A stretch of DNA of 64,000 nt from positions 63,552,001 to 63,616,000 of the forward strand of contig NC_086097.1 of assembly GCF_963921235.1 (NCBI RefSeq), given 5' to 3'. A program made the position numbers and the translations under genes. This document shows positions 1 through 64,000 of this stretch, in pieces. The notes below the pieces were generated by a model, which was not told the DNA's origin, made no database searches, and saw only the letters and a list, made by a program, of their open reading frames with translations. This stretch comes from Mobula hypostoma. Lineage: Eukaryota. The number at the start of each line of letters is the position of its first letter. The stretch's first letter is position 1.

Positions 1-1058
1 CAGCATATCTTTTCTAAGATGAGGGGTCCAAAACTGTTCACAATACTCAAGGTGAGGCCTCACCAGTGCCTTATAAAGCCTCAGCATCACATCCTTGCTC
101 TTGTATTCTAGATCTCTTGAAATGAATGCTAACATGGCATTTGCATTCCTCACCACCAACTCAACCTGCAAGTTAACATTCAGGGTGTTCTGCATAAAGA
201 CACCCTTCGCATTTCAGATTTTTTTCCCCATTTGGATTTTCTCCCCATTTGGAAAATAGTCTGCACATTTATTTCTACAACCAAAGTGTATACCCATGCA
301 TTTTCCTACATTGTATTTCATTTGCCACTCTCTTGCCCATTCTCCTAATCTGTATCCTACTGTATCCTACCTGCTTCCTCAACACTACCTGCTCCTCCAT
401 CAACCTTCGTATCATCTGCAACTTGACAACAAAGCCATCTATTCCAGAATCTAAATCATTTATATACAGCATACAAAGAAATGGTCCCTACACTGACCCT
501 TGCAGAACACCACTAGTCACTGGCTGCCAACCAGAAGAGGATCCTTTTATTCCCGCTCACCGCCTCCTACCAATCAGCCAATGCTCTAACCACGTTAGTA
601 ACTTTCCTGTAATACCATGAGCTCTTAAGTTGGTAAGCAGCCTCATGTGTGGCACGTTGTCAAAGGGCTTCTGAAAGTCCAAATTTACAACATCCACTGC
701 ATCCCCTTTATCTATCCTGCTTGTAATCTCCTCAAAGAATTCCAACAGGTTCCTCAGGCAGTATTTTCCCTGAAGGAAACCATGCTGACTTTGTACTATC
801 TTTTCCTGTGTCACCAAGTACTCCATCACGTCATCCTTAACAATTGACTCCAGCATCTTCCCAACCACTGAGGTTAGGCTTACTGGTCTACAATTTACTT
901 TTGCTGCCTTTCTTAAAAAGTGGAGTGACATTTGCAATTTTCCAGTCCTCTGGCACCATGCCGGAGTCCAGTGATTTTTGAAAGATCATTTCTCATGCCA
1001 TCACAATCTCTAATGCTACCTCTTTCAGAACCCTATGGTGCAGTTCATCTGGTCCAAG
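1..1058 (-). mobile_element. CR1-clade LINE, reverse-transcriptase fragment (decayed, runs off window start)
   Basis: Minus-strand ORFs 557-937 (RPVSLTSVVGKMLESIVKD...QHGF...CLRNLLEFFEEIT...LDFQKPFDNVPH) and 275-472 (LYINDLDSGIDGFVVK) are CR1 RT motifs, broken by frameshifts. Similar to the CR1 at 54834-57680. Confidence 0.93.
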
Positions 1059-1286
1059 TTCATTCGTTCAAATTGAGGTTTCTTTAATCAGAACATCACA
1101 ACATTCCTGTTTGGTTGAATCCCAAAGCATACCGTCCCTGGATGTATATTGTTTCTCACCATTGAGTCACGTGGCTGTTAGCAGAGGTAGTTAACGAGTC
1201 ATGTTTTCATATGAGCCCAGTGAGAGGGTTACTACTTTGTGGGTGTTTAAACTAGTGTCAGGGAAAGTGATTAAAGTATTTTATTA

Positions 1287-2948
1287 TGGATGCTGCAGGG
1301 ATTAAGTTTGGTGTGATTCAAAGAGATGCTCCACAAATAATGCTCGTGTTCTGAGCATGGAGGATATCTGAAGCCTTCGTGCCCTGCTAATTAGAGTGCT
1401 GAGCTCTGCAAAAGTGTTTGAAGAAATTACACCGATTAAACATGACTGAAGTCATACTGTCCAATACGTTAGGAGACCCTGGAAGGGTGGGGCCGTGGGC
1501 AGTCCATACTTTTAGAGAAGAGGGGAAGGTAGCTGAGGGTGAAGACTTTAAAGACAAGTCGTTCTTATTTCTGCAAAGTGCCAGAAAAGAGTTGTCTGAT
1601 GTGGAAGGTCCAATGGGTCCTTCAGCAGTTGATTTAAAATCTGAGCTGGTTTCGTGTGTACCTGAAGAAAGCCAAAGTTGTCGTAGGCTGGGAATGTTCC
1701 CCAGAGTCAAGCCCTGGCCCAATGGGGAAGAAGAATTTGAGGCTTGGGCTGAGCAGACATCTCAGGTACTCGATAAATAGTAGTGCTCAGATACTATGAA
1801 GAAAGCAGAGACAAGCAGAGTTTAAAGGGTCCAATGGCTCATATAAGGCAGAAAACCCATTAGCCATGTCAGCTTATTACCAGCAAGCTCTGGAGGATGC
1901 TCTTGGCACTGCTGAAAGAGTAGCCGATCTTAGGATGAAGTTTAGGCACACATTCCAGGAGGAAGGAAAGAAGCTGTCTGCCTACCTTTTCAGGTTGGAG
2001 AAACTGCTGCATTGTTTGTGTTGCAAAGGGGGCATTCAACCGTCTGAGAGAAATTGCTTGAGGATGGAGCAAGTTGTGAAGGGCACGCTGTCACATGACA
2101 TGATGGTTGTACATATTCAAATGATGTCCCCCTTCTCCATCTTTTGCGAGTTGCTCAGGGAAGTGGAGAGGAGGAAACCATGACTGAGTCCAAAACCCAA
2201 GTGATGTCTTCAGCAGTAGCTTCTGCTGCTAAAGTGACTCCTGATGCCACAGAGATAGCGCTTTTGAGGAATGAGGTAGAAAACCTTTGAGCTGAGCTGA
2301 TTCGAAGGATGTCTGCTAACGTTTCCGCTAAACATGATACATCCATTGGGAAACCCAACCCTCCTGCAGGATTTACAACATAGAGGACTGCTGCTGAAAA
2401 GGGGCTCTTGACTAGAGAGGCCACCAGTATTTTCTTTACTCTGTGGAGAAGATGGACACCTCAAGTGAGACTGTGAGGGGCAGGAAAATCTTCAAAAAGT
2501 TAGTTAGTAGTTAACCAAACTTGGAAGGAAAGAAGCAAAACTACAGAGGGACCCAGTAAAGAAATGGCCTAGCACCTGGGAAAGAGTATGTTCCAATCAG
2601 TGTATCGATGGAAATACTAAAGTGCAAAATGCTATTCCTGAAGGTTTAACAGGACTAAGCTCTGATGAATCCATATGGATTGAAGGTGCTTATGCTAGAG
2701 CCATGCTTGACACAGATCCTCAAGTCACGTGGTTTAATAGATCCTTTTACAACTGGTATTTGACACATTTACTATTGATGCCGCTCTGTGCCCTTGAGAT
2801 TCGGGGACTTGGTAGTGATGAGCACCCTTCAGGTGGTTACTTGTCATTGAAACTGGAGTTTTCAGAAGCAGATGTTGGAGTAACTGAGACTATTGACACA
2901 CCAGTGTTGGTCTGCCTGAATCCAGTTGAAAAGTGCGAAGCCCATTGA
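1287..2948 (+). mobile_element. Decayed Ty3/Gypsy gag (PNMA-like) with zinc knuckle and aspartic protease remnant
   Basis: ATG at 1287 (MDAAGIK..). ORF 1418-1780 ends RRLGMFPRVKPWPNGEEEFEAWAEQTSQVL and ORF 1866-2183 has FRHTFQEEGKKLSAYLFRLEKLL (PNMA/gag capsid-like). Degenerate CGEDGHLK*DC knuckle at ~2440-2475; protease-like ARAMLDTDPQVT in 2622-2948. Stops and frameshifts; no LTR recognised. Confidence 0.85.
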
Positions 2949-3373
2949 GAGGTTTATATACATCATTTACTGCATTTATTCACTGACTGCAATTTCATGA
3001 GTGACGAGCACCAGCCACTGCATCTAGTAAAGGGGAACTGTTCATTGCCTCCAACCAGTGCTGAAAGTTATTTCAAAACTTTGGAACCTTGCTGGAAACC
3101 TTGTCAAATAGGGCAGAGGGTAAATACATTTGTTTTGGGAATAAGGGAGAGGAGAAAGTCTTGATACCCAGGATTCGGTAGAGGATCCAGCTCTATTGAC
3201 AAACACCATTATGATAATCCATTATAAATCCGGAGCAACTAGTATAGTCTTCCAATAACATAATTGTCCATCTCTCTCAATCATCAGGTTCCCTGAGAGC
3301 ATGAATCCTCTCCATTACGACTCAATGGTCCCATTGTAGCAAGACCCTGACCCTTGACCCTCAGTCTTTATTT

Positions 3374-3690
3374 AGAGTCATAGAAAAGTACAGCACAGAA
3401 ACAGGCCTTTTGGCCCATCTAGTCTGTGCCAAACCATTTAAACAGCCTACTCCCATCGACCTGCACTGGGACCATAGCCCCCTGACACATATGGCTACCA
3501 TCCAAGTACCTATCCAAACGTCCCTTAAGCATTGAATTTGAGCTCACATGTACCACCTGCGCTGACAGCTCATCCCACACTCTCACAACCCTCTGAGTGA
3601 AGAAGCTTCCCCTCATGGTCTCCTTAAACTTTTCACCTTTATCTCTTAACTCATGACCTCTAGTTGAAGTCCCACCCAACCACAGGGGCC
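3374..3690 (-). mobile_element. CR1 LINE 3' end (RT C-terminus and 3' UTR)
   Basis: Minus ORF 3419-3778 contains TRGHELRDKGEKFKETMRGSFFTQRVVRVWDEL, the CR1 C-terminal motif. Typical 3' tail 'agagtcatagaaaagtacagcacagaaacaggcc' on the plus strand. Confidence 0.85.
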
Positions 3691-3914
3691 ATCTACTCAT
3701 CTGTTGCCCTGTGATCCATCCTATTCCTACCGCCACAGCAAATCTCCAACCCAGATTTTGCCTGCAATTTTCAGCCACTTATCTAATTGTCCCCCTTCTC
3801 TGCCCCAATTATTCATTCAGACCATGCTCCTTTCCCTCCTTCTAAAGAGATTTGGCAGATCATCTTACAGTGAGTAGAACCAGCCAGTACAACACTCCGA
3901 CCATCAAAGAACTA

Positions 3915-4073
3915 ATATGTCTCAGGAAGGCAACATCCACCACCAGGACACCCCACCACCATGGCCATGCTTCTTCCTGATGCTGTCACCAGGCAAAGGT
4001 ACAGGAGCCTGAAGACCCACAGCCTCAGCATTTAGAACAGCTCCTTCCCCACTGCATCAGGTTCTGGAACTGA
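3915..4073 (+). mobile_element. Rex1/Babar-type LINE RT C-terminal fragment
   Basis: With frameshifts, encodes RKATST...HHHGHA...[25 protein letters not shown]/..RFWN*, resembling the Rex1 C-terminus (HPGHALFSLLPSGRRYRS..FFP.AIRLLN*). The stop TGA at 4071-4073 abuts the C/T tract. Confidence 0.7.
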
Positions 4074-7000
4074 CCCTCTCCCCCTCCCCCTCCCCCTCCT
4101 CCTCTCTCCCCTCCCCCTCCTCCTCTCTCCCCTCCCCCTCTCTCCCCCTCCCCCTCCCCCTCCCCCTCCTCCTCTCTCCCTCCCTCTCCCCCCCTCCCCC
4201 TCTCTCTCCCCCCCTCCCCCTCTCCCTCCTCTCCCCCTCTCCCCCTCTCCCCCTCTCCCTCCCCCTCTCCCTTCTCCCCCTCTCCCTTCTCCCCTCTCCC
4301 CTCTCCCCCTCTCCCTCCCCCTCTCCCTTCTCCCCCTCTCCCTTCTCCCCCTCTCCCTTCTCACCTCTCCCCTCTCCCCCTCTCTCCTCTCCCCCTCCCC
4401 CTCTCCCCTCTCCCCCTCCCACTCTCCCCTCTCCACCTCTCCCCTCTCCCCTCTCCCCCTCTCCCCTCTCCCCTCTCCCCTCTCCCCCCTCCCCTCTCCC
4501 CCTCTCCCTCTCCCCCTCTCCCCATCTTTCCCTCCCACTCTCCCCCTCTCCCCCCTCCCCCTCTCCCCCTCCCCCTTCCCCTACCCCTCTTTGCCTCCTC
4601 CCCCCTCCCTCCTCACCCCTCTCCTCCCCCCTCTCTCCCTCTCTCCCTCTCCCCCTCTCTCCCTCTCCCCCTCTCCCCCTCTCCCCTCTCCCCCTCTCCC
4701 CTCTCCCCCTCTCCCCCTCTCTCCCTCTCTCCCTCTCTCCCTCTCCCCCTCTCCCCCTCTCTCCCTCTCTCCCTCTCTCCCTCTCCCCCTCTCCCCCTCT
4801 CCCCCTCTCCCTCTCCCCCTCTCCCCCTCTCCCCTCTCCCCCCTCTCCCCCTCTCTCCCTCTCTCCCTCTCCCCCTCTCCCCCTCTCCCCTCTCCCCCTC
4901 TCCCCCTCTCCCCCTCTCCCCCTCTCTCCCTCTCCCCCTCTCCCCTCTCCCCCTCTCTCCCTCTCCCCCTCTCCCCCTCTCCCCCTCTCCCCCTCTCCCC
5001 CTCTCTCCCTCTCCCCCTCTCCCCCTCTCCCCCTCTCCCCCTCTCCCCCTCTCCCCCTCTCTCCCTCTCCCCCCTCCCCCTCTCCCCCTCCCCCTTCCCC
5101 TACCCCTCTTTGCCTCCTCCCCCCCTCCCTCCTCACCCCTCTCCTCCCCCCTCTCTCCCTCTCCCCCTCTCCCCCTCTCTCCCTCTCCCCATCTCCCCTC
5201 TCCCCCTCTCCCCCTCTCCCCCTCTCTCCCCCTCTCCCCTCTCCCTCTCTCCCTCTCCCCTCTCCCCCTCTCCCCCTCTCTCCCTCTCTCCCTCTCTCCC
5301 TCTCTCCCCTCTCCCTCTCTCCCCCTCTCCCCTCTCCCCCCTCTCCCCCTCTCCCCTCTCCCCCTCTCCCCCTCTCCCCCTCTCTCCCTCTCTCCCTCTC
5401 TCCCTCTCCCCCTCTCCCCCTCTCTCCCTCTCTCCCTCTCTCCCTCTCTCCCTCTCCCCCTCTCCCCCTCTCCCCCTCTCTCCCTCTCTCCCTCTCTCCC
5501 TCTCCCCCTCTCCCCCTCTCTCCCTCTCTCCCTCTCTCCCTCTCTCCCTCTCCCCCTCTCCCCCTCTCCCCCTCTCCCCCTCTCTCCCTCTCCCCCTCTC
5601 CCCTCTCCCCTCTCCCCCTCCCCCTCTCCCCCTCCCCCTCTCCCCCTCTCCCCCTCTCCCCCTCTCTCCCTCTCCCCCTCTCCCCCTCTCCCCCTCTCCC
5701 CTCTCCCCCTCTCCCCCTCTCCCCCTCTCCCCCTCTCCCCCTCTCCCCCTCTCCCCCTCCCCCTCTCCCCCTCTCCCCCCTCTCCCTCTCTCCCTCTCCC
5801 CTCTCCCCCTCTCCCTCTCCCCCTCTCCCCCTCTCCCCCTCTCTCCCTCTCCCCCTCTCCCCCTCTCCCCCTCTCCCCCTCCCCCTTCCCCTACCCCTCT
5901 TTGCCTCCTCCCCCCCTCCCTCCTCACCACTCTCCTCCCCCCTCTCTCCCTCTCTCCCCTCTCCCCCTCTCTCCCTCTCCCCCTCTCTCCCTCTCCCCCT
6001 CTCCCCCTCTCCCCCTCTCCCCCTCTCCCCCTCTCCCCCTCTCTCCCCCTCTCCCCCTCTCTCCCCCTCTCCCCCTCTCCCCCTCTCCCCCTCTCCCCCT
6101 CTCCCCCTCTCCCCCTCTCTCCCTCTCCCCCTCTCCCCCTCTCCCCCTCTCTCCCTCTCCCCCTCTCCCCCTCTCCCCCTCTCCCCCTCTCCCCCTCTCC
6201 CCCTCTCCCCCTCTCCCCCTCTCTCCCTCTCCCCCTCTCCCCCTCCCCCCTCTCCCCCTCTCCCCTCTCCCCCTCTCCCCCTCTCCCCCTCTCCCCCTCT
6301 CCCCCTCTCCCCCTCTCCCCTCTCCCCCTCTCCCCCTCTCCCCCTCTCCCCCTCTCTCCCTCTCCCCCTCTCCCCCTCTCCCCCTCTCCCCTCTCCCCCC
6401 TCTCCCCCTCTCCCCCTCTCCCCCTCTCCCCCTCTCCCCCTCTCTCCCTCTCCCCCTCTCCCCCTCTCCCCCTCTCCCCCTCTCTCCCTCTCCCCCTCTC
6501 CCCCTCTCTCCCTCTCTCCCTCTCCCCCTCTCCCCCTCTCTCCCTCTCCCCCTCTCCCCCTCTCTCCCTCTCTCCCTCTCTCCCCCTCTCCCTCTCTCCC
6601 CCTCTCCCCCTCTCTCCCTCTCCCCCTCTCCCCTCTCCCCCTCTCCCCCTCTCTCCCTCTCTCCCCTCTCTCCCCTCTCTCTCCCCTCTCCCCCTCTCCC
6701 CCTCTCCCCCTCTCTCCCTCTCCCCCTCTCCCCCTCTCTCCCTCTCCCCTCTCCCCCTCTCCCTCTCCCCTCTCCCCCTCTCTCCCTCTCCCCCTCTCCC
6801 CTCTCCCCCTCTCCCCCTCTCTCCCTCTCTCCCTCTCCCCCCTCTCCCCCTCTCCCCCTCTCCCCCTCTCCCCCTCTCCCCCTCTCTCCCTCTCCCCCTC
6901 TCCCCCTCTCTCCCTCTCCCCTCTCCCCCTCTCCCTCTCCCCTCTCCCCCTCTCTCCCTCTCCCCCTCTCCCCCTCTCCCTCTCTCCCTCTCCCCCTCTC

Positions 7001-10000
7001 TCCCTCTCCCCCTCTCCCCCTCTCCCCCTCTCCCCCTCTCTCCCTCTCCCCCTCTCCCCCTCTCCCCCTCTCCCCCTCTCTCCCTCTCTCCCTCTCCCCC
7101 TCTCTCCCTCTCTCCCTCTCCCCTCTCCCCCTCTCCCCCTCTCCCCCTCTCCCCCTCTCTCCCTCTCCCCTCTCCCCCTCTCCCCCTCTCCCCCTCTCCC
7201 CCTCTCCCCTCTCCCCCCTCTCCCCCTCTCCCCTCTCCCCTCTCCCCCTCTCTCCCTCTCCCCCTCTCCCCCTCTCCCCCTCTCCCCCTCTCTCCCTCTC
7301 CCCCTCTCCCCCTCTCCCCCTCTCCCCCTCTCCCCCTCTCCCCCTCTCTCCCTCTCCCCCTCTCCCCCTCTCTCCCTCTCCCCTCTCTCCCTCTCCCCTC
7401 TCCCCCTCTCCCCCTCTCCCCCTCTCTCCCTCTCTCCCCCTCTCCCCCTCTCCCCCTCTCCCCCTCTCCCCCTCTCTCCCTCTCTCTCCCCCTCTCCCCC
7501 TCTCCCCCTCTCCCCCTCTCTCCCTCTCCCCCTCTCCCCCTCTCTCCCTCTCCCCTCTCCCCCTCTCCCCCTCTCCCCCTCTCTCCCTCTCCCCCTCCCC
7601 CTCTCCCCCTCTCCCCCTCTCTCCCTCTCCCCTCTCCCCCTCTCCCCCTCTCCCCCTCTCCCCCTCTCTCCCTCTCTCCCCTCTCCCCCTCTCCCCCTCT
7701 CCCCTCTCCCCCTCTCCCCCTCTCTCCCTCTCCCCCTCTCCCCCTCTCTCCCTCTCCCCCTCTCTCCCTCTCCCCCTCTCCCCCTCTCCCCCTCTCTCCC
7801 TCTCTCCCTCTCTCCCTCTCCCCCTCTCTCCCTCTCCCCCTCTCCCCCTCTCCCCCTCTCCCCTCTCCCCCTCTCCCCCTCTCCCCCTCTCCCCCTCTCT
7901 CCCTCTCCCCCTCTCCCCCTCTCTCCCTCTCTCCCTCTCCCCTCTCCCCCTCTCTCCCCTCTCCCCCTCTCCCCTCTCCCCCCTCCCTCCCCCTCTCCCC
8001 TCTCTCCCTCTCCCCCTCTCCCCCTCTCCCCCTCTCCCTCTCCCCCTCTCCCCTCTCCCCTCTCCCCCTCTCCTCCCCTCTCCCCTCTCTCCCCCTCTCC
8101 CCCTCTCCCCCTCTCCCCTCTCCCCCTCTCCCCCTCTCTCCCTCTCCCCCTCTCCCCCTCTCCCCCTCTCCCCCTCTCCCCCTCTCCCCTCTCCCCCTCT
8201 CCCCCTCTCTCCCTCTCCCCTCTCCCCCTCTCCCTCTCCCCCTCTCCCCCTCTCTCCCTCTCCCCTCTCCCCCTCTCCCTCTCCCCTCTCCCCCTCTCTC
8301 CCTCTCCCCCTCTCCCCTCTCCCCCTCTCCCCCTCTCCCCCTCTCCCCCTCTCCCCCTCTCCCCCTCTCCCCCTCTCCCCCTCTCTCCCTCTCCCCTCTC
8401 CCCTCTCCCCCTCTCTCCCTCTCCCCCTCTCTCCCTCTCCCCCTCTCCCTCTCCCCCTCTCCCCCTCTCTCCCTCTCCCCTCTCCCCCTCTCTCCCTCTC
8501 CCCCTCTCTCCCTCTCTCCCTCTCCCCCCCTCTCCCTCTCTCCCTCTCTCCCTCTCCCTCTCTCTCCCTCTCTCCCTCTCTCCCTCTCTCCCTCTCTCCC
8601 TCTCCCCCTCTCTCCCTCTCCCTCTCTCCCTCTCCCCCTCTCCCCCTCTCTCCCTCTCTCCCTCTCCCCCTCTCTCCCTCTCCCCCTCTCCCCTCTCCCC
8701 CTCTCCCCCTCCCCCTCTCCCCCTCTCTCCCTCTCCCCCTCTCCCCTCTCCCCCTCTCCCTCTCCCCTCTCCCCCTCTCCCTCTCCCCTCTCCCCCTCTC
8801 TCCCTCTCCCCCTCTCTCCCTCTCCCCCTCCCCCCCTCCCCCCCTCTCCCCCTCTCCCCCTCTCTCCCTCTCCCTCTCCCCCTCTCCCTCTCCCCCTCTC
8901 CCCCTCTCTCCCTCTCCCCTCTCCCCCTCTCCCTCTCCCCTCTCCCCCTCTCTCCCTCTCCCCCTCTCCCCTCTCCCCCTCTCCCCCTCTCCCCCTCTCC
9001 CCCTCTCCCCCTCTCTCCCTCTCCCCCTCTCCCCCTCTCTCCCTCTCCCCTCTCCCCTCTCCCCCTCTCTCCCTCTCCCCCTCTCTCCCTCTCCCCCTCT
9101 CCCTCTCCCCCTCTCCCCCTCTCTCCCTCTCCCCTCTCCCCCTCTCTCCCTCTCCCCCTCTCCCCTCTCCCCCTCTCCCCCTCCCCCCTCTCCCCCTCTC
9201 TCCCTCTCCCCCTCCCCCCTCTCCCCCTCTCTCCCTCTCCCCTCTCCCCCTCTCCCTCTCCCCTCTCCCCCTCTCTCCCTCTCCCCCTCTCTCCCTCTCC
9301 CCCTCTCCCCCCTCCCCCTCTCCCCCCCTCTCCCTCTCTCCCCCTCTCTCCCTCTCTCCCTCTCCCCCTCTCCCCCTCTCCCCCTCTCTCCCTCTCCCCC
9401 TCTCCCCCTCTCCCCCTCTCCCCCTCTCCCTCTCCCCCCTCTCCCCCCTCTCCCCCTCTCCCCTCTCCCCCCTCTCCCCCTCTCCCCCTCTCCCCCTCTC
9501 CCCCTCTCTCCCTCTCCCCCTCTCCCCCTCTCTCCCTCTCCCCTCTCCCCCTCTCCCCCTCTCTCCCTCTCCCCCTCTCTCCCTCTCCCCCTCTCCCTCT
9601 CCCCTCTCCCCCTCTCCCTCTCCCCTCTCCCCCTCTCTCCCTCTCCCCCTCTCTCCCTCTCCCCCTCGCCCCCTCCCCCCCTCTCCCTCTCCCCCTCTCC
9701 CCCTCTCCCCCTCTCCCCCTCTCCCCCTCTCCCCCTCGCCCTCTCTCCCCCTCTCCCCCTCTCCCCCTCTCCCCCTCTCCCCCTCTCTCCCTCTCCCCCT
9801 CTCTCCCTCTCTCCCTCTCCCCCTCTCTCCCTCTCCCCCTCTCTCCCTCTCTCCCTCTCCCCCTCTCTCCCTCTCCCCCTCTCCCCCTCTCCCCCTCTCC
9901 CCCTCCCCCTCTCCCCCCTCTCCCCCTCTCCCCCTCTCCCCCTCTCCCCCTCTCCCTCTCCCCCTCTCCCCCTCTCTCCCTCTCCCCTCTCCCCCTCTCC

Positions 10001-13000
10001 CCTCTCCCCCTCTCCCCCTCCCCCTCTCCCCCTCTCCCCCTCTCCCCCTCTCCCCCTCTCCCCCTCTCCCCCTCTCCCTCTCCCCCTCTCCCCCTCTCTC
10101 CCTCTCCCCTCTCCCCCTCTCCCTCTCCCCCTCTCCCCCTCTCTCCCTCTCCCCCTCTCCCTCTCCCTCTCCCCCCTCTCCCCCTCTCCCCCTCTCTCCC
10201 TCTCTCCCTCTCCCCTCTCCCCCCTCTCCCCCTCTCTCCCTCTCCCCCTCTCCCCCTCTCTCCCACTCCCCCTCTCCCCCTCTCCCCCTCTCCCCCTCTC
10301 CCCCTCTCCCCCTCTCCCCCTCCCCCTCTCCCCCTCTCCCCCTCTCTCCCTCTCTCCCTCTCTCCCTCTCCCCTCTCCCCCCTCTCCCCCTCTCTCCCTC
10401 TCCCCCTCTCCCCCTCTCTCCCTCTCCCCCCTCCCCCTCTCCCCCTCCCCCTTCCCCTACCCCTCTTTGCCTCCTCCCCCCCTCCCTCCTCACCCCTCTC
10501 CTCCCCCCTCTCCCCCTCTCTCCCTCTCCCCCTCTCCCCTCTCCCCCTCTCCCCCTCTCTCCCTCTCTGCCTCTCTCCCTCTCTCCCTCTCCCCCTCTCC
10601 CCCTCTCCCCCTCTCCCCTCTCCCCCCTCTCCCCCTCTCCCCCTCTCCCCCTCTCCCCTCTCCCCCTCTCTCCCTCTCTCCCTCTCCCCCTCTCCCTCTC
10701 CCCTCTCCCCCCTCTCCCCCTCTCCCCCTCTCCCCCTCTCCCCCTCTCTCCCTCTCCCCTCTCCCCCTCTCCCCCTCTCCCCCTCTCCCCCTCTCCCCCT
10801 CTCTCCCTCTCCCCCCTCCCCCTCTCCCCCTCCCCCTCTCCCCTCTCTCCCCCTCCCCCTCTCCCCTCTCCCCCTCTCCCCCTCTCCCCCTCTCCCCCTC
10901 TCCCCCTCTCCCCCTCTCTCCCTCTCCCCCCTCCCCCTCTCCCCCTCTCTCCCTCTCCCCCTCTCTCCCTCTCCCCCTCTCCCCTCTCCCCCTCCCCCTC
11001 TCCCCCTCTCTCCCTCTCCCCCTCCCCCTCTCTCCCCCTCCCCCTCTCCCCCTCTCCCCCTCTCCCCTCTCCCCTCTCCCCCTCCCCCTCTCCCCCTCTC
11101 TCCCTCTCCCCCTCTCCCTCTCCCCTCTCCCCCTCTCTCCCTCTCCCCCTCTCCCCCTCTCCCTCTCTCCCTCTCCCCCCCTCCCCCTCTCCCCCTCTCT
11201 CCCTCTCCCCCTCCCCCTCTCCCCCTCTCCCTCTCCCCCTCTCCCCTCTCCCCCTCCCCCTCTCCCCCTCTCTCCCTCTCCCCCTCTCCCTCTCCCCTCT
11301 CTCCCCTCTCCCCCTCCCCCTCTCCCCCTCTCTCCCTCTCCCCCTCTCCCTCTCCCCTCTCTCCCTCTCTCCCTCTCCCCCTCTCCCCCTCTCCCTCTCC
11401 CCCTCTCCCCCTCTCCCACTCTCCCCCTCTCTCCCTCTCCCCCTCTCCCCCTCTCTCCCTCTCCCTCTCCCCCTCTCCCCCTCTCTCCCTCTCCCCCTCT
11501 CCCCCTCTCCCCCTCTCCCCCTCTCCCCCTCTCCCCCTCTCTCCCTCCCCCTCTCCCCCTCTCCCCCTCTCCCCCTCTCCCCCTCTCTCCCTCTCCCCTC
11601 TCCCCCTCTCTCCCTCTCCCCCTCTCCCTCTCCCCTCTCCCCCTCTCTCCCTCTCCCCCTCTCCCCCTCTCTCCCTCTCCCCCTCTCCCCCTCTCCCCCT
11701 CTCCCCCTCTCCCCCTCTCCCCCTCTCCCCCTCTCCCCCTCCCCCTCTCCCCCTCTCCCCCTCTCTCCCTCTCTCCCTCTCTCCCTCTCCCCTCTCCCCC
11801 CTCTCCCCCTCTCTCCCTCTCCCCCTCTCCCCCTCTCTCCCTCTCCCCCCTCCCCCTCTCCCCCTCCCCCTTCCCCTACCCCTCTTTGCCTCCTCCCCCC
11901 CTCCCTCCTCACCCCTCTCCTCCCCCCTCTCCCCCTCTCTCCCTCTCCCCCTCTCCCCTCTCCCCCTCTCCCCCTCTCTCCCTCTCTGCCTCTCTCCCTC
12001 TCTCCCTCTCCCCCTCTCCCCCTCTCCCCCTCTCCCCTCTCCCCCCTCTCCCCCTCTCCCCCTCTCCCCCTCTCCCCCTCTCCCCCTCTCCCCCTCTCCC
12101 CTCTCCCCCTCTCCCCCTCTCTCCCTCTCCCCCTCTCCCCCTCTCCCCCTCTCCCCCTCTCCCCCTCTCCCCCTCTCCCCTCTCCCCCTCTCTCCCTCTC
12201 TCCCTCTCCCCCTCTCCCTCTCCCCTCTCCCCCCTCTCCCCCTCTCCCCCTCTCCCCCTCTCCCCCTCTCCCCTCTCCCCCTCTCTCCTCTCCCCTCTCC
12301 CCCTCTCCCCCTCTCCCCCTCTCCCCCTCTCCCCCTCCCCCTCTCCCCCTCTCCCCCTCTCCCCCTCTCCCCCTCTCCCCCTCTCCCCTCTCCCTCTCCC
12401 CCTCTCCCCCTCTCTCCCTCTCCCCTCTCCCCCTCTCCCTCTCCCCCTCTCCCCCTCTCTCCCTCTCCCCCTCTCCCTCTCCCCTCTCCCCCCTCTCCCC
12501 CTCTCCCCCCCTCTCCCTCTCCCCCTCTCCCCCTCTCTCCCTCTCCCCCTCTCCCTCTCCCCTCTCCCCCCTCTCCCCCTCTCCCCCTCTCTCCCTCTCC
12601 CCTCTCCCCCTCTCCCCCTCTCCCCCTCTCCCCTCTCCCCCTCTCCCCCTCTCCCCCTCTCCCCCTCTCCCCCTCTCTCCCTCTCCCCACTCCCCCTCTC
12701 CCCCTCCCCCTCTCCCCCTCTCTCCCCCTCCCCCTCTCCCCCTCTCCCCCTCTCCCCCTCTCCCCCTCTCCCCCTCTCCCCTCTCTCTCTCCCTCTCCCC
12801 ACTCCCCCTCTCCCCCTCCCCCTCTCCCCCTCTCTCCCCCTCCCCCTCTCCCCCTCTCCCCCTCTCCCCCTCTCTCCCTCTCCCCTCTCCCCCTCTCCCC
12901 CTCTCCCCCTCTCCCCTCTCCCCCTCTCCCCCTCTCCCCCTCTCCCCCTCTCCCCCTCTCTCCCTCTCCCCACTCCCCCCTCTCCCCCTCTCTCCCCCTC

Positions 13001-16000
13001 CCCCTCTCCCCCTCCCCCTCTCCCCCTCTCTCCCTCTCCCCCTCTCCCCTCTCCCCCTCCCCCTCTCCCCCTCTCTCCCTCTCCCCCTCCCCCTCTCTCC
13101 CCCTCCCCCTCTCCCCCTCTCCCCCTCTCCCCCTCTCCCCTCTCCCCCTCCCCCTCTCCCCCTCTCTCCCTCTCCCCCTCTCCCTCTCCCCTCTCCCCCT
13201 CTCTCCCTCTCCCCCTCTCCCCCTCTCCCTCTCTCCCTCTCCCCCCCTCCCCCTCTCCCCCTCTCTCCCTCTCCCCCTCCCCCTCTCCCCCTCTCCCTCT
13301 CCCCCTCTCCCCTCTCCCCCTCCCCCTCTCCCCCTCTCTCCCTCTCCCCCTCTCCCTCTCCCCTCTCTCCCTCTCTCCCTCTCCCCCTCTCCCCCTCTCC
13401 CTCTCTCCCTCTCCCCCTCTCTCCCTCTCCCCCTCTCTCCCCCTCCCCCTCTCCCCCTCTCCCCCTCTCCCCCTCTCCCCCTCTCCCCCTCTCCCCCTCT
13501 CTCCCTCTCCCCCTCTCCCCTCTCCCCCTCTCTCCCTCTCCCCCTCTGCCCCTCTCCCCCTCTCTCCCTCTCTCCCTCTCCCCCTCTCCCCCTCTCCCCC
13601 TCTCCCCCTCTCCCCCTCTGCCCCTCTCCCCTCTCTCCCTCTCTCCCTCTCCCCCTCTCCCCCTCTCCCCCTCTCCCCCTCTCTCCCTCTCCCCCTCTCC
13701 CCCTCTCTCCCTCTCCCCCTCTCCCCCTCTCTCCCTCTCCCTCTCCCCCTCTCCCCCTCTCTCCCTCTCCCCCCTCTCCCCCTCTCCCCCTCTCTCCCTC
13801 TCCCCTCTCCCCTCTCCCCCCTCTCCCCCTCTCCCCCTCTCCCCTCTCCCCTCTCCCCCTCTCTCCCTCTCCCCTCTCCCCCTCTCTCCCTCTCCCCCTC
13901 TCCCTCTCCCCTCTCCCCCTCTCTCCCTCTCCCCTCTCCCCCTCTCTCCCTCTCCCCCTCTCCCTCTCCCTCTCTCCCCCTCTCTCCCTCTCCCCCTCTC
14001 CCCCTCTCCCTCTCTCCCTCTCCCCCTCTCTCCCTCTCCCCCTCTCTCCCTCTCCCCCTCTCCCCCCTCTCTCCCTCTCCCCCTCTCTCCCTCTCCCCTC
14101 TCTCCCTCTCCCCCTCTCCCCCTCTCCCCCTCTCCCTCTCCCCCCCTCTCTCCCTCTCCCCCTCTCTCCCTCTCCCCCTCTCCCCCTCTCCCCCTCTCCC
14201 CCTCTCCCCCTCTCCCCCTCTCCCCCTCTCCCCCTCTCCCCTCTCCCCCTCTCTCCCTCTCCCCCTCTCCCCCTCTCTCCCTCTCCCCTCTCCCCCTCTC
14301 CCCCTCTCCCCCTCTCCCCCTCTCCCCCTCTCTCCCTCTCCCCCTCTCCCCTCTCCCCCTCTCCCCCTCTCCCCCTCTCCCCCTCTCCCCCTCTCTCCCT
14401 CTCCCCCTCTCCCCCTCTCTCCCCTCTCCCCCTCTCCCCCTCTCTCCCTCTCCCCTCTCCCCTCTCCCCCTCTCCCCCTCTCCCCCTCTCCCCCTCTCCC
14501 CTCTCCCCTCTCCCCCTCTCCCCCTCTCCCCCTCTCCCCCTCTCCCCCTCTCCCCCTCTCTCCCTCTCTCCCTCTCCCCCTCTCCCCCTCTCCCCCTCTC
14601 CCCCTCTCCCCTCTCCCCCCTCTCCCCCTCTCCCCCTCTCCCCCTCTCCCCCTCTCCCCCTCTCCCCTCTCCCCCTCTCTCCCTCTCTCCCTCTCTCCCT
14701 CTCCCCCTCTCTCCCTCTCCCTCTCCCCCTCTCCCCCTCTCCCCCTCTCCCCCTCTCCCCCTCTCCCCTCTCCCCCCTCTCCCCCCTCTCCCCTCTCCCC
14801 CTCTCTCCCTCTCTCCCTCTCCCCCTCTCCCCCTCTCTCCCTCTCTCCCTCTCTCCCTCTCCCCCTCTCTCCCTCTCCCTCTCCCCCTCTCCCCCTCTCC
14901 CCCTCTCTCCCTCTCCCCCTCTCCCTCTCTCCCCCTCTCCCCCTCTCCCCTCTCCCCCTCTCTCCCTCTCCCCCTCTCCCCCTCTCCCCCTCTCCCCCCT
15001 CTCCCTCTCCCCCTCTCCCCCTCTCCCCTCTCTCTCTCCCTCTCCCCCTCTCCCCCTCTCTCTCCCTCTCTCCCTCTCTCTCTCTCCCCCTCTCCCCCTC
15101 TCCCCTCTCCCCCTCTCCCCCTCTCCCCCCTCTCCCCCCTCTCCCCTCTCCCCCTCTCTCCCTCTCCCCCTCTCCCCCTCTCTCCCTCTCCCCCTCTCCC
15201 CCTCTCTCCCCTCTCCCCCTCTCCCCCTCTCTCCCCTCTCCCCTCTCTCTCCCTCTCTCCCTCTCTCCCTCTCTCCCTCTCCCCCTCTCCCCCTCTCCCC
15301 CTCTCCCCCTCTCCCCCTCTCCCCCTCTCCCCCTCTCTCCCTCTCCCCTCTCCCCCCTCTCCCTCTCCCCCTCTCCCCCTCTCTCCCTCTCCCCCTCTCC
15401 CCTCTCCCCCTCTCTCCCTCTCCCCCTCTCCCCCTCTCTCCCTCTCCCCCTCTCCCCTCTCCCCCTCTCTCCCTCTCCCCCTCTCCCCCTCTCTCCCTCT
15501 CCCTCTCCCCCTCTCCCCCTCTCCCCCTCTCTCCCTCTCCCTCTCCCCCTCTCCCCCTCTCTCCCTCTCCCCCTCTCCCCCTCTCCCCCTCTCCCCCTCT
15601 CCCCCTCTCCCCCCTCCCCTCTCCCCTCTCCCCTCTCCCCCTCTCCCCCTCTCCCCCTCTCCCCTCTCTCCCTCTCCCCCTCTCCCCCTCTCCCCCTCTC
15701 CCCCTCTCCCCCTCTCCCCCTCTCTCCCTCTCCCCCTCTCCCCCTCTCTCCCTCTCCCCCTCTCCCCCTCTCCCCCTCTCTCCCTCTCCCCCTCTCCCCC
15801 TCTCTCCCTCTCCCCCTCTCCCCCTCTCCCCCTCCCCCTCTCCCCCTCTCCCCCTCTCCCCCTCTCTCCCTCTCCCCTCTACCCCTCTCCCCCTCTCCCC
15901 CTCTCCCCCTCTCCCCCTCTCCCCCTCTCCCCCTCTCCCCTCTCCCCCTCTCCCCCTCTCCCCCTCTCCCCCTCTCCCCCTCTCTCCCTCTCTCCCTCTC

Positions 16001-19000
16001 CCTCTCCCCCTCTCCCTCTCCCCCTCTCCCCCTCTCTCCCTCTCCCCCTCTCCCTCTCCCCCTCTCCCCCTCTCCCCCTCTCCCTCTCCCCCTCTCCCCC
16101 TCTCCCCCTCTCCCCCTCTCCCCCTCTCTCCCCTCTCCCTCTCCCCCTCTCCCTCTCCCCCTCTCCCCCTCTCCCCCTCTCTCCCTCTCCCCCTCTCCCT
16201 CTCCCCCTCTCTCCCCTCTCCCTCTCCCCCTCTCCCCCTCCCCCTCTCCCCCTCTCCCTCTCCCCCTCTCCCTCTCCCCCTCTCCCCCTCTCTCCCTCTC
16301 CCCCTCTCCCCCTCCCCCTCTCCCCCTCTCCCCCTCTCCCCCTCTCCCTCTCCCCCTCTCCCCCTCTCCCCCTCTCCCCCTCTCCCTCTCCCCCTCTCCC
16401 CCTCTCTCCCTCTCCCCCTCTCCCCCTCTCCCTCTCCCCCTCTCTCCCTCTCTCCCTCTCCCCCTCTCCCTCTCCCCTCTCCCCCTCTCTCCCTCTCCCC
16501 CTCTCCCTCTCCCCCTCTCCCCCTCTCTCCCTCTCCCCCTCTCCCCTCTCCCCCTCTCCCCCTCTCCCCCTCTCCTCCTCTCCCCTCTCCCCCTCTCCCC
16601 CTCTCCCCCTCTCCCCCTCCCCCTCTCCCCCTCTCCCCCTCTCCCCCTCTCCCCCTCTCCCCCTCTCCCCCTCTCCCCCTCTCTCCCTCTCCCCTCTCCC
16701 CCTCTCCCCCTCTCCCCCTCTCCCCCTCTCCCCCTCTCCCTCTCCCCCTCTCCCCCTCTCTCCCTCTCCCCCTCTCCCTCTCCCCTCTCCCCCCTCTCCC
16801 CTCTCCCCCTCTCTCCCTCTCCCCTCTCCCCTCTCCCCCCTCTCTCCCTCTCTCCCTCTCCCCTCTCCCCCTCTCCCCCTCTCTCCCTCTCCCCCTCTCC
16901 CCCTCTCTCCCTCTCCCCCTCTCCCCCTCTCCCCCTCTCCCCCTCTCCCCCTCTCCCCCTCTCTCCCTCTCCCCCCTCCCCCTCTCCCCCTCCCCCTTCC
17001 CCTACCCCTCTTTGCCTCCTCCCCCCTCCCTCCTCACCCCTCTCCTCCCCCCTCTCCCCCTCTCTCCCTCTCCCCCTCTCTCCCTCTCTCCCTCTCTCCC
17101 TCTCTCCCTCTCCCCCTCTCCCCCTCTCCCCCTCTCTCCCTCTCTCCCTCTCTCCCTCTCTCCCTCTCTCCCCTCTCCCCCTCTCCCCCTCTCCCCTCTC
17201 CCCCCTCTCCCCCTCTCCCCCTCTCCCCCTCTCCCCCTCTCCCCCTCTCCCCCTCTCCCCTCTCCCCCTCTCCCCCTCTCCCCCTCTCTCCCTCTCTCCC
17301 TCTCCCCCTCTCCCCCTCTCCCCCTCTCCCCCTCTCCCCCTCTCCCCTCTCCCCCCTCTCCCCCTCTCCCCCTCTCCCCTCTCCCCCTCTCCCCCTCTCC
17401 CCTCTCCCCCTCTCTCCCTCTCCCCCTCTCTCCCTCTCCCCCTCTCCCCTCTCTCCCTCTCCCCCTCTCCCCCTCTCCCCCTCTCCCCTCTCCCCCTCTC
17501 CCCCTCTCCCCTCTCCCCCTCTCTCCCTCTCTCCCTCTCCCCCTCTCCCCCTCTCCCCCTCTCCCCTCTCTCCCCCTCTCCCCCTCTCCCCTCTCCCCCT
17601 CTCTCCCTCTCTCCCTCTCCCCCTCTCTCCCCCTCTCCCTCTCTCCCTCTCCCCCTCTCTCCCCTCCCCCTCTCCCCTCTCCCCCCTCTCCCCTCTCCCC
17701 TCTCCCCTCTCTCCCCCTCTCCCCTCTCCCCCTCTCTCCCTCTCCCCCTCTCCCCTCTCTCCCTCTCCCCTCTCCTCCCCTCTCCCCTCTCCCCTCTCCC
17801 CCTCTCCCCCTCTCCCCTCTCCCCTCTCTCCCTCTCCCCCTCTCCCCTCTCCCCCTCTCCCCCCTCTCTCCCCCTCTCCCCTCTCCCCCTCTCCCCTCTC
17901 CCCCTCCCCCTCTCCCCCTCTCCCCCTCTCTCCCTCTCCCCTCTCCCTCTCCCCTCTCCCCCTCTCCCCCTCTCCCCCTCTCCCCCTCTCCCCCTCCCCC
18001 TCTCTCCCTCTCCCCCTCTCCCCCTCTCTCCCTCTCCCTCTCTCCCCTCTCCCCTCTCTCTCCCTCTCCCCCTCTCCCCCTCTCTCCCTCTCCCCCTCTC
18101 CCCCTCTCTCCCTCTCCCTCTCCCCCTCTCTCCCCCTCTCCCCCTCTCCCCTCTCTCTCCCTCTCTCCCTCTCCCCCTCTCCCCCTCTCCCCCTCTCCCC
18201 CCCTCTCTCCCTCTCTCCCCTCTCTCCCCCTCTCTCCCCTCTCCCCCTCTCCCCTCTCCCCCTCTCCCCTCTCCCCCTCTCCCCCTCTCCCCCTCTCCCC
18301 CTCTCCCCCTCTCTCCCCCTCTCTCCCTCTCCCCCTCTCCCCCTCTCCCCCCTCCCCTCTCCCCCTCTCCCCTCTCCCCCTCTCCCCTCTCTCCCCTCTC
18401 CCCCTCTCCCCTCTCCCCCTCTCCCCTCTCCCCCTCTCCCCTCTCCCCCTCTCCCCCTCTCTCCCCTCTCCCCCTCTCCCCCTCTCTCCCTCTCTCCCCC
18501 TCTCCCCTCTCCCCCTCTCCCCTCTCCCCCTCTCCCCCTCTCCCCTCTCCCCCTCTCCCCTCTCCCCCTCTCCCCTCTCCCCCTCTCCCCCTCTCCCCCT
18601 CTCCCCCTCTCCCTCTCTCCCCCTCTCCCCCTCTCTCCCTCTCTCCCTCTCTCCCCCTCTCCCCCTCTCCCCCTCTCCCTCTCTCCCCCTCTCCCCCTCT
18701 CCCCCTCTCCCCCTCTCCCCCTCTCCCCCTCTCTCCCTCTCCCCCTCTCCCCCTCTCTCCCTCTCCCCCTCTCCCTCTCCCCCTCTCTCCCTCTCCCCCT
18801 CTCCCCCTCTCCCCCTCTCTCCCTCTCTCCCCCTCTCCCCCTCTCCCCCTCTCCCCCTCTCCCCCTCTCCCTCTCCCCCTCTCTCCCTCTCCCCCTCTCC
18901 CCCTCTCCCCCTCTCTCCCTCTCCCCCTCTCTCCCTCTCCCCCTCTCCCCCTCTCTCCCTCTCTCCCTCCCCCTCTCCCCCTCTCCCCCTCTCCCCCCTC

Positions 19001-22000
19001 CCCCTCTCCCCCTCTCTCCCTCTCTCCCCTCTCCCCCTCTCCCCCCTCCCCCTCTCCCCCTCTCTCCCTCTCCCCCTCTCCCCCTCTCTCCCTCTCTCCC
19101 TCCCCCTCTCCCCCTCTCCCCCTCTCCCCCCTCCCCCTCTCCCCCTCTCTCCCTCTCCCCCTCTCCCCCTCTCTCCCTCTCCCCTCTCCCCCTCTCTCCC
19201 TCTCCCCCTCTCTCCCTCTCTCCCCCTCTCCCCCTCTCCCCCTCTCCCCTCTCCCCCCTCTCCCCCTCTCTCCCTCTCCCCCTCTCTCCCTCTCCCTCTC
19301 CCCCTCTCCCCCTCTCCCCCTCTCCCCCTCTCCCTCTCCCCTCTCCCCCCTCTCCCCCTCTCCCCCTCTCTCCCTCTCCCCTCTCCCCTCTCCCCCCTCT
19401 CCCCCTCTCCCCCTCTCCCCCTCTCTCCCTCCCCCTCTCCCCCTCTCCCCCTCTCTCCCTCTCCCCCTCTCCCCCTCTCCCCCTCTCCCCCTCTCTCCCT
19501 CTCCCCCTCTCCCCCTCTCCCCCTCTCCCCCTCTCCCCTCTCCCCCTCTCCCCCTCTCCCCCTCTCCCCCTCTCCCCCTCTCTCCCCTCTCCCCCTCTCC
19601 CCCTCTCCCCCTCTCTCCCTCTCCCCCTCTCCCCCTCCCCCTCTCTCCCTCTCCCCCTCTCCCCCTCTCCCCCCTCTCTCCCTCTCCCCCTCTCTCCCTC
19701 TCCCCCCTCTCTCCCTCTCCCCCTCTCCCCCTCTCCCCCTCTCCCCCTCTCCCTCTCCCCCTCTCCCTATCTCTCTCCCCTCTCTCCCCCTCTCCCCCTC
19801 TCTCCCTCTCCCCCTCTCTCCCTCTCCCCCTCTCCCCCTCTCCCTCTCCCCCTCTCTCCCTCTCCCCCTCTCCCCCTCTCCCCCTCTCTCCCTCTCCCCC
19901 TCTCCCCCTCTCTCCCTCTCTCCCTCCCCCTCTCCCCCTCTCCCCCTCTCCCCCCTCCCCCTCTCCCCCTCTCCCCCTCTCCCCCTCTCCCCCTCTCTCC
20001 CCTCTCCCCCTCTCCCCCTCTCCCCCTCTCTCCCTCTCCCCCTCTCCCTCTCCCCCTCTCTCCCCTCTCCCCCTCTCCCCCCTCCCCCTCTCCCCCTCTC
20101 TCCCTCTCCCCCTCTCCCCCTCTCTCCCTCTCTCCCTCCCCCTCTCCCCCTCTCCCCCTCTCCCCCCTCCCCCTCTCCCCCTCTCTCCCTCTCCCCCTCT
20201 CCCCCTCTCTCCCTCTCCCCTCTCCCCCTCTCTCCCTCTCCCCCTCTCTCCCTCTCCCCCTCTCCCCCTCTCTCCCCCTCTCCCCCTCTCCCCCTCTCCC
20301 CCCTCCCCCCTCTCCCCCTCTCTCCCTCTCCCCCTCTCTCCCTCTCCCTCTCCCCCTCTCCCCCTCTCTCCCTCTCCCCCTCTCCCTCTCCCCTCTCCCC
20401 CCTCTCCCCCTCTCCCCCTCTCTCCCTCTCCCCTCTCCCCTCTCCCCCCTCTCCCCCTCTACCCCTCTCCCCCTCTCTCCCTCCCCCTCTCCCCCTCTCC
20501 CCCTCTCTCCCTCTCCCCCTCTCCCCCTCTCCCCCTCTCCCCCTCTCTCCCTCTCCCCCTCTCCCCCTCTCCCCCTCTCCCCCTCTCCCCTCTCCCCCTC
20601 TCCCCCTCTCCCCCTCTCCCCCTCTCCCCCTCTCTCCCCTCTCCCCCTCTCCCCCTCTCCCCCTCTCCCCCTCTCTCCCCTCTCCCCCTCTCTCCCTCTC
20701 TCCCTCTCCCCCTCTCCCCCTCTCCCCCTCTCCCCCTCTCCCCCTCTCCCCCTCTCCCCCTCCCCCTCCCCCTCTCCCCCTCTCCCCCTCTCCCCCTCCC
20801 CCTCTCCCCCTCTCCCCCTCTCCCCCTCTCCCCCTCTCCCCCTCTCCCCCTCTCCCCTCTCCCCCTCTCCCCTCTCCCCCTCTCCCCCTCTCCCCCTCTC
20901 CCCTCTCTCCCCTCTCCCCCTCTCCCCCCTCCCCCTCTCCCCCTCTCCCCCTCTCCCCCTCTCCCCCTCTCCCCCTCTCTCCCCTCTCTCCCTCTCCCCC
21001 TCTCCCCCTCTCCCCTCTCCCCCTCTCCCCCTCTCCCCCTCTCCCCCTCTCTCTCCCTCTCCCCCTCTCCCCCTCTCCCCCTCCCCCTCTCCCCCTCTCC
21101 CCTCTCCCCCTCTCCCCCTCTCCCCCTCTCCCCCTCTCCCCCTCTCCCCCTCTCCCCCTCTCCCCTCTCCCCCTCTCCCCTCTCCCCCTCTCCCCCTCTC
21201 CCCCTCTCCCCTCTCTCCCCTCTCCCCCTCTCCCCCTCTCCCCCTCTCCCCCTCTCCCCCTCTCCCCCTCTCCCCCTCTCCCCTCTCTCCCTCTCTCTCC
21301 CTCTCCCCCTCTCCCCCTCTCCCCCTCCCCCTCCCCCTCTCCCCCTCTCCCTCTCCCCTCTCTCCCTCTCCCCCTCTCCCCCTCTCCCCCTCTCCCCCTC
21401 TCCCCCTCTCCCCCTCTCCCCTCTCTCCCCTCTCCCCCTCTCTCCCTCTCCCCCTCTCCCCCTCTCCCCCTCTCCCCCTCTCCCCCTCTCCCCCTCTCCC
21501 CCTCTCTCCCTCTCTCTCCCTCTCCCCCTCTCCCCCTCTCCCCTCTCCCCCCTCTCCCCCTCTCCCCCTCTCCCCCTCTCTCTCCCTCTCCCCCTCTCCC
21601 CCTCTCCCCCTCTCCCCCTCCCCCTCTCTCCCTCTCTCCCTCTCCCCCTCTCCCCCTCTCCCCCTCTCCCCCTCTCCCCCTCTCTCTCCCTCTCCCCCTC
21701 TCCCCCTCTCCCCCTCTCCCTCTCCCCCTCTCCCCCTCTCTCCCTCTCCCCCTCTCCCCCTCTCCCCCTCTCCCCCTCTCCCCCTCTCCCCCTCTCTCCC
21801 TCTCCCCCTCTCCCCCTCTCCCCCTCTCCCCCTCTCCCCCTCTCCCCCTCTCCCCCTCTCTCCCTCTCTCCCTCTCCCCCTCCCCCTCTCCCCTCTCCCC
21901 CTCTCCCCCTCTCTCCCTCCCTCTCCCCCTCTCTCCCTCCCCCTCTCCCCCTCTCTCCCTCCCCCTCTCCCCCTCTCCCTCCTTTCCCCCTCTCCCCCTC

Positions 22001-25000
22001 TCCCTCCTTTCCCCTCTCCCTCCCCCTCCCTTCTCCCCCTCTCCCCTCTCCCCTCTCCCCTCTCCCCTCTCCCCTCTCCCCTCTCCCCTCTCCCCCTCTC
22101 CCCCTCTCCCCCTCTCCCCTCTCCCCCTCTCCCCTCTCCCCCTCTCCCCCTCTCCCCCTCTCCCCTCTCCCCTCTCTCCCTCCCCCTCTCTCCCTCCCCC
22201 TCTCTCCCTCCCCCTCTCCCCCTCTCCCCCTCTCCCCCTCTCCCCCTCCCCTCTCCCCTCTCCCCCTCCCCTCTCCCCTCTCCCCTCTCCCCTCTCCCCC
22301 TCTCTCCTCTCCCCTCTCCCCCTCTCCCCCTCTCCCCTCTCCCCTCTCCCCTCTCCCCCTCCCCTCTCCCCCTCTCCCCTCTCCCCTCTCCCCTCTCCCC
22401 CTCTCCCCTCTCCCCCTCTCCCCTCTCCCCTCTCCCCCTCTCCCCCTCTCCCCCTCTCCCCTCTCCCCCTCTCCCCCTCTCCCCTCTCCCCTCTCCCCCT
22501 CTCCCCCTCTCCCCTCTCCCCCTCTCCCCTCTCCCCTCTCCCCCTCTCCCCTCTCCCCTCTCCCCTCTCCCCTCTCCCCTCTCCCCTCTCCCCCTCTCTC
22601 CTCTCCCCCTCTCCCCCTCCCCCTCTCCCTCTCCCCCTCTCCCCCTCTCCCCCTCTCCCCCTCTCCCCCTCTCCCCCTCTCCCCCTCTCCCCCTCTCCCC
22701 CTCTCCCCTCTCCCCCTCTCTCCTCTCCCCCCTCTCCCCTCCTCTCCCCCTCTCCCCCTCTCCCCCTCTCCCCCTCTCCCCCTCTCCCCTCCTCTCCCCT
22801 CTCCCCCTCTCTCCCCCCTCCCCCCTCCCCCTCTCCCCCTCTCCCCCCTCCCCCCTCTCTCCTCTCTCCCCCCCTCCCCCTCTCTCCCCCTCTCTCCCCC
22901 TCTCTCCCCCTCTCTCCCCCCTCCCCCCTCTCTCTCCCCCTCCCCCCTCTCTCCCCCTCTCTCCCCCTCCCCCCTCCCCCTCTCTCCCCCTCTCTCCCCC
23001 CTCCCCCCTCTCTCCCCTCTCTCCCCCTCTCTCCCCCTCCCCTCTCTCTCCCCCTCTCTCCCCCCTCCCCCTCTCTCCCCCTCCCCCTCTCTCCCCCCTC
23101 CCCTCTCTCCCCCTCCCCCTCTCTCCCCCTCTCTCCCCCCTCCCCCCTCCCCCCTCCCCCCTCTCTCCCCCTCTCTCCCCCTCTCTCCCCCTCCCCCCTC
23201 TCTCCCCCTCTCTCCCCCTCTCTCCCCCTCTCTCCCCCTCCCCCTCTCTCCCCCTCTCTCCCCCTCTCTCCCCCCTCCCCCCTCTCTCCCCCTCGCTCCC
23301 CCTCTCCCCCTCTCTCCCCTCCCCCTCCCCCTCTCCCCCTCTCCCCCTCCCCCCTCTCCCCTCTCCCCCCTCTCTCCCCTCTCCCCCTCTCCCCTCTCCC
23401 CCTCTCCCCTCTCTCCCCTCTCCCCCTCTCCCTCCCTCTCCCCCATGTCTCCCTCCCCTACCCCCATCTCTCCCCCCTCCCCCCTCCCCCCTCCCCCCTC
23501 CCCCTCTCTCCCCCTCTCTCCCCCCTCTCCCTCTCTCCCCCTCTCTCCCCTCCCCCCTCTCTCCCCCTCCCCTCTCTCCCCCCTCCCCCTCTCTCCCCCT
23601 CTCTCCCCCTCCCCCTCTCTCCCCCCTCCCCCTCTCTCCCCCTCTCTCCCCCTCTCTCCCCCTCTCTCCCCCCTCTCTCCCCTCTCCCCCTCGCTCCCCT
23701 CTCTCCCCCCTCTCTCCCCCTCTCTCCCCCTCTCTCCCCCTCTCTCCCTCCTCCTCCCCCTCCCCCTCCCCCTCCCCTCCCCTCCCCTCCCCCTCTCCCT
23801 CTCCCCCTCTCCCCTCTCCCCCCTCTCCCCCTCTCCCTCCCTCTCCCTCCCTCTCCCCCATCTCTCCCTCCCCTACCCCCCTCTCTCCCCCCTCCCCCCC
23901 TCTCTCCCTCTCTCTCCCCCCCTCCCCCCCTCTCCCCCCTCTCCCCCTCTCTCCCCCCTCCCCCCTCTCTCCCCCCTCCCCCTCTCTCCCCCTCTCTCCC
24001 CCTCTCCCCCTCTCCCCCCTCTCCCCCTCTCTCCCTCCCCCTCTCCCCTCTCTCCCTCCCCCTCTCCCCCTCTCCCTCTCTCCCTCCTTTCCCCCTCTCC
24101 CCCTCTCCCTCCTTTCCCCCTCTCCCTCCCCCTCCCTTCTCCCCCTCTCCCCTCTCCCCTCTCCCCTCTCCCCTCTCCCCTCTCCCCTCTCCCCTCTCCC
24201 CTCTCCCCCTCTCCCCCTCTCCCCCTCTCCCCTCTCCCCCTCTCCCCTCTCCCCCTCTCCCCCTCTCCCCCTCTCCCCTCTCCCCCTCTCTCCCTCCCCC
24301 TCTCTCCCTCCCCCTCTCTCCCTCCCCCTCTCCCCCTCTCCCCCTCTCCCCCTCTCCCCTCTCCCCCTCCCCTCTCCCCTCTCCCCCTCCCCTCTCCCCT
24401 CTCCCCTCTCCCCTCTCCCCCTCTCTCCTCTCCCCTCTCCCCCTCTCCCCCTCTCCCCTCTCCCCTCTCCCCTCTCCCCCCTCCCCTCTCCCCCTCTCCC
24501 CTCTCCCCCCTCTCCCCTCTCCCCCCTCTCCCCTCTCCCCCTCTCCCCTCTCCCCTCTCCCCCTCTCCCCCTCTCCCCCTCTCCCCTCTCCCCCTCTCCC
24601 CCTCTCCCCTCTCCCCTCTCCCCCTCTCCCCCTCTCCCCTCTCCCCCTCTCCCCTCTCCCCTCTCCCCCTCTCCCCTCTCCCCTCTCCCCTCTCCCCTCT
24701 CCCCTCTCCCCTCTCCCCCTCTCTCCTCTCCCCCTCTCCCCCTCCCCTCTCCCTCTCCCCCTCTCCCCCTCTCCCCCTCTCCCCCTCTCCCCCTCTCCCC
24801 CTCTCCCCCTCTCCCCCTCTCCCCCTCTCCCCTCTCCCCCTCTCTCCTCTCCCCCCTCTCCCCTCCTCTCCCCCTCTCCCCCTCTCCCCCTCTCCCCCTC
24901 TCCCCCTCTCCCCTCCTCTCCCCTCTCCCCCTCTCTCCCCCCTCCCCCCTCCCCCCTCTCCCCTCTCCCCCCTCCCCCCTCTCTCCTCTCTCCCCCCCTC

Positions 25001-27103
25001 CCCCTCTCTCCCCCTCTCTCCCCCTCTCTCCCCCTCCCCCCTCTCTCTCCCCCTCCCCCCTCTCTCCCCCTCTCTCCCCCCTCCCCCCTCCCCCTCTCTC
25101 CCCCTCTCTCCCCCCTCCCCTCTCTCCCCCTCTCTCCCCCTCTCTCCCCCTCCCCTCTCTCTCCCCCTCTCTCCCCCTCCCCCTCTCTCCCCCTCCCCCT
25201 CTCTCCCCCCTCCCCCCTCTCTCCCCCCTCCCCCTCTCTCCCCCTCTCTCCCCCTCCCCCCTCCCCCCTCCCCCTCTCTCCCCCTCTCTCCCCCTCTCTC
25301 CCCCTCCCCCTCTCTCCCCCTCTCTCCCCCTCTCTCCCCCTCTCTCCCCCTCCCCCCTCTCTCCCCCTCTCTCCCCCTCTCTCCCCCTCCCCCCTCTCTC
25401 CCCCTCGCTCCCCCTCTCCCCCCTCTCTCCCCTCCCCCTCCCCCTCTCCCCCTCTCCCCCTCCCCCCTCTCCCCTCTCCCCCTCTCTCCCCTCTCCCCCT
25501 CTCCCCTCTCCCCCTCTCCCCTCTCTCCCCTCTCCCCCTCTCCCTCCCTCTCCCCCATGTCTCCCTCCCCTACCCCCATCTCTCCCCCCTCCCCCCTCCC
25601 CCCTCCCCCCTCCCCCTCTCTCCCCCTCTCTCCCCCCTCTCCCCCCTCTCTCCCCCTCTCTCCCCCCTCCCCCCTCTCTCCCCCCTCCCCCTCTCTCCCC
25701 CTCCCCCCTCTCTCCCCCTCTCTCCCCCCTCCCCCCCCTCTCTCCCCCCTCCCCCTCTCTCCCCCTCTCTCCCCCTCTCTCCCCCTCTCTCCCCCTCTCT
25801 CCCCCTCCCCCCTCGCTCCCCTCTCTCCCCCCTCTCTCCCCCTCTCTCCCCCCTCTCTCCCTCCTCCTCCCCCTCCCCCTCCCCCTCCCCTCCCCTCCCC
25901 TCCCCCTCTCCCTCTCCCCCCTCTCCCCTCTCCCCCCTCTCCCCTCTCCCCCCTCTCCCCCTCTCCCTCCCTCTCCCTCCCTCTCCCCCATCTCTCCCTC
26001 CCCTACCCCCCTCTCTCCCCCCCCCCCCTCTCCCCTCTCTCCCCCCCCCCCCCCCTCCCCCCCTCCCCCCTCTCCCCCCCTCTCCCCCTCTCTCCCCCCT
26101 CCCCCCCTCTCCCCCTCCCCCTCTCCCCCCCTCTCCCCCTCTCCCCCCTCTCCCCCTCTCCCCTCTCCCCCTCTCCCCCTCTCTCCCCCTCTCTCCCCCT
26201 CTCTCCCCCTCCCCCCTCTCTCCCCCTCCCCCCTCCCCCTCTCTCCCCCCTCCCTCTCTCCCCCTCTCTCCCCCTCTCTCCCCCTCTCTCCCCCCTCTCC
26301 CCCTCTCTCCCCCTCCCCTCTCCCCCTCCCCCTCCCCCTCCCCCCTCCCCCTCCCCCTCCCCCTCCCCCTCCCCCTCCCCCCTCTCTCCCCCTCTCTCCC
26401 TCTCCCCCCTCTCCCCCTCTCTCCCCCTCCCCCCCCTCCCCCCTCTCCCCCCTCCCCCCTCCCCCTCTCTCCCCCTCCCCCCTCTCTCCCCCCTCTCTCC
26501 CCCTCTCTCCCCCCTCTCTCCCCCCTCTCTCTCCCCCCCTCCCCCCTCTCTCCCCCTCTCTCCCCCTCCCCCCTCCCTCCCCCCTCGCTCCCCCCTCCCC
26601 CCTCGCTCCCCCCTCCCCCCTCCCCTCCCCCCTCCCCTCCCCCTCGCTCCCCCCTCCCCCCTCCCCCCTCACTCCCCCTCTCCCCCTCTCTCCCTCCTCC
26701 TCCCCCTCCCCCTCCCCTCCCCTCCCCCTCTCCCCCTCCCACCCCCACCTCTCTCCCCTCCCCCTCCCCCTCCCCCTCTCCCCCTCCCACCCCCACCTCT
26801 CTCCCCTCCCCCTCCCCCTCTCCCTCTCCCTCCTGCTCTCTCCCCTCCTCCTCTCTCCCCTCCCCCTCCCACCTCCCACCTCACTCCCTCTCCCCTCCCA
26901 CCTCTCTCCCACTCCCCCTTCCCCCCTCTCTCCTCCTCCCCCTCCCCCCTCCCACTTCCCTCCCACTCCCCCTCCCCCCTCCCCTCACCCCTCCCACCTC
27001 ACTCCCTCTCCCCTCCTACCTCTCTCCCTCTCCCCTCCCACCTCTCTCCCTCTCCCCTCCCACCTCTCTCCCTCTCTCCTCCCACTCCCCCTCTCCCCTC
27101 CCC
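4074..27103. repeat. 23-kb homopyrimidine/homopurine minisatellite-like tract built from CTCTCCCC(C), CTCTCTCCC and CTCTCTCCCCC units
   Basis: Directly visible: plus strand almost entirely C/T from 4074 to 27103, with only sparse A/G landmarks. Confidence 0.98.
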
Positions 27104-29018
27104 GAGAATTTGTGTTGTAAATTTGCTTTTTTTTATTACTGTTCAGTAGTGTGTTTGAATAAAAGTCCAAATTCATTAGGACTATTGATCAACCTATTAA
27201 GATGTGAAAAGCGGACTTCCCTCATTGCCAAGTTGAATTCTGGATTGAGAAGCTCATATGACCTTCTAACATACCCCTCCAAAGGTTGCATCTCTTCTTG
27301 TCCTATTCTTTCCTCCTAACGCATCATAACAAACAAGGGATGCAGCCGTGCATATCAAAACGAGCAATGGACACAGTCTCTTAAATTCATCAGTGTCAGG
27401 ATATTAATGAAGTCCGCACCATTACAGAGTTTCACGTTCACCTCACTGGGGGGGAAATCTCAGGCCAATATGGAATGATAAATGGGCACTCATGAAATCC
27501 AAGGTGTCCTAATACTATAGAAAGAAAACAGGAGTGACAACGGTTTATCAGTGTGCTGCTGCTCCCATCTCTCAATCTCAGACTATTCGATTTAGATGGC
27601 CTCAGAGTTCAGATATACTTTTATACTCATCAAAGGCCTTCCGAATGTTTACTGGGTTAATGCTCGGATGTCATCATGTGCATTCCTTTCCATGGAGATT
27701 CTCTTTACACATATCCATTCTATCTTCATCATTAGATTTAATTTCTGAAAATTTCTACCAGACAGCACCAAGAGAACACCAACACTACACTAGACTTGAA
27801 TAAACCACTAAAGGGTAATTCATGCTGAGTTTGGCAGGGACGCCACTTCTAATGAATGAATAATTACTGTAAAAGCTGAATTTAGTGTACATAAATGTGA
27901 AGAACCGACATCTGATTAGTACTAATCCCTGTTTGATGTCATGACATTCCTACTCTTCCAATTTCCTGCAAGTATTAACTGTGGCTATTCTAATGCCTTC
28001 ACAAGTGCAGTATCTAATGTGATTCAAGCCTGATGTTTCTTGTATACGTTGAATAAAAATACCTCCTCCAGTACCCAGAATACTCCAATAACATGTGCTA
28101 ATGATCCCAGTTTCATGCTTATCATGTCCTTCAGATTTGACCTCTGCTCAGATTTTCCTGACAGCCATTTATTGTAATTGGGTGTAGCTAGAATTAACAT
28201 TTTATAAGGCTTTACATTCAAATGTATATATAAAAGACATCATACCCACAAAAAATGCAATTTTGATTGCAATACTTTTTTATATTGCAATTTTTAGTCA
28301 GAACCTTTGAAAGTAAAACATTTAAAGGAACATTGTCATCCTTGGATTTCCGCTTTTAAATTCGATGTTTATTTTTATTTATAACCAAATACTTCGCCTC
28401 TATCAATTTTATATGCAAAAATTATAGCACAGAATTCATTTTGATTAATAGGAAGCTGGTTTTAAATTAAAATTACCACACAGCAGCTGCAAGTTTATCT
28501 CAAAGCAATCCAATGACTTCTGTGCATAAAGCACCACAGTCAACCTCCAGAGAAGTTGAAATAACTGGTTGTCAGGGGGAAGTGGTTTATTTCTTAGCTT
28601 GATTTGTGAATAAGTCATTCATTTATAATAATCCTGTATGTTTTGCTGACAGAAACAAACTCTCTTCACAGAGAGGCTGATTTACAAGATGCCGGTGTGA
28701 GTGGAGACTAGCAGCTCCATGTAACAAACATTGATCTGCAGTGTAATATACGATAACAACAGACAGCAGCTCAACCATAAACTGGACGACTAATAAAATA
28801 AAATTTGCTATAGGAGATGTCTGTGTTAGAAGGAAGGGTTGCACTCTGTCAGTGATACATCAATGACCGATGAATGTTTTAATAAATACTATTTTCAAAT
28901 TAGTGGTGGTGATTCACCCTTTTATATTTCAGAACCTGCAGTTAAAATACAGATCATTCACTGTTTAATACATTGGCAAATTGTGGTACTTCCATTTACA
29001 TCCAAATCTGTTTACTTT

Positions 29019-30085
29019 TCAAGTTCAAGTTCATAAAATTGAATTCAAAGTGCATGCAGGGAAACAGGGAAACTGTAAACAGTACAGCAACCAGCTTGCT
29101 TGTCCTAGTAATGAGACCTCGGTGGTGGCAGGGTATTCATTAGTCTCATAGCCTGAGGGCAGGAGATGACAGTTCTAATCCTGACACTCCTGTACCTCCT
29201 TCCTGACAGTAGGACAAAGAGATCGTGGGCCGGGTGGTAGGGATACTCAACAATGCCTCGGCCCCTTGGCATGCAATGCTCCCTGTAAATATCACAAATG
29301 GGGAGGGGGGGGGTTGGGGAGAGACCCCAGTGATCCTCTCAGCAGTTTTTACTGTCCTCTGTAAGGTCTTGAGGTCTGATGCCTTGCAGCTTCTGTACCA
29401 CACAATAATGCAGCCAGACAGGGCACTCTCCACGGTTCATCTATAGAAAGATGTTAGAATGGGGTGGGGAATCTTGCATGCCTCAATCTCCTTTGAAAGT
29501 GTAGACACTGCCATGCCTTCTTGACTAGTGTGGAGGTGTTGTGGGTCCAGGTTAGACCGTCCATTATCTGCACACCAAGAAACTTCGTGCTCTTCACTCG
29601 CTCCATGACAGAGCCATTGATGTGCAAATGGAGAGTGGTCGACCTGTGCCTTCCTGAAGTCCACAATCACCTCTTTTGTCTTGTACAGTTGAGCCTCTGG
29701 TTGTTGTTCTCTCGCCACCTGACAAGTCACACCATAGGGCATTCCTCCTCTTTGTATGCCAACTCATCATTATTGTTGGTGAGGCCAACCACTGTTGTAT
29801 CATTAAAAAAACTTGGTGACGTGGTTTGAGCTGGATCTGACAGTAAAGTCGTGAGTCGGCAGTGTGAACATCAGCGGGCTGAGCACATAGCCCTGGAGGG
29901 CATCAGTTCTCAATGTGATGGATCTTGAGATGTTGCTGCAACTTGGACTGATGGGTCTTTCCATTAAGAAGTCTAAGATCCAGTTACAGAGGGGGATGTT
30001 GAGTCCCAGTGAGGACAGTTTACCCAGCTGCCTCTGAGAGATGATTATGTTAAATCCCAAGTTGAAGTTGATGTGAACAGCAACG
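29019..30085 (-). mobile_element. Rex1/Babar LINE, 5'-truncated and decayed
   Basis: (TTCAAG)n-type tail at ~29019. Minus ORFs 29146-29433 (ESALSGCIIVWY...LQRTVKTAERITG), 29454-29666 (INGSVMERVKSTKFLGVQI) and 29803-30060 (LCNWILDFL...QGYVLSPLMF). Confidence 0.88.
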
Positions 30086-30256
30086 TGACATATGCGGCAT
30101 AATTTCTAGCTGTGTAAAGGACTAGGCTGATCAGACCTTAACTATTCAGGTGTCTAGGAGATGTGGTAATAAGCATACAAATGCAACAAAGTAACTTAAG
30201 CCTAATTTACTATCATAAAGTGGAAAGCACTAATAAACCACAAAAAATACTACACA

Positions 30257-30489
30257 AACAACAGGAATTCTGCAGATGCTGGAAATTCAAGCAACATACA
30301 TCAAAGTTGCTGGTGAACGCAGCAGGCCAAGCAGCATCTATAGGAAGAGGTGCAGTCGACGTTTCAGGCCGAGACCCTTCGTCCTGTTAGTACTGACGAA
30401 GGGTCTCGGCCTGAAACGTCGACTGCACCTCTTCCTATAGATGCTGCTTGGCCTGCTGCGTTCACCAGCAACTTTGATGCATGTTGCTT
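30257..30489. mobile_element. 233-bp Penelope-derived hairpin insertion (inverted pseudo-LTR ends) with 14-bp TSD
   Basis: Arms 30289-30383 and 30395-30489 are reverse complements (one mismatch in 95 bp) around an 11-nt loop. TSD AAAAATACTACACA at 30243-30256 and 30490-30503. Same sequence as the ends of the PLE at 31341-32467. Confidence 0.9.
30388..30425 (+). ncRNA. Minimal type-I hammerhead ribozyme (stem I closing pair mutated)
   Basis: tagta-CTGACGA-AGG-gtctcgg-CCT-GAAAC-GTC-gactg. The catalytic core is intact, but the C preceding CTGACGA in other copies is A here. Confidence 0.7.
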
Positions 30490-31434
30490 AAAAATACTAC
30501 ACAGTAAGTCATAAAGATTTTGGGGCTCACGATTCTTAGTCACCACATGATTGCTGCTGTTGTCAGGGGATCTCTGAATTTTGATCCACTTGTGAAACTA
30601 CTCCAGCACTTGAATGAAGCCCAATGAACCAGGGAAGGCAGCCCAATTAATATAAATTTCACAAGTGCAGAGAGACCCAGAAACAGACAAACTCTTTGTT
30701 CTTTTATCTCAACACAACTTGTCCTTTCTTTTCCCCAAACACATCCTGTGCCCATTAACACAGTCCTCATAAATCAATTAGACACTTTAATGGTCGGTCC
30801 TCATTATCTCATAGCACACAATATTCCTTTGGACATAAAAGAACATTAATATTACATATAAGTGAATCCAAGAAAGTCTTAACAGACATTCACACTTTAC
30901 TGGTGCTTGAGACTAAGAAGGAATCCAGCTACAAACATTAACAGACCTGCAGTGTTTCCCTTATACAGACACTGTGCAAATGCTACTCACTAAGAGACCT
31001 ATAGACTTCACATGCTAAGTGTTCCAAAAGAGCTAAATTGTCATTTGACCTTCCAGACGTTCATCCAATGTTTTGCAAAATGTATTATAGCAGAAAGTGG
31101 GACAGGACATAGTGGAGGGCCAAGGCTATGGCATCATCAGTGCACCCGTTTTGAGACAAATAAACTGAAGGTTTATGTAGGTGTACTGTAGGTGAAGTAA
31201 ATACTTGTATAGGAATATGAAAGAATAGCCTTCTTAGTCATGAAACCTATTTGGCTGCCTCACTGCAAATCATCTGTGTACTGATGATTTCTATAACATT
31301 ATTCATAATTTTGAGATGAAACAACCTAATGGACAATGAACAACAGGAATTCTGCAGATGCTGGAAATTCAAGCAACACACATCAAAGTTGCTGGTGAAC
31401 GCAGCAGGCCAAGCAGCATCTATAGGAAGAGGCG

Positions 31435-31472
31435 CAGTCGACGTTTCAGGCCGAGACCCTTCATCAGGACTA
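31435..31472 (-). ncRNA. Minimal type-I hammerhead ribozyme (PLE pLTR)
   Basis: Reverse complement reads TAGTC-CTGATGA-AGG-gtctcgg-CCT-GAAAC-GTC-GACTG: canonical CUGAUGA/GAAA core, 3-bp stem II, palindromic ACGT stem III, GUC cleavage triplet, stem I TAGTC/GACTG. Confidence 0.85.
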
Positions 31473-31810
31473 ACTGAAGGAAGAGTGAGTAAGGGATTTG
31501 AAAGCTGGAGGGGGAGGGGGAGATGCAAAATGATAGGAGAAGACAGGAGGGGGAGGGATAGAGCCGAGAGCTGGACAGGTGATAGGCAAAAGGGGATACG
31601 AGAGGATCATGGGACAGGAGGTCCGGGAAGAAAGACGGGGGGGGGGGTGACCCAGAGGATGGGCAAGAGGTATATTCAGAGGGACAGAGGGAGAAAAAGG
31701 AGAGTGAGAGAAAGAATGTGTGCATAAAAATGAGTAACAGATGGGGTACGAGGGGGAGGTGGGGCCTAGCGGAAGTTAGAGAAGTCAATGTTAGAGAAAG
31801 TTAGAGAAGC

Positions 31811-32071
31811 CTTTTATATATTGGTGAGACCCGACGCAGACTGGGAGATCGCTTTGCTGAACATCTACGCTCTGTCCGCCAGAGAAAGCAGGATCTCCCA
31901 GTGGCCACACATTTTAATTCCACATCCCATTCCCATTCTGACATGTCTATCCACGGCCTCCTCTACTGTAAAGATGAAGCCACACTCAGGTTGGAGGAAC
32001 AACACCTTATATTCCGTCTGGGTAGCCTCCAACCTGATGGCATGAACATTGACTTCTCTAACTTCCCCTAG
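31811..32071 (+). pseudogene. Penelope GIY-YIG endonuclease C-terminal fragment (5'-truncated, frame open)
   Basis: Own translation: LLYIGETRRRLGDRFAEHLRSVRQRKQDLPVATHFNSTSHSHSDMSIHGLLYCKDEATLRLEEQHLIFRLGSLQPDGMNIDFSNFP*. YIGET, R..EH, HF and E...I..L....P.G.N motifs of PLE GIY-YIG. No start codon, so absent from the ORF track. Confidence 0.92.
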
Positions 32072-32365
32072 GCCCCACCTCCCCCTCGTACCCCATCTGT
32101 TACTCATTTTTATACACACATTCTTTCTCTCACTCTCCTTTTTCTCCCTCTGTCCCTCTGAATATACCTCTTGCCCATCCTCTGGGTCACCCCCCCCCCT
32201 TGTCTTTCTTCCCGGACCTCCTGTCCCATGATCCTCTCGTATCCCCTTTTGCCTATCACCTGTCCAGCTCTCGGCTCTATCCCTCCCCCTCCTGTCTTCT
32301 CCTATCATTTTGCATCTCCCCCTCCCCCTCCAGCTTTCAAATCCCTTACTCACTCTTCCTTCAGT

Positions 32366-32403
32366 TAGTCCTGACGAAGGGTCTCGGCCTGAAACGTCGA
32401 CTG
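32366..32403 (+). ncRNA. Minimal type-I hammerhead ribozyme (PLE pLTR); predicted cleavage after C32398
   Basis: TAGTC-CTGACGA-AGG-gtctcgg-CCT-GAAAC-GTC^GACTG; all core nucleotides intact. Confidence 0.85.
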
Positions 32404-33044
32404 CGCCTCTTCCTATAGATGCTGCTTGGCCTGCTGCGTTCACCAGCAACTTTGATGTGTGTTGCGTTAATGGACAATGAAAACTGTATTTCTTTATACA
32501 TGTGGCACACGTAAAAAATGCCATTTGTGGACATATGTTTGCAGTTTCGTTAATTTATTTTCATAAGCTAGTTCATTGTGAAATGAGATATAAGAAATAT
32601 ACATGGGAAATGTGTGAATTTCCTTAAGTATCTAATGCTGAATTCAGAACATGTATGATAAAGTTCAGTCTTTAGTTGCAACTTTATGCAAAATGATACA
32701 TAAAGCTTGCATCCAGTGTATTGTTGTTGAATATTGTGCATTTCTGCCAGTATTATTAGTTCTGATCTGCAAGTAAAGCACAATCAAAAAGTGAGTAAAA
32801 TAAAACATAACAATCAGAAATTTAGATTAAGTGATGAGATGGTACATTGAAATTGAATATCCATGCTAAACCATTGTGTGACTGATTTTCTATTGCTACA
32901 ATGATTGAAAATGGGGCTGATCAAGTGTTGAGCAGAGTGTGTTCATATGATTATCCTGCAATTCCATTCTATAACCTTGTAGCTGACATGCTGGCCTATC
33001 GTGTTTTGACAAATTTGCCAGCGCCATTTCTTCATCTCGGTTTG

Positions 33045-33848
33045 AATCAGAATCAGGTTTATTATCACCGGCATGTGACGTGAAATTTGTTAACTTAGCA
33101 GCAGCAGTTCAATTCAATACATAATCTAGCAGAGAAAAATAAATAATTAAACAAATAAATCAATTCCAGTGCCACAAACTTGCCGATGCAGCATCCTGGA
33201 AGCAGCCGAACACAGTCCAACTTCAAGTCCGTTTGAAAACTTCGAGCCTCCGACCAGCTCTCCGACATCAAGCACCGAGCACCATCTCTGCTGAGTGTTT
33301 CGACCCCGGCAACAGGCAATAGGCAAAGCCGAGGATTTGGGGCCTTCCCCTCCGGAGATTCCTGATCGCACAGCAGCAGCGGCAGCGAAGCGGGCATTTC
33401 AGAAGTTTCTCCAGATGTTCCTCCGTGCCTCTCACAGGTGTCTCCATCAAATAAGGATTGTGCACGGCATCCTACTTCACAAATACGATATCAATTCGGA
33501 GCGGCCGCGCGCATTGCGTCGCGCCGCCATCTTCTCCTACCCCACTAGTTGGCATATCTCACTCCTGTATGTCCTCTTGACACCACCTGAGATTCTACCA
33601 ACAATGGTTGTATAGTCATGAAATTTATAGATGGTATTTGAGCTATGCCTAGCTACACAGTCATGTATATACAGAGAGTAGAGTAGTGGTCTAAGCACAC
33701 ATCCCTGAGGTGCACCAGTGTTGATCGTCAGTGAGGAGGAGATGTTATCACCAATCCACACAGATTATGGCCTTCCGGTTAGGAAGTCGAAGATCCAATT
33801 GCAGAGGGAGGTACAGAGGCCCAGATTCTTCAACCTCTCAATCAGAAT
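33045..33848 (-). mobile_element. Composite Rex1/Babar-related insertion: RT fragment, GC-rich non-coding module and (TTCTGA)n tail
   Basis: Minus ORF 33537-33761 (NTGAPQGCVLRPLLYSLYIHDC...YKFHDYTTIVG) is Rex1 RT. 33170-33537 is a GC-rich module also present at ~57700-58222. Tail gaatcagaatcag at 33044; AATCAGAAT repeated at 33045 and 33840. Confidence 0.75.
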
Positions 33849-34169
33849 AATACAGAAATTAGCACTGGCTTAATAATCATAAAGGAATCAAACGTGAGAG
33901 CATGTTAAAAGTTCTCTGTGAAAGGAAAGTATAAAATATTCTACTATTACATCAGTACTCCTTCTCTACTATTTTTAATAAACATTGCAAATTAGATAGC
34001 CCAACCATAGTCCAGCTTCCCAAAGTTTCAAAAGTCAAGAGAGGACTTGTGTCACATAACATCATTGACATGCTCCTCATTCATCCATCCCATCTCTTGT
34101 CGCATTTGTAAAGAGTTGTTGGTTCCCTCAGTGCTAAACCCAGTAACTAAGCTTTGTGTTCAAGTACTA

Positions 34170-34860
34170 ACTTATTATAAGTATCTTGGTGAATTTCCAT
34201 GATCTGTCTCTTGGTGAGGGTATATATACAAGATAAAACTCACCATTAGCTTTAATGCATCATATAGCCTTTGGTTGATTGAAGAGAATTTGAAGATCAA
34301 AGCCTCAGACCTGGAACAAAACTCATGGTCTAACAAGCCATGGTGAACACTACCCTCCGAGATGCCTCTGAGACCTGGCCCATCTAGTATAACACTTCAG
34401 AGCACTGAAGAAAAAACAGTCTCAGTCATGTCTGCAAAATTCTCCAAATTCACTGGAAGCACAAAGAAATCAAAGTCCAACACCCCTCCCAGGCCAACAG
34501 TCTTAGTTACAGCCAATTGCCTACATTGAAATGCTAGGCTTTCCAATGCCCAGCACCGGGTTCTTGAAAAGGACATTCTTCTCCAAAATCTAGTACAGAA
34601 AGGGATGACCAGGAAATGGTCAAAGAATATACTCCAGCCCTCCTTGAAGAAATGTAATATACTCATTACTTCCTGGGTATCTCAGCTCATGACTGCTCAA
34701 AGCAGAGAAGCAGCATTCAGGATGGCTTTAAGTGGAAGGAACACACCACTCACAGACTACTTGTCCATCCATCCCATCTCCTGTTGCATTTGTGGAAGAA
34801 TCTGTGGTTCCCCCTGAATCCTCATTACCCACCTCAGAACCAACAAAACCAGAGTGAAGA
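34170..34860 (+). mobile_element. RTE (BovB-like) LINE 3' fragment, strongly decayed
   Basis: Degenerate AFG.L..R.FEDQ.LRPGTKLMV...ASETW motif at ~34265-34380; C-terminal CCICGRICGS cysteine motif in ORF 34605-34817. Confidence 0.65.
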
Positions 34861-34999
34861 TTTCTTGTAAGCGTGTTCAGCTGTCTGTCATGAAGCCCAA
34901 CAGTAAGATACGCATTTGTTACTTGTACAGCAGGATACCACTCCACTCTCCCAGATTACCCCACAGCAGGAAACAGTACAAATTAAACCCAGTGCATAG

Positions 35000-37362
35000 C
35001 TATCACAATTTTTAGCAAGCATTTCTGAGCAAGATGTTATAATTATGGGTGACTCCAATTTCCCAAATATTGAGTGAGAGAACCCAGTGGATTACTGGAA
35101 AGTGAATTCATTGAGTTATTGAATGATTGTTTCTGACCTAGTGTGTTAATGCTAATGTACCAAAAAGATGGGAGACCTGTCTAGATTTGATATTCTGTAA
35201 CAATCAGGATAGAATTTTAAGTATGGAAGTTGTTGAGACTGTAGGAACAAGTGATCATAACATGATTAGTCTCAAAGTTTTTAGTGAGAGTATATCAGTA
35301 AACACCGAAGCCATTAAATTGAATTTCAGAAAGGCAAAGTTTGCGCAGATGCGGCAAAGACTTCAGGAAGTAAACTGGAAGGAACTGCTTGCCGTTGAGT
35401 CAGTTGCGGAACAATGGGGTCGATTGAAAGAGTTATTACATGCAGAGCAGGAAATGTTCTTACCCAAGGTCAGGAGAAGCCACAAAAACAATAGAGCAAC
35501 TACATGGATGTATAAAGATAAAAATTATTGAAGAACGGACAGTTATACAGTATAAGGAATGCAGAAAAAATAGTAATGGTAAAAATATGAGAGCCCTAGT
35601 AAAACCGGAAGTTTGGATTGCCAAAAGGTAGGTTGAGAAAGATATTGCTGATAATGTTAAGATTGACACCAAGAAATTCTTCATTAATAGTAAAAGAAAA
35701 GCCAAGGAGGAAGTCAAGTGTATTAGGAATAACAGTGGAGTGTTAAATTATGCAGAGAAGGAATAGCAGATACTCTTAATTCATATTTTGCTAAAGTATA
35801 CATTAGCAATATGCCAGTAAGTGCAGAGAAAAATAAGTGACTCAGAGATCTTAGAAAATGAGATCTGCTTCAGCTGAAGAGGTTGAAAGTTAATCAATCT
35901 CCAGGGCCAGACAACATATATCCAAGGGTACTTAAAGAGAGATGAAAACCTAAAGATGTATTTTTCAAAAGTCATTAAAGACTAGCGAAATCTCTAAAGA
36001 CTGGAATTGGGCTAACGCTGTCCCAGTATACAAGGAGGGTGACCGCACTGACCCTGATAACTACAGACCAGTTATGTATTGTAGGTAAGAAAATGGAAAC
36101 AATAATAAAGAATGAGATGGAAAAGCAGCTAAGAAGAGGCATGACAGCTGAAAACCAGCATGAGTTCAGAAAGGGGAAATCATGTTTTACTAATATGCTG
36201 GAGTTCTATGAAGAGGCAACTAAAATTTATGATAAGAATAAAGCGGTTGATACCATTTACTTGGACTTTCAAAAGGCTTTTGACAAGTACCCCATGAGAT
36301 GTTGATAATCAAATTACAGGAGGGAGGGATTCAGGGTAGGCGTGCAAATGGGTGCAGAATTGGCTCAAAAGCAGAAAACATGAGTTATGGTGAGAGGATC
36401 ATTTTTACACCTAGAGGATGTTATGTGGAGTTGCGCAGGGATCAGTTTTGGGACTACCGCTGTTCTTAATTTACATTCATGATTTGGTTAAGCACATAAC
36501 AAATAAATTAGTAAAGTTTGCTGATGACACAAAATTAGGGGGACGGGCTGATAACATTCAGGCAGCAGAATCAATACAGTTAGATTGAACAAAATCAGGC
36601 GTGGGCAGATAAATGGCAGATGAAACCTAAGGTAAGTAAATGTAAAGTATTACATATAGAAAGTAGAAATAATAAATATAAATATACAATGAGGAGTCCC
36701 GAGTTAGAAAGTGCACTGTGTGAGAAGGATCTGGGTGTCCTGGTAGATTCATCATTATCAACATGTGCATAAGCAGTTAGGAAGGCTAATAGGATCATGC
36801 ACTCTGTGGAGTTCAACTCTAGAGGTGTTCTCCTTAAGCTGTATAATGCACTTGTGAGGCCAGACCTTGAATACTGTGTACAATTTTGGTCTTCATTTTG
36901 TGTGAAGCAAGTGAAGAGAGTGGGGAGAGAAGGGTGACGACACTCATTCCAGGTCTGTGGGGTGTGAGCAATACAGAAAGATTGAAAGAATTCAATATTT
37001 TAACCTAAGTAGACGTAGAATGAGGAGACATGATAGAAGCGTTCAGAATCATTGCTGCAAGTAAAGTGGATGCCAGCTGCTACTTCAAAATTAATCCATC
37101 AGCAAGGATGCAGGGCCATAGGTGAAGACTGGTTAAGGGGAGACTTCAGACTAACATCAAGAAGTACTTTTTTTAAAAACACAGTGAGTTGTAGATATGT
37201 GGAACAAACTACCTAGTTGTGTAGTTCAGAGCAGTACCTTAGAGACTTCCAAATCTAAACTCGATAGTTATTTCAACACACTATGTGAATAGGAATTTGG
37301 TAAGCTTTGCTGGGCCGACTGGCCTGTTCCTGGCAAAAACCTTTGAATGCTCGAATGTTCTA
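35000..37362 (+). mobile_element. CR1 LINE (endonuclease-RT to 3' end), decayed
   Basis: ORF 35187-35531 (GTSDHNMI...LNFRKAKF, end of APE endonuclease) and 36039-36305 (QHEFRKGKSCFTNMLEFYE...IYLDFQKAFDK). KFADDTK at ~36513; LVRPDLEYCVQFWS at ~36851. Confidence 0.92.
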
Positions 37363-37494
37363 AAGGATCAGTTTTGTGATCTTGCTGTACAGTACACATC
37401 AAATATTTGGTTAACATCTAAAAAGGAAACAATGGGAAATAACACTTCCAACTAAAGTCAACAAATGAACTTCATATATTTCAAGAATTTTTTG

Positions 37495-37892
37495 TTTATT
37501 CATTCAAAGATGTGGACTTTGCAGGCTGAGCCAGCATTTTATCGCCTATTCCTGAATGCTCTTGAGATGACGATGGTGAGCTGCCTTCGTCAACTGTTGC
37601 AGCTCTTGTGGTGTGAATATACCCTCAATGCTACGAGGGAGAGAGTTCCAGGATTTTGACCCAGTGCCGGTGAAGGAACAGCAACACATTTCCAAGTCTG
37701 CTCCAAGGAAATCTTGCAGCAGTATCCTGTGGCTGAGATATTTGACGTTTAACCATCACAATTATCTTCCTTTGTACAATTCCAACCCTTGGAGGGTTCC
37801 CCTGATTCCCATTGACAGTTTAGCCACAGTTCCTTTATGCCATACTCAATTAAATGCTGCCTTGATGTCAAGGTTAGTTACTCTCATTCACT
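37495..37892 (-). mobile_element. 3' end of an old chondrichthyan LINE (CR1/L2 group)
   Basis: Resembles a common shark repeat end ('gccagcattt..gcc..cttgag..ggtgagctgccttc..gggagagagttccaggattttgacccag'). An opposite-orientation relative lies at ~52775-52900. Confidence 0.5.
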
Positions 37893-38440
37893 AAATTAAA
37901 CTGTAACATGGAAAGGGATATATTGTCAACAAGAAATTCTCCAGATGCTGGAAACCCCAAGCAATACAAAAAAATGCAAGGGGAACTCAGCAGGTCAGGC
38001 TGCATCTGTGGAAATGAATAAGCAGTCAATGTATCGGGCCGCGACCCCTTCCTCTAGACTGGAAAGAAAGGGGGAAGAGTGGAAGGTGATAGGTGAAGTC
38101 AGGTGGGTGGGAAAGGTAAAGGACTGGAGAAGGAATCTGATAGGAGAGGAGAGTGGACCATAGGAGAAAGGGAAAGAGGAGGAGACACAGGGGGAAGGGA
38201 AAAAGGAGGGCACCCAGGGAGAAAGGGAAAGGCAGATGAGAAGAGGTAAGTGGCTAGAGGGAGGAATAGATGAAGAAGGGAGGGGAAGGATTTTTTTTAC
38301 TGGAAGGAGAAATTGATATTCATGCCATCAGGTTTGAGGCTACCCGGATGGAATGAATATAAGATATTGCTGAGGGTGGCCTCACCATGGCACAAGAGTA
38401 GGCCACGGATTGACATGTCAAAATAGGAATGGGAATGGGA

Positions 38441-39240
38441 ACCCCTTTTTACTGGGCCCCTCTAGAGATGCGGCTCGTTAGCCCCTCACTAACAGCCACT
38501 GGCCCCAGCTGTGAGAAAACCACCTTTCACAGACTCTGTATGTCTAGGGTAGATATGACCTGGGTCCCATCAAACCCATGAAGTTGGAATGTCCCACTCA
38601 CCCGAACTCCGATTTGTGTGAATGCTGCGTAACTTACTGCTCCCCTGAAATCACCCTTCAGCAAAAAATAACAGACTGTAACTGCATACAATGATAAAGG
38701 AAGTATATTTAAGAATGTTAGTAACTAAAGAAAAGAAAGAGACAAATAAAAGGGCCCATCATAATTAAACAGTCAAATGTGCGCACAAGTTGGAGCTCAT
38801 CTTGAAGTTGTCTTTAACTCACACGCTGGACCCACGGTTTGCGTTAAGGTACACACCACCTTCCAAATGTCGCTTGAAATCCATCTCGAACAAATGGGCT
38901 CTCCCACAGGAGTATTGGTCCTTCCTCCTTGAAGCCATTCATCTGTACAAGAGGGACAGCATTCTCAGCATCTTCCCTCCTGTCTTCTCCCAGCTCCTAC
39001 CATAAAGGCCTCGACCCACACCACTATCCATCACAAAAACCTCTCCACCCAGCGTTCTCCAGAACCTTCTCCTAATTCCACCATCCTGATTGGCTGACAC
39101 CACATTCCTAAGTTGAACAACAAAGCCCCTTACCTTAGCTCAAACCCAAACAGGCTGAAATCAGAACAGACTGCTCTTACAGAACTGCTAAAATGAAATA
39201 CCTACAGCATGGCAGTAAAAATCTTAACCGGGGCGTTACT
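38441..39240 (-). mobile_element. Probable solo LTR inserted in the Penelope element
   Basis: ~800-bp non-coding block interrupting collinear PLE sequence. Ends in ggggcgttac(t), a degenerate TGTAAC/GTTACA LTR terminus. The other end is degenerate and no TSD was resolved. Confidence 0.5.
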
Positions 39241-39583
39241 CACTTTTGGAAAATGAGGCAAAGGTGCTTAACAAACTGGTCCCCCAATTATGGTGGGTCT
39301 CATCAATATTGAGCAGGCCGCGTTTTGAGCACCAAACACGATAGCCAACCCCAGCATATTCACAGATGAAATGTTGCCTCACCTGGAAGGACCGTTTGGG
39401 GCCCTAAATGGAGGCAAGTGAGGAGGTGAATGGGCAGATGTAGCACTTTGGCTGCTTGCAGGGATAAGTGCCAGGAGGGAGATTAGTGGGGAGGGATGAA
39501 TGGACAAGGGAATCATGGAGGGAGTGATCTCTGCAGAAAGTCAGGGCGGGGGGGAGGTAAAGATGTGTTTGGTGGTAGGATCC

Positions 39584-41592
39584 CAAGTCAAGTCAAGTCA
39601 CTTTTTATTGTCATTTCGACCATAACTGCTGGTACAGTACACAGTAAAAACGAGACATTTTTCAGGACCATGGTGCTACATGAAACAATACAAAAACTAC
39701 ACTGAACTACGTAAAACAACACAAAACTACAGTAGACTACAGACCTACCCAGGACTGCATAAAGTGCACAAAATAGTACAGGCATTACAATAACTAATAC
39801 GCAAGACAATATGCACGGTAGAGGGCAGTAGGTTGGTGTCAGTCCAGGCTCTGGGTATTGAGGAGTCTGATGGCTTGGGGGAAGAAACTGTTACATAGTC
39901 TGGTCGTGAGAGCCCGAACTCTTCAGTGCCTTTTGCCAGATGGCAGAAGGGAGAAGGGATTGTATGAGAGGTGCATGGGGTCCTTCATAAAGCTGTTTGC
40001 TTTACGGATGCAGCGTGTGGTGTAAATGTCTGTAATGGCTGGAAGAGAGACCCCGATGATCTTCTCAGCTGACTTCACTATCCGCTGCAGGGCTTGTGAT
40101 CCGAGATGGTGCAATTTCTGAACCAGGCAGTGATGCAGCTGCTCAGGATGCTCTCAATACAACCTCTGTAGAATGTGGTGAGGATGAGGGGGTGGGAGAT
40201 GGACTTCTCTCAGCCTTCGCAGAAAGCAGAGACGCTGCTTGGTTTTCTTTGCGATGGAGCTGGTGTTGAGGGACCAGGTGAGATTCTCCGCCAGGGGAAC
40301 ACCAAGAAATTTGGTGCTCTTAACGATCTCTACAGAGGAGTTGTCAATGTTCAGTGGAGAGTGGCCATTTCATGTCCTCCTGAAGTCAACAACCATCTCT
40401 TTTGTTTTGTTCACATTCAGAGACAGGTTGTTGGCTCTGCACCAGTCTGTTAGCCGCTGCACCTCCTCTCTGTATGCTGACTCATCATTCTTGCTGATGA
40501 GACCCTCCATGGTCGTGTCATCGGTGAACTTGATGATGTGGTTCGAGCTGTGTGTTGCAGCACAGTCGTGGGTCAGCAGAGTGAACAGCAGTGGACTGAG
40601 CACACAGCCCTGGGGGGCCCTGTGCTCAGTGTGATGGTGTTGGAGATGCTGCTTCCAATCCGAACTGACTGAGGTCTCCCAGTCAGGAAGTCTAGGATCC
40701 AGTTGCAGAGGGAGGTGTTCAGGCCCAGTAGGCTCAGCTTTCCAATCAGTTTCTGAGGAATGATTGTGTTAAATGCTGAACTAAAGTTCATGAACAGCAT
40801 TCGAACGTATGTGTCTTTTTTGTCCAGGTGGGTTAAGGCCAGGTGGAGGGTAATGGCAATGGCGTCGTCTGTTGAGCGGTTGGGACGGTACACAAACTGC
40901 AGGGGGCCCAGTGAAGGAGGCAGCAGGGTCTTGATGTGCCTCATGATGAGCCTCTCGAAACACTTCATGATGATGGATGTGAGTGCGACAGGACGGTAGT
41001 TGTTGAGGCAGGACACTGAAGACATCTTCGGCACAGGGACGATGGTGGCGGCCTTCAAACATGCAGGAACGACAACGCTGCTCAGGGAGATGTTGAAGAT
41101 GTCAGTGAGAATCTCTGCTAGCTGGTCTGCACATCCTCTAAGCACTCTGCCGGGAATATTGTCTGGTCCAGCAGCCTTCCATGGGTTGACCCTGCACAGG
41201 GTTCTCCTCACATCGGCCACGGTAAGACACAGCACCTGGTCATTTGGAGAAGGGGTGGTCTTCCTCACCGCCACGTCATTTTCCGCCTTAAAACGAGCGT
41301 AGAAGTTATTCAACGCATCTGGGAGGGAGGCATCACCAGCACGGGAAGGTGGTTTTGTCTTGTAGTTCGTGATGTCCTGAATGCCCTTCCACATGCGCCA
41401 CGTGTCACCGCTGTCCTGGAAGTGGCTGTGGATGCACTGGGCGTCTGCACGCTTTGCCTCTCTGATGGCCCGGGACAGCTTGCCCCTCGCTGTTGTTAGG
41501 GCTGCCTTGTCGCCTGCTCTGAAGGCGGAGTCACGGGTCCTCAGCAGTTCACGCACCTCCGCGGTCATCCATGGCTTCTGGTTAGCGCGTGT
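39584..41592 (-). mobile_element. Rex1/Babar LINE, 5'-truncated, relatively young
   Basis: (CAAGT)n tail at 39584. 331-aa minus ORF 40573-41568 ([10 protein letters not shown]...[19 protein letters not shown]...FSSAFNTI...NWILDFL), then frameshifted KFTDDTT (40370-40603) and the C-terminus (39923-40114). Confidence 0.95.
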
Positions 41593-44329
41593 CGTGGAGG
41601 TTCAAGTGGTGGTTGGTAAGGACAAGAGGAACTCTATCACTGTTAAGGCAGCGGGAAGATGGGGTGTCCGAGAAATGGAGGAGATATGGGTGAGAATAAT
41701 ATCAATGCTGGAGGAAGGGAAACCCTGTTCATCGAAGGAGGAGGACATCTTGATGTTCTGGAAAGGAAAGCTGTTTCCTGGGAACAGATGCGGCAGAGGC
41801 GAAGGAACTGAGAAAACTTTGAAGGAGGTGTATATTGTGACCAGGAACTGCAGACAATTAAGTAGAGTCAGCCAGGTTTACAGCAAGGCAAAAGGACAAA
41901 GAACCAATCAGAAATGCTTAGATAAGAAAGCTATGAGGGGGCATCAAGATAAGCAGCCTTAGGAAAAGTCGGTTCAATGCAGGTCCTGCAAATAAATCAA
42001 ATGGTGCTAACTCAGTGTAAATAGCAATAAAGCAAACCTGAGGAAATAGAGCAGCCACTCAGGTTTCATCTGGACAAAAGAATTAGATTATATCAGCACA
42101 CAGAGGCTTTCGATGGTCTCAGGTCTGCTTCTGATTAGCAATTCAAATGTATCAACGCCAGCTCAGCCTTTATATCTTAAAATCAAAGAAAGATGGGGGA
42201 TAAAAATTAACAGCGCACACTCGCAATGTATTAGAAAATGGAGAACGGTGCATCAGGCACAGGATTTGATTATTTTCCCTCCCAATAATTTTTATTAAAA
42301 TGGATTTGTTGCAATAGTTAAATTTCTCATTCTGTTTACAGACCTGATGTCATCATGTTTTTGTTTCTAACTCACTTTCACTTTCATTCATCTTAACATA
42401 TTTTGTTTCGGCTGTCCGTCTGCTTCAACCTGCCACTTTGAATGTCACTTTCCTTCTTTCTTTCTGGGTGAGAGGAGGCAACTGGTATTGTGGCATGGCA
42501 GGAGAAGAAGCCATCAACAGCTCAAGGTCACATTTGTGGTGGAGCTGCAATGTTATCTGACCCTCAGTGTGGTTCTCCAGTCATCCTCTTCCCTAGACAC
42601 TTTCCCATAATCTTACCTCACTTGCCTATGTCCCTACCCATAACTTTGCTTCTTGTTTTACCCTTGCAGCCACAGACCTATCTTGGCATCATCATAATCT
42701 TAACTCCTTCCACTTCAAATAATAACCCACCTAACTTTTATATCTTGGCAATCTTTTCTTGTTCACCTCAATCCAGTTCTCTGTTCCAATTCGCTGGCAC
42801 CACCATCCAGTCCTGAATGGGCAGAGAGAGACCAACACACTGCTTACTATCACTTAGCAACTGTCATTCTTATTTCCCTTCTCTCTTTCTTTTTTTCTCT
42901 TCTGACTGAATGTTTCTCTATTTCAAAATCCACTTTTAATATTAAGTTAAAATGAGGAGAAGCACTATCTGTCTCTGACTTTTACCATTCAATCCCTTTG
43001 TCTCCGAGCTGGAACTTACAAATAGCAATTACCTTTCCTAAATATCATTCAAAACTCAGGTGGAAAACTAATTGATTTCAAAGTTCAACCATCATTTTAA
43101 AAGCACGATATGCAAAAGTTATAAAACACAAAACGAAAAGTAGAACAAGAGTAATAAGGAATTAGTCTCATATTCTCCTGTCATATACATATACAACACA
43201 GACATGCAGGTGCACACATACACACAAAATCTTGCTTTGAAAGAATTATGGAGAGAATATTTTACATGCATGTAAAATCTTGTGCAATCTATAAACATAT
43301 TCTTTTCCATCCACCTCTCTGACATTTTGCATAATATTCTGAGTTACTTTACAATTTATATGCATCCTTTCTCTGCTGAGAGACGCTTAGAAAGCAGCTA
43401 CATTATTCATAATTGCTGTCCCTGGAAATAGGGAGATTTGCTATTTTTGGAAAATTGATGATAGTGCATTAATCACAGATTAGAAAGATCAATAAAACCA
43501 CACAAATAACCAGTGACATTTGCAGATTATGAATTCAGATCGCTTTTAGATGTTATTGCAGATTTCAAAAAGACATTGGCTTATGGAGGTCATAACATAG
43601 GTAATAATTGAGAAATTATATCACTTACCTGCATTCACTTATTCAGCTGAATGAGGTAGAATTTTGCTAGTCACTGACAGTGTTTGTACTTAAGCATTTA
43701 TACTTATGTGTTTACACAACAGTATTTGTAAGTTTCAGAGCCAAGTCCTTCAGATTCCCAAAGGGTTTGTTTTTTATTTGAATCCTAGCTATGAAGACTT
43801 CATATGATGCTATTAACAATAGAGAAAACATTCATGGAAAATGAAAGATTTCCATATCTGAAAATATACAGAAGGTAAGTGATATTAGGATGGAATTTAT
43901 ATTAAAAATGCTGTCTTCATATGGTGACTTTTTTCATTACAGCAAAGACAACATTTAACTGGAAACTGCTCCAGAACAACCGAAGAACTTTAAAGATGCT
44001 ACTGTACATAAATACATTTATTAATTTATTTCTATTAAATTCCCATCTTATTTGTCAGGAGGTGTGAACATAAAAATAGAAAAATGTTTCCATTAAATTA
44101 GTGGAGACAGAACTTGATGTCAGTAAGCTACTCTAAGAAATACAGAAACATTGTGCTTAAAAATAACAGCCTGGACGTTAACAAGGTCAATGGTATTTTA
44201 AATTAACATCCATAAAATAGTCTCAGTCAAAAGTAATTTTCAGGTATTTACTTCAGACTTCTCCATATTTCATGGATTTCTGTATTTCTTGTGACATAAA
44301 ATATTGATTTCATGGATTTATCATTACGG

Positions 44330-44660
44330 CAAAGAAGATGAAGGAGAGATTCAATGTGTTGAAAACTATAAAAAGTTTGAATAGAGTAAATAAAGGGAAA
44401 TCCAGTATTAACAGGGTTAATAACCGAAGGACACAGATTTAAATAATTAGAATTTTAAAAAGAGAAAGATGAAAATCTTTATTTTACTCAATAGCTGTTC
44501 TGATATGAAATCCATTGTTTAAAAGATGGATAAAATGTCAAAAGCAAAATCATTACTTGATTTTAAAAGCATACATTTTCAAGGCCATAGGTGGTTCTAA
44601 CTAACAAAAGAAGAGAACAACCTGAACATAATAGGCTTAATACTGTAATATGAAGCTATG
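44330..44660 (+). mobile_element. Very decayed CR1 3' end
   Basis: Residual R..GD.I.V.K..K..DRV and T.GH..K patterns ('aaccgaaggacacagatttaaa'). Confidence 0.45.
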
Positions 44661-44725
44661 ATCTTTGGATTTGATATTTTAAAGACAAACTAATAATTAC
44701 AGAAACAAAAATAGCATTCATTTAT

Positions 44726-44826
44726 ACACAGGAGATACTGCAGATGCTGGAAAACTTGAACAAAATACTGGAGGAACTCAGCAAGTCAGTCAGCATCTAC
44801 GGAGTGGAACAAAATGTTTCAGGGCA
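44726..44826 (-). mobile_element. Old Penelope pLTR end fragment
   Basis: 'ctgcagatgctggaaa...actggaggaactcagcaagtcagtcagcatcta' is homologous to the PLE termini at 31341 and 37930. Confidence 0.65.
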
Positions 44827-45134
44827 TTTCTCACGTCAGGAAGACCATTGAAGCGTGATTTATGGTAACAAGTAGAGTTGCATCAGTCCTCTAATAAAGC
44901 AATGGTTATAGAGCAACATCCAAAAGCACCAAGAGAAAGGTAATGAATATTATCATTGTCTTCAGTCAGGGTGCAGAATCACCAAAAATCAAAGGTCACT
45001 ACCACCAGCAATTCTAGTTCCTTTTGACCTCATTGACACTGAATAGACTTTGTTTTTTGTTTGGAAGCTTATGCTATATTTGTGTGGATTGGAAAAGCAG
45101 TTGCCCCACGAGTGCAGTATGGGAGATCAGAGCT

Positions 45135-46347
45135 TGTCATAAGGAGGCATTGGGAGCAGACACAAATGCAAGACACAGACACTGGAGTACTAGGAACAGG
45201 ACTCAGTGTGTCAAGAAAGCAAGGGGAGTGGGGAGAAAGAACGCTAGACATTGACACAGGCCCTGGACGAGACTAGGATGCAGGGCCTGGGCTAGGACAT
45301 GGACAAGAAACACAGAACCTGGACAAGGAACAAGGAACAAGGAACAAGGAGCCTGAACTAGGGACATGGGACTCCGGTACTAGAGCCTGGACAAGGACCC
45401 GGAACCTGGGTCTTGGTTGGGACTAGGAACCTGGGTTTTGACTCAGAACCGGAATCCAGGTTTAGGCTAGGACAAGACGTGGCTACAGGACAGGATGTGG
45501 CTACAGGACAGGACGAGGGAACTCCGGCACAGGGCTGGGTGAGGTACTCCTGGGCTGAGCGAGACAAATGGACAGGACGAGAACACAAAGCCTTGACTTG
45601 GTCTTGGGAGACAGGAACCTCAGAGCCTTGGACTTGGAACTCAGGAACCTCGGAGCCTTGGAGATGGAACTCAGGAATATGGAACACAGAGCCAGGACCC
45701 CTCCTTGGGAGCAGAATGTAGGGCCAGGACTTGTACACAGCACACAGAGCCAGAAACCCCTCCTTGGGAACAGGACCAAGGGCCGGGGCTCTTTCTATAC
45801 ACAACACACTGAACACGAAGAGACAGTTCTCTACTCAGGGTAGCAGCAAACGGCCGGACCTACCCAGCAGAGGCAAGGACACAAAGAGAAGGTTCCTAAC
45901 ACAAGGTAGCAGCAAACGGCCAGACCTACCTAGTGAAGGCGAGGACACAGAGACAATTCCCAATTCAAGGTAGAGGCAAATGGCCAGACCTACCTAGCAA
46001 AGGCGAGGACACAAAGAGACAATTCCAAACAATGACAGACTGTTCCTTATCTTGACACAGCAAGGCCCCGGTATTGCTCCGGCGGTTGAACTTGACGGCG
46101 TTACAGGCGATGCTTCAGGCGAACATTGCAGGCAAAGGCTTCAGAAGGAAGGAGAAGGGAGGGGAACAGAACAGTCCAGCCAATGAAGCTGAACCCAGGA
46201 GCTATTTATGTAGCCAGCCTAAAATGAGAATCAGATGCCTCAATTGAGGCACCCCAACAGAACAAGGGAAAACCGGAAAACCTGGAATAAGGATCAGTGG
46301 ACCAAACTGTGAACCGGAATGCAGACTTCATGGACTGGACCATGACA
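45135..46347 (-). mobile_element. Solo LTR (1213 bp) with 5-bp TSD and internal tandem repeats
   Basis: Termini TGTCAT...ATGACA; TSD GAGCT at 45130-45134 and 46348-46352. TATA-like CATAAATAGC on the minus strand at ~46201-46210 (orientation inferred from this). Confidence 0.88.
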
Positions 46348-47479
46348 GAGCTTTAGCTTGTTTCTCTCCTGGCTACAGTTCTGTAGACCACGAGACCTTT
46401 CATGCCCATTAACTTCAATCGAAAAATGCTCATTTACGTAGCAGTTCTGAAAAATTCACCCCATATGTTCTCTTTTTCTTTCAAAACCCGTTAAGAATAG
46501 GAGCAACTGAAATCTTGCATTAGATTGTATTGCTCAGGGAAATGAAACTGTTGAGAAGTCTCTATCAGCAGTATAGACTCAATGGATGGAATAGCTTCTT
46601 TCTAAATCTTAAGATTTTATAGCATGTTATTTTTATTCACCCTTACCTCCTTAATTCTGAATTTTGTATCAATGACTTTTGAAAGATAAGTTTGGGAGCA
46701 TTTATTTAATTTAGCTAGTTTTAAGTGAAAACAGGTGAGCCAGAGATGGCAACAGGACCAGACAAAATGAAAACTCTTCTCACAGCTACTTGCCTATGAT
46801 AGCTGACTCATCCTGGCCTCAGTCAGTAAAGGTACAGTAAAGTTATTTAAAGTGGGATGGTCAGTACAGACCTCCAACAGTCTGCCAGTTTTTCAATTGA
46901 ATAACAATTGTAAAGGTATGCATGTTCAATAATTTAGTTTGCTTGTTAACCATTCTAATGCTGAAATACTGCACCGACACTTTTAAGGTATTTAAGATGT
47001 GCTGCAACTGGGAAGGTTTCCTGTAGCAGTTTTCAGTTCTGACGCAGATCTGAATGTATTTCCTAATCTCATACTGGTGCCTCTACAGAAAAAGATCATT
47101 CACAATTCCTTTCCGCTAATCCAAACATCGGCAAAGAGCAGTTACCTCGTCATATTTTGTAAAATCTGGTCACCTATGCTCCATATATTGGTTCACAAAA
47201 GTAACCAAAAATATTAGAAAAATGGACCCATTGTGCAAAATCAGGCATGAACAAAATGGAGGTACGTCAATAAACACTTTCATAACTTAATTGCCCTAGT
47301 TAAATCAGGGTTATAAAGTTCAAACTAAAATACATCTCCAGGGAAATGGTACTCACATAGACAGCATTCTGCACTAATTCATTATTTTGAAATCGCTCTT
47401 CTATTCTAAATAAAACCACTTCAGATTCATTGATTGAAATTTCCAAAGGCATAACAAAAGAAAACTATGAATTTGCAAA

Positions 47480-48410
47480 TTCAGAATCAGATTGGTTTTA
47501 TTATTATTGACGTAGATTGTGAAATTTGTTGTTTTACATCGAACATAAACATTACTGTAAGTTACAATTATAAACAGTGCAAAAGAGAAATAATGGGGTA
47601 GTTTTCACGAGTTCACTGACCATTCAGAAATTTAATGGCAGAGGGGAAGAGACTGTTCCTAAAACATTGAACTTAGATCATTAGGTTCCTCCGCTTCCTC
47701 CCTCATGGTGGTAATGTGAAGCAAGCATGAACCGGATGGTGAGGGACTCTAATGATCAATGTTGCCGGCTTGAGGCATCACCTCTTAATGACCTCCTGAA
47801 CGACGGGAACTATTTATCTGATCGGCCTGGCTGATTCTATAACCCTTTGCAGTCTCTTGTGATCCTATGCATGGGAGCCTCCATACCAGGCAGAATGCTC
47901 TCCACCACACATCTGTAGAAACTCACAAGAGTCTTTGGTAACATACCAAATGTCCTCAAATTGCTTATGAAGTAGAGCCATCATGACTTCTTCATAACTG
48001 CATCAATTTGTTGGGTTGGGGTAGATGCTCTGAGATGTTGATGTCCAGGAACTTGAACCTGCTCAACCTTTCCACTGCTGACCCCTCAATGATGACTGGT
48101 ATGTGTTCGCCTGACTTGCCCTTCCTAAAATCTACAATCAGGTCATTGATTTTGCTGACAGTGAGCACAAAGTTGTTGTGGCAACACCACTCGACCAGGG
48201 GATCTACTGTATCTCACTACTGTATGCCTCCATGCTGCCATCTAAGATTCTGCCATCATCAAAGGTGCATTTATAGATGGTGTTTGAACTGTGCTTACCA
48301 CAAAGTCATGAGTATAAGGAGTAGAGCAGTAGGCCCAGCAGGCATCCTCCAGGTGCACCTATGTTGATTGTCAGTGAGGAGAAGATGTTATTAGCAATGC
48401 ACACTGATTG
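47480..48410 (-). mobile_element. Rex1/Babar LINE 3' part, decayed
   Basis: (TTCAGA/ATCAGA) tail at 47480; homology to the Rex copies at 33537-33840 and 39584-41592 (e.g. 'tgattgtcagtgaggagaagatgtta', 'ggaacttgaacctgctcaacct'). Confidence 0.8.
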
Positions 48411-49021
48411 TCAATGTACCATGGAAGTAACTGTCAGATCTATTACAATAGTCTAATATGTTCTGTTTCATAAAGGAGCATCAATATAGGAAATTACCAA
48501 ATGGTCTAATTCTGAGCTCATATCTACTCATCTCTGGTTTCTGAGGTTTTTGATGATGTTTAGCATCAAATATAAAATTTGCAATAACCTTTAAAATTTC
48601 CTTGAGTATGAATAATACCAACAAACAATAATTTCTACATCTGACTGAGGCCTTTCCTGTTTGGGGGTGAGGGCCATCATTCTTGCTTTCTATGTACTGT
48701 TAAAATGGCATGAGGTACTGGCACCAATATGAACCAAAGTGTAGTTAAACACAAGTACAATAGCTATTCATGCTTACCCTGTCAGACCTGCACATCCATT
48801 TTACAACTGGATAGTATAATGTGAACTAGATGGGTGTAAACCTGGGGAAATCACATTGAAAATGCTAGTGCATCAAGAAAGCTGTTATTAATTTAATTGA
48901 CTTCAAACTCATAGTCACACTTGCATTATTTCAAACTACTACGAAGAAATTAAAGAGTAGCAGAAAAAATTAGACATTCCTATATAATAGATGTGCCTGT
49001 ATTTTTCAGCTAGAATAAGTG

Positions 49022-49455
49022 CAGCCCTTGGCTAGTTGGTACCTTTCTCAACTCAAAGTCAGAAAAATGGCAACTTGTTCCACTCCAGGAATGTAACTAC
49101 AAAGAAATAATAGGCAGACACTTTACTGCAGTTCTGAGAGAGTGCAGCATCAATGAGATGCCTACTTTTGAATCATATAGAGCCTTATCTGCTCTCTCAA
49201 GATCCTGTGATATTATTTTAAAGAAAAGCAGAGGAAATATCCTTGTACCTGCAAATATATGTCCCTCAACTAACATCAGTAAAGCAGATTACTTTGTTAC
49301 TGACACATTTCTGCTTGTGGAAGTTCAATGTGCAAAAATTATTGCCACATTTCTTACATTAGAACAATGATTACGCTTCATGAATTATTTTGTTGGCTGT
49401 AAAACACATCAGGATGTCCTGAAAGAGACATTAAAGGCACAATATAAATACTTTG
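49022..49455 (+). mobile_element. DeuSINE (SacSINE1/AmnSINE1-related), near full length, old
   Basis: Deu-domain hallmarks: 'ctgcagttctgagagagtgcagca', 'aagatcctgtgatattattttaaagaaaagcag', 'caaatatatgtccctcaactaacatcagtaaagcagatta', 'ttggctgtaaaacac...ggatgtcctga...aaaggcacaatataaata'. Confidence 0.8.
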
Positions 49456-50254
49456 ATTTATCCACCTATTCTTGTCCATTACCTTTCAGGAAAAAAAATA
49501 ATAATTTCTAATGTGTGCATTGCAGTTCTTACACTGGAGACACAGGTGCCTTGGTTGACAAATTGTAGGGGCACAAGAGACTGTAATCACGCAGAAAAGT
49601 ACATTCCCTTTTTGCACTGAAAACAAATCACATTCTCATTGCATGAAAATCTCCTTTTGAATAATCATTTATTAATATACCCCATTAGGAAAAAGAATAA
49701 AAAAACAGCCCATAGAAGAAATTGTAGGAGGTATGAATGCTTACTTTTCTGTGCACTCGTTGACCTTATTGAGTTAAAAAAAACTTGGTGCCATGCCTGT
49801 TTTATAATCACTGAGGCACTGCAGTGCATCATGTCAAACACTTCTGTTAAGAAGCAGAGCAATAATGAAACAAAGAACAACAATGAAGGCAGACATGACA
49901 AATTTCCTTTTCAGCAAATCAAAGCACCAAGTCATTAATTAAATGCAGCAACTGTTCTCAAATTGCCAGTATCCTTTCCTCTTCAAAGGGCAAGTACAAG
50001 CTTGTCCCGTTTCTACCAATCTGCCGATCATCAAAGAAATTAATTCTTATGCTTATCAAATTAGGCAGCTTCAAGCATACTGCAACCAATGCCATAGTAT
50101 TTTCAAAAAACTTACAATTTACAATTATAGCACAGTACAGCACAGCATGCTATGTTGTACATTAAATATCAGAACCTTAGTTCAGACGCAGCACTTGCTG
50201 AACTGCAACTCGACGTAATTCTCCATTATTTTAATAGGTGGCATTAACCAGAGT

Positions 50255-51268
50255 CTTTTTATTATTAATTTTTTTATTGCAACACCAACAATTTACATTC
50301 AATCCAACCAAATTGCCAATTACATTTTGACTGTTTAACCCAGCCACCCCCAACCTTCATCACCATCCCCCCTCCAGCCCTCTCTCCCCCCCCCATCCCT
50401 CTCCCCTCCACCAACCAACTGAATAGTGGTACATACACAAACAAAGCATTCCTATTTTAACAAAAGATCTTTTAAGTTAGATATCAAATTTGTCCACATT
50501 AAGATTGTGTTTGGTCGTGCATCATTTACTCTTGCTGATGAAAGTTCCAGGTATGAAATGTCCAAAAAGCTCCGAAGCCAGTGAGTATTTGAAATATCAT
50601 GGGGAGGTTTCCAACACTGGACTACAATCTTCTTAGCTGCAGTCAGGCCTGCCAGCTAGATTTTGCGTGTTTTTCCCATAAGGGAAAGGTGGGAGTCATC
50701 ATTTAGAAGATGTACAGCAGAGTCCATTGGTCATTGTACCCCTGTTAGTTCTGTAAGAGTACTGATAACCTTCCCCCACAAACCAAAAACCCCTGGACGT
50801 TCCCATACAACATGTATAAAAGAGCCAATGGCTCCATGGGGGCAAAATGAGCAATGTGGGTCAGGAACCAGTCCCATTTGATGTCTAATTCTCGTTGCTA
50901 AATATGCTCTATGACAAAATTTCAAGTGTATATATCGATGATTTGGGTTTTTCGAAGCACCGGCAGCATTATCCCAAATCATATCCCAGTCTAAGTCTTG
51001 TCCCAATTCAGACATGTCCCTATCCCAGGCTTTCATTCCCAATGTGGGCATAAAATTCTGGGAGTTTAATTTATTATAGATATATGACACTATCTGTCCT
51101 GGAGCACTCTGTATCCAACTTAAAATGGGATGGTCCTTTAAATCTGACCCCTCCACCCCCCCCCCCCCAGGGAACACCATAGGCTTTACAAGCTGATCTT
51201 ACTCAAAAGTAGAAGAAAAGAGAGTGCTTATCAATATTATATCGAGATATCAGTTCTTAAAAGCTAGT
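50255..51268 (-). mobile_element. L1-clade LINE 3' fragment with 12-bp TSD
   Basis: Minus ORF 50731-51180 (HLKFCHRAYL...DPHCSFC...GSFIHVVWE) is the L1 ORF2 C-terminal Zn motif. A-rich tail; TSD ATTAACCAGAGT at 50243-50254 and 51269-51280. Confidence 0.9.
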
Positions 51269-51702
51269 ATTAACCAGAGTTGAAAATCATGATCTCCCAG
51301 CAAAAATAATCAAGCCTTCCATCAGCAGAATATTAATGAGCATAAACCTATATCAATTACTCTATGTAACAGGCAAAATGAAAGATTTTGTTATGATTTG
51401 TATACCCCAGGCATAGCTGAATGTTGCCCAACAGCTGTAATTTATTGAGAAATACCTCTCAGTGCCAGCATTGGTGAACTTCAGAGATGGGCAAAAATCT
51501 AACAGCATTCAGTGTTATAGCTCTATGCACTCCGCTGCAGTTCTTTCTTGTAAAGATCAGCTGCAATCTAGAAGCTAGTGATGGCATAGCAACTGAGCAC
51601 TGAGGTCTACTAAAGGGATATGGATTAAAGTACAGGAATTCAAAATGTTTCCATCATAAGAATTTACAAAGGAACTTTCCCGAGTAAAACTATTACAAAG
51701 TA

Positions 51703-52555
51703 CAATGGATTGGGTCACATCGGGACCAGCACGTTTTGGCTCAAGTAAGCAGCTGCCCCAATTAGCCAAAGTTTCATGGAAATAGTTAAAAAGGTATAAA
51801 AAAAGACAAACTACCATTTAACTGAGTAAAAAATTAGTAATTAAATGAAATACAGAACAAATTAGAACACTACAATTACTACTACAGTATAAAATACTGC
51901 TACTAGTGTACGGTAAAGTACACTATAAAATTTTGTATTAACTGCTAATAATTTTCAACAGTATACTGCCATGTTCTTTTGATTGACTGTAAATGAACAA
52001 AATCAGCGTGGGCACCTAGTGCAGATAATGGACTGCCTTCAAGCAATGCCTTTGATGATTGCACCCTCCAATCTTCATTTTCATTGTAACAATTCACGAT
52101 GATTGACAATACCTTCAAATTCTTCATAGTTCCTTACTTGTTGAAGTAGTCATATCATTTCATTTACAATCTCAGACGTTTTGGCATCTCCAAGCCTCAA
52201 TGCTTAAACCACAGTGAGCAAAACACAAAACAATTCTGAAATGTCTTACTGCCTATTTCTCACCACCTACCAGTGACAAAAGTCACTGATTTTTGAACAC
52301 AAAAGCATGCAACTGACACTATTTAAAAACTGTTCGCTCTAAGCACTGTATAGTGTCTAATGGCCATACAAGTGCACATAACTGAGGCTAATTAGAAACT
52401 GATTAGCAAAAGTCTCCTGTCCCAATTAAGCAGCATGGTGTCCCAAATAAACAAAGGGAATCCCAGCTATTTTCTTGATTTGTTTTTGTTCTTTGTGAGT
52501 TGTCCCAAATAAGCAGCTGCTCCAATTAACTGATGAACCAATTAACTGAACATTG
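51703..52555. mobile_element. Non-autonomous Tc1/mariner (Tigger/pogo-like) DNA transposon
   Basis: TA|CAATG...CATTG|TA termini; subterminal repeats 'aagcagctgc(c/t)ccaatta' near both ends; acidic transposase C-terminal remnant (NYEEFEGI..., CYNENED) on the minus strand at ~52050-52140. Confidence 0.75.
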
Positions 52556-53664
52556 TATCTTAGATTTTATAAATAGATTTTATAAATTTCATGCATCTCT
52601 AATTCTCTCAGTGGCTGAATAAAACAGCAGATGATTGTGTAAAAACGCCAAGAAACAGATAGATAGTCCGTAAAAATTTTCAGAATGTCCACTCTTCTTC
52701 AAAACCAGTAAAGGTCATCAACCTGCATGAACACTCTGTGTCATTCACAATTGTATTTGATTCACAAATATATTAATGCCGAGTCCAAATCTTAGAATTC
52801 TCCACAAAGCAACAGCAGCCGTAACTACAGTGGGACTGCAATAGTTCAAGAAGACAGCTCAACACCTTCACAAGGCAAGATACAAATGGACAACAAAGTG
52901 GAAATTCCCATAGGTCTAGATGTTGTACAGTCAGATGAGACATACTTTCAGGAGAGTGCAACCAGATGCTCACTGTACTGAAGGTAAAGACCATACAAGT
53001 TGCGAATGTATTGAACAGAAGAATTCTATTTTAATTCTTATATTATCTCCAGCTGCTACTCCAGCTAATAGCTTGTTGGAGGTTGGGACTTAATGAAATC
53101 ATTTAAATAAACTTTTATTTTCTACTTTTATTAGTTCTGACTGGTTCTGCTATAAGATTATCCGTCTCTAATATGAGCTCAGATTTCACACTGACTGCAT
53201 GACCTTGTGGCCACTTCTAGCACTCTTGGTTTCAAGGCTCAGCAACAGTTTTGAACTGTACTTTGCAGCTTTATTTGTCCCCTTTCCCCACCCCTTCTCT
53301 TAATAATCTGTCAAGCAGTGACCTGACCCTTTCAGATATACTCTCTGTCCTATCATTCCCTCCCCCACCCTCTCTTCAACTTTAAACTAACATCTAACGA
53401 AGCATCCTTGTCCTGTAGCATTACCTCAGTTTCCACATAAGCTCCCTAGACTGTTGAGCCTTTCAGCATTTTCTGATTTTATTTCAGTTCTCCAACATCT
53501 GCAGTTCACTGATTTTCTATAAGTATACAGACTTGAAAAGAAATTCAAATATTGTCATTTATTTTGTTGTCGAATCAAGGCAACCAAGATCCATTTGTCA
53601 CATCAGTTTATCATGTCATTCATGTGGTTTAGTTAATTTCAGTAAAACTAGTCATTTGTTTTCA

Positions 53665-54835
53665 CTCTTTCAATATTTTTATTAGTTTCTACATAAAAGA
53701 ATACAGAGTATAAGAAAGTATATATAAAGGTCGAAAAAAACAACTACCAATTACATTATATAATAACAATCTCAATACCCCATATTCATGTAGGTTAGTC
53801 AAAGTTATATTGAAATATACTAATTTATTACAAAAAAAGAATTTAACCCCTACCAAGACCGAAGCTGTTTATTAAGGAGAAAAAAAGGTAAAATACCTTC
53901 TCATATAATAAAAATTAATAATAGCTAACATCCAAATTTAAACAACGAATTGAGGGTTTTGGAAGTTTTGAAAATAATTCAGAAAGGGTCCCCACAATGT
54001 TTGAAAGTCTTGACGAGATTCAGAAATTGAACAACGAATCTTCTCTAAATCTAAGCATGACATAACATCGCATAACCATTGAGCACGAGTAGGAGGAGAA
54101 GCATCTTTCCATTTAAACAAAAGCACCCTCCCAGCTATAAGAGAGCTAAAGGCCAAAATCTGATGTCCTCAACTTGATATCTTGTCCTGAAACAATACCG
54201 AATAGAGCCATCAGAGGATTAGGCTTAAAATTAACTTTGAGAAGTAAAGAAAAAGTTTGAAAAACTTACTTCCAATATTTTTCAAGACATGGACAAGTCC
54301 AAAACATATGAAGTAATGAAGCTTCTCCATTATTGCATCTGTCACAGTAGGGAGATATATCTGAATAAAAACGAGATAGCTTATCTTTAGTCATATGGAT
54401 TCTATGTACAGTACCACCTTAAATTGTATGAAGGAATGGCGAGAACATAGTGATAACGTATTAACCAGTTTTAAAATTTCATTCCAAGTTTCCTCAGATA
54501 TTGATGTCTGTAAGTCCTGTTCCCAGAGATTCTTAATTTTGCCTAAAGGAACATTCCTTGTCTCCAGTAACATACCATAAATATTAGATATTGAACCATT
54601 ATAAAAGGGTGTCAAATTAAAAATTACATCTAGTAAGTTCTTATCTGAGCTTATAGGAAATGCGCCTAATTGAGACCTTAGAAAGTCTCTAATTTGTAGA
54701 TATCCAAAAAAGTGAGTTTTGGGTAGCCTATATTTAGCTGACAATTGCTCAAATGAAAAAAGATTTCCTCCAACAACCAGATCCCAAAAACATTTAATAC
54801 CCAACCTGTCCCATTCTTTAAAAACTAAGTCAGTC
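53665..54835 (-). mobile_element. L1 LINE 3' portion (ORF2 C-terminus and 3' UTR)
   Basis: Minus ORFs 54391-54835 (FKEWDRLGIKCFWDL...FSFEQL..KY.LPKTHFF.YLQIRDF) and 53938-54156 (LLFKWKDASPP...LDLEKI); AATAAA and A-rich end at ~53670. Confidence 0.9.
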
Positions 54836-57680
54836 ATAAGACCATAAGACAAAGGAGCAGAAGGCAGCCATTCGGCCCATCGAGTCTGCTCTGCCATTTT
54901 ATCATGAGCTGATCCATTCTCCCATTTAGCCCCACTGTCCCGCCTTCTCACCATAACCTTTGATGCCCTGGCTACTCAGATACCTATCAATCTCTGCCTT
55001 AAATACACCCAATGACTTGGCCTCCACTGCTGCCCGTGGCAACAAATTCCATAGATCCACCACCCTCTCACTAAAAAAATTTCTTCGCACTTCTGTTCTG
55101 AATGGGCGGCCTTCAATCCTTAAGTCATGCCTTCTCGTACTAGACTCCCCCGTCATGGGAAACAACTTTGCCACATCCACTCTGTCCATGCCTTTTAACA
55201 TTCGAAATGTTTCTATGAGGTCTCCCCTCATTCTTCTAAACTCCAAGGAATACAGTCCAAGTGCGGACAAACGTTCCTCATATGTTAACCCTCTCATTCT
55301 CGGAATCATTCAAGTGAATCTTCTCTGTACCCTCTCCAATGTCAGCACATCCTTTCATAAATAAGGAGACCAAAACTGCCCACAGTACACCAAGTGAGGT
55401 CTCACCAGTGCCTTATAGAGCCTCAATATCACATCCCTGCTCCTATACTCTATTCCTCTAGAAATGAATGCCAACATTGCATTCGCCTTCTTCACCACTG
55501 GCTCAACCTGGAGGTTAACCTTCAGGGTATCCTTAAGGTAAGAGGACTCCCAAGTCCCGTTGCATCTCAGAACTTTGGATTCTTTCCCCACTTAAGTAAT
55601 AGTCTGCCCATTTATTTCTTCTGCCAAAGTGCATAACCATACAATTTCCAACATTGTATTTCATTTGCCACTTCTTTGCCCATTCTTCCAATCTATCCAA
55701 GTCTCCCTGCAGAAGTCTGTCCTGACGAAGGGTCTCGGCCTGAAACGTCGACTGCACCTCTTCCTAGAGATGCTGCCTGGCCTGCTGCGTTCACCAGCAA
55801 CTTTTATGTGTGTTGCTCCTTGCAGATTCTCCATTTCCTCAGCACTACCGGCCCCTCCACCTATCTTTGTGTTGTCAGCAAACTTAACCACAAAGCCATC
55901 TATTCCATAATCCAAATCGTTGATGTACAATGTAAAAAGAAGCGGCCCCAACACGGACCCCTGTGGAATACCACTGGTAACCGGCAGCCAACCAGAATAA
56001 GATCCCTTTATTCCCACTCTCTGTTTCCTGCAATCAGCCAACGCTCTATCGATGTATGTAACTTTCTCGTAATTCCATGGGCTCTTATTTTGTTAAGTAG
56101 CCTCATGTGTGGCAACTTGTCAAAGGCCTTCTGAAAATCCAAATATACAACATCCACTGCATCTCCCTTGTCTAGCCTACTGGTAATTTCCTTAAAAAAT
56201 TGTAATAGGTTTGTCAGGCAGGAGTTTCCTTTGAGGAATTCATGCTGAGTTCTGCCTATCTTGTCATATGCCTCCAGGTACTCTGTAACCTCATCCTTGA
56301 CAATCGACTCCAACAACTTCCCAACAACCGATGTCAAGCTAACAGGTCTATAATTTCTTTTTTGCTTCCTTGCTCCCTTCTTAAATAGCGGAGTGACATT
56401 TGCAATCTTCCAGTCCTCCGGAACCATGCCAGGATCTATCGACTTTTGAAAGATCATCGCTAATGCCTCCGCAATCTCCACAGCTACTTCCTTCAGAACA
56501 CGAGGGTGCATTCCATCTGGTCTGGGAGATTTATCTACCTTTAGACTATTCAGCTTCCTGAGTACTTTCTCTGTCGTAATTGTGACTGCGCACACTTCTC
56601 TTCCCTGCCACCCTTGAGTGTCCGGTATACTGCTGATGTCTTCCTCAGTGAAGACTGATGCAAAATACTCATTCAGTTCTTCCGCTATCTCCTTATCTCC
56701 CATTACAATTTCTCCAGCATCATTTTCTATCGGTCCTATATCTACTCTCACCTGTCTTTTACTCTTTATATACTTGAAAAAGCTTTTAGTATCCCCTTTG
56801 ATATTATTTGCTAGCTTCCTTTCATAGTTAATCTTTTCCCTCTTAATGACCTTCTTAGTTTCCTTTTGTAAGCTTTTAAAAACTTCCCAATCCTCTGTCT
56901 TCCCACTAATTTTTCTTCCTTGTATGCCCTCTCCTTTGCTTTGACTTTGGCTTTGACCTCTCTTGTCAACCACAGTTGCATCCTTTTTCCATTCGAAAAT
57001 TTCTTCTTTTCTGGAATATACCTGTCTTGCACCTTCCTCACTTCTCACATAAACTCCAGCCACTGCTGCTCTGCCATCTTTCCCGCCAGTGTCCCTTTCC
57101 AGTCAACTTTGGCCAGTTCCTCTCTCATGCCACTGTAATTTCCTTTACTCCACTGAAATACTGACACATCAGATTTCGGCTTCTCTTTTTCAAATTTCAC
57201 AGTGAACTCAATCATGTTATGATCACTTTTCCTAAGGGTTCCTTCACCTCAATCTCTCTAATCACTTCCGGTTCATTACACAATACCCAATCCAGTACAG
57301 CCGATTTCCTAGTGGGCTCAACAACATGCTGTTCTAAAAAGCCAACTCTCAGGCATTCTACAAATTCTCTCTCTTGAGATCCAGTGCCGACCTGATTTTC
57401 CCAATCCACTCGCATGTTAAAATCCCCCACAATTATCATAACACTGCCCTTCTAACAAGCCTTTTCTATTTCCTGTTGTAATTTGTAGTCCACATCACTG
57501 CAGCTGTTTGGAGGTCTATAAATAACTGCCATCGTGTCCTTTTACCCCTGTGATTTCTTAGCTCAACCCATAAAGATTCTGCACCTTCCGATCCTATATC
57601 ACCTCTTTCTAATGATTTACTATCATTTCTTACTAATAAAGCCACAGCTCCCCTTTGCCTACCTTCCTATCCTTCTGATA
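54834..57680 (-). mobile_element. CR1 LINE (endonuclease + RT + 3' tail), mildly decayed
   Basis: Minus ORFs 57212-57439 (IIVGDFN, APE), 56008-57063, 55661-56041 (SGIPQGSVLGPLLFTLYINDLD...KFADNTK), 55355-55591 and 54926-55309; tail cataagaccataagac at 54834. Confidence 0.96.
55713..55815 (+). mobile_element. ~100-bp Penelope pLTR end with hammerhead core, inserted in the CR1 RT
   Basis: GTC-CTGACGA-AGG-gtctcgg-CCT-GAAAC-GTC-GAC at 55719-55752. Flanked by CTCC(C/T)TGCAGA direct repeats at ~55703-55713 and 55816-55826; removing it restores CR1 collinearity. Confidence 0.88.
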
Positions 57681-58222
57681 ATTATAACATATAGTTACGT
57701 TAGTGCAAAGCAATACCGTAATTTGATGAAGAACAAACCATGGGCACGGTAAAAAAAAGTCCCAAAAGTCCCCGAGTTGATCGACTCCCGAGTCCCCGAT
57801 AGCAGGCAGCAAAAGGGAGAAACTCCCTGCCATAAACCTCCAGGCACCGTCAACTTGCCGATGCCTTGGAGGCAGCCGACCACAGCCAACATTGAGTCCA
57901 TCTGTCCAAAAACTTCGAGCCTCCGCAGCCCCTCCGATACAGCCTCTCGAGCACCATCCTCTGCCGAGCGCCTTTGACCTAGCCCTGGCTGCTGAAACAA
58001 GCAAAGCCGAGGATTCGGGGCCTTCTGCTCCAGAGATTCCGGTCACCACACAGTAGCAGCGGCAGCGAAGCGGGCATTTCAGAAGTTTTCCAGATGTTCC
58101 TCTGTACTCTCACGTCCGTCTCCATCAAATCAGAATTGTGCACAGTCCCCTACTTGACAGATAACAGATATTCATCACCGGAGAGGCCGCGCGTGCTGCC
58201 GTCGTGCCGCCACCTTCTCCTC
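57681..58222 (-). mobile_element. GC-rich non-autonomous repeat (second copy of the module at 33170-33537)
   Basis: Shares 'gcaaagccgaggatt.ggggccttc...gcagcggcagcgaagcgggcatttcagaagttt..ccagatgttcctc' and the terminal 'gccgcca.cttctcc' with 33170-33537. Confidence 0.75.
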
Positions 58223-58225
58223 CCC

Positions 58226-61200
58226 TTGAGCATTCAGTTGGATCCTTGTTCTTTTTTAGGATAAGCGAGATAGAAGCTTCATAAAAAGATTGAGGCAAAC
58301 TACCTGTAAGGGGTATCGACTTTTATGTTACTGCGGAGGCTAATTAAAATGGCGTCTTTGTTATGTTAATCTGAGGAATGCGGCTTTGTTGTGTTAAACG
58401 CTGAGAAAGTTTGCGCTAGCAGCTTGTTTTGGTTTAGAGTGTGATAAGAAATATGTTATTAACCAATTGGGATAGTTGTTACATTTTTGGTTTATTTGAA
58501 GATACTGTACGCGCGGGGTTTTGGGGCAGAAGGTAGGAGAGCGAGACAGAGGATGGACGAGGTGCTGTGATGTCCGCTAACAGGGTCAGACCCCAAGGAG
58601 GGCGTTCGGCGAGGAGACGGAGATGGACTCGTATGGAGCGTCTGGTTGACCACCGTTGTTGGTCCCAGGTGGCCGGTGGAGGCTGTCCGAGGGGTCGCGG
58701 GGTGAAGAAGAAGGTCCTTGAGCTCCAACTGTTTCGTGCACAAAGAAATTGAACTTTGATAAGTGTGGCGCCTTTTATTTTCCTTTTACATTTTATTCTC
58801 TATTAATTATATAGTTCCAGTAATATCTATAAACTGTAAATCATTTAATTGCATCTGGTGTATTGTCTGTTATTTGGGCGGGGTGGGGTACCTCACACAG
58901 CATCCACACAAATGAATTATCCAGTTTGGCGGGGCCAAGGGCTGTTTCCCTAGACGACAGCGAGCCGAGCGACCCTGAGGGTGGCCGGGGGGGCTACATA
59001 CCCAATTTGAAAGAATCCAAAAAAACTAAGTGTAACTGTAGTATAATTAATGAAGAAAAAGCCTTATGAAATTCTCCAGAAAATCCATCTGGACCTGGAG
59101 CCTTCTCCGAATGTAATGAACGTATAGCCTCGGCTATTTCCTCGTAAGAAATGGGTTGATCCATCTGTTTGCAATTATCTGCAGAAAGTGCAGAGATATT
59201 TAATTGATCTAAAAATTTGTTCATTACAGTATTATCTTTAGGGGCGTCAGAACTATGAAGTTTAGAATAGAATTCTCTAAAGGTATCATTCATTTCAGAG
59301 TCATCATTTGTCCTATCACTATTAGTTTCGCAAATTTCTTTAATTTGTCGTTTAACTACAGAAGTCTTTAACTGGTTGGCCAATACTTTTCCTGATTTAT
59401 CTCCGTGAATGTAAAATTGAGCTTTATCTTTAAGAAGTTGAGTTTCAATTGGATATGTTAACAGAAGATTATATTTAGTTTTAACTTCAATACATCTTTT
59501 ATGTAAAACAGGATCTGGAGCTAGAGTATATTTTTGATCTAATTGTTTTAATTGATTGGCTAATTCAATTCTTTCTTTATTAGCTTTATTCTTAACACTC
59601 GCAGTATAAGAAATAATTTGTCCTCTAATATAGGTCTTGAAAGTATCCCATACAATAAGATTAGAAGTCTCTTCCTTTTTATTCTCTTCAAGAAACAAAA
59701 TAATATGCTTCTCAAGAAATTTTAAAAGTTCCTTATCAGATAACAAAGTTGTATTAAAATGCCAAAATCTGTTGGTTTGAAGAAGACCAGGGAGTTATAA
59801 AGATAAAAATATAGGAGCATGGTCTGAAACATCAATCTCTTTATATTCACAGGAACAAACTGATGAAATCATTTGACTATCAATAAAAAAATAATCAATC
59901 CTGGAATATGTGTGATGAACATGGGAAAAAACGAATATTCCCTATCTAAGGGATATAAGAAATGCCAAACATCAACTATACTACACTTCAATAAAAAAGA
60001 TTGAATAAACAAAGCTGATTTATTAAGAGACGCTGGTTTAGAAGATGATCAGTCTAAGATTGGGCCTAGCCAACAGTTAAAATCTCCTCTCATCACCAAA
60101 CAATAAAGACGAAAAACGAAAAAAAGCGTTCAAAGAATCCTGGGTCATCTACATTTGGGGCATACACATTGGCAAATACTATTAACTTATTATCTAGTTT
60201 TCCTGAGACTATAACAAAACGTCCATTAATATCAGACACTACTTTATGTTGGACAAAGGAAAGTGTATTATCCATAAGAATTGAAACTCCTCTAGATTTG
60301 GCCTGAAGAGTGAAAACAAAGTCCATTCCAACGGTTGAAAAACCATAGATTATCACATTTGTGTATGTGAGTTTCTTGTAAAAAAATAATAGGGACCTTA
60401 GATTTCTTAATATAAGCAAAAATCTTATTGCATTTAACAGGGTGATTTAACCTTTTCATGTTTAAACTGAGTAAATTAATAGTCTGGTCCATTTTTAATA
60501 CTATTTAAAGGAAGGGTTAAAATATAAGTTAAAAACCAAGCCATAAACCTTGAGAAATGGTAACCAAACAATAAGTTGGCTAAAAATTCGAAAACAGTTT
60601 CTAGGGAAAAAACCATAACCCTGCCCACATCCCAAAGAAGGAAAACCAACCAATAGAAAGTCGGCATCTACTAACTACTGACAACCCCCCAAAAAAACCT
60701 GGTGATCGCTCCAATTAGTTTCAAGGTTATTTATATTCCAACCTAGACTAAACAAAACTCAAACAAGAGATTCAGCTCTCGTATATCAAAAATATAGCAT
60801 TAAAAAAATACGAAAGGAAATTAGTTACAGAGGTTTATCAAAAGTAAAAGATACAATTATTCATACAGATAGATATTGAACATTAATCTTATGTCTTCAT
60901 GGAAAAACAGACTAGGGAATTAGCTTTCAAATTTTAAAAAATCTTTGTGCTTCAACATTCAAACGAAGCCATTCCAAGGGTCCATCTTTAATGAGATTCT
61001 CAGTCAAACTGGGGAGCCAAGGGACAGGTTAAAACCCTTGTTAAAAAAAAATTCCAACAGAGCTTGTTTAAACTTAGCACACTCCTGCATAACCTCAAGC
61101 AAATAACCTTCGAGAATCTTAATATTCCACCCTATAACCAGACATGCTCCTTTGATGGGATTTGCGAATTAAAAATTCCTCATTTAATCTTGTGTCTTCA

Positions 61201-62135
61201 TGTAAGGAGAAACTAAACAGTTAGCCTTCGGATTTAACCTTTGGATTTTAAAAACTTTTGTGCTTCAATAGTCAAGCGGAACCATTCAAGAGAACCGTTT
61301 TTAAGTGTAATTCTGAGTCAGGCTGGGTCCGAAGGAAAGGCTTGAAACCCATATTTAAAAACTCAGACATAACTTTTTTGAATTTAACACGTTCCTACAT
61401 AACCTCAGGCAAATAATCTTCAACAATTCTAATCTTGCAACCATTGCGGTCAATCATGCCTCTTCGACAAGATTCACGAATTAAGAGTTCCTTTGTTTTA
61501 AATTCATGAAAGCAGATTATTACTGATCTCGGTTTCTGAGCGTTAGGAGATCTAAACACAGGAGATCTGTGAACTCACTCAATCATAGGCACAGATGTCA
61601 AAATCTCTGGAAATAATTCTTGCAAAAAGTTTGCATAAAACTCCATAGGATGGTTACCTTCAATTAATTCTTCAAGACCCAGAACCCATAAGTTGAACTT
61701 TCTACTTCCATTTTCTAGGTCGATAATCTTCTGACTTAACTTTTCTTTGGGACTTCGATTGCTTTTCACAAAGCTTCTGCAATTCATCCACCTCTGTTTC
61801 CAGAGCAATCAAATTTTCCACATTATTCTTAATACGTTTATCATGTTCATTAAGAGTTTGTTGAATGAGTCCAATTTACCATCTATTTGTTTAAATTCAG
61901 TGCTGAATTGTTGAAACTTCTCAGAGGCTTCTCGTTTATGACTTTGCAGCAATTCCATATTAGAATCCAAAGAGGCAGGAAAATCATCCTTTTCAGTATC
62001 TCTGGCACTCCTTCCAACCATAATGAAAGAATATCACACTTAAAAAGAAGTTTCAAGACAGGTTGGAAATAGTAAGATAATTAAAGTTGGAGCAATGGCA
62101 GATTGCTGTTACTCCATCAGCCACCACCAGGAAAT
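58226..62135 (-). mobile_element. L1 LINE 5' portion (ORF1, APE endonuclease, start of RT), decayed
   Basis: ORF1 pieces 61575-62021 (IIDLENGSRKFNLWVLGLEE). ORF2 start at 60492 (INLLSLNMKRLNHPVK...IFLQETH), 60093-60419 (ANVYAPNVDD), 58994-59746 (KAPGPDGFSGEF). GSLPQSFYEASISLILKKNKDPTECS at 58226-58304. Confidence 0.93.
58305..58998. mobile_element. Solo LTR (694 bp) with 4-bp TSD inserted in L1 ORF2
   Basis: TGTAAG...GCTACA termini; TSD TACC at 58301-58304 and 58999-59002. Excision restores the L1 frame DSFKLG|SLPQSFYEAS. Confidence 0.92.
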
Positions 62136-62589
62136 CTCATCATTCATTTTTAGCAATAATTAATTTCACATCTCCTCTCAGTGTTTGCTGTAATTACAAT
62201 TATGGCAAGCTGTCAAAATCAAATCGTACTAGAAAGATTGTTCCATATACAATCACAGTATTAAATAATCGGCTCAAGCATAATTAAATAAACTGTCTCC
62301 TTTGCATGCAAAATTGTTTCAAAAGGTACCATGATGCAACCCCAGCAAAATGTTACTAATAATTCATTTACACTATTCCAGAGTTTTGACCCAATACATG
62401 GATGATTCCTTTCCCCCTTCAGGTGCTGCTCTATCTACTCAGTTCCTTCAGCAGTTTATTTGTTACAGCCTTTCCTTCTTTTGTTGCTGATATTTCTTTC
62501 TTCTCATTTATTGTGTAATATCAAAATAATCATGAATATTGCATCATAAGAGCCATTTTGCATGGAAACAGGCTCTTCATCTCAACTGG

Positions 62590-63372
62590 CCCATCTCAGG
62601 AAGAATGAGACTAGTGCAAGAGAACTTGCTCCTGCCTCCACTGTGGTGATCTAGAGCATTTCCAAGCATCGTGCCCCAAGCGCCCAGTAAAAGAGGATAT
62701 CCATCAGCAGGAAGGGGAATCAGACAGGTTGATTCTCTCTACAAGCATCTTCCCCTTATCATGTAATGCTTCCAGCTTACTTGTCATGGGGGTCCCAGAC
62801 CCATGAGATTCAGGTATTTATTGACTCCAGCACAGCCGGAAACCTCAGGGATATCTGATGGAAAGTTCTGACTTGACAATTGAAATAGAATATCAATGTC
62901 AAGGCTCTGGAAAGTTAGCCTCTGGGCACCAGCAAGATTCTCCTTTCCAAAGAACCCCTCCAATTCATGCCAGAAGGCGACCCTTCTATCTTGTTGACTC
63001 ACCTGAACTGCAGTTAATTCTTGGCCTTCCCTGCCTATCTCGGCACAACCCATGGACCAACTGGTCTCTAACAGCACTCCAACAGTTGTGATTAGCACGC
63101 CTGTCTACCTGTCTGGGTCCAGCTCAAGCTACTGCCAGCATATCCCCTCCTATGCCAACTGCTAATGTGGACCTGTCTGGTCTTCCAGCTTACTTGAGAT
63201 TGCCCACTTCACTCTCCCCAAGCTCCTATCAGCTCATGAGACCATCATCCTCATGGTTCAGCATATGTTCAGGCTGCATGGCTTCCTTCTGATTAAGCAC
63301 CACAGTTCAGGTCCCACTTTTGGAGGGCTTGCTGTTCTCTTTTGGGAGCCACAATCAGCCTCTCATCAGGTT
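62590..63372 (+). mobile_element. Heavily deleted sushi/Ty3-Gypsy remnant (knuckle, protease, integrase pieces)
   Basis: CLHCGDLEHFQASCP knuckle at ~62634; IQVFIDSSTAGNL protease at ~62808; ILGLPCLSRHNP in 62858-63091; integrase-like LPKLLSAHET...VQHMFRLHG...HFWRACCSLLGATISLSSG at ~63200-63372. Confidence 0.85.
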
Positions 63373-63373
63373 A

Positions 63374-63566
63374 GGGTCACTGTAGTGTAGTGGTTAGCAC
63401 ATTGCTTTACATCCCCAGCAGCACGGGTTTAATTCCCACTGCTGTTTGTAAGGAGTTTGTACGTTCTCCCCGTGACCATGTGGGTTTCCTCCAAGTGCTC
63501 TGGTTTCCTCCCACAGCCCAAAGACATACCAGCTGGGAGGATAATTTGCCATTCTAAATTGTACCA
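63374..63566 (+). mobile_element. tRNA-derived V-SINE (HE1-like), 3'-truncated
   Basis: A-box 'tagtgtagtggttag', B-box 'gggtttaattccc', V-domain 'ggagtttgtacgttctccccgtgaccatgtgggtttcctccaagtgctctggtttcctcccaca'. Confidence 0.88.
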
Positions 63567-64000
63567 TTTCATTTTAAATTACTTTCTGACTGTGGATTGG
63601 ATTGGATTGCATTTGACTCTGAAATCGCAAAGAAAAAAAACTGCCCGCTGGGAAAACTATTTCCCAAGACTAAACAATGGAAACATGCTGCATTAGAATT
63701 TGTAGGCCAGATGCTTTGGCACATGCTCGTAACCCAGGTGCTGGGAAGCTATTATTACTGAATTTGATATATAGTTGAGATCTGCAATTTGCCTATATCA
63801 AAGACTGATATTCCTCAAGCTTACTTGCAACAACATAGGAGTCCGAATAATGAATAACAAAAGAGGATTAGAATTGAGCATTAAATTTAACAGACAAACA
63901 GAGGCTCAAGGTCACACTTATGGAACATTAGTCACCTTTAACGTTTCTGGGTGGCTATCCTTGCCCAACATTACCTATCACTCAATAAAGACTTTCATCA

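What the first reader, a model, noticed from the sequence alone, without database searches (positions are those of the whole stretch)
30257..30489. 233-bp ribozyme hairpin insertion: possible non-autonomous Penelope-derived MITE/retrozyme-like element
Seen: 95-bp arms with one mismatch, an 11-nt loop, a clean 14-bp TSD and no coding sequence. The fold-back point lies in the hammerhead itself, leaving a core-intact hammerhead on the plus strand and a truncated one (GGACGA in place of CTGACGA) on the minus strand. Known: PLEs give inverted 5'-truncated insertions, and retrozymes are small non-autonomous hammerhead retroelements. Inference: either a minimal one-off PLE inversion product or a member of a self-propagating small hairpin family. 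Transcribed, it would be a Dicer/ADAR substrate.
Basis: partly seen in the sequence, partly recalled or inferred. Interest (0 to 1): 0.7.

Follow-up and report, generated by a model that had tools for sequence, protein, structure and literature searches.

The report
Minimal fold-back Penelope retroelement insertion
This 233-base hairpin is a real but ordinary scrap of a very abundant Penelope-type jumping gene, likely left when two short copies of the element's end were joined head to head during one insertion, and its small ribozyme motif is damaged and predicted to be buried in the hairpin.

Summary
The hairpin is real: 95-bp arms with one mismatch, 11-nt loop, exact 14-bp target duplication. 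That one-sided 'tail', the head-to-head arms and the duplication are the published structure of inverted Penelope-like (PLE) insertions. A 1.1-kb neighbour 840 bp away has the same tail, the same ends and a GIY-YIG fragment. The family is hugely abundant, and the best-supported inversion joints in public contigs are scattered; this hairpin's joint is not among the rows shown, though uniqueness could not be tested. The plus-strand hammerhead keeps its core but has a broken helix I pair and is predicted to be sequestered. One useful detail: the fold axis sits in register with a natural imperfect palindrome beside helix I, so this joint could recur independently, and recurrence alone would not prove a family. 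It is neither a retrozyme (not tandem) nor a MITE. The scan has noted similar fold-back stubs before, in this and other genomes. Verdict: new member of a known kind, low interest.

The parts
30243..30256 (+). Left copy of 14-bp target site duplication (A/T-rich)
   Evidence: Exact repeat of 30490-30503
30257..30288 (-). 32-nt one-sided 'tail' of the PLE pLTR; its outer end is likely the distal reverse-transcription start
   Evidence: Identical to 31339-31370 of the neighbour; unpaired with the right arm; 30-40-bp tail described in PMC8557442, PMC3846280, PMC11167929
30289..30383 (-). Left arm: 3' end of the pLTR in reverse orientation, stopping inside the hammerhead core (lacks C3, U4 and the 5' strand of helix I)
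   Evidence: 30257-30383 is 97.6% identical to 31339-31465; minus-strand reading
30384..30394 (+). 11-nt loop, derived from the sense strand
   Evidence: 9 of 11 letters match the neighbour's sense sequence in register, 1 of 11 the antisense continuation
30388..30425 (+). Minimal type I hammerhead motif: core 30393-30399, bulged A, 4-bp helix II, GAAAC-GUC without helix III loop, predicted cut after 30420; helix I closing pair mismatched
   Evidence: min-HHR description in PMC4209133. Rfam gave no hammerhead hit
30395..30489 (+). Right arm: 3' end of the pLTR in forward orientation, ending where the tail would begin (likely proximal start)
   Evidence: Ends within 2 nt of the same point as the copies ending at 32467 and 55817
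30490..30503 (+). Right copy of 14-bp target site duplication
31339..32467 (.). Neighbouring longer insertion of the same family and architecture: tail-bearing reverse arm 31339-31792, 16-nt templated filler 31793-31808, forward arm 31809-32467; 14-bp duplication at 31327-31340 and 32468-32481
   Evidence: arms 98.8% alike over 421 nt; contigs of organisms B and D leave the reference exactly at 31340 (records 26 and 12)
31805..32071 (+). C-terminal GIY-YIG endonuclease fragment of the parent PLE (P0001), inside the neighbour
   Evidence: Pfam GIY-YIG E 0.0093, below the curated cut-off; 95% identical to a 422-aa ray protein; a 56% homolog carries RVT_1 and GIY-YIG hits
55719..55817 (+). Third family copy: single forward arm beginning at the helix I edge, inside a LINE-like stretch

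Best explanation
It is a very short head-to-head insertion of the 3' end of an abundant endonuclease-bearing Penelope-like retrotransposon, likely made in one event in which both nicks of a 14-bp staggered cut primed reverse transcription and the two short cDNAs were then joined. Inferred steps: the top-strand nick primed at the distal start (giving the arm with the 32-nt tail), the bottom-strand nick at the proximal start (giving the tail-less arm); both cDNAs ran through an uncleaved hammerhead, stopped 25-36 nt beyond its cut site, and annealed through the element's own imperfect palindrome beside helix I; fill-in gave the hairpin. The product is most likely a dead copy: no coding sequence, hammerhead damaged and predicted to be sequestered. 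Shown: anatomy, family membership, end positions, register of the joint. Inferred: order of events and the join.
For: Same tail, same right end and a 14-bp duplication in the 1.1-kb neighbour. All 3 forward arms in the window end within 2 nt of one point; both reverse arms of this family carry the tail. Parent endonuclease fragment in the neighbour. Literature: inverted 5'-truncated copy with one-sided tail and 8-10-bp duplication (PMC3846280; PMC8557442); a purified PLE protein nicks and extends both strands and starts at two sites that bound the tail, with uncleaved RNA as main template (PMC11167929); opposite-strand hammerhead pairs about 100-700 bp apart already noted (PMC4209133). Joint register: the left arm's last 10 nt match the sense sequence they replace at 7 of 10, the best of 392 windows of that geometry. 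Contigs: 8 of the 24 distinct joints shown are inversion-type, all with different coordinate pairs; this hairpin's joint is not among the 24.
Against: Only 15 of 376 and 12 of 261 joint rows were shown and some joints were not counted, so uniqueness of this junction is not established. The 10-nt/11-nt geometry was taken from this element, so the ranking is optimistic; with loops of 3-20 nt, 11 of 7047 windows reach 7 of 10. The same imperfect repeat would equally guide a later deletion. The loop carries 2 changes in 11 nt against 1 in 95 bp between the arms, which the model explains only as junction noise. One other joint at the helix I edge (31382-31470) is well supported in two species, so recurrent mini-structures do exist in this family. 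The empty site of this insertion was not seen.
Confidence: 0.62

Rival explanations
1. It inserted as a longer inverted element like the neighbour and later lost its centre by a deletion between two imperfect 10-nt direct repeats, one in each arm.
For: The two 10-nt stretches that match at 7 of 10 stand as direct repeats in the neighbour (31456-31465 and 32352-32361). Microhomology-mediated deletions in Penelope copies are reported (PMC3846280). Instability of long palindromes is recalled knowledge.
Against: The neighbour, of similar youth, has kept its centre, and its own joint shows a templated filler typical of end joining. A third copy with no inverted arm also begins at the helix I edge, which suggests cDNA stops there without any deletion.
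Confidence: 0.2
2. The inversion arose by self-priming (fold-back) of one nucleic-acid strand at the palindrome, as proposed for rotifer Penelopes on an antisense template.
For: PMC3846280 reads palindromes at inverted junctions as self-priming. The cDNA strand can form a weak hairpin on this axis (-3.4 kcal/mol, rank 47 of 392 windows).
Against: The loop comes from the tail-less arm, so a fold-back copy of that cDNA could not supply the tail on the other arm without a further template switch (inference). The hairpin is weak.
Confidence: 0.1
3. It belongs to a small self-propagating family of hairpin mini-elements that the PLE protein mobilises in trans.
For: pLTR sequences alone sufficed for mobilisation in trans in a rotifer (PMC3846280). 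The tail stays outside the duplex in the minus-strand RNA. A different joint at the helix I edge has summed depth 58-63 in two species against 5-9 on the quietest flank bins (depth is not a copy number).
Against: This joint is not among the 24 best-supported rows. Both ends sit at the family's two usual end positions and abut the duplication with no carried flank, as expected for de novo formation. The RNA would be a 95-bp duplex covering the proximal start. Only 1 of 3 family copies in the window has this form.
Confidence: 0.08

Closest known systems
Inverted insertion units of EN+ Penelope-like elements (Arkhipova et al. 2013, PMC3846280; Craig et al. 2021, PMC8557442; passages read)
   Same: Head-to-head inverted pLTR ends, 30-40-bp tail on one side, target duplication, 5' truncation, palindromic sequence at the inverted junction.
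   Different: Here nothing is left between the two pLTR ends (233 bp in all) and the duplication is 14 bp instead of 8-10 bp. The parent looks Neptune-like: the close homolog P0002 has a Cys-rich linker between RT and EN; no tree was built.
Minimal hammerheads (min-HHR) of metazoan PLEs (Cervera and De la Pena 2014, PMC4209133; results and discussion read)
   Same: Type I topology, bulged base before helix II, short helix I, no helix III loop; opposite-strand pairs a short distance apart were reported in Schistosoma.
   Different: Helix I closing pair is A-G in this copy; the first helix II pair is G-U, not G-C, in all three window copies; the second motif is cut inside its core.
PAc (anole Poseidon) in vitro mechanism (Frangieh et al. 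2024, PMC11167929; main text read)
   Same: Two start sites bounding the tail, both strands nicked and extended, AT-rich target, hammerhead cleavage not needed.
   Different: That work does not resolve how inverted copies are joined; the join proposed here is inference. Different clade and host.
Non-LTR retrozymes (Cervera and De la Pena 2020, PMC7229834, passages; Li et al. 2026, bioRxiv 10.64898/2026.07.22.740005, parts 1-2 of 5)
   Same: Small, non-coding, type I hammerhead, PLE pLTR-derived, longer target duplications.
   Different: Retrozymes are head-to-tail tandem units with two same-strand hammerheads that can fold freely; this is an inverted pair with one damaged, sequestered motif per strand.
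MITEs (definition as in PMC8969392, passage)
   Same: Short, non-coding, inverted repeats, target duplication.
   Different: MITEs derive from DNA transposons and are moved by a transposase; this derives from a retroelement and its ends are asymmetric (32-nt tail).

Membership tests
EN+ PLE inverted insertion unit | Sequence derives from the pLTR of a PLE with a GIY-YIG endonuclease | tested here: met
   93-98% identical to the neighbour's arms, which continue into a GIY-YIG fragment whose homologs include RT-GIY-YIG proteins
EN+ PLE inverted insertion unit | Inverted 5'-truncated copy joined head to head | tested here: met
EN+ PLE inverted insertion unit | 30-40-bp tail at one end only | tested here: met
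   32 nt, left end only, identical to the neighbour's
EN+ PLE inverted insertion unit | Target site duplication | tested here: met
   14 bp exact; empty site of this insertion not seen
EN+ PLE inverted insertion unit | Clade placement (Neptune versus Poseidon) by RT phylogeny | not tested
   Only the Cys-rich linker of homolog P0002 was seen
PLE minimal hammerhead | Conserved core CUGANGA...GAAA, bulged base before helix II, no helix III loop | tested here: met
   Plus strand; minus strand lacks C3 and U4
PLE minimal hammerhead | Helix I of 4-5 bp closed next to the core | tested here: not met
   Closing pair A-G, probability 0.00 against 0.92 in the neighbour's motif
PLE minimal hammerhead | Self-cleavage (as a dimer) | not testable with these tools
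   Predicted pair probabilities of helices I and II are 0.0 in the whole element
Non-LTR retrozyme | Head-to-tail tandem units with two or more complete same-strand hammerheads | tested here: not met
   Inverted, not tandem; no tandem array here
Non-LTR retrozyme | Expressed as linear and circular monomer RNA | not testable with these tools
   Only assembled contigs were on offer
Non-LTR retrozyme | Hammerhead free to fold in the transcript | tested here: not met
   Sequestered in the 95-bp duplex on both strands by prediction
MITE | Terminal inverted repeats derived from a DNA transposon | tested here: not met
   Arms derive from a PLE pLTR; the left arm starts 32 nt inside the element
MITE | Many near-identical copies of the same unit | tested here: inconclusive
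   No genome; joint absent from the 24 shown rows, but most rows were hidden

The most novel reading that the evidence does not exclude
The imperfect palindrome beside helix I of the hammerhead is a built-in stop-and-join site that repeatedly yields this hairpin, and the hairpin RNA, whose tail stays outside the duplex, is itself re-copied by the PLE protein: a self-propagating, fold-back, non-autonomous PLE family distinct from tandem retrozymes, and a genome-wide source of long double-stranded RNA.
Probability: 0.08. Interest if true: 0.55.

Novelty: new member of a known kind. Interest (0 to 1): 0.17.

Why it matters
As one locus it matters little. It is a compact example of how PLE inverted copies may form, a step that the literature read here leaves open: two start sites, two nicks, and a join in register with the element's own imperfect palindrome. 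If joints across the genome pile up on that axis, the two-cDNA annealing model becomes testable from sequence alone. If the exact loop recurred at many loci, it would be a new sort of non-autonomous PLE.

Tried and rejected
Whole-genome junction count: no genome held. Pattern scans found nothing: family motif in viral, metagenome and prokaryote contigs and a fold-back pattern in metagenome contigs; these collections are not expected to hold fish DNA, so the blanks say nothing. Rfam: no hammerhead model hit; mir-3926 (50.9 bits, gathering 82) only reflects a generic hairpin and is rejected. Expression: no RNA holder listed; the run guessed to be RNA has no contig on 30490-30645; neither is evidence. 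Empty site of this insertion: not covered by the stretch laid; record 9 of organism D has 32 unaligned letters before 30513, which cannot be read either way. Loose ends behind 31470-31472 (198, 184+78, 45+11 contigs) looked like a truncation hot spot, but their consensus resembles the sister family at 38050-38075 and similar numbers stand at 31435, so they were not used. Ribozyme cleavage as the cause of truncation: rejected, both arms run past the cut site and 0 of 48 shown breakpoints lie within 3 nt of it (0.48 expected, so weak). Assembly fold-back artefact: unlikely given the duplication, one-sided tail and arm mismatch; the junction was not checked in raw reads. Scan look-up by sequence and near the window gave nothing. 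Paper searches listed no paper on a self-propagating hairpin PLE family or on this ray family; subscription papers, figures and supplements were not seen.

Full report
Observation. The element at 30257-30489 is as described: arms 30289-30383 and 30395-30489 pair over 95 bp with one mismatch, the loop is 11 nt, and an identical 14-mer flanks it on both sides (chance at a fixed place 1.9e-8). It folds at -202.3 kcal/mol, z -28.7, with 0 of 200 shuffles as good.

Family. A window-wide comparison finds two more close copies and two distant ones. The nearest, 31339-32467, has the identical 32-nt left end, a reverse arm of 454 nt, a forward arm of 659 nt and its own exact 14-bp duplication. Its forward arm begins in a GIY-YIG fragment (Pfam E 0.0093, below the curated cut-off). 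That fragment is 95% identical to a Mobula protein and 89% to a Hypanus protein, and a 56% homolog carries both RT and GIY-YIG hits. The host is therefore likely a ray and the parent an endonuclease-bearing Penelope-like element; the Cys-rich linker in P0002 points to the Neptune type as defined in PMC8557442, but no tree was built. All 3 forward arms in the window end within 2 nt of one point. In public contigs the family is enormous: 92,354 contigs of organism A were laid on a 1,555-bp stretch, with summed depth near or above a million on the element against 6-9 on the quietest flank bins (not a copy number). Contigs of organisms B and D leave the reference exactly at the end of the neighbour's first duplication copy, which fits an empty site there.

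Known structure. PMC3846280 (passages) describes as typical an adjacent inverted pLTR, a 31-bp tail on one of the inverted pLTRs, 8-10-bp duplications and palindromes at head-to-head junctions. PMC8557442 (passages) says the same for other clades. PMC11167929 (main text) shows that a purified PLE protein nicks and extends both target strands, starts at two sites that bound the tail, and uses uncleaved RNA. PMC4209133 (results and discussion) already noted hammerhead pairs about 100-700 bp apart on opposite strands. The finding is the short end of this spectrum.

Hammerhead. The plus strand has the minimal type I layout, but the pair next to the core is A-G where the other two copies have C-G; its probability is 0.00 against 0.92 in the neighbour's isolated motif, and all helix I and II pairs fall to 0.0 in the whole element. 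The first helix II pair is G-U in all three copies. Minimal motifs need a same-strand partner and showed no activity as monomers. On either strand the antisense arm is transcribed first. The motif is most likely a passenger. Both arms extend past the predicted cut site, so cleavage does not explain where they stop.

Junction. The loop is sense-derived (9 of 11 in register, 1 of 11 for the antisense continuation), and the left arm's last 10 nt match the sense sequence they replace at 7 of 10 without a gap, the best of 392 windows of that geometry along the neighbour's arm. With loops of 3-20 nt, 11 of 7047 windows reach that score, 5 of them starting at 32343-32355, just upstream of helix I. 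The geometry was chosen from this element, so the ranking is optimistic, and the neighbour stands in for the parent. The simplest reading is that two cDNA ends annealed through this imperfect palindrome; a later deletion between the same repeats cannot be excluded. The neighbour's joint instead holds a 16-nt templated filler.

Family or one-off. The decisive count could not be run. In one search, 15 of 376 joint rows and 12 of 261 rows with inserted letters were shown, 24 distinct. Eight are inversion-type (7 from arm to spacer, 1 marked opposite strands), all with different coordinate pairs, although two share nearly the same sense start (31870, 31872). This hairpin's joint is not among them; each shown row reaches depth 29 or more in some run. 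The element's own flank joint, a presumably single-copy event, is also not shown, so single-copy joints fall below the display. This argues against a high-copy family but not a small one, and the tool did not count all joints. Against my reading: one joint, 31382-31470, stands in two species at depth 58 and 63 (3 contigs each), so a different mini-structure at the helix I edge is recurrent or old and amplified. Of 48 shown breakpoints, 5 fall in 31465-31477 (0.88 expected, P 0.002; 4 of 46, P 0.01, after dropping one row that may be a variant).

Comparison. It meets every tested feature of a PLE inverted insertion unit. It fails the retrozyme features (tandem, two same-strand motifs, free folding) and the MITE definition. 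As a long perfect duplex it would be a plausible ADAR or Dicer substrate if transcribed (general knowledge), but there is no evidence here that it is transcribed. Earlier scan notes record similar fold-back stubs in this and other genomes; these are unchecked and not counted as support.

Verdict. Real, ordinary, new member of a known kind. Interest 0.17. The self-propagating hairpin reading is not excluded (about 0.08).

Noticed in passing
window 31339-32467: Second inverted PLE insertion with about 420-bp arms, templated filler at the joint, GIY-YIG fragment and 14-bp duplication; site appears empty in organisms B and D.
   Followed up: yes
reference positions 31382 and 31470: An opposite-strand joint at the helix I edge with a very short other arm stands at depth 58-63 in two species; may be a small recurrent mini-element family distinct from this hairpin.
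   Followed up: partly
window 55719-55817: Single-arm family copy starting at the helix I edge, with a possible 11-bp duplication (one mismatch), inside a LINE-like stretch.
   Followed up: partly
window 37927-38434 and 44728-44790: Older, about 72% similar sister-family copies, tail-bearing reverse arms; the first reaches the endonuclease end.
   Followed up: no
window 4013-27300: About 23 kb of almost pure C/T low-complexity repeat (GC skew near -1) that gives very long stop-free frames; probably non-coding.
   Followed up: no
window 40573-41601, 56008-57102, 58994-59794: Long frames that look like decayed LINE reverse-transcriptase or ORF2 pieces (resemblance recalled, not searched).
   Followed up: no
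proteins P0004, P0006, P0009, P0018: Several annotated ray and shark host gene models (kinase-domain, mucin-2, ATP synthase subunit, receptor-transporting protein) contain this PLE endonuclease piece; likely mis-annotation or exonisation.
   Followed up: no
window 32415-32450: A second natural imperfect palindrome in the pLTR (5 of the 11 high-scoring windows); a candidate second fold-back axis.
   Followed up: no
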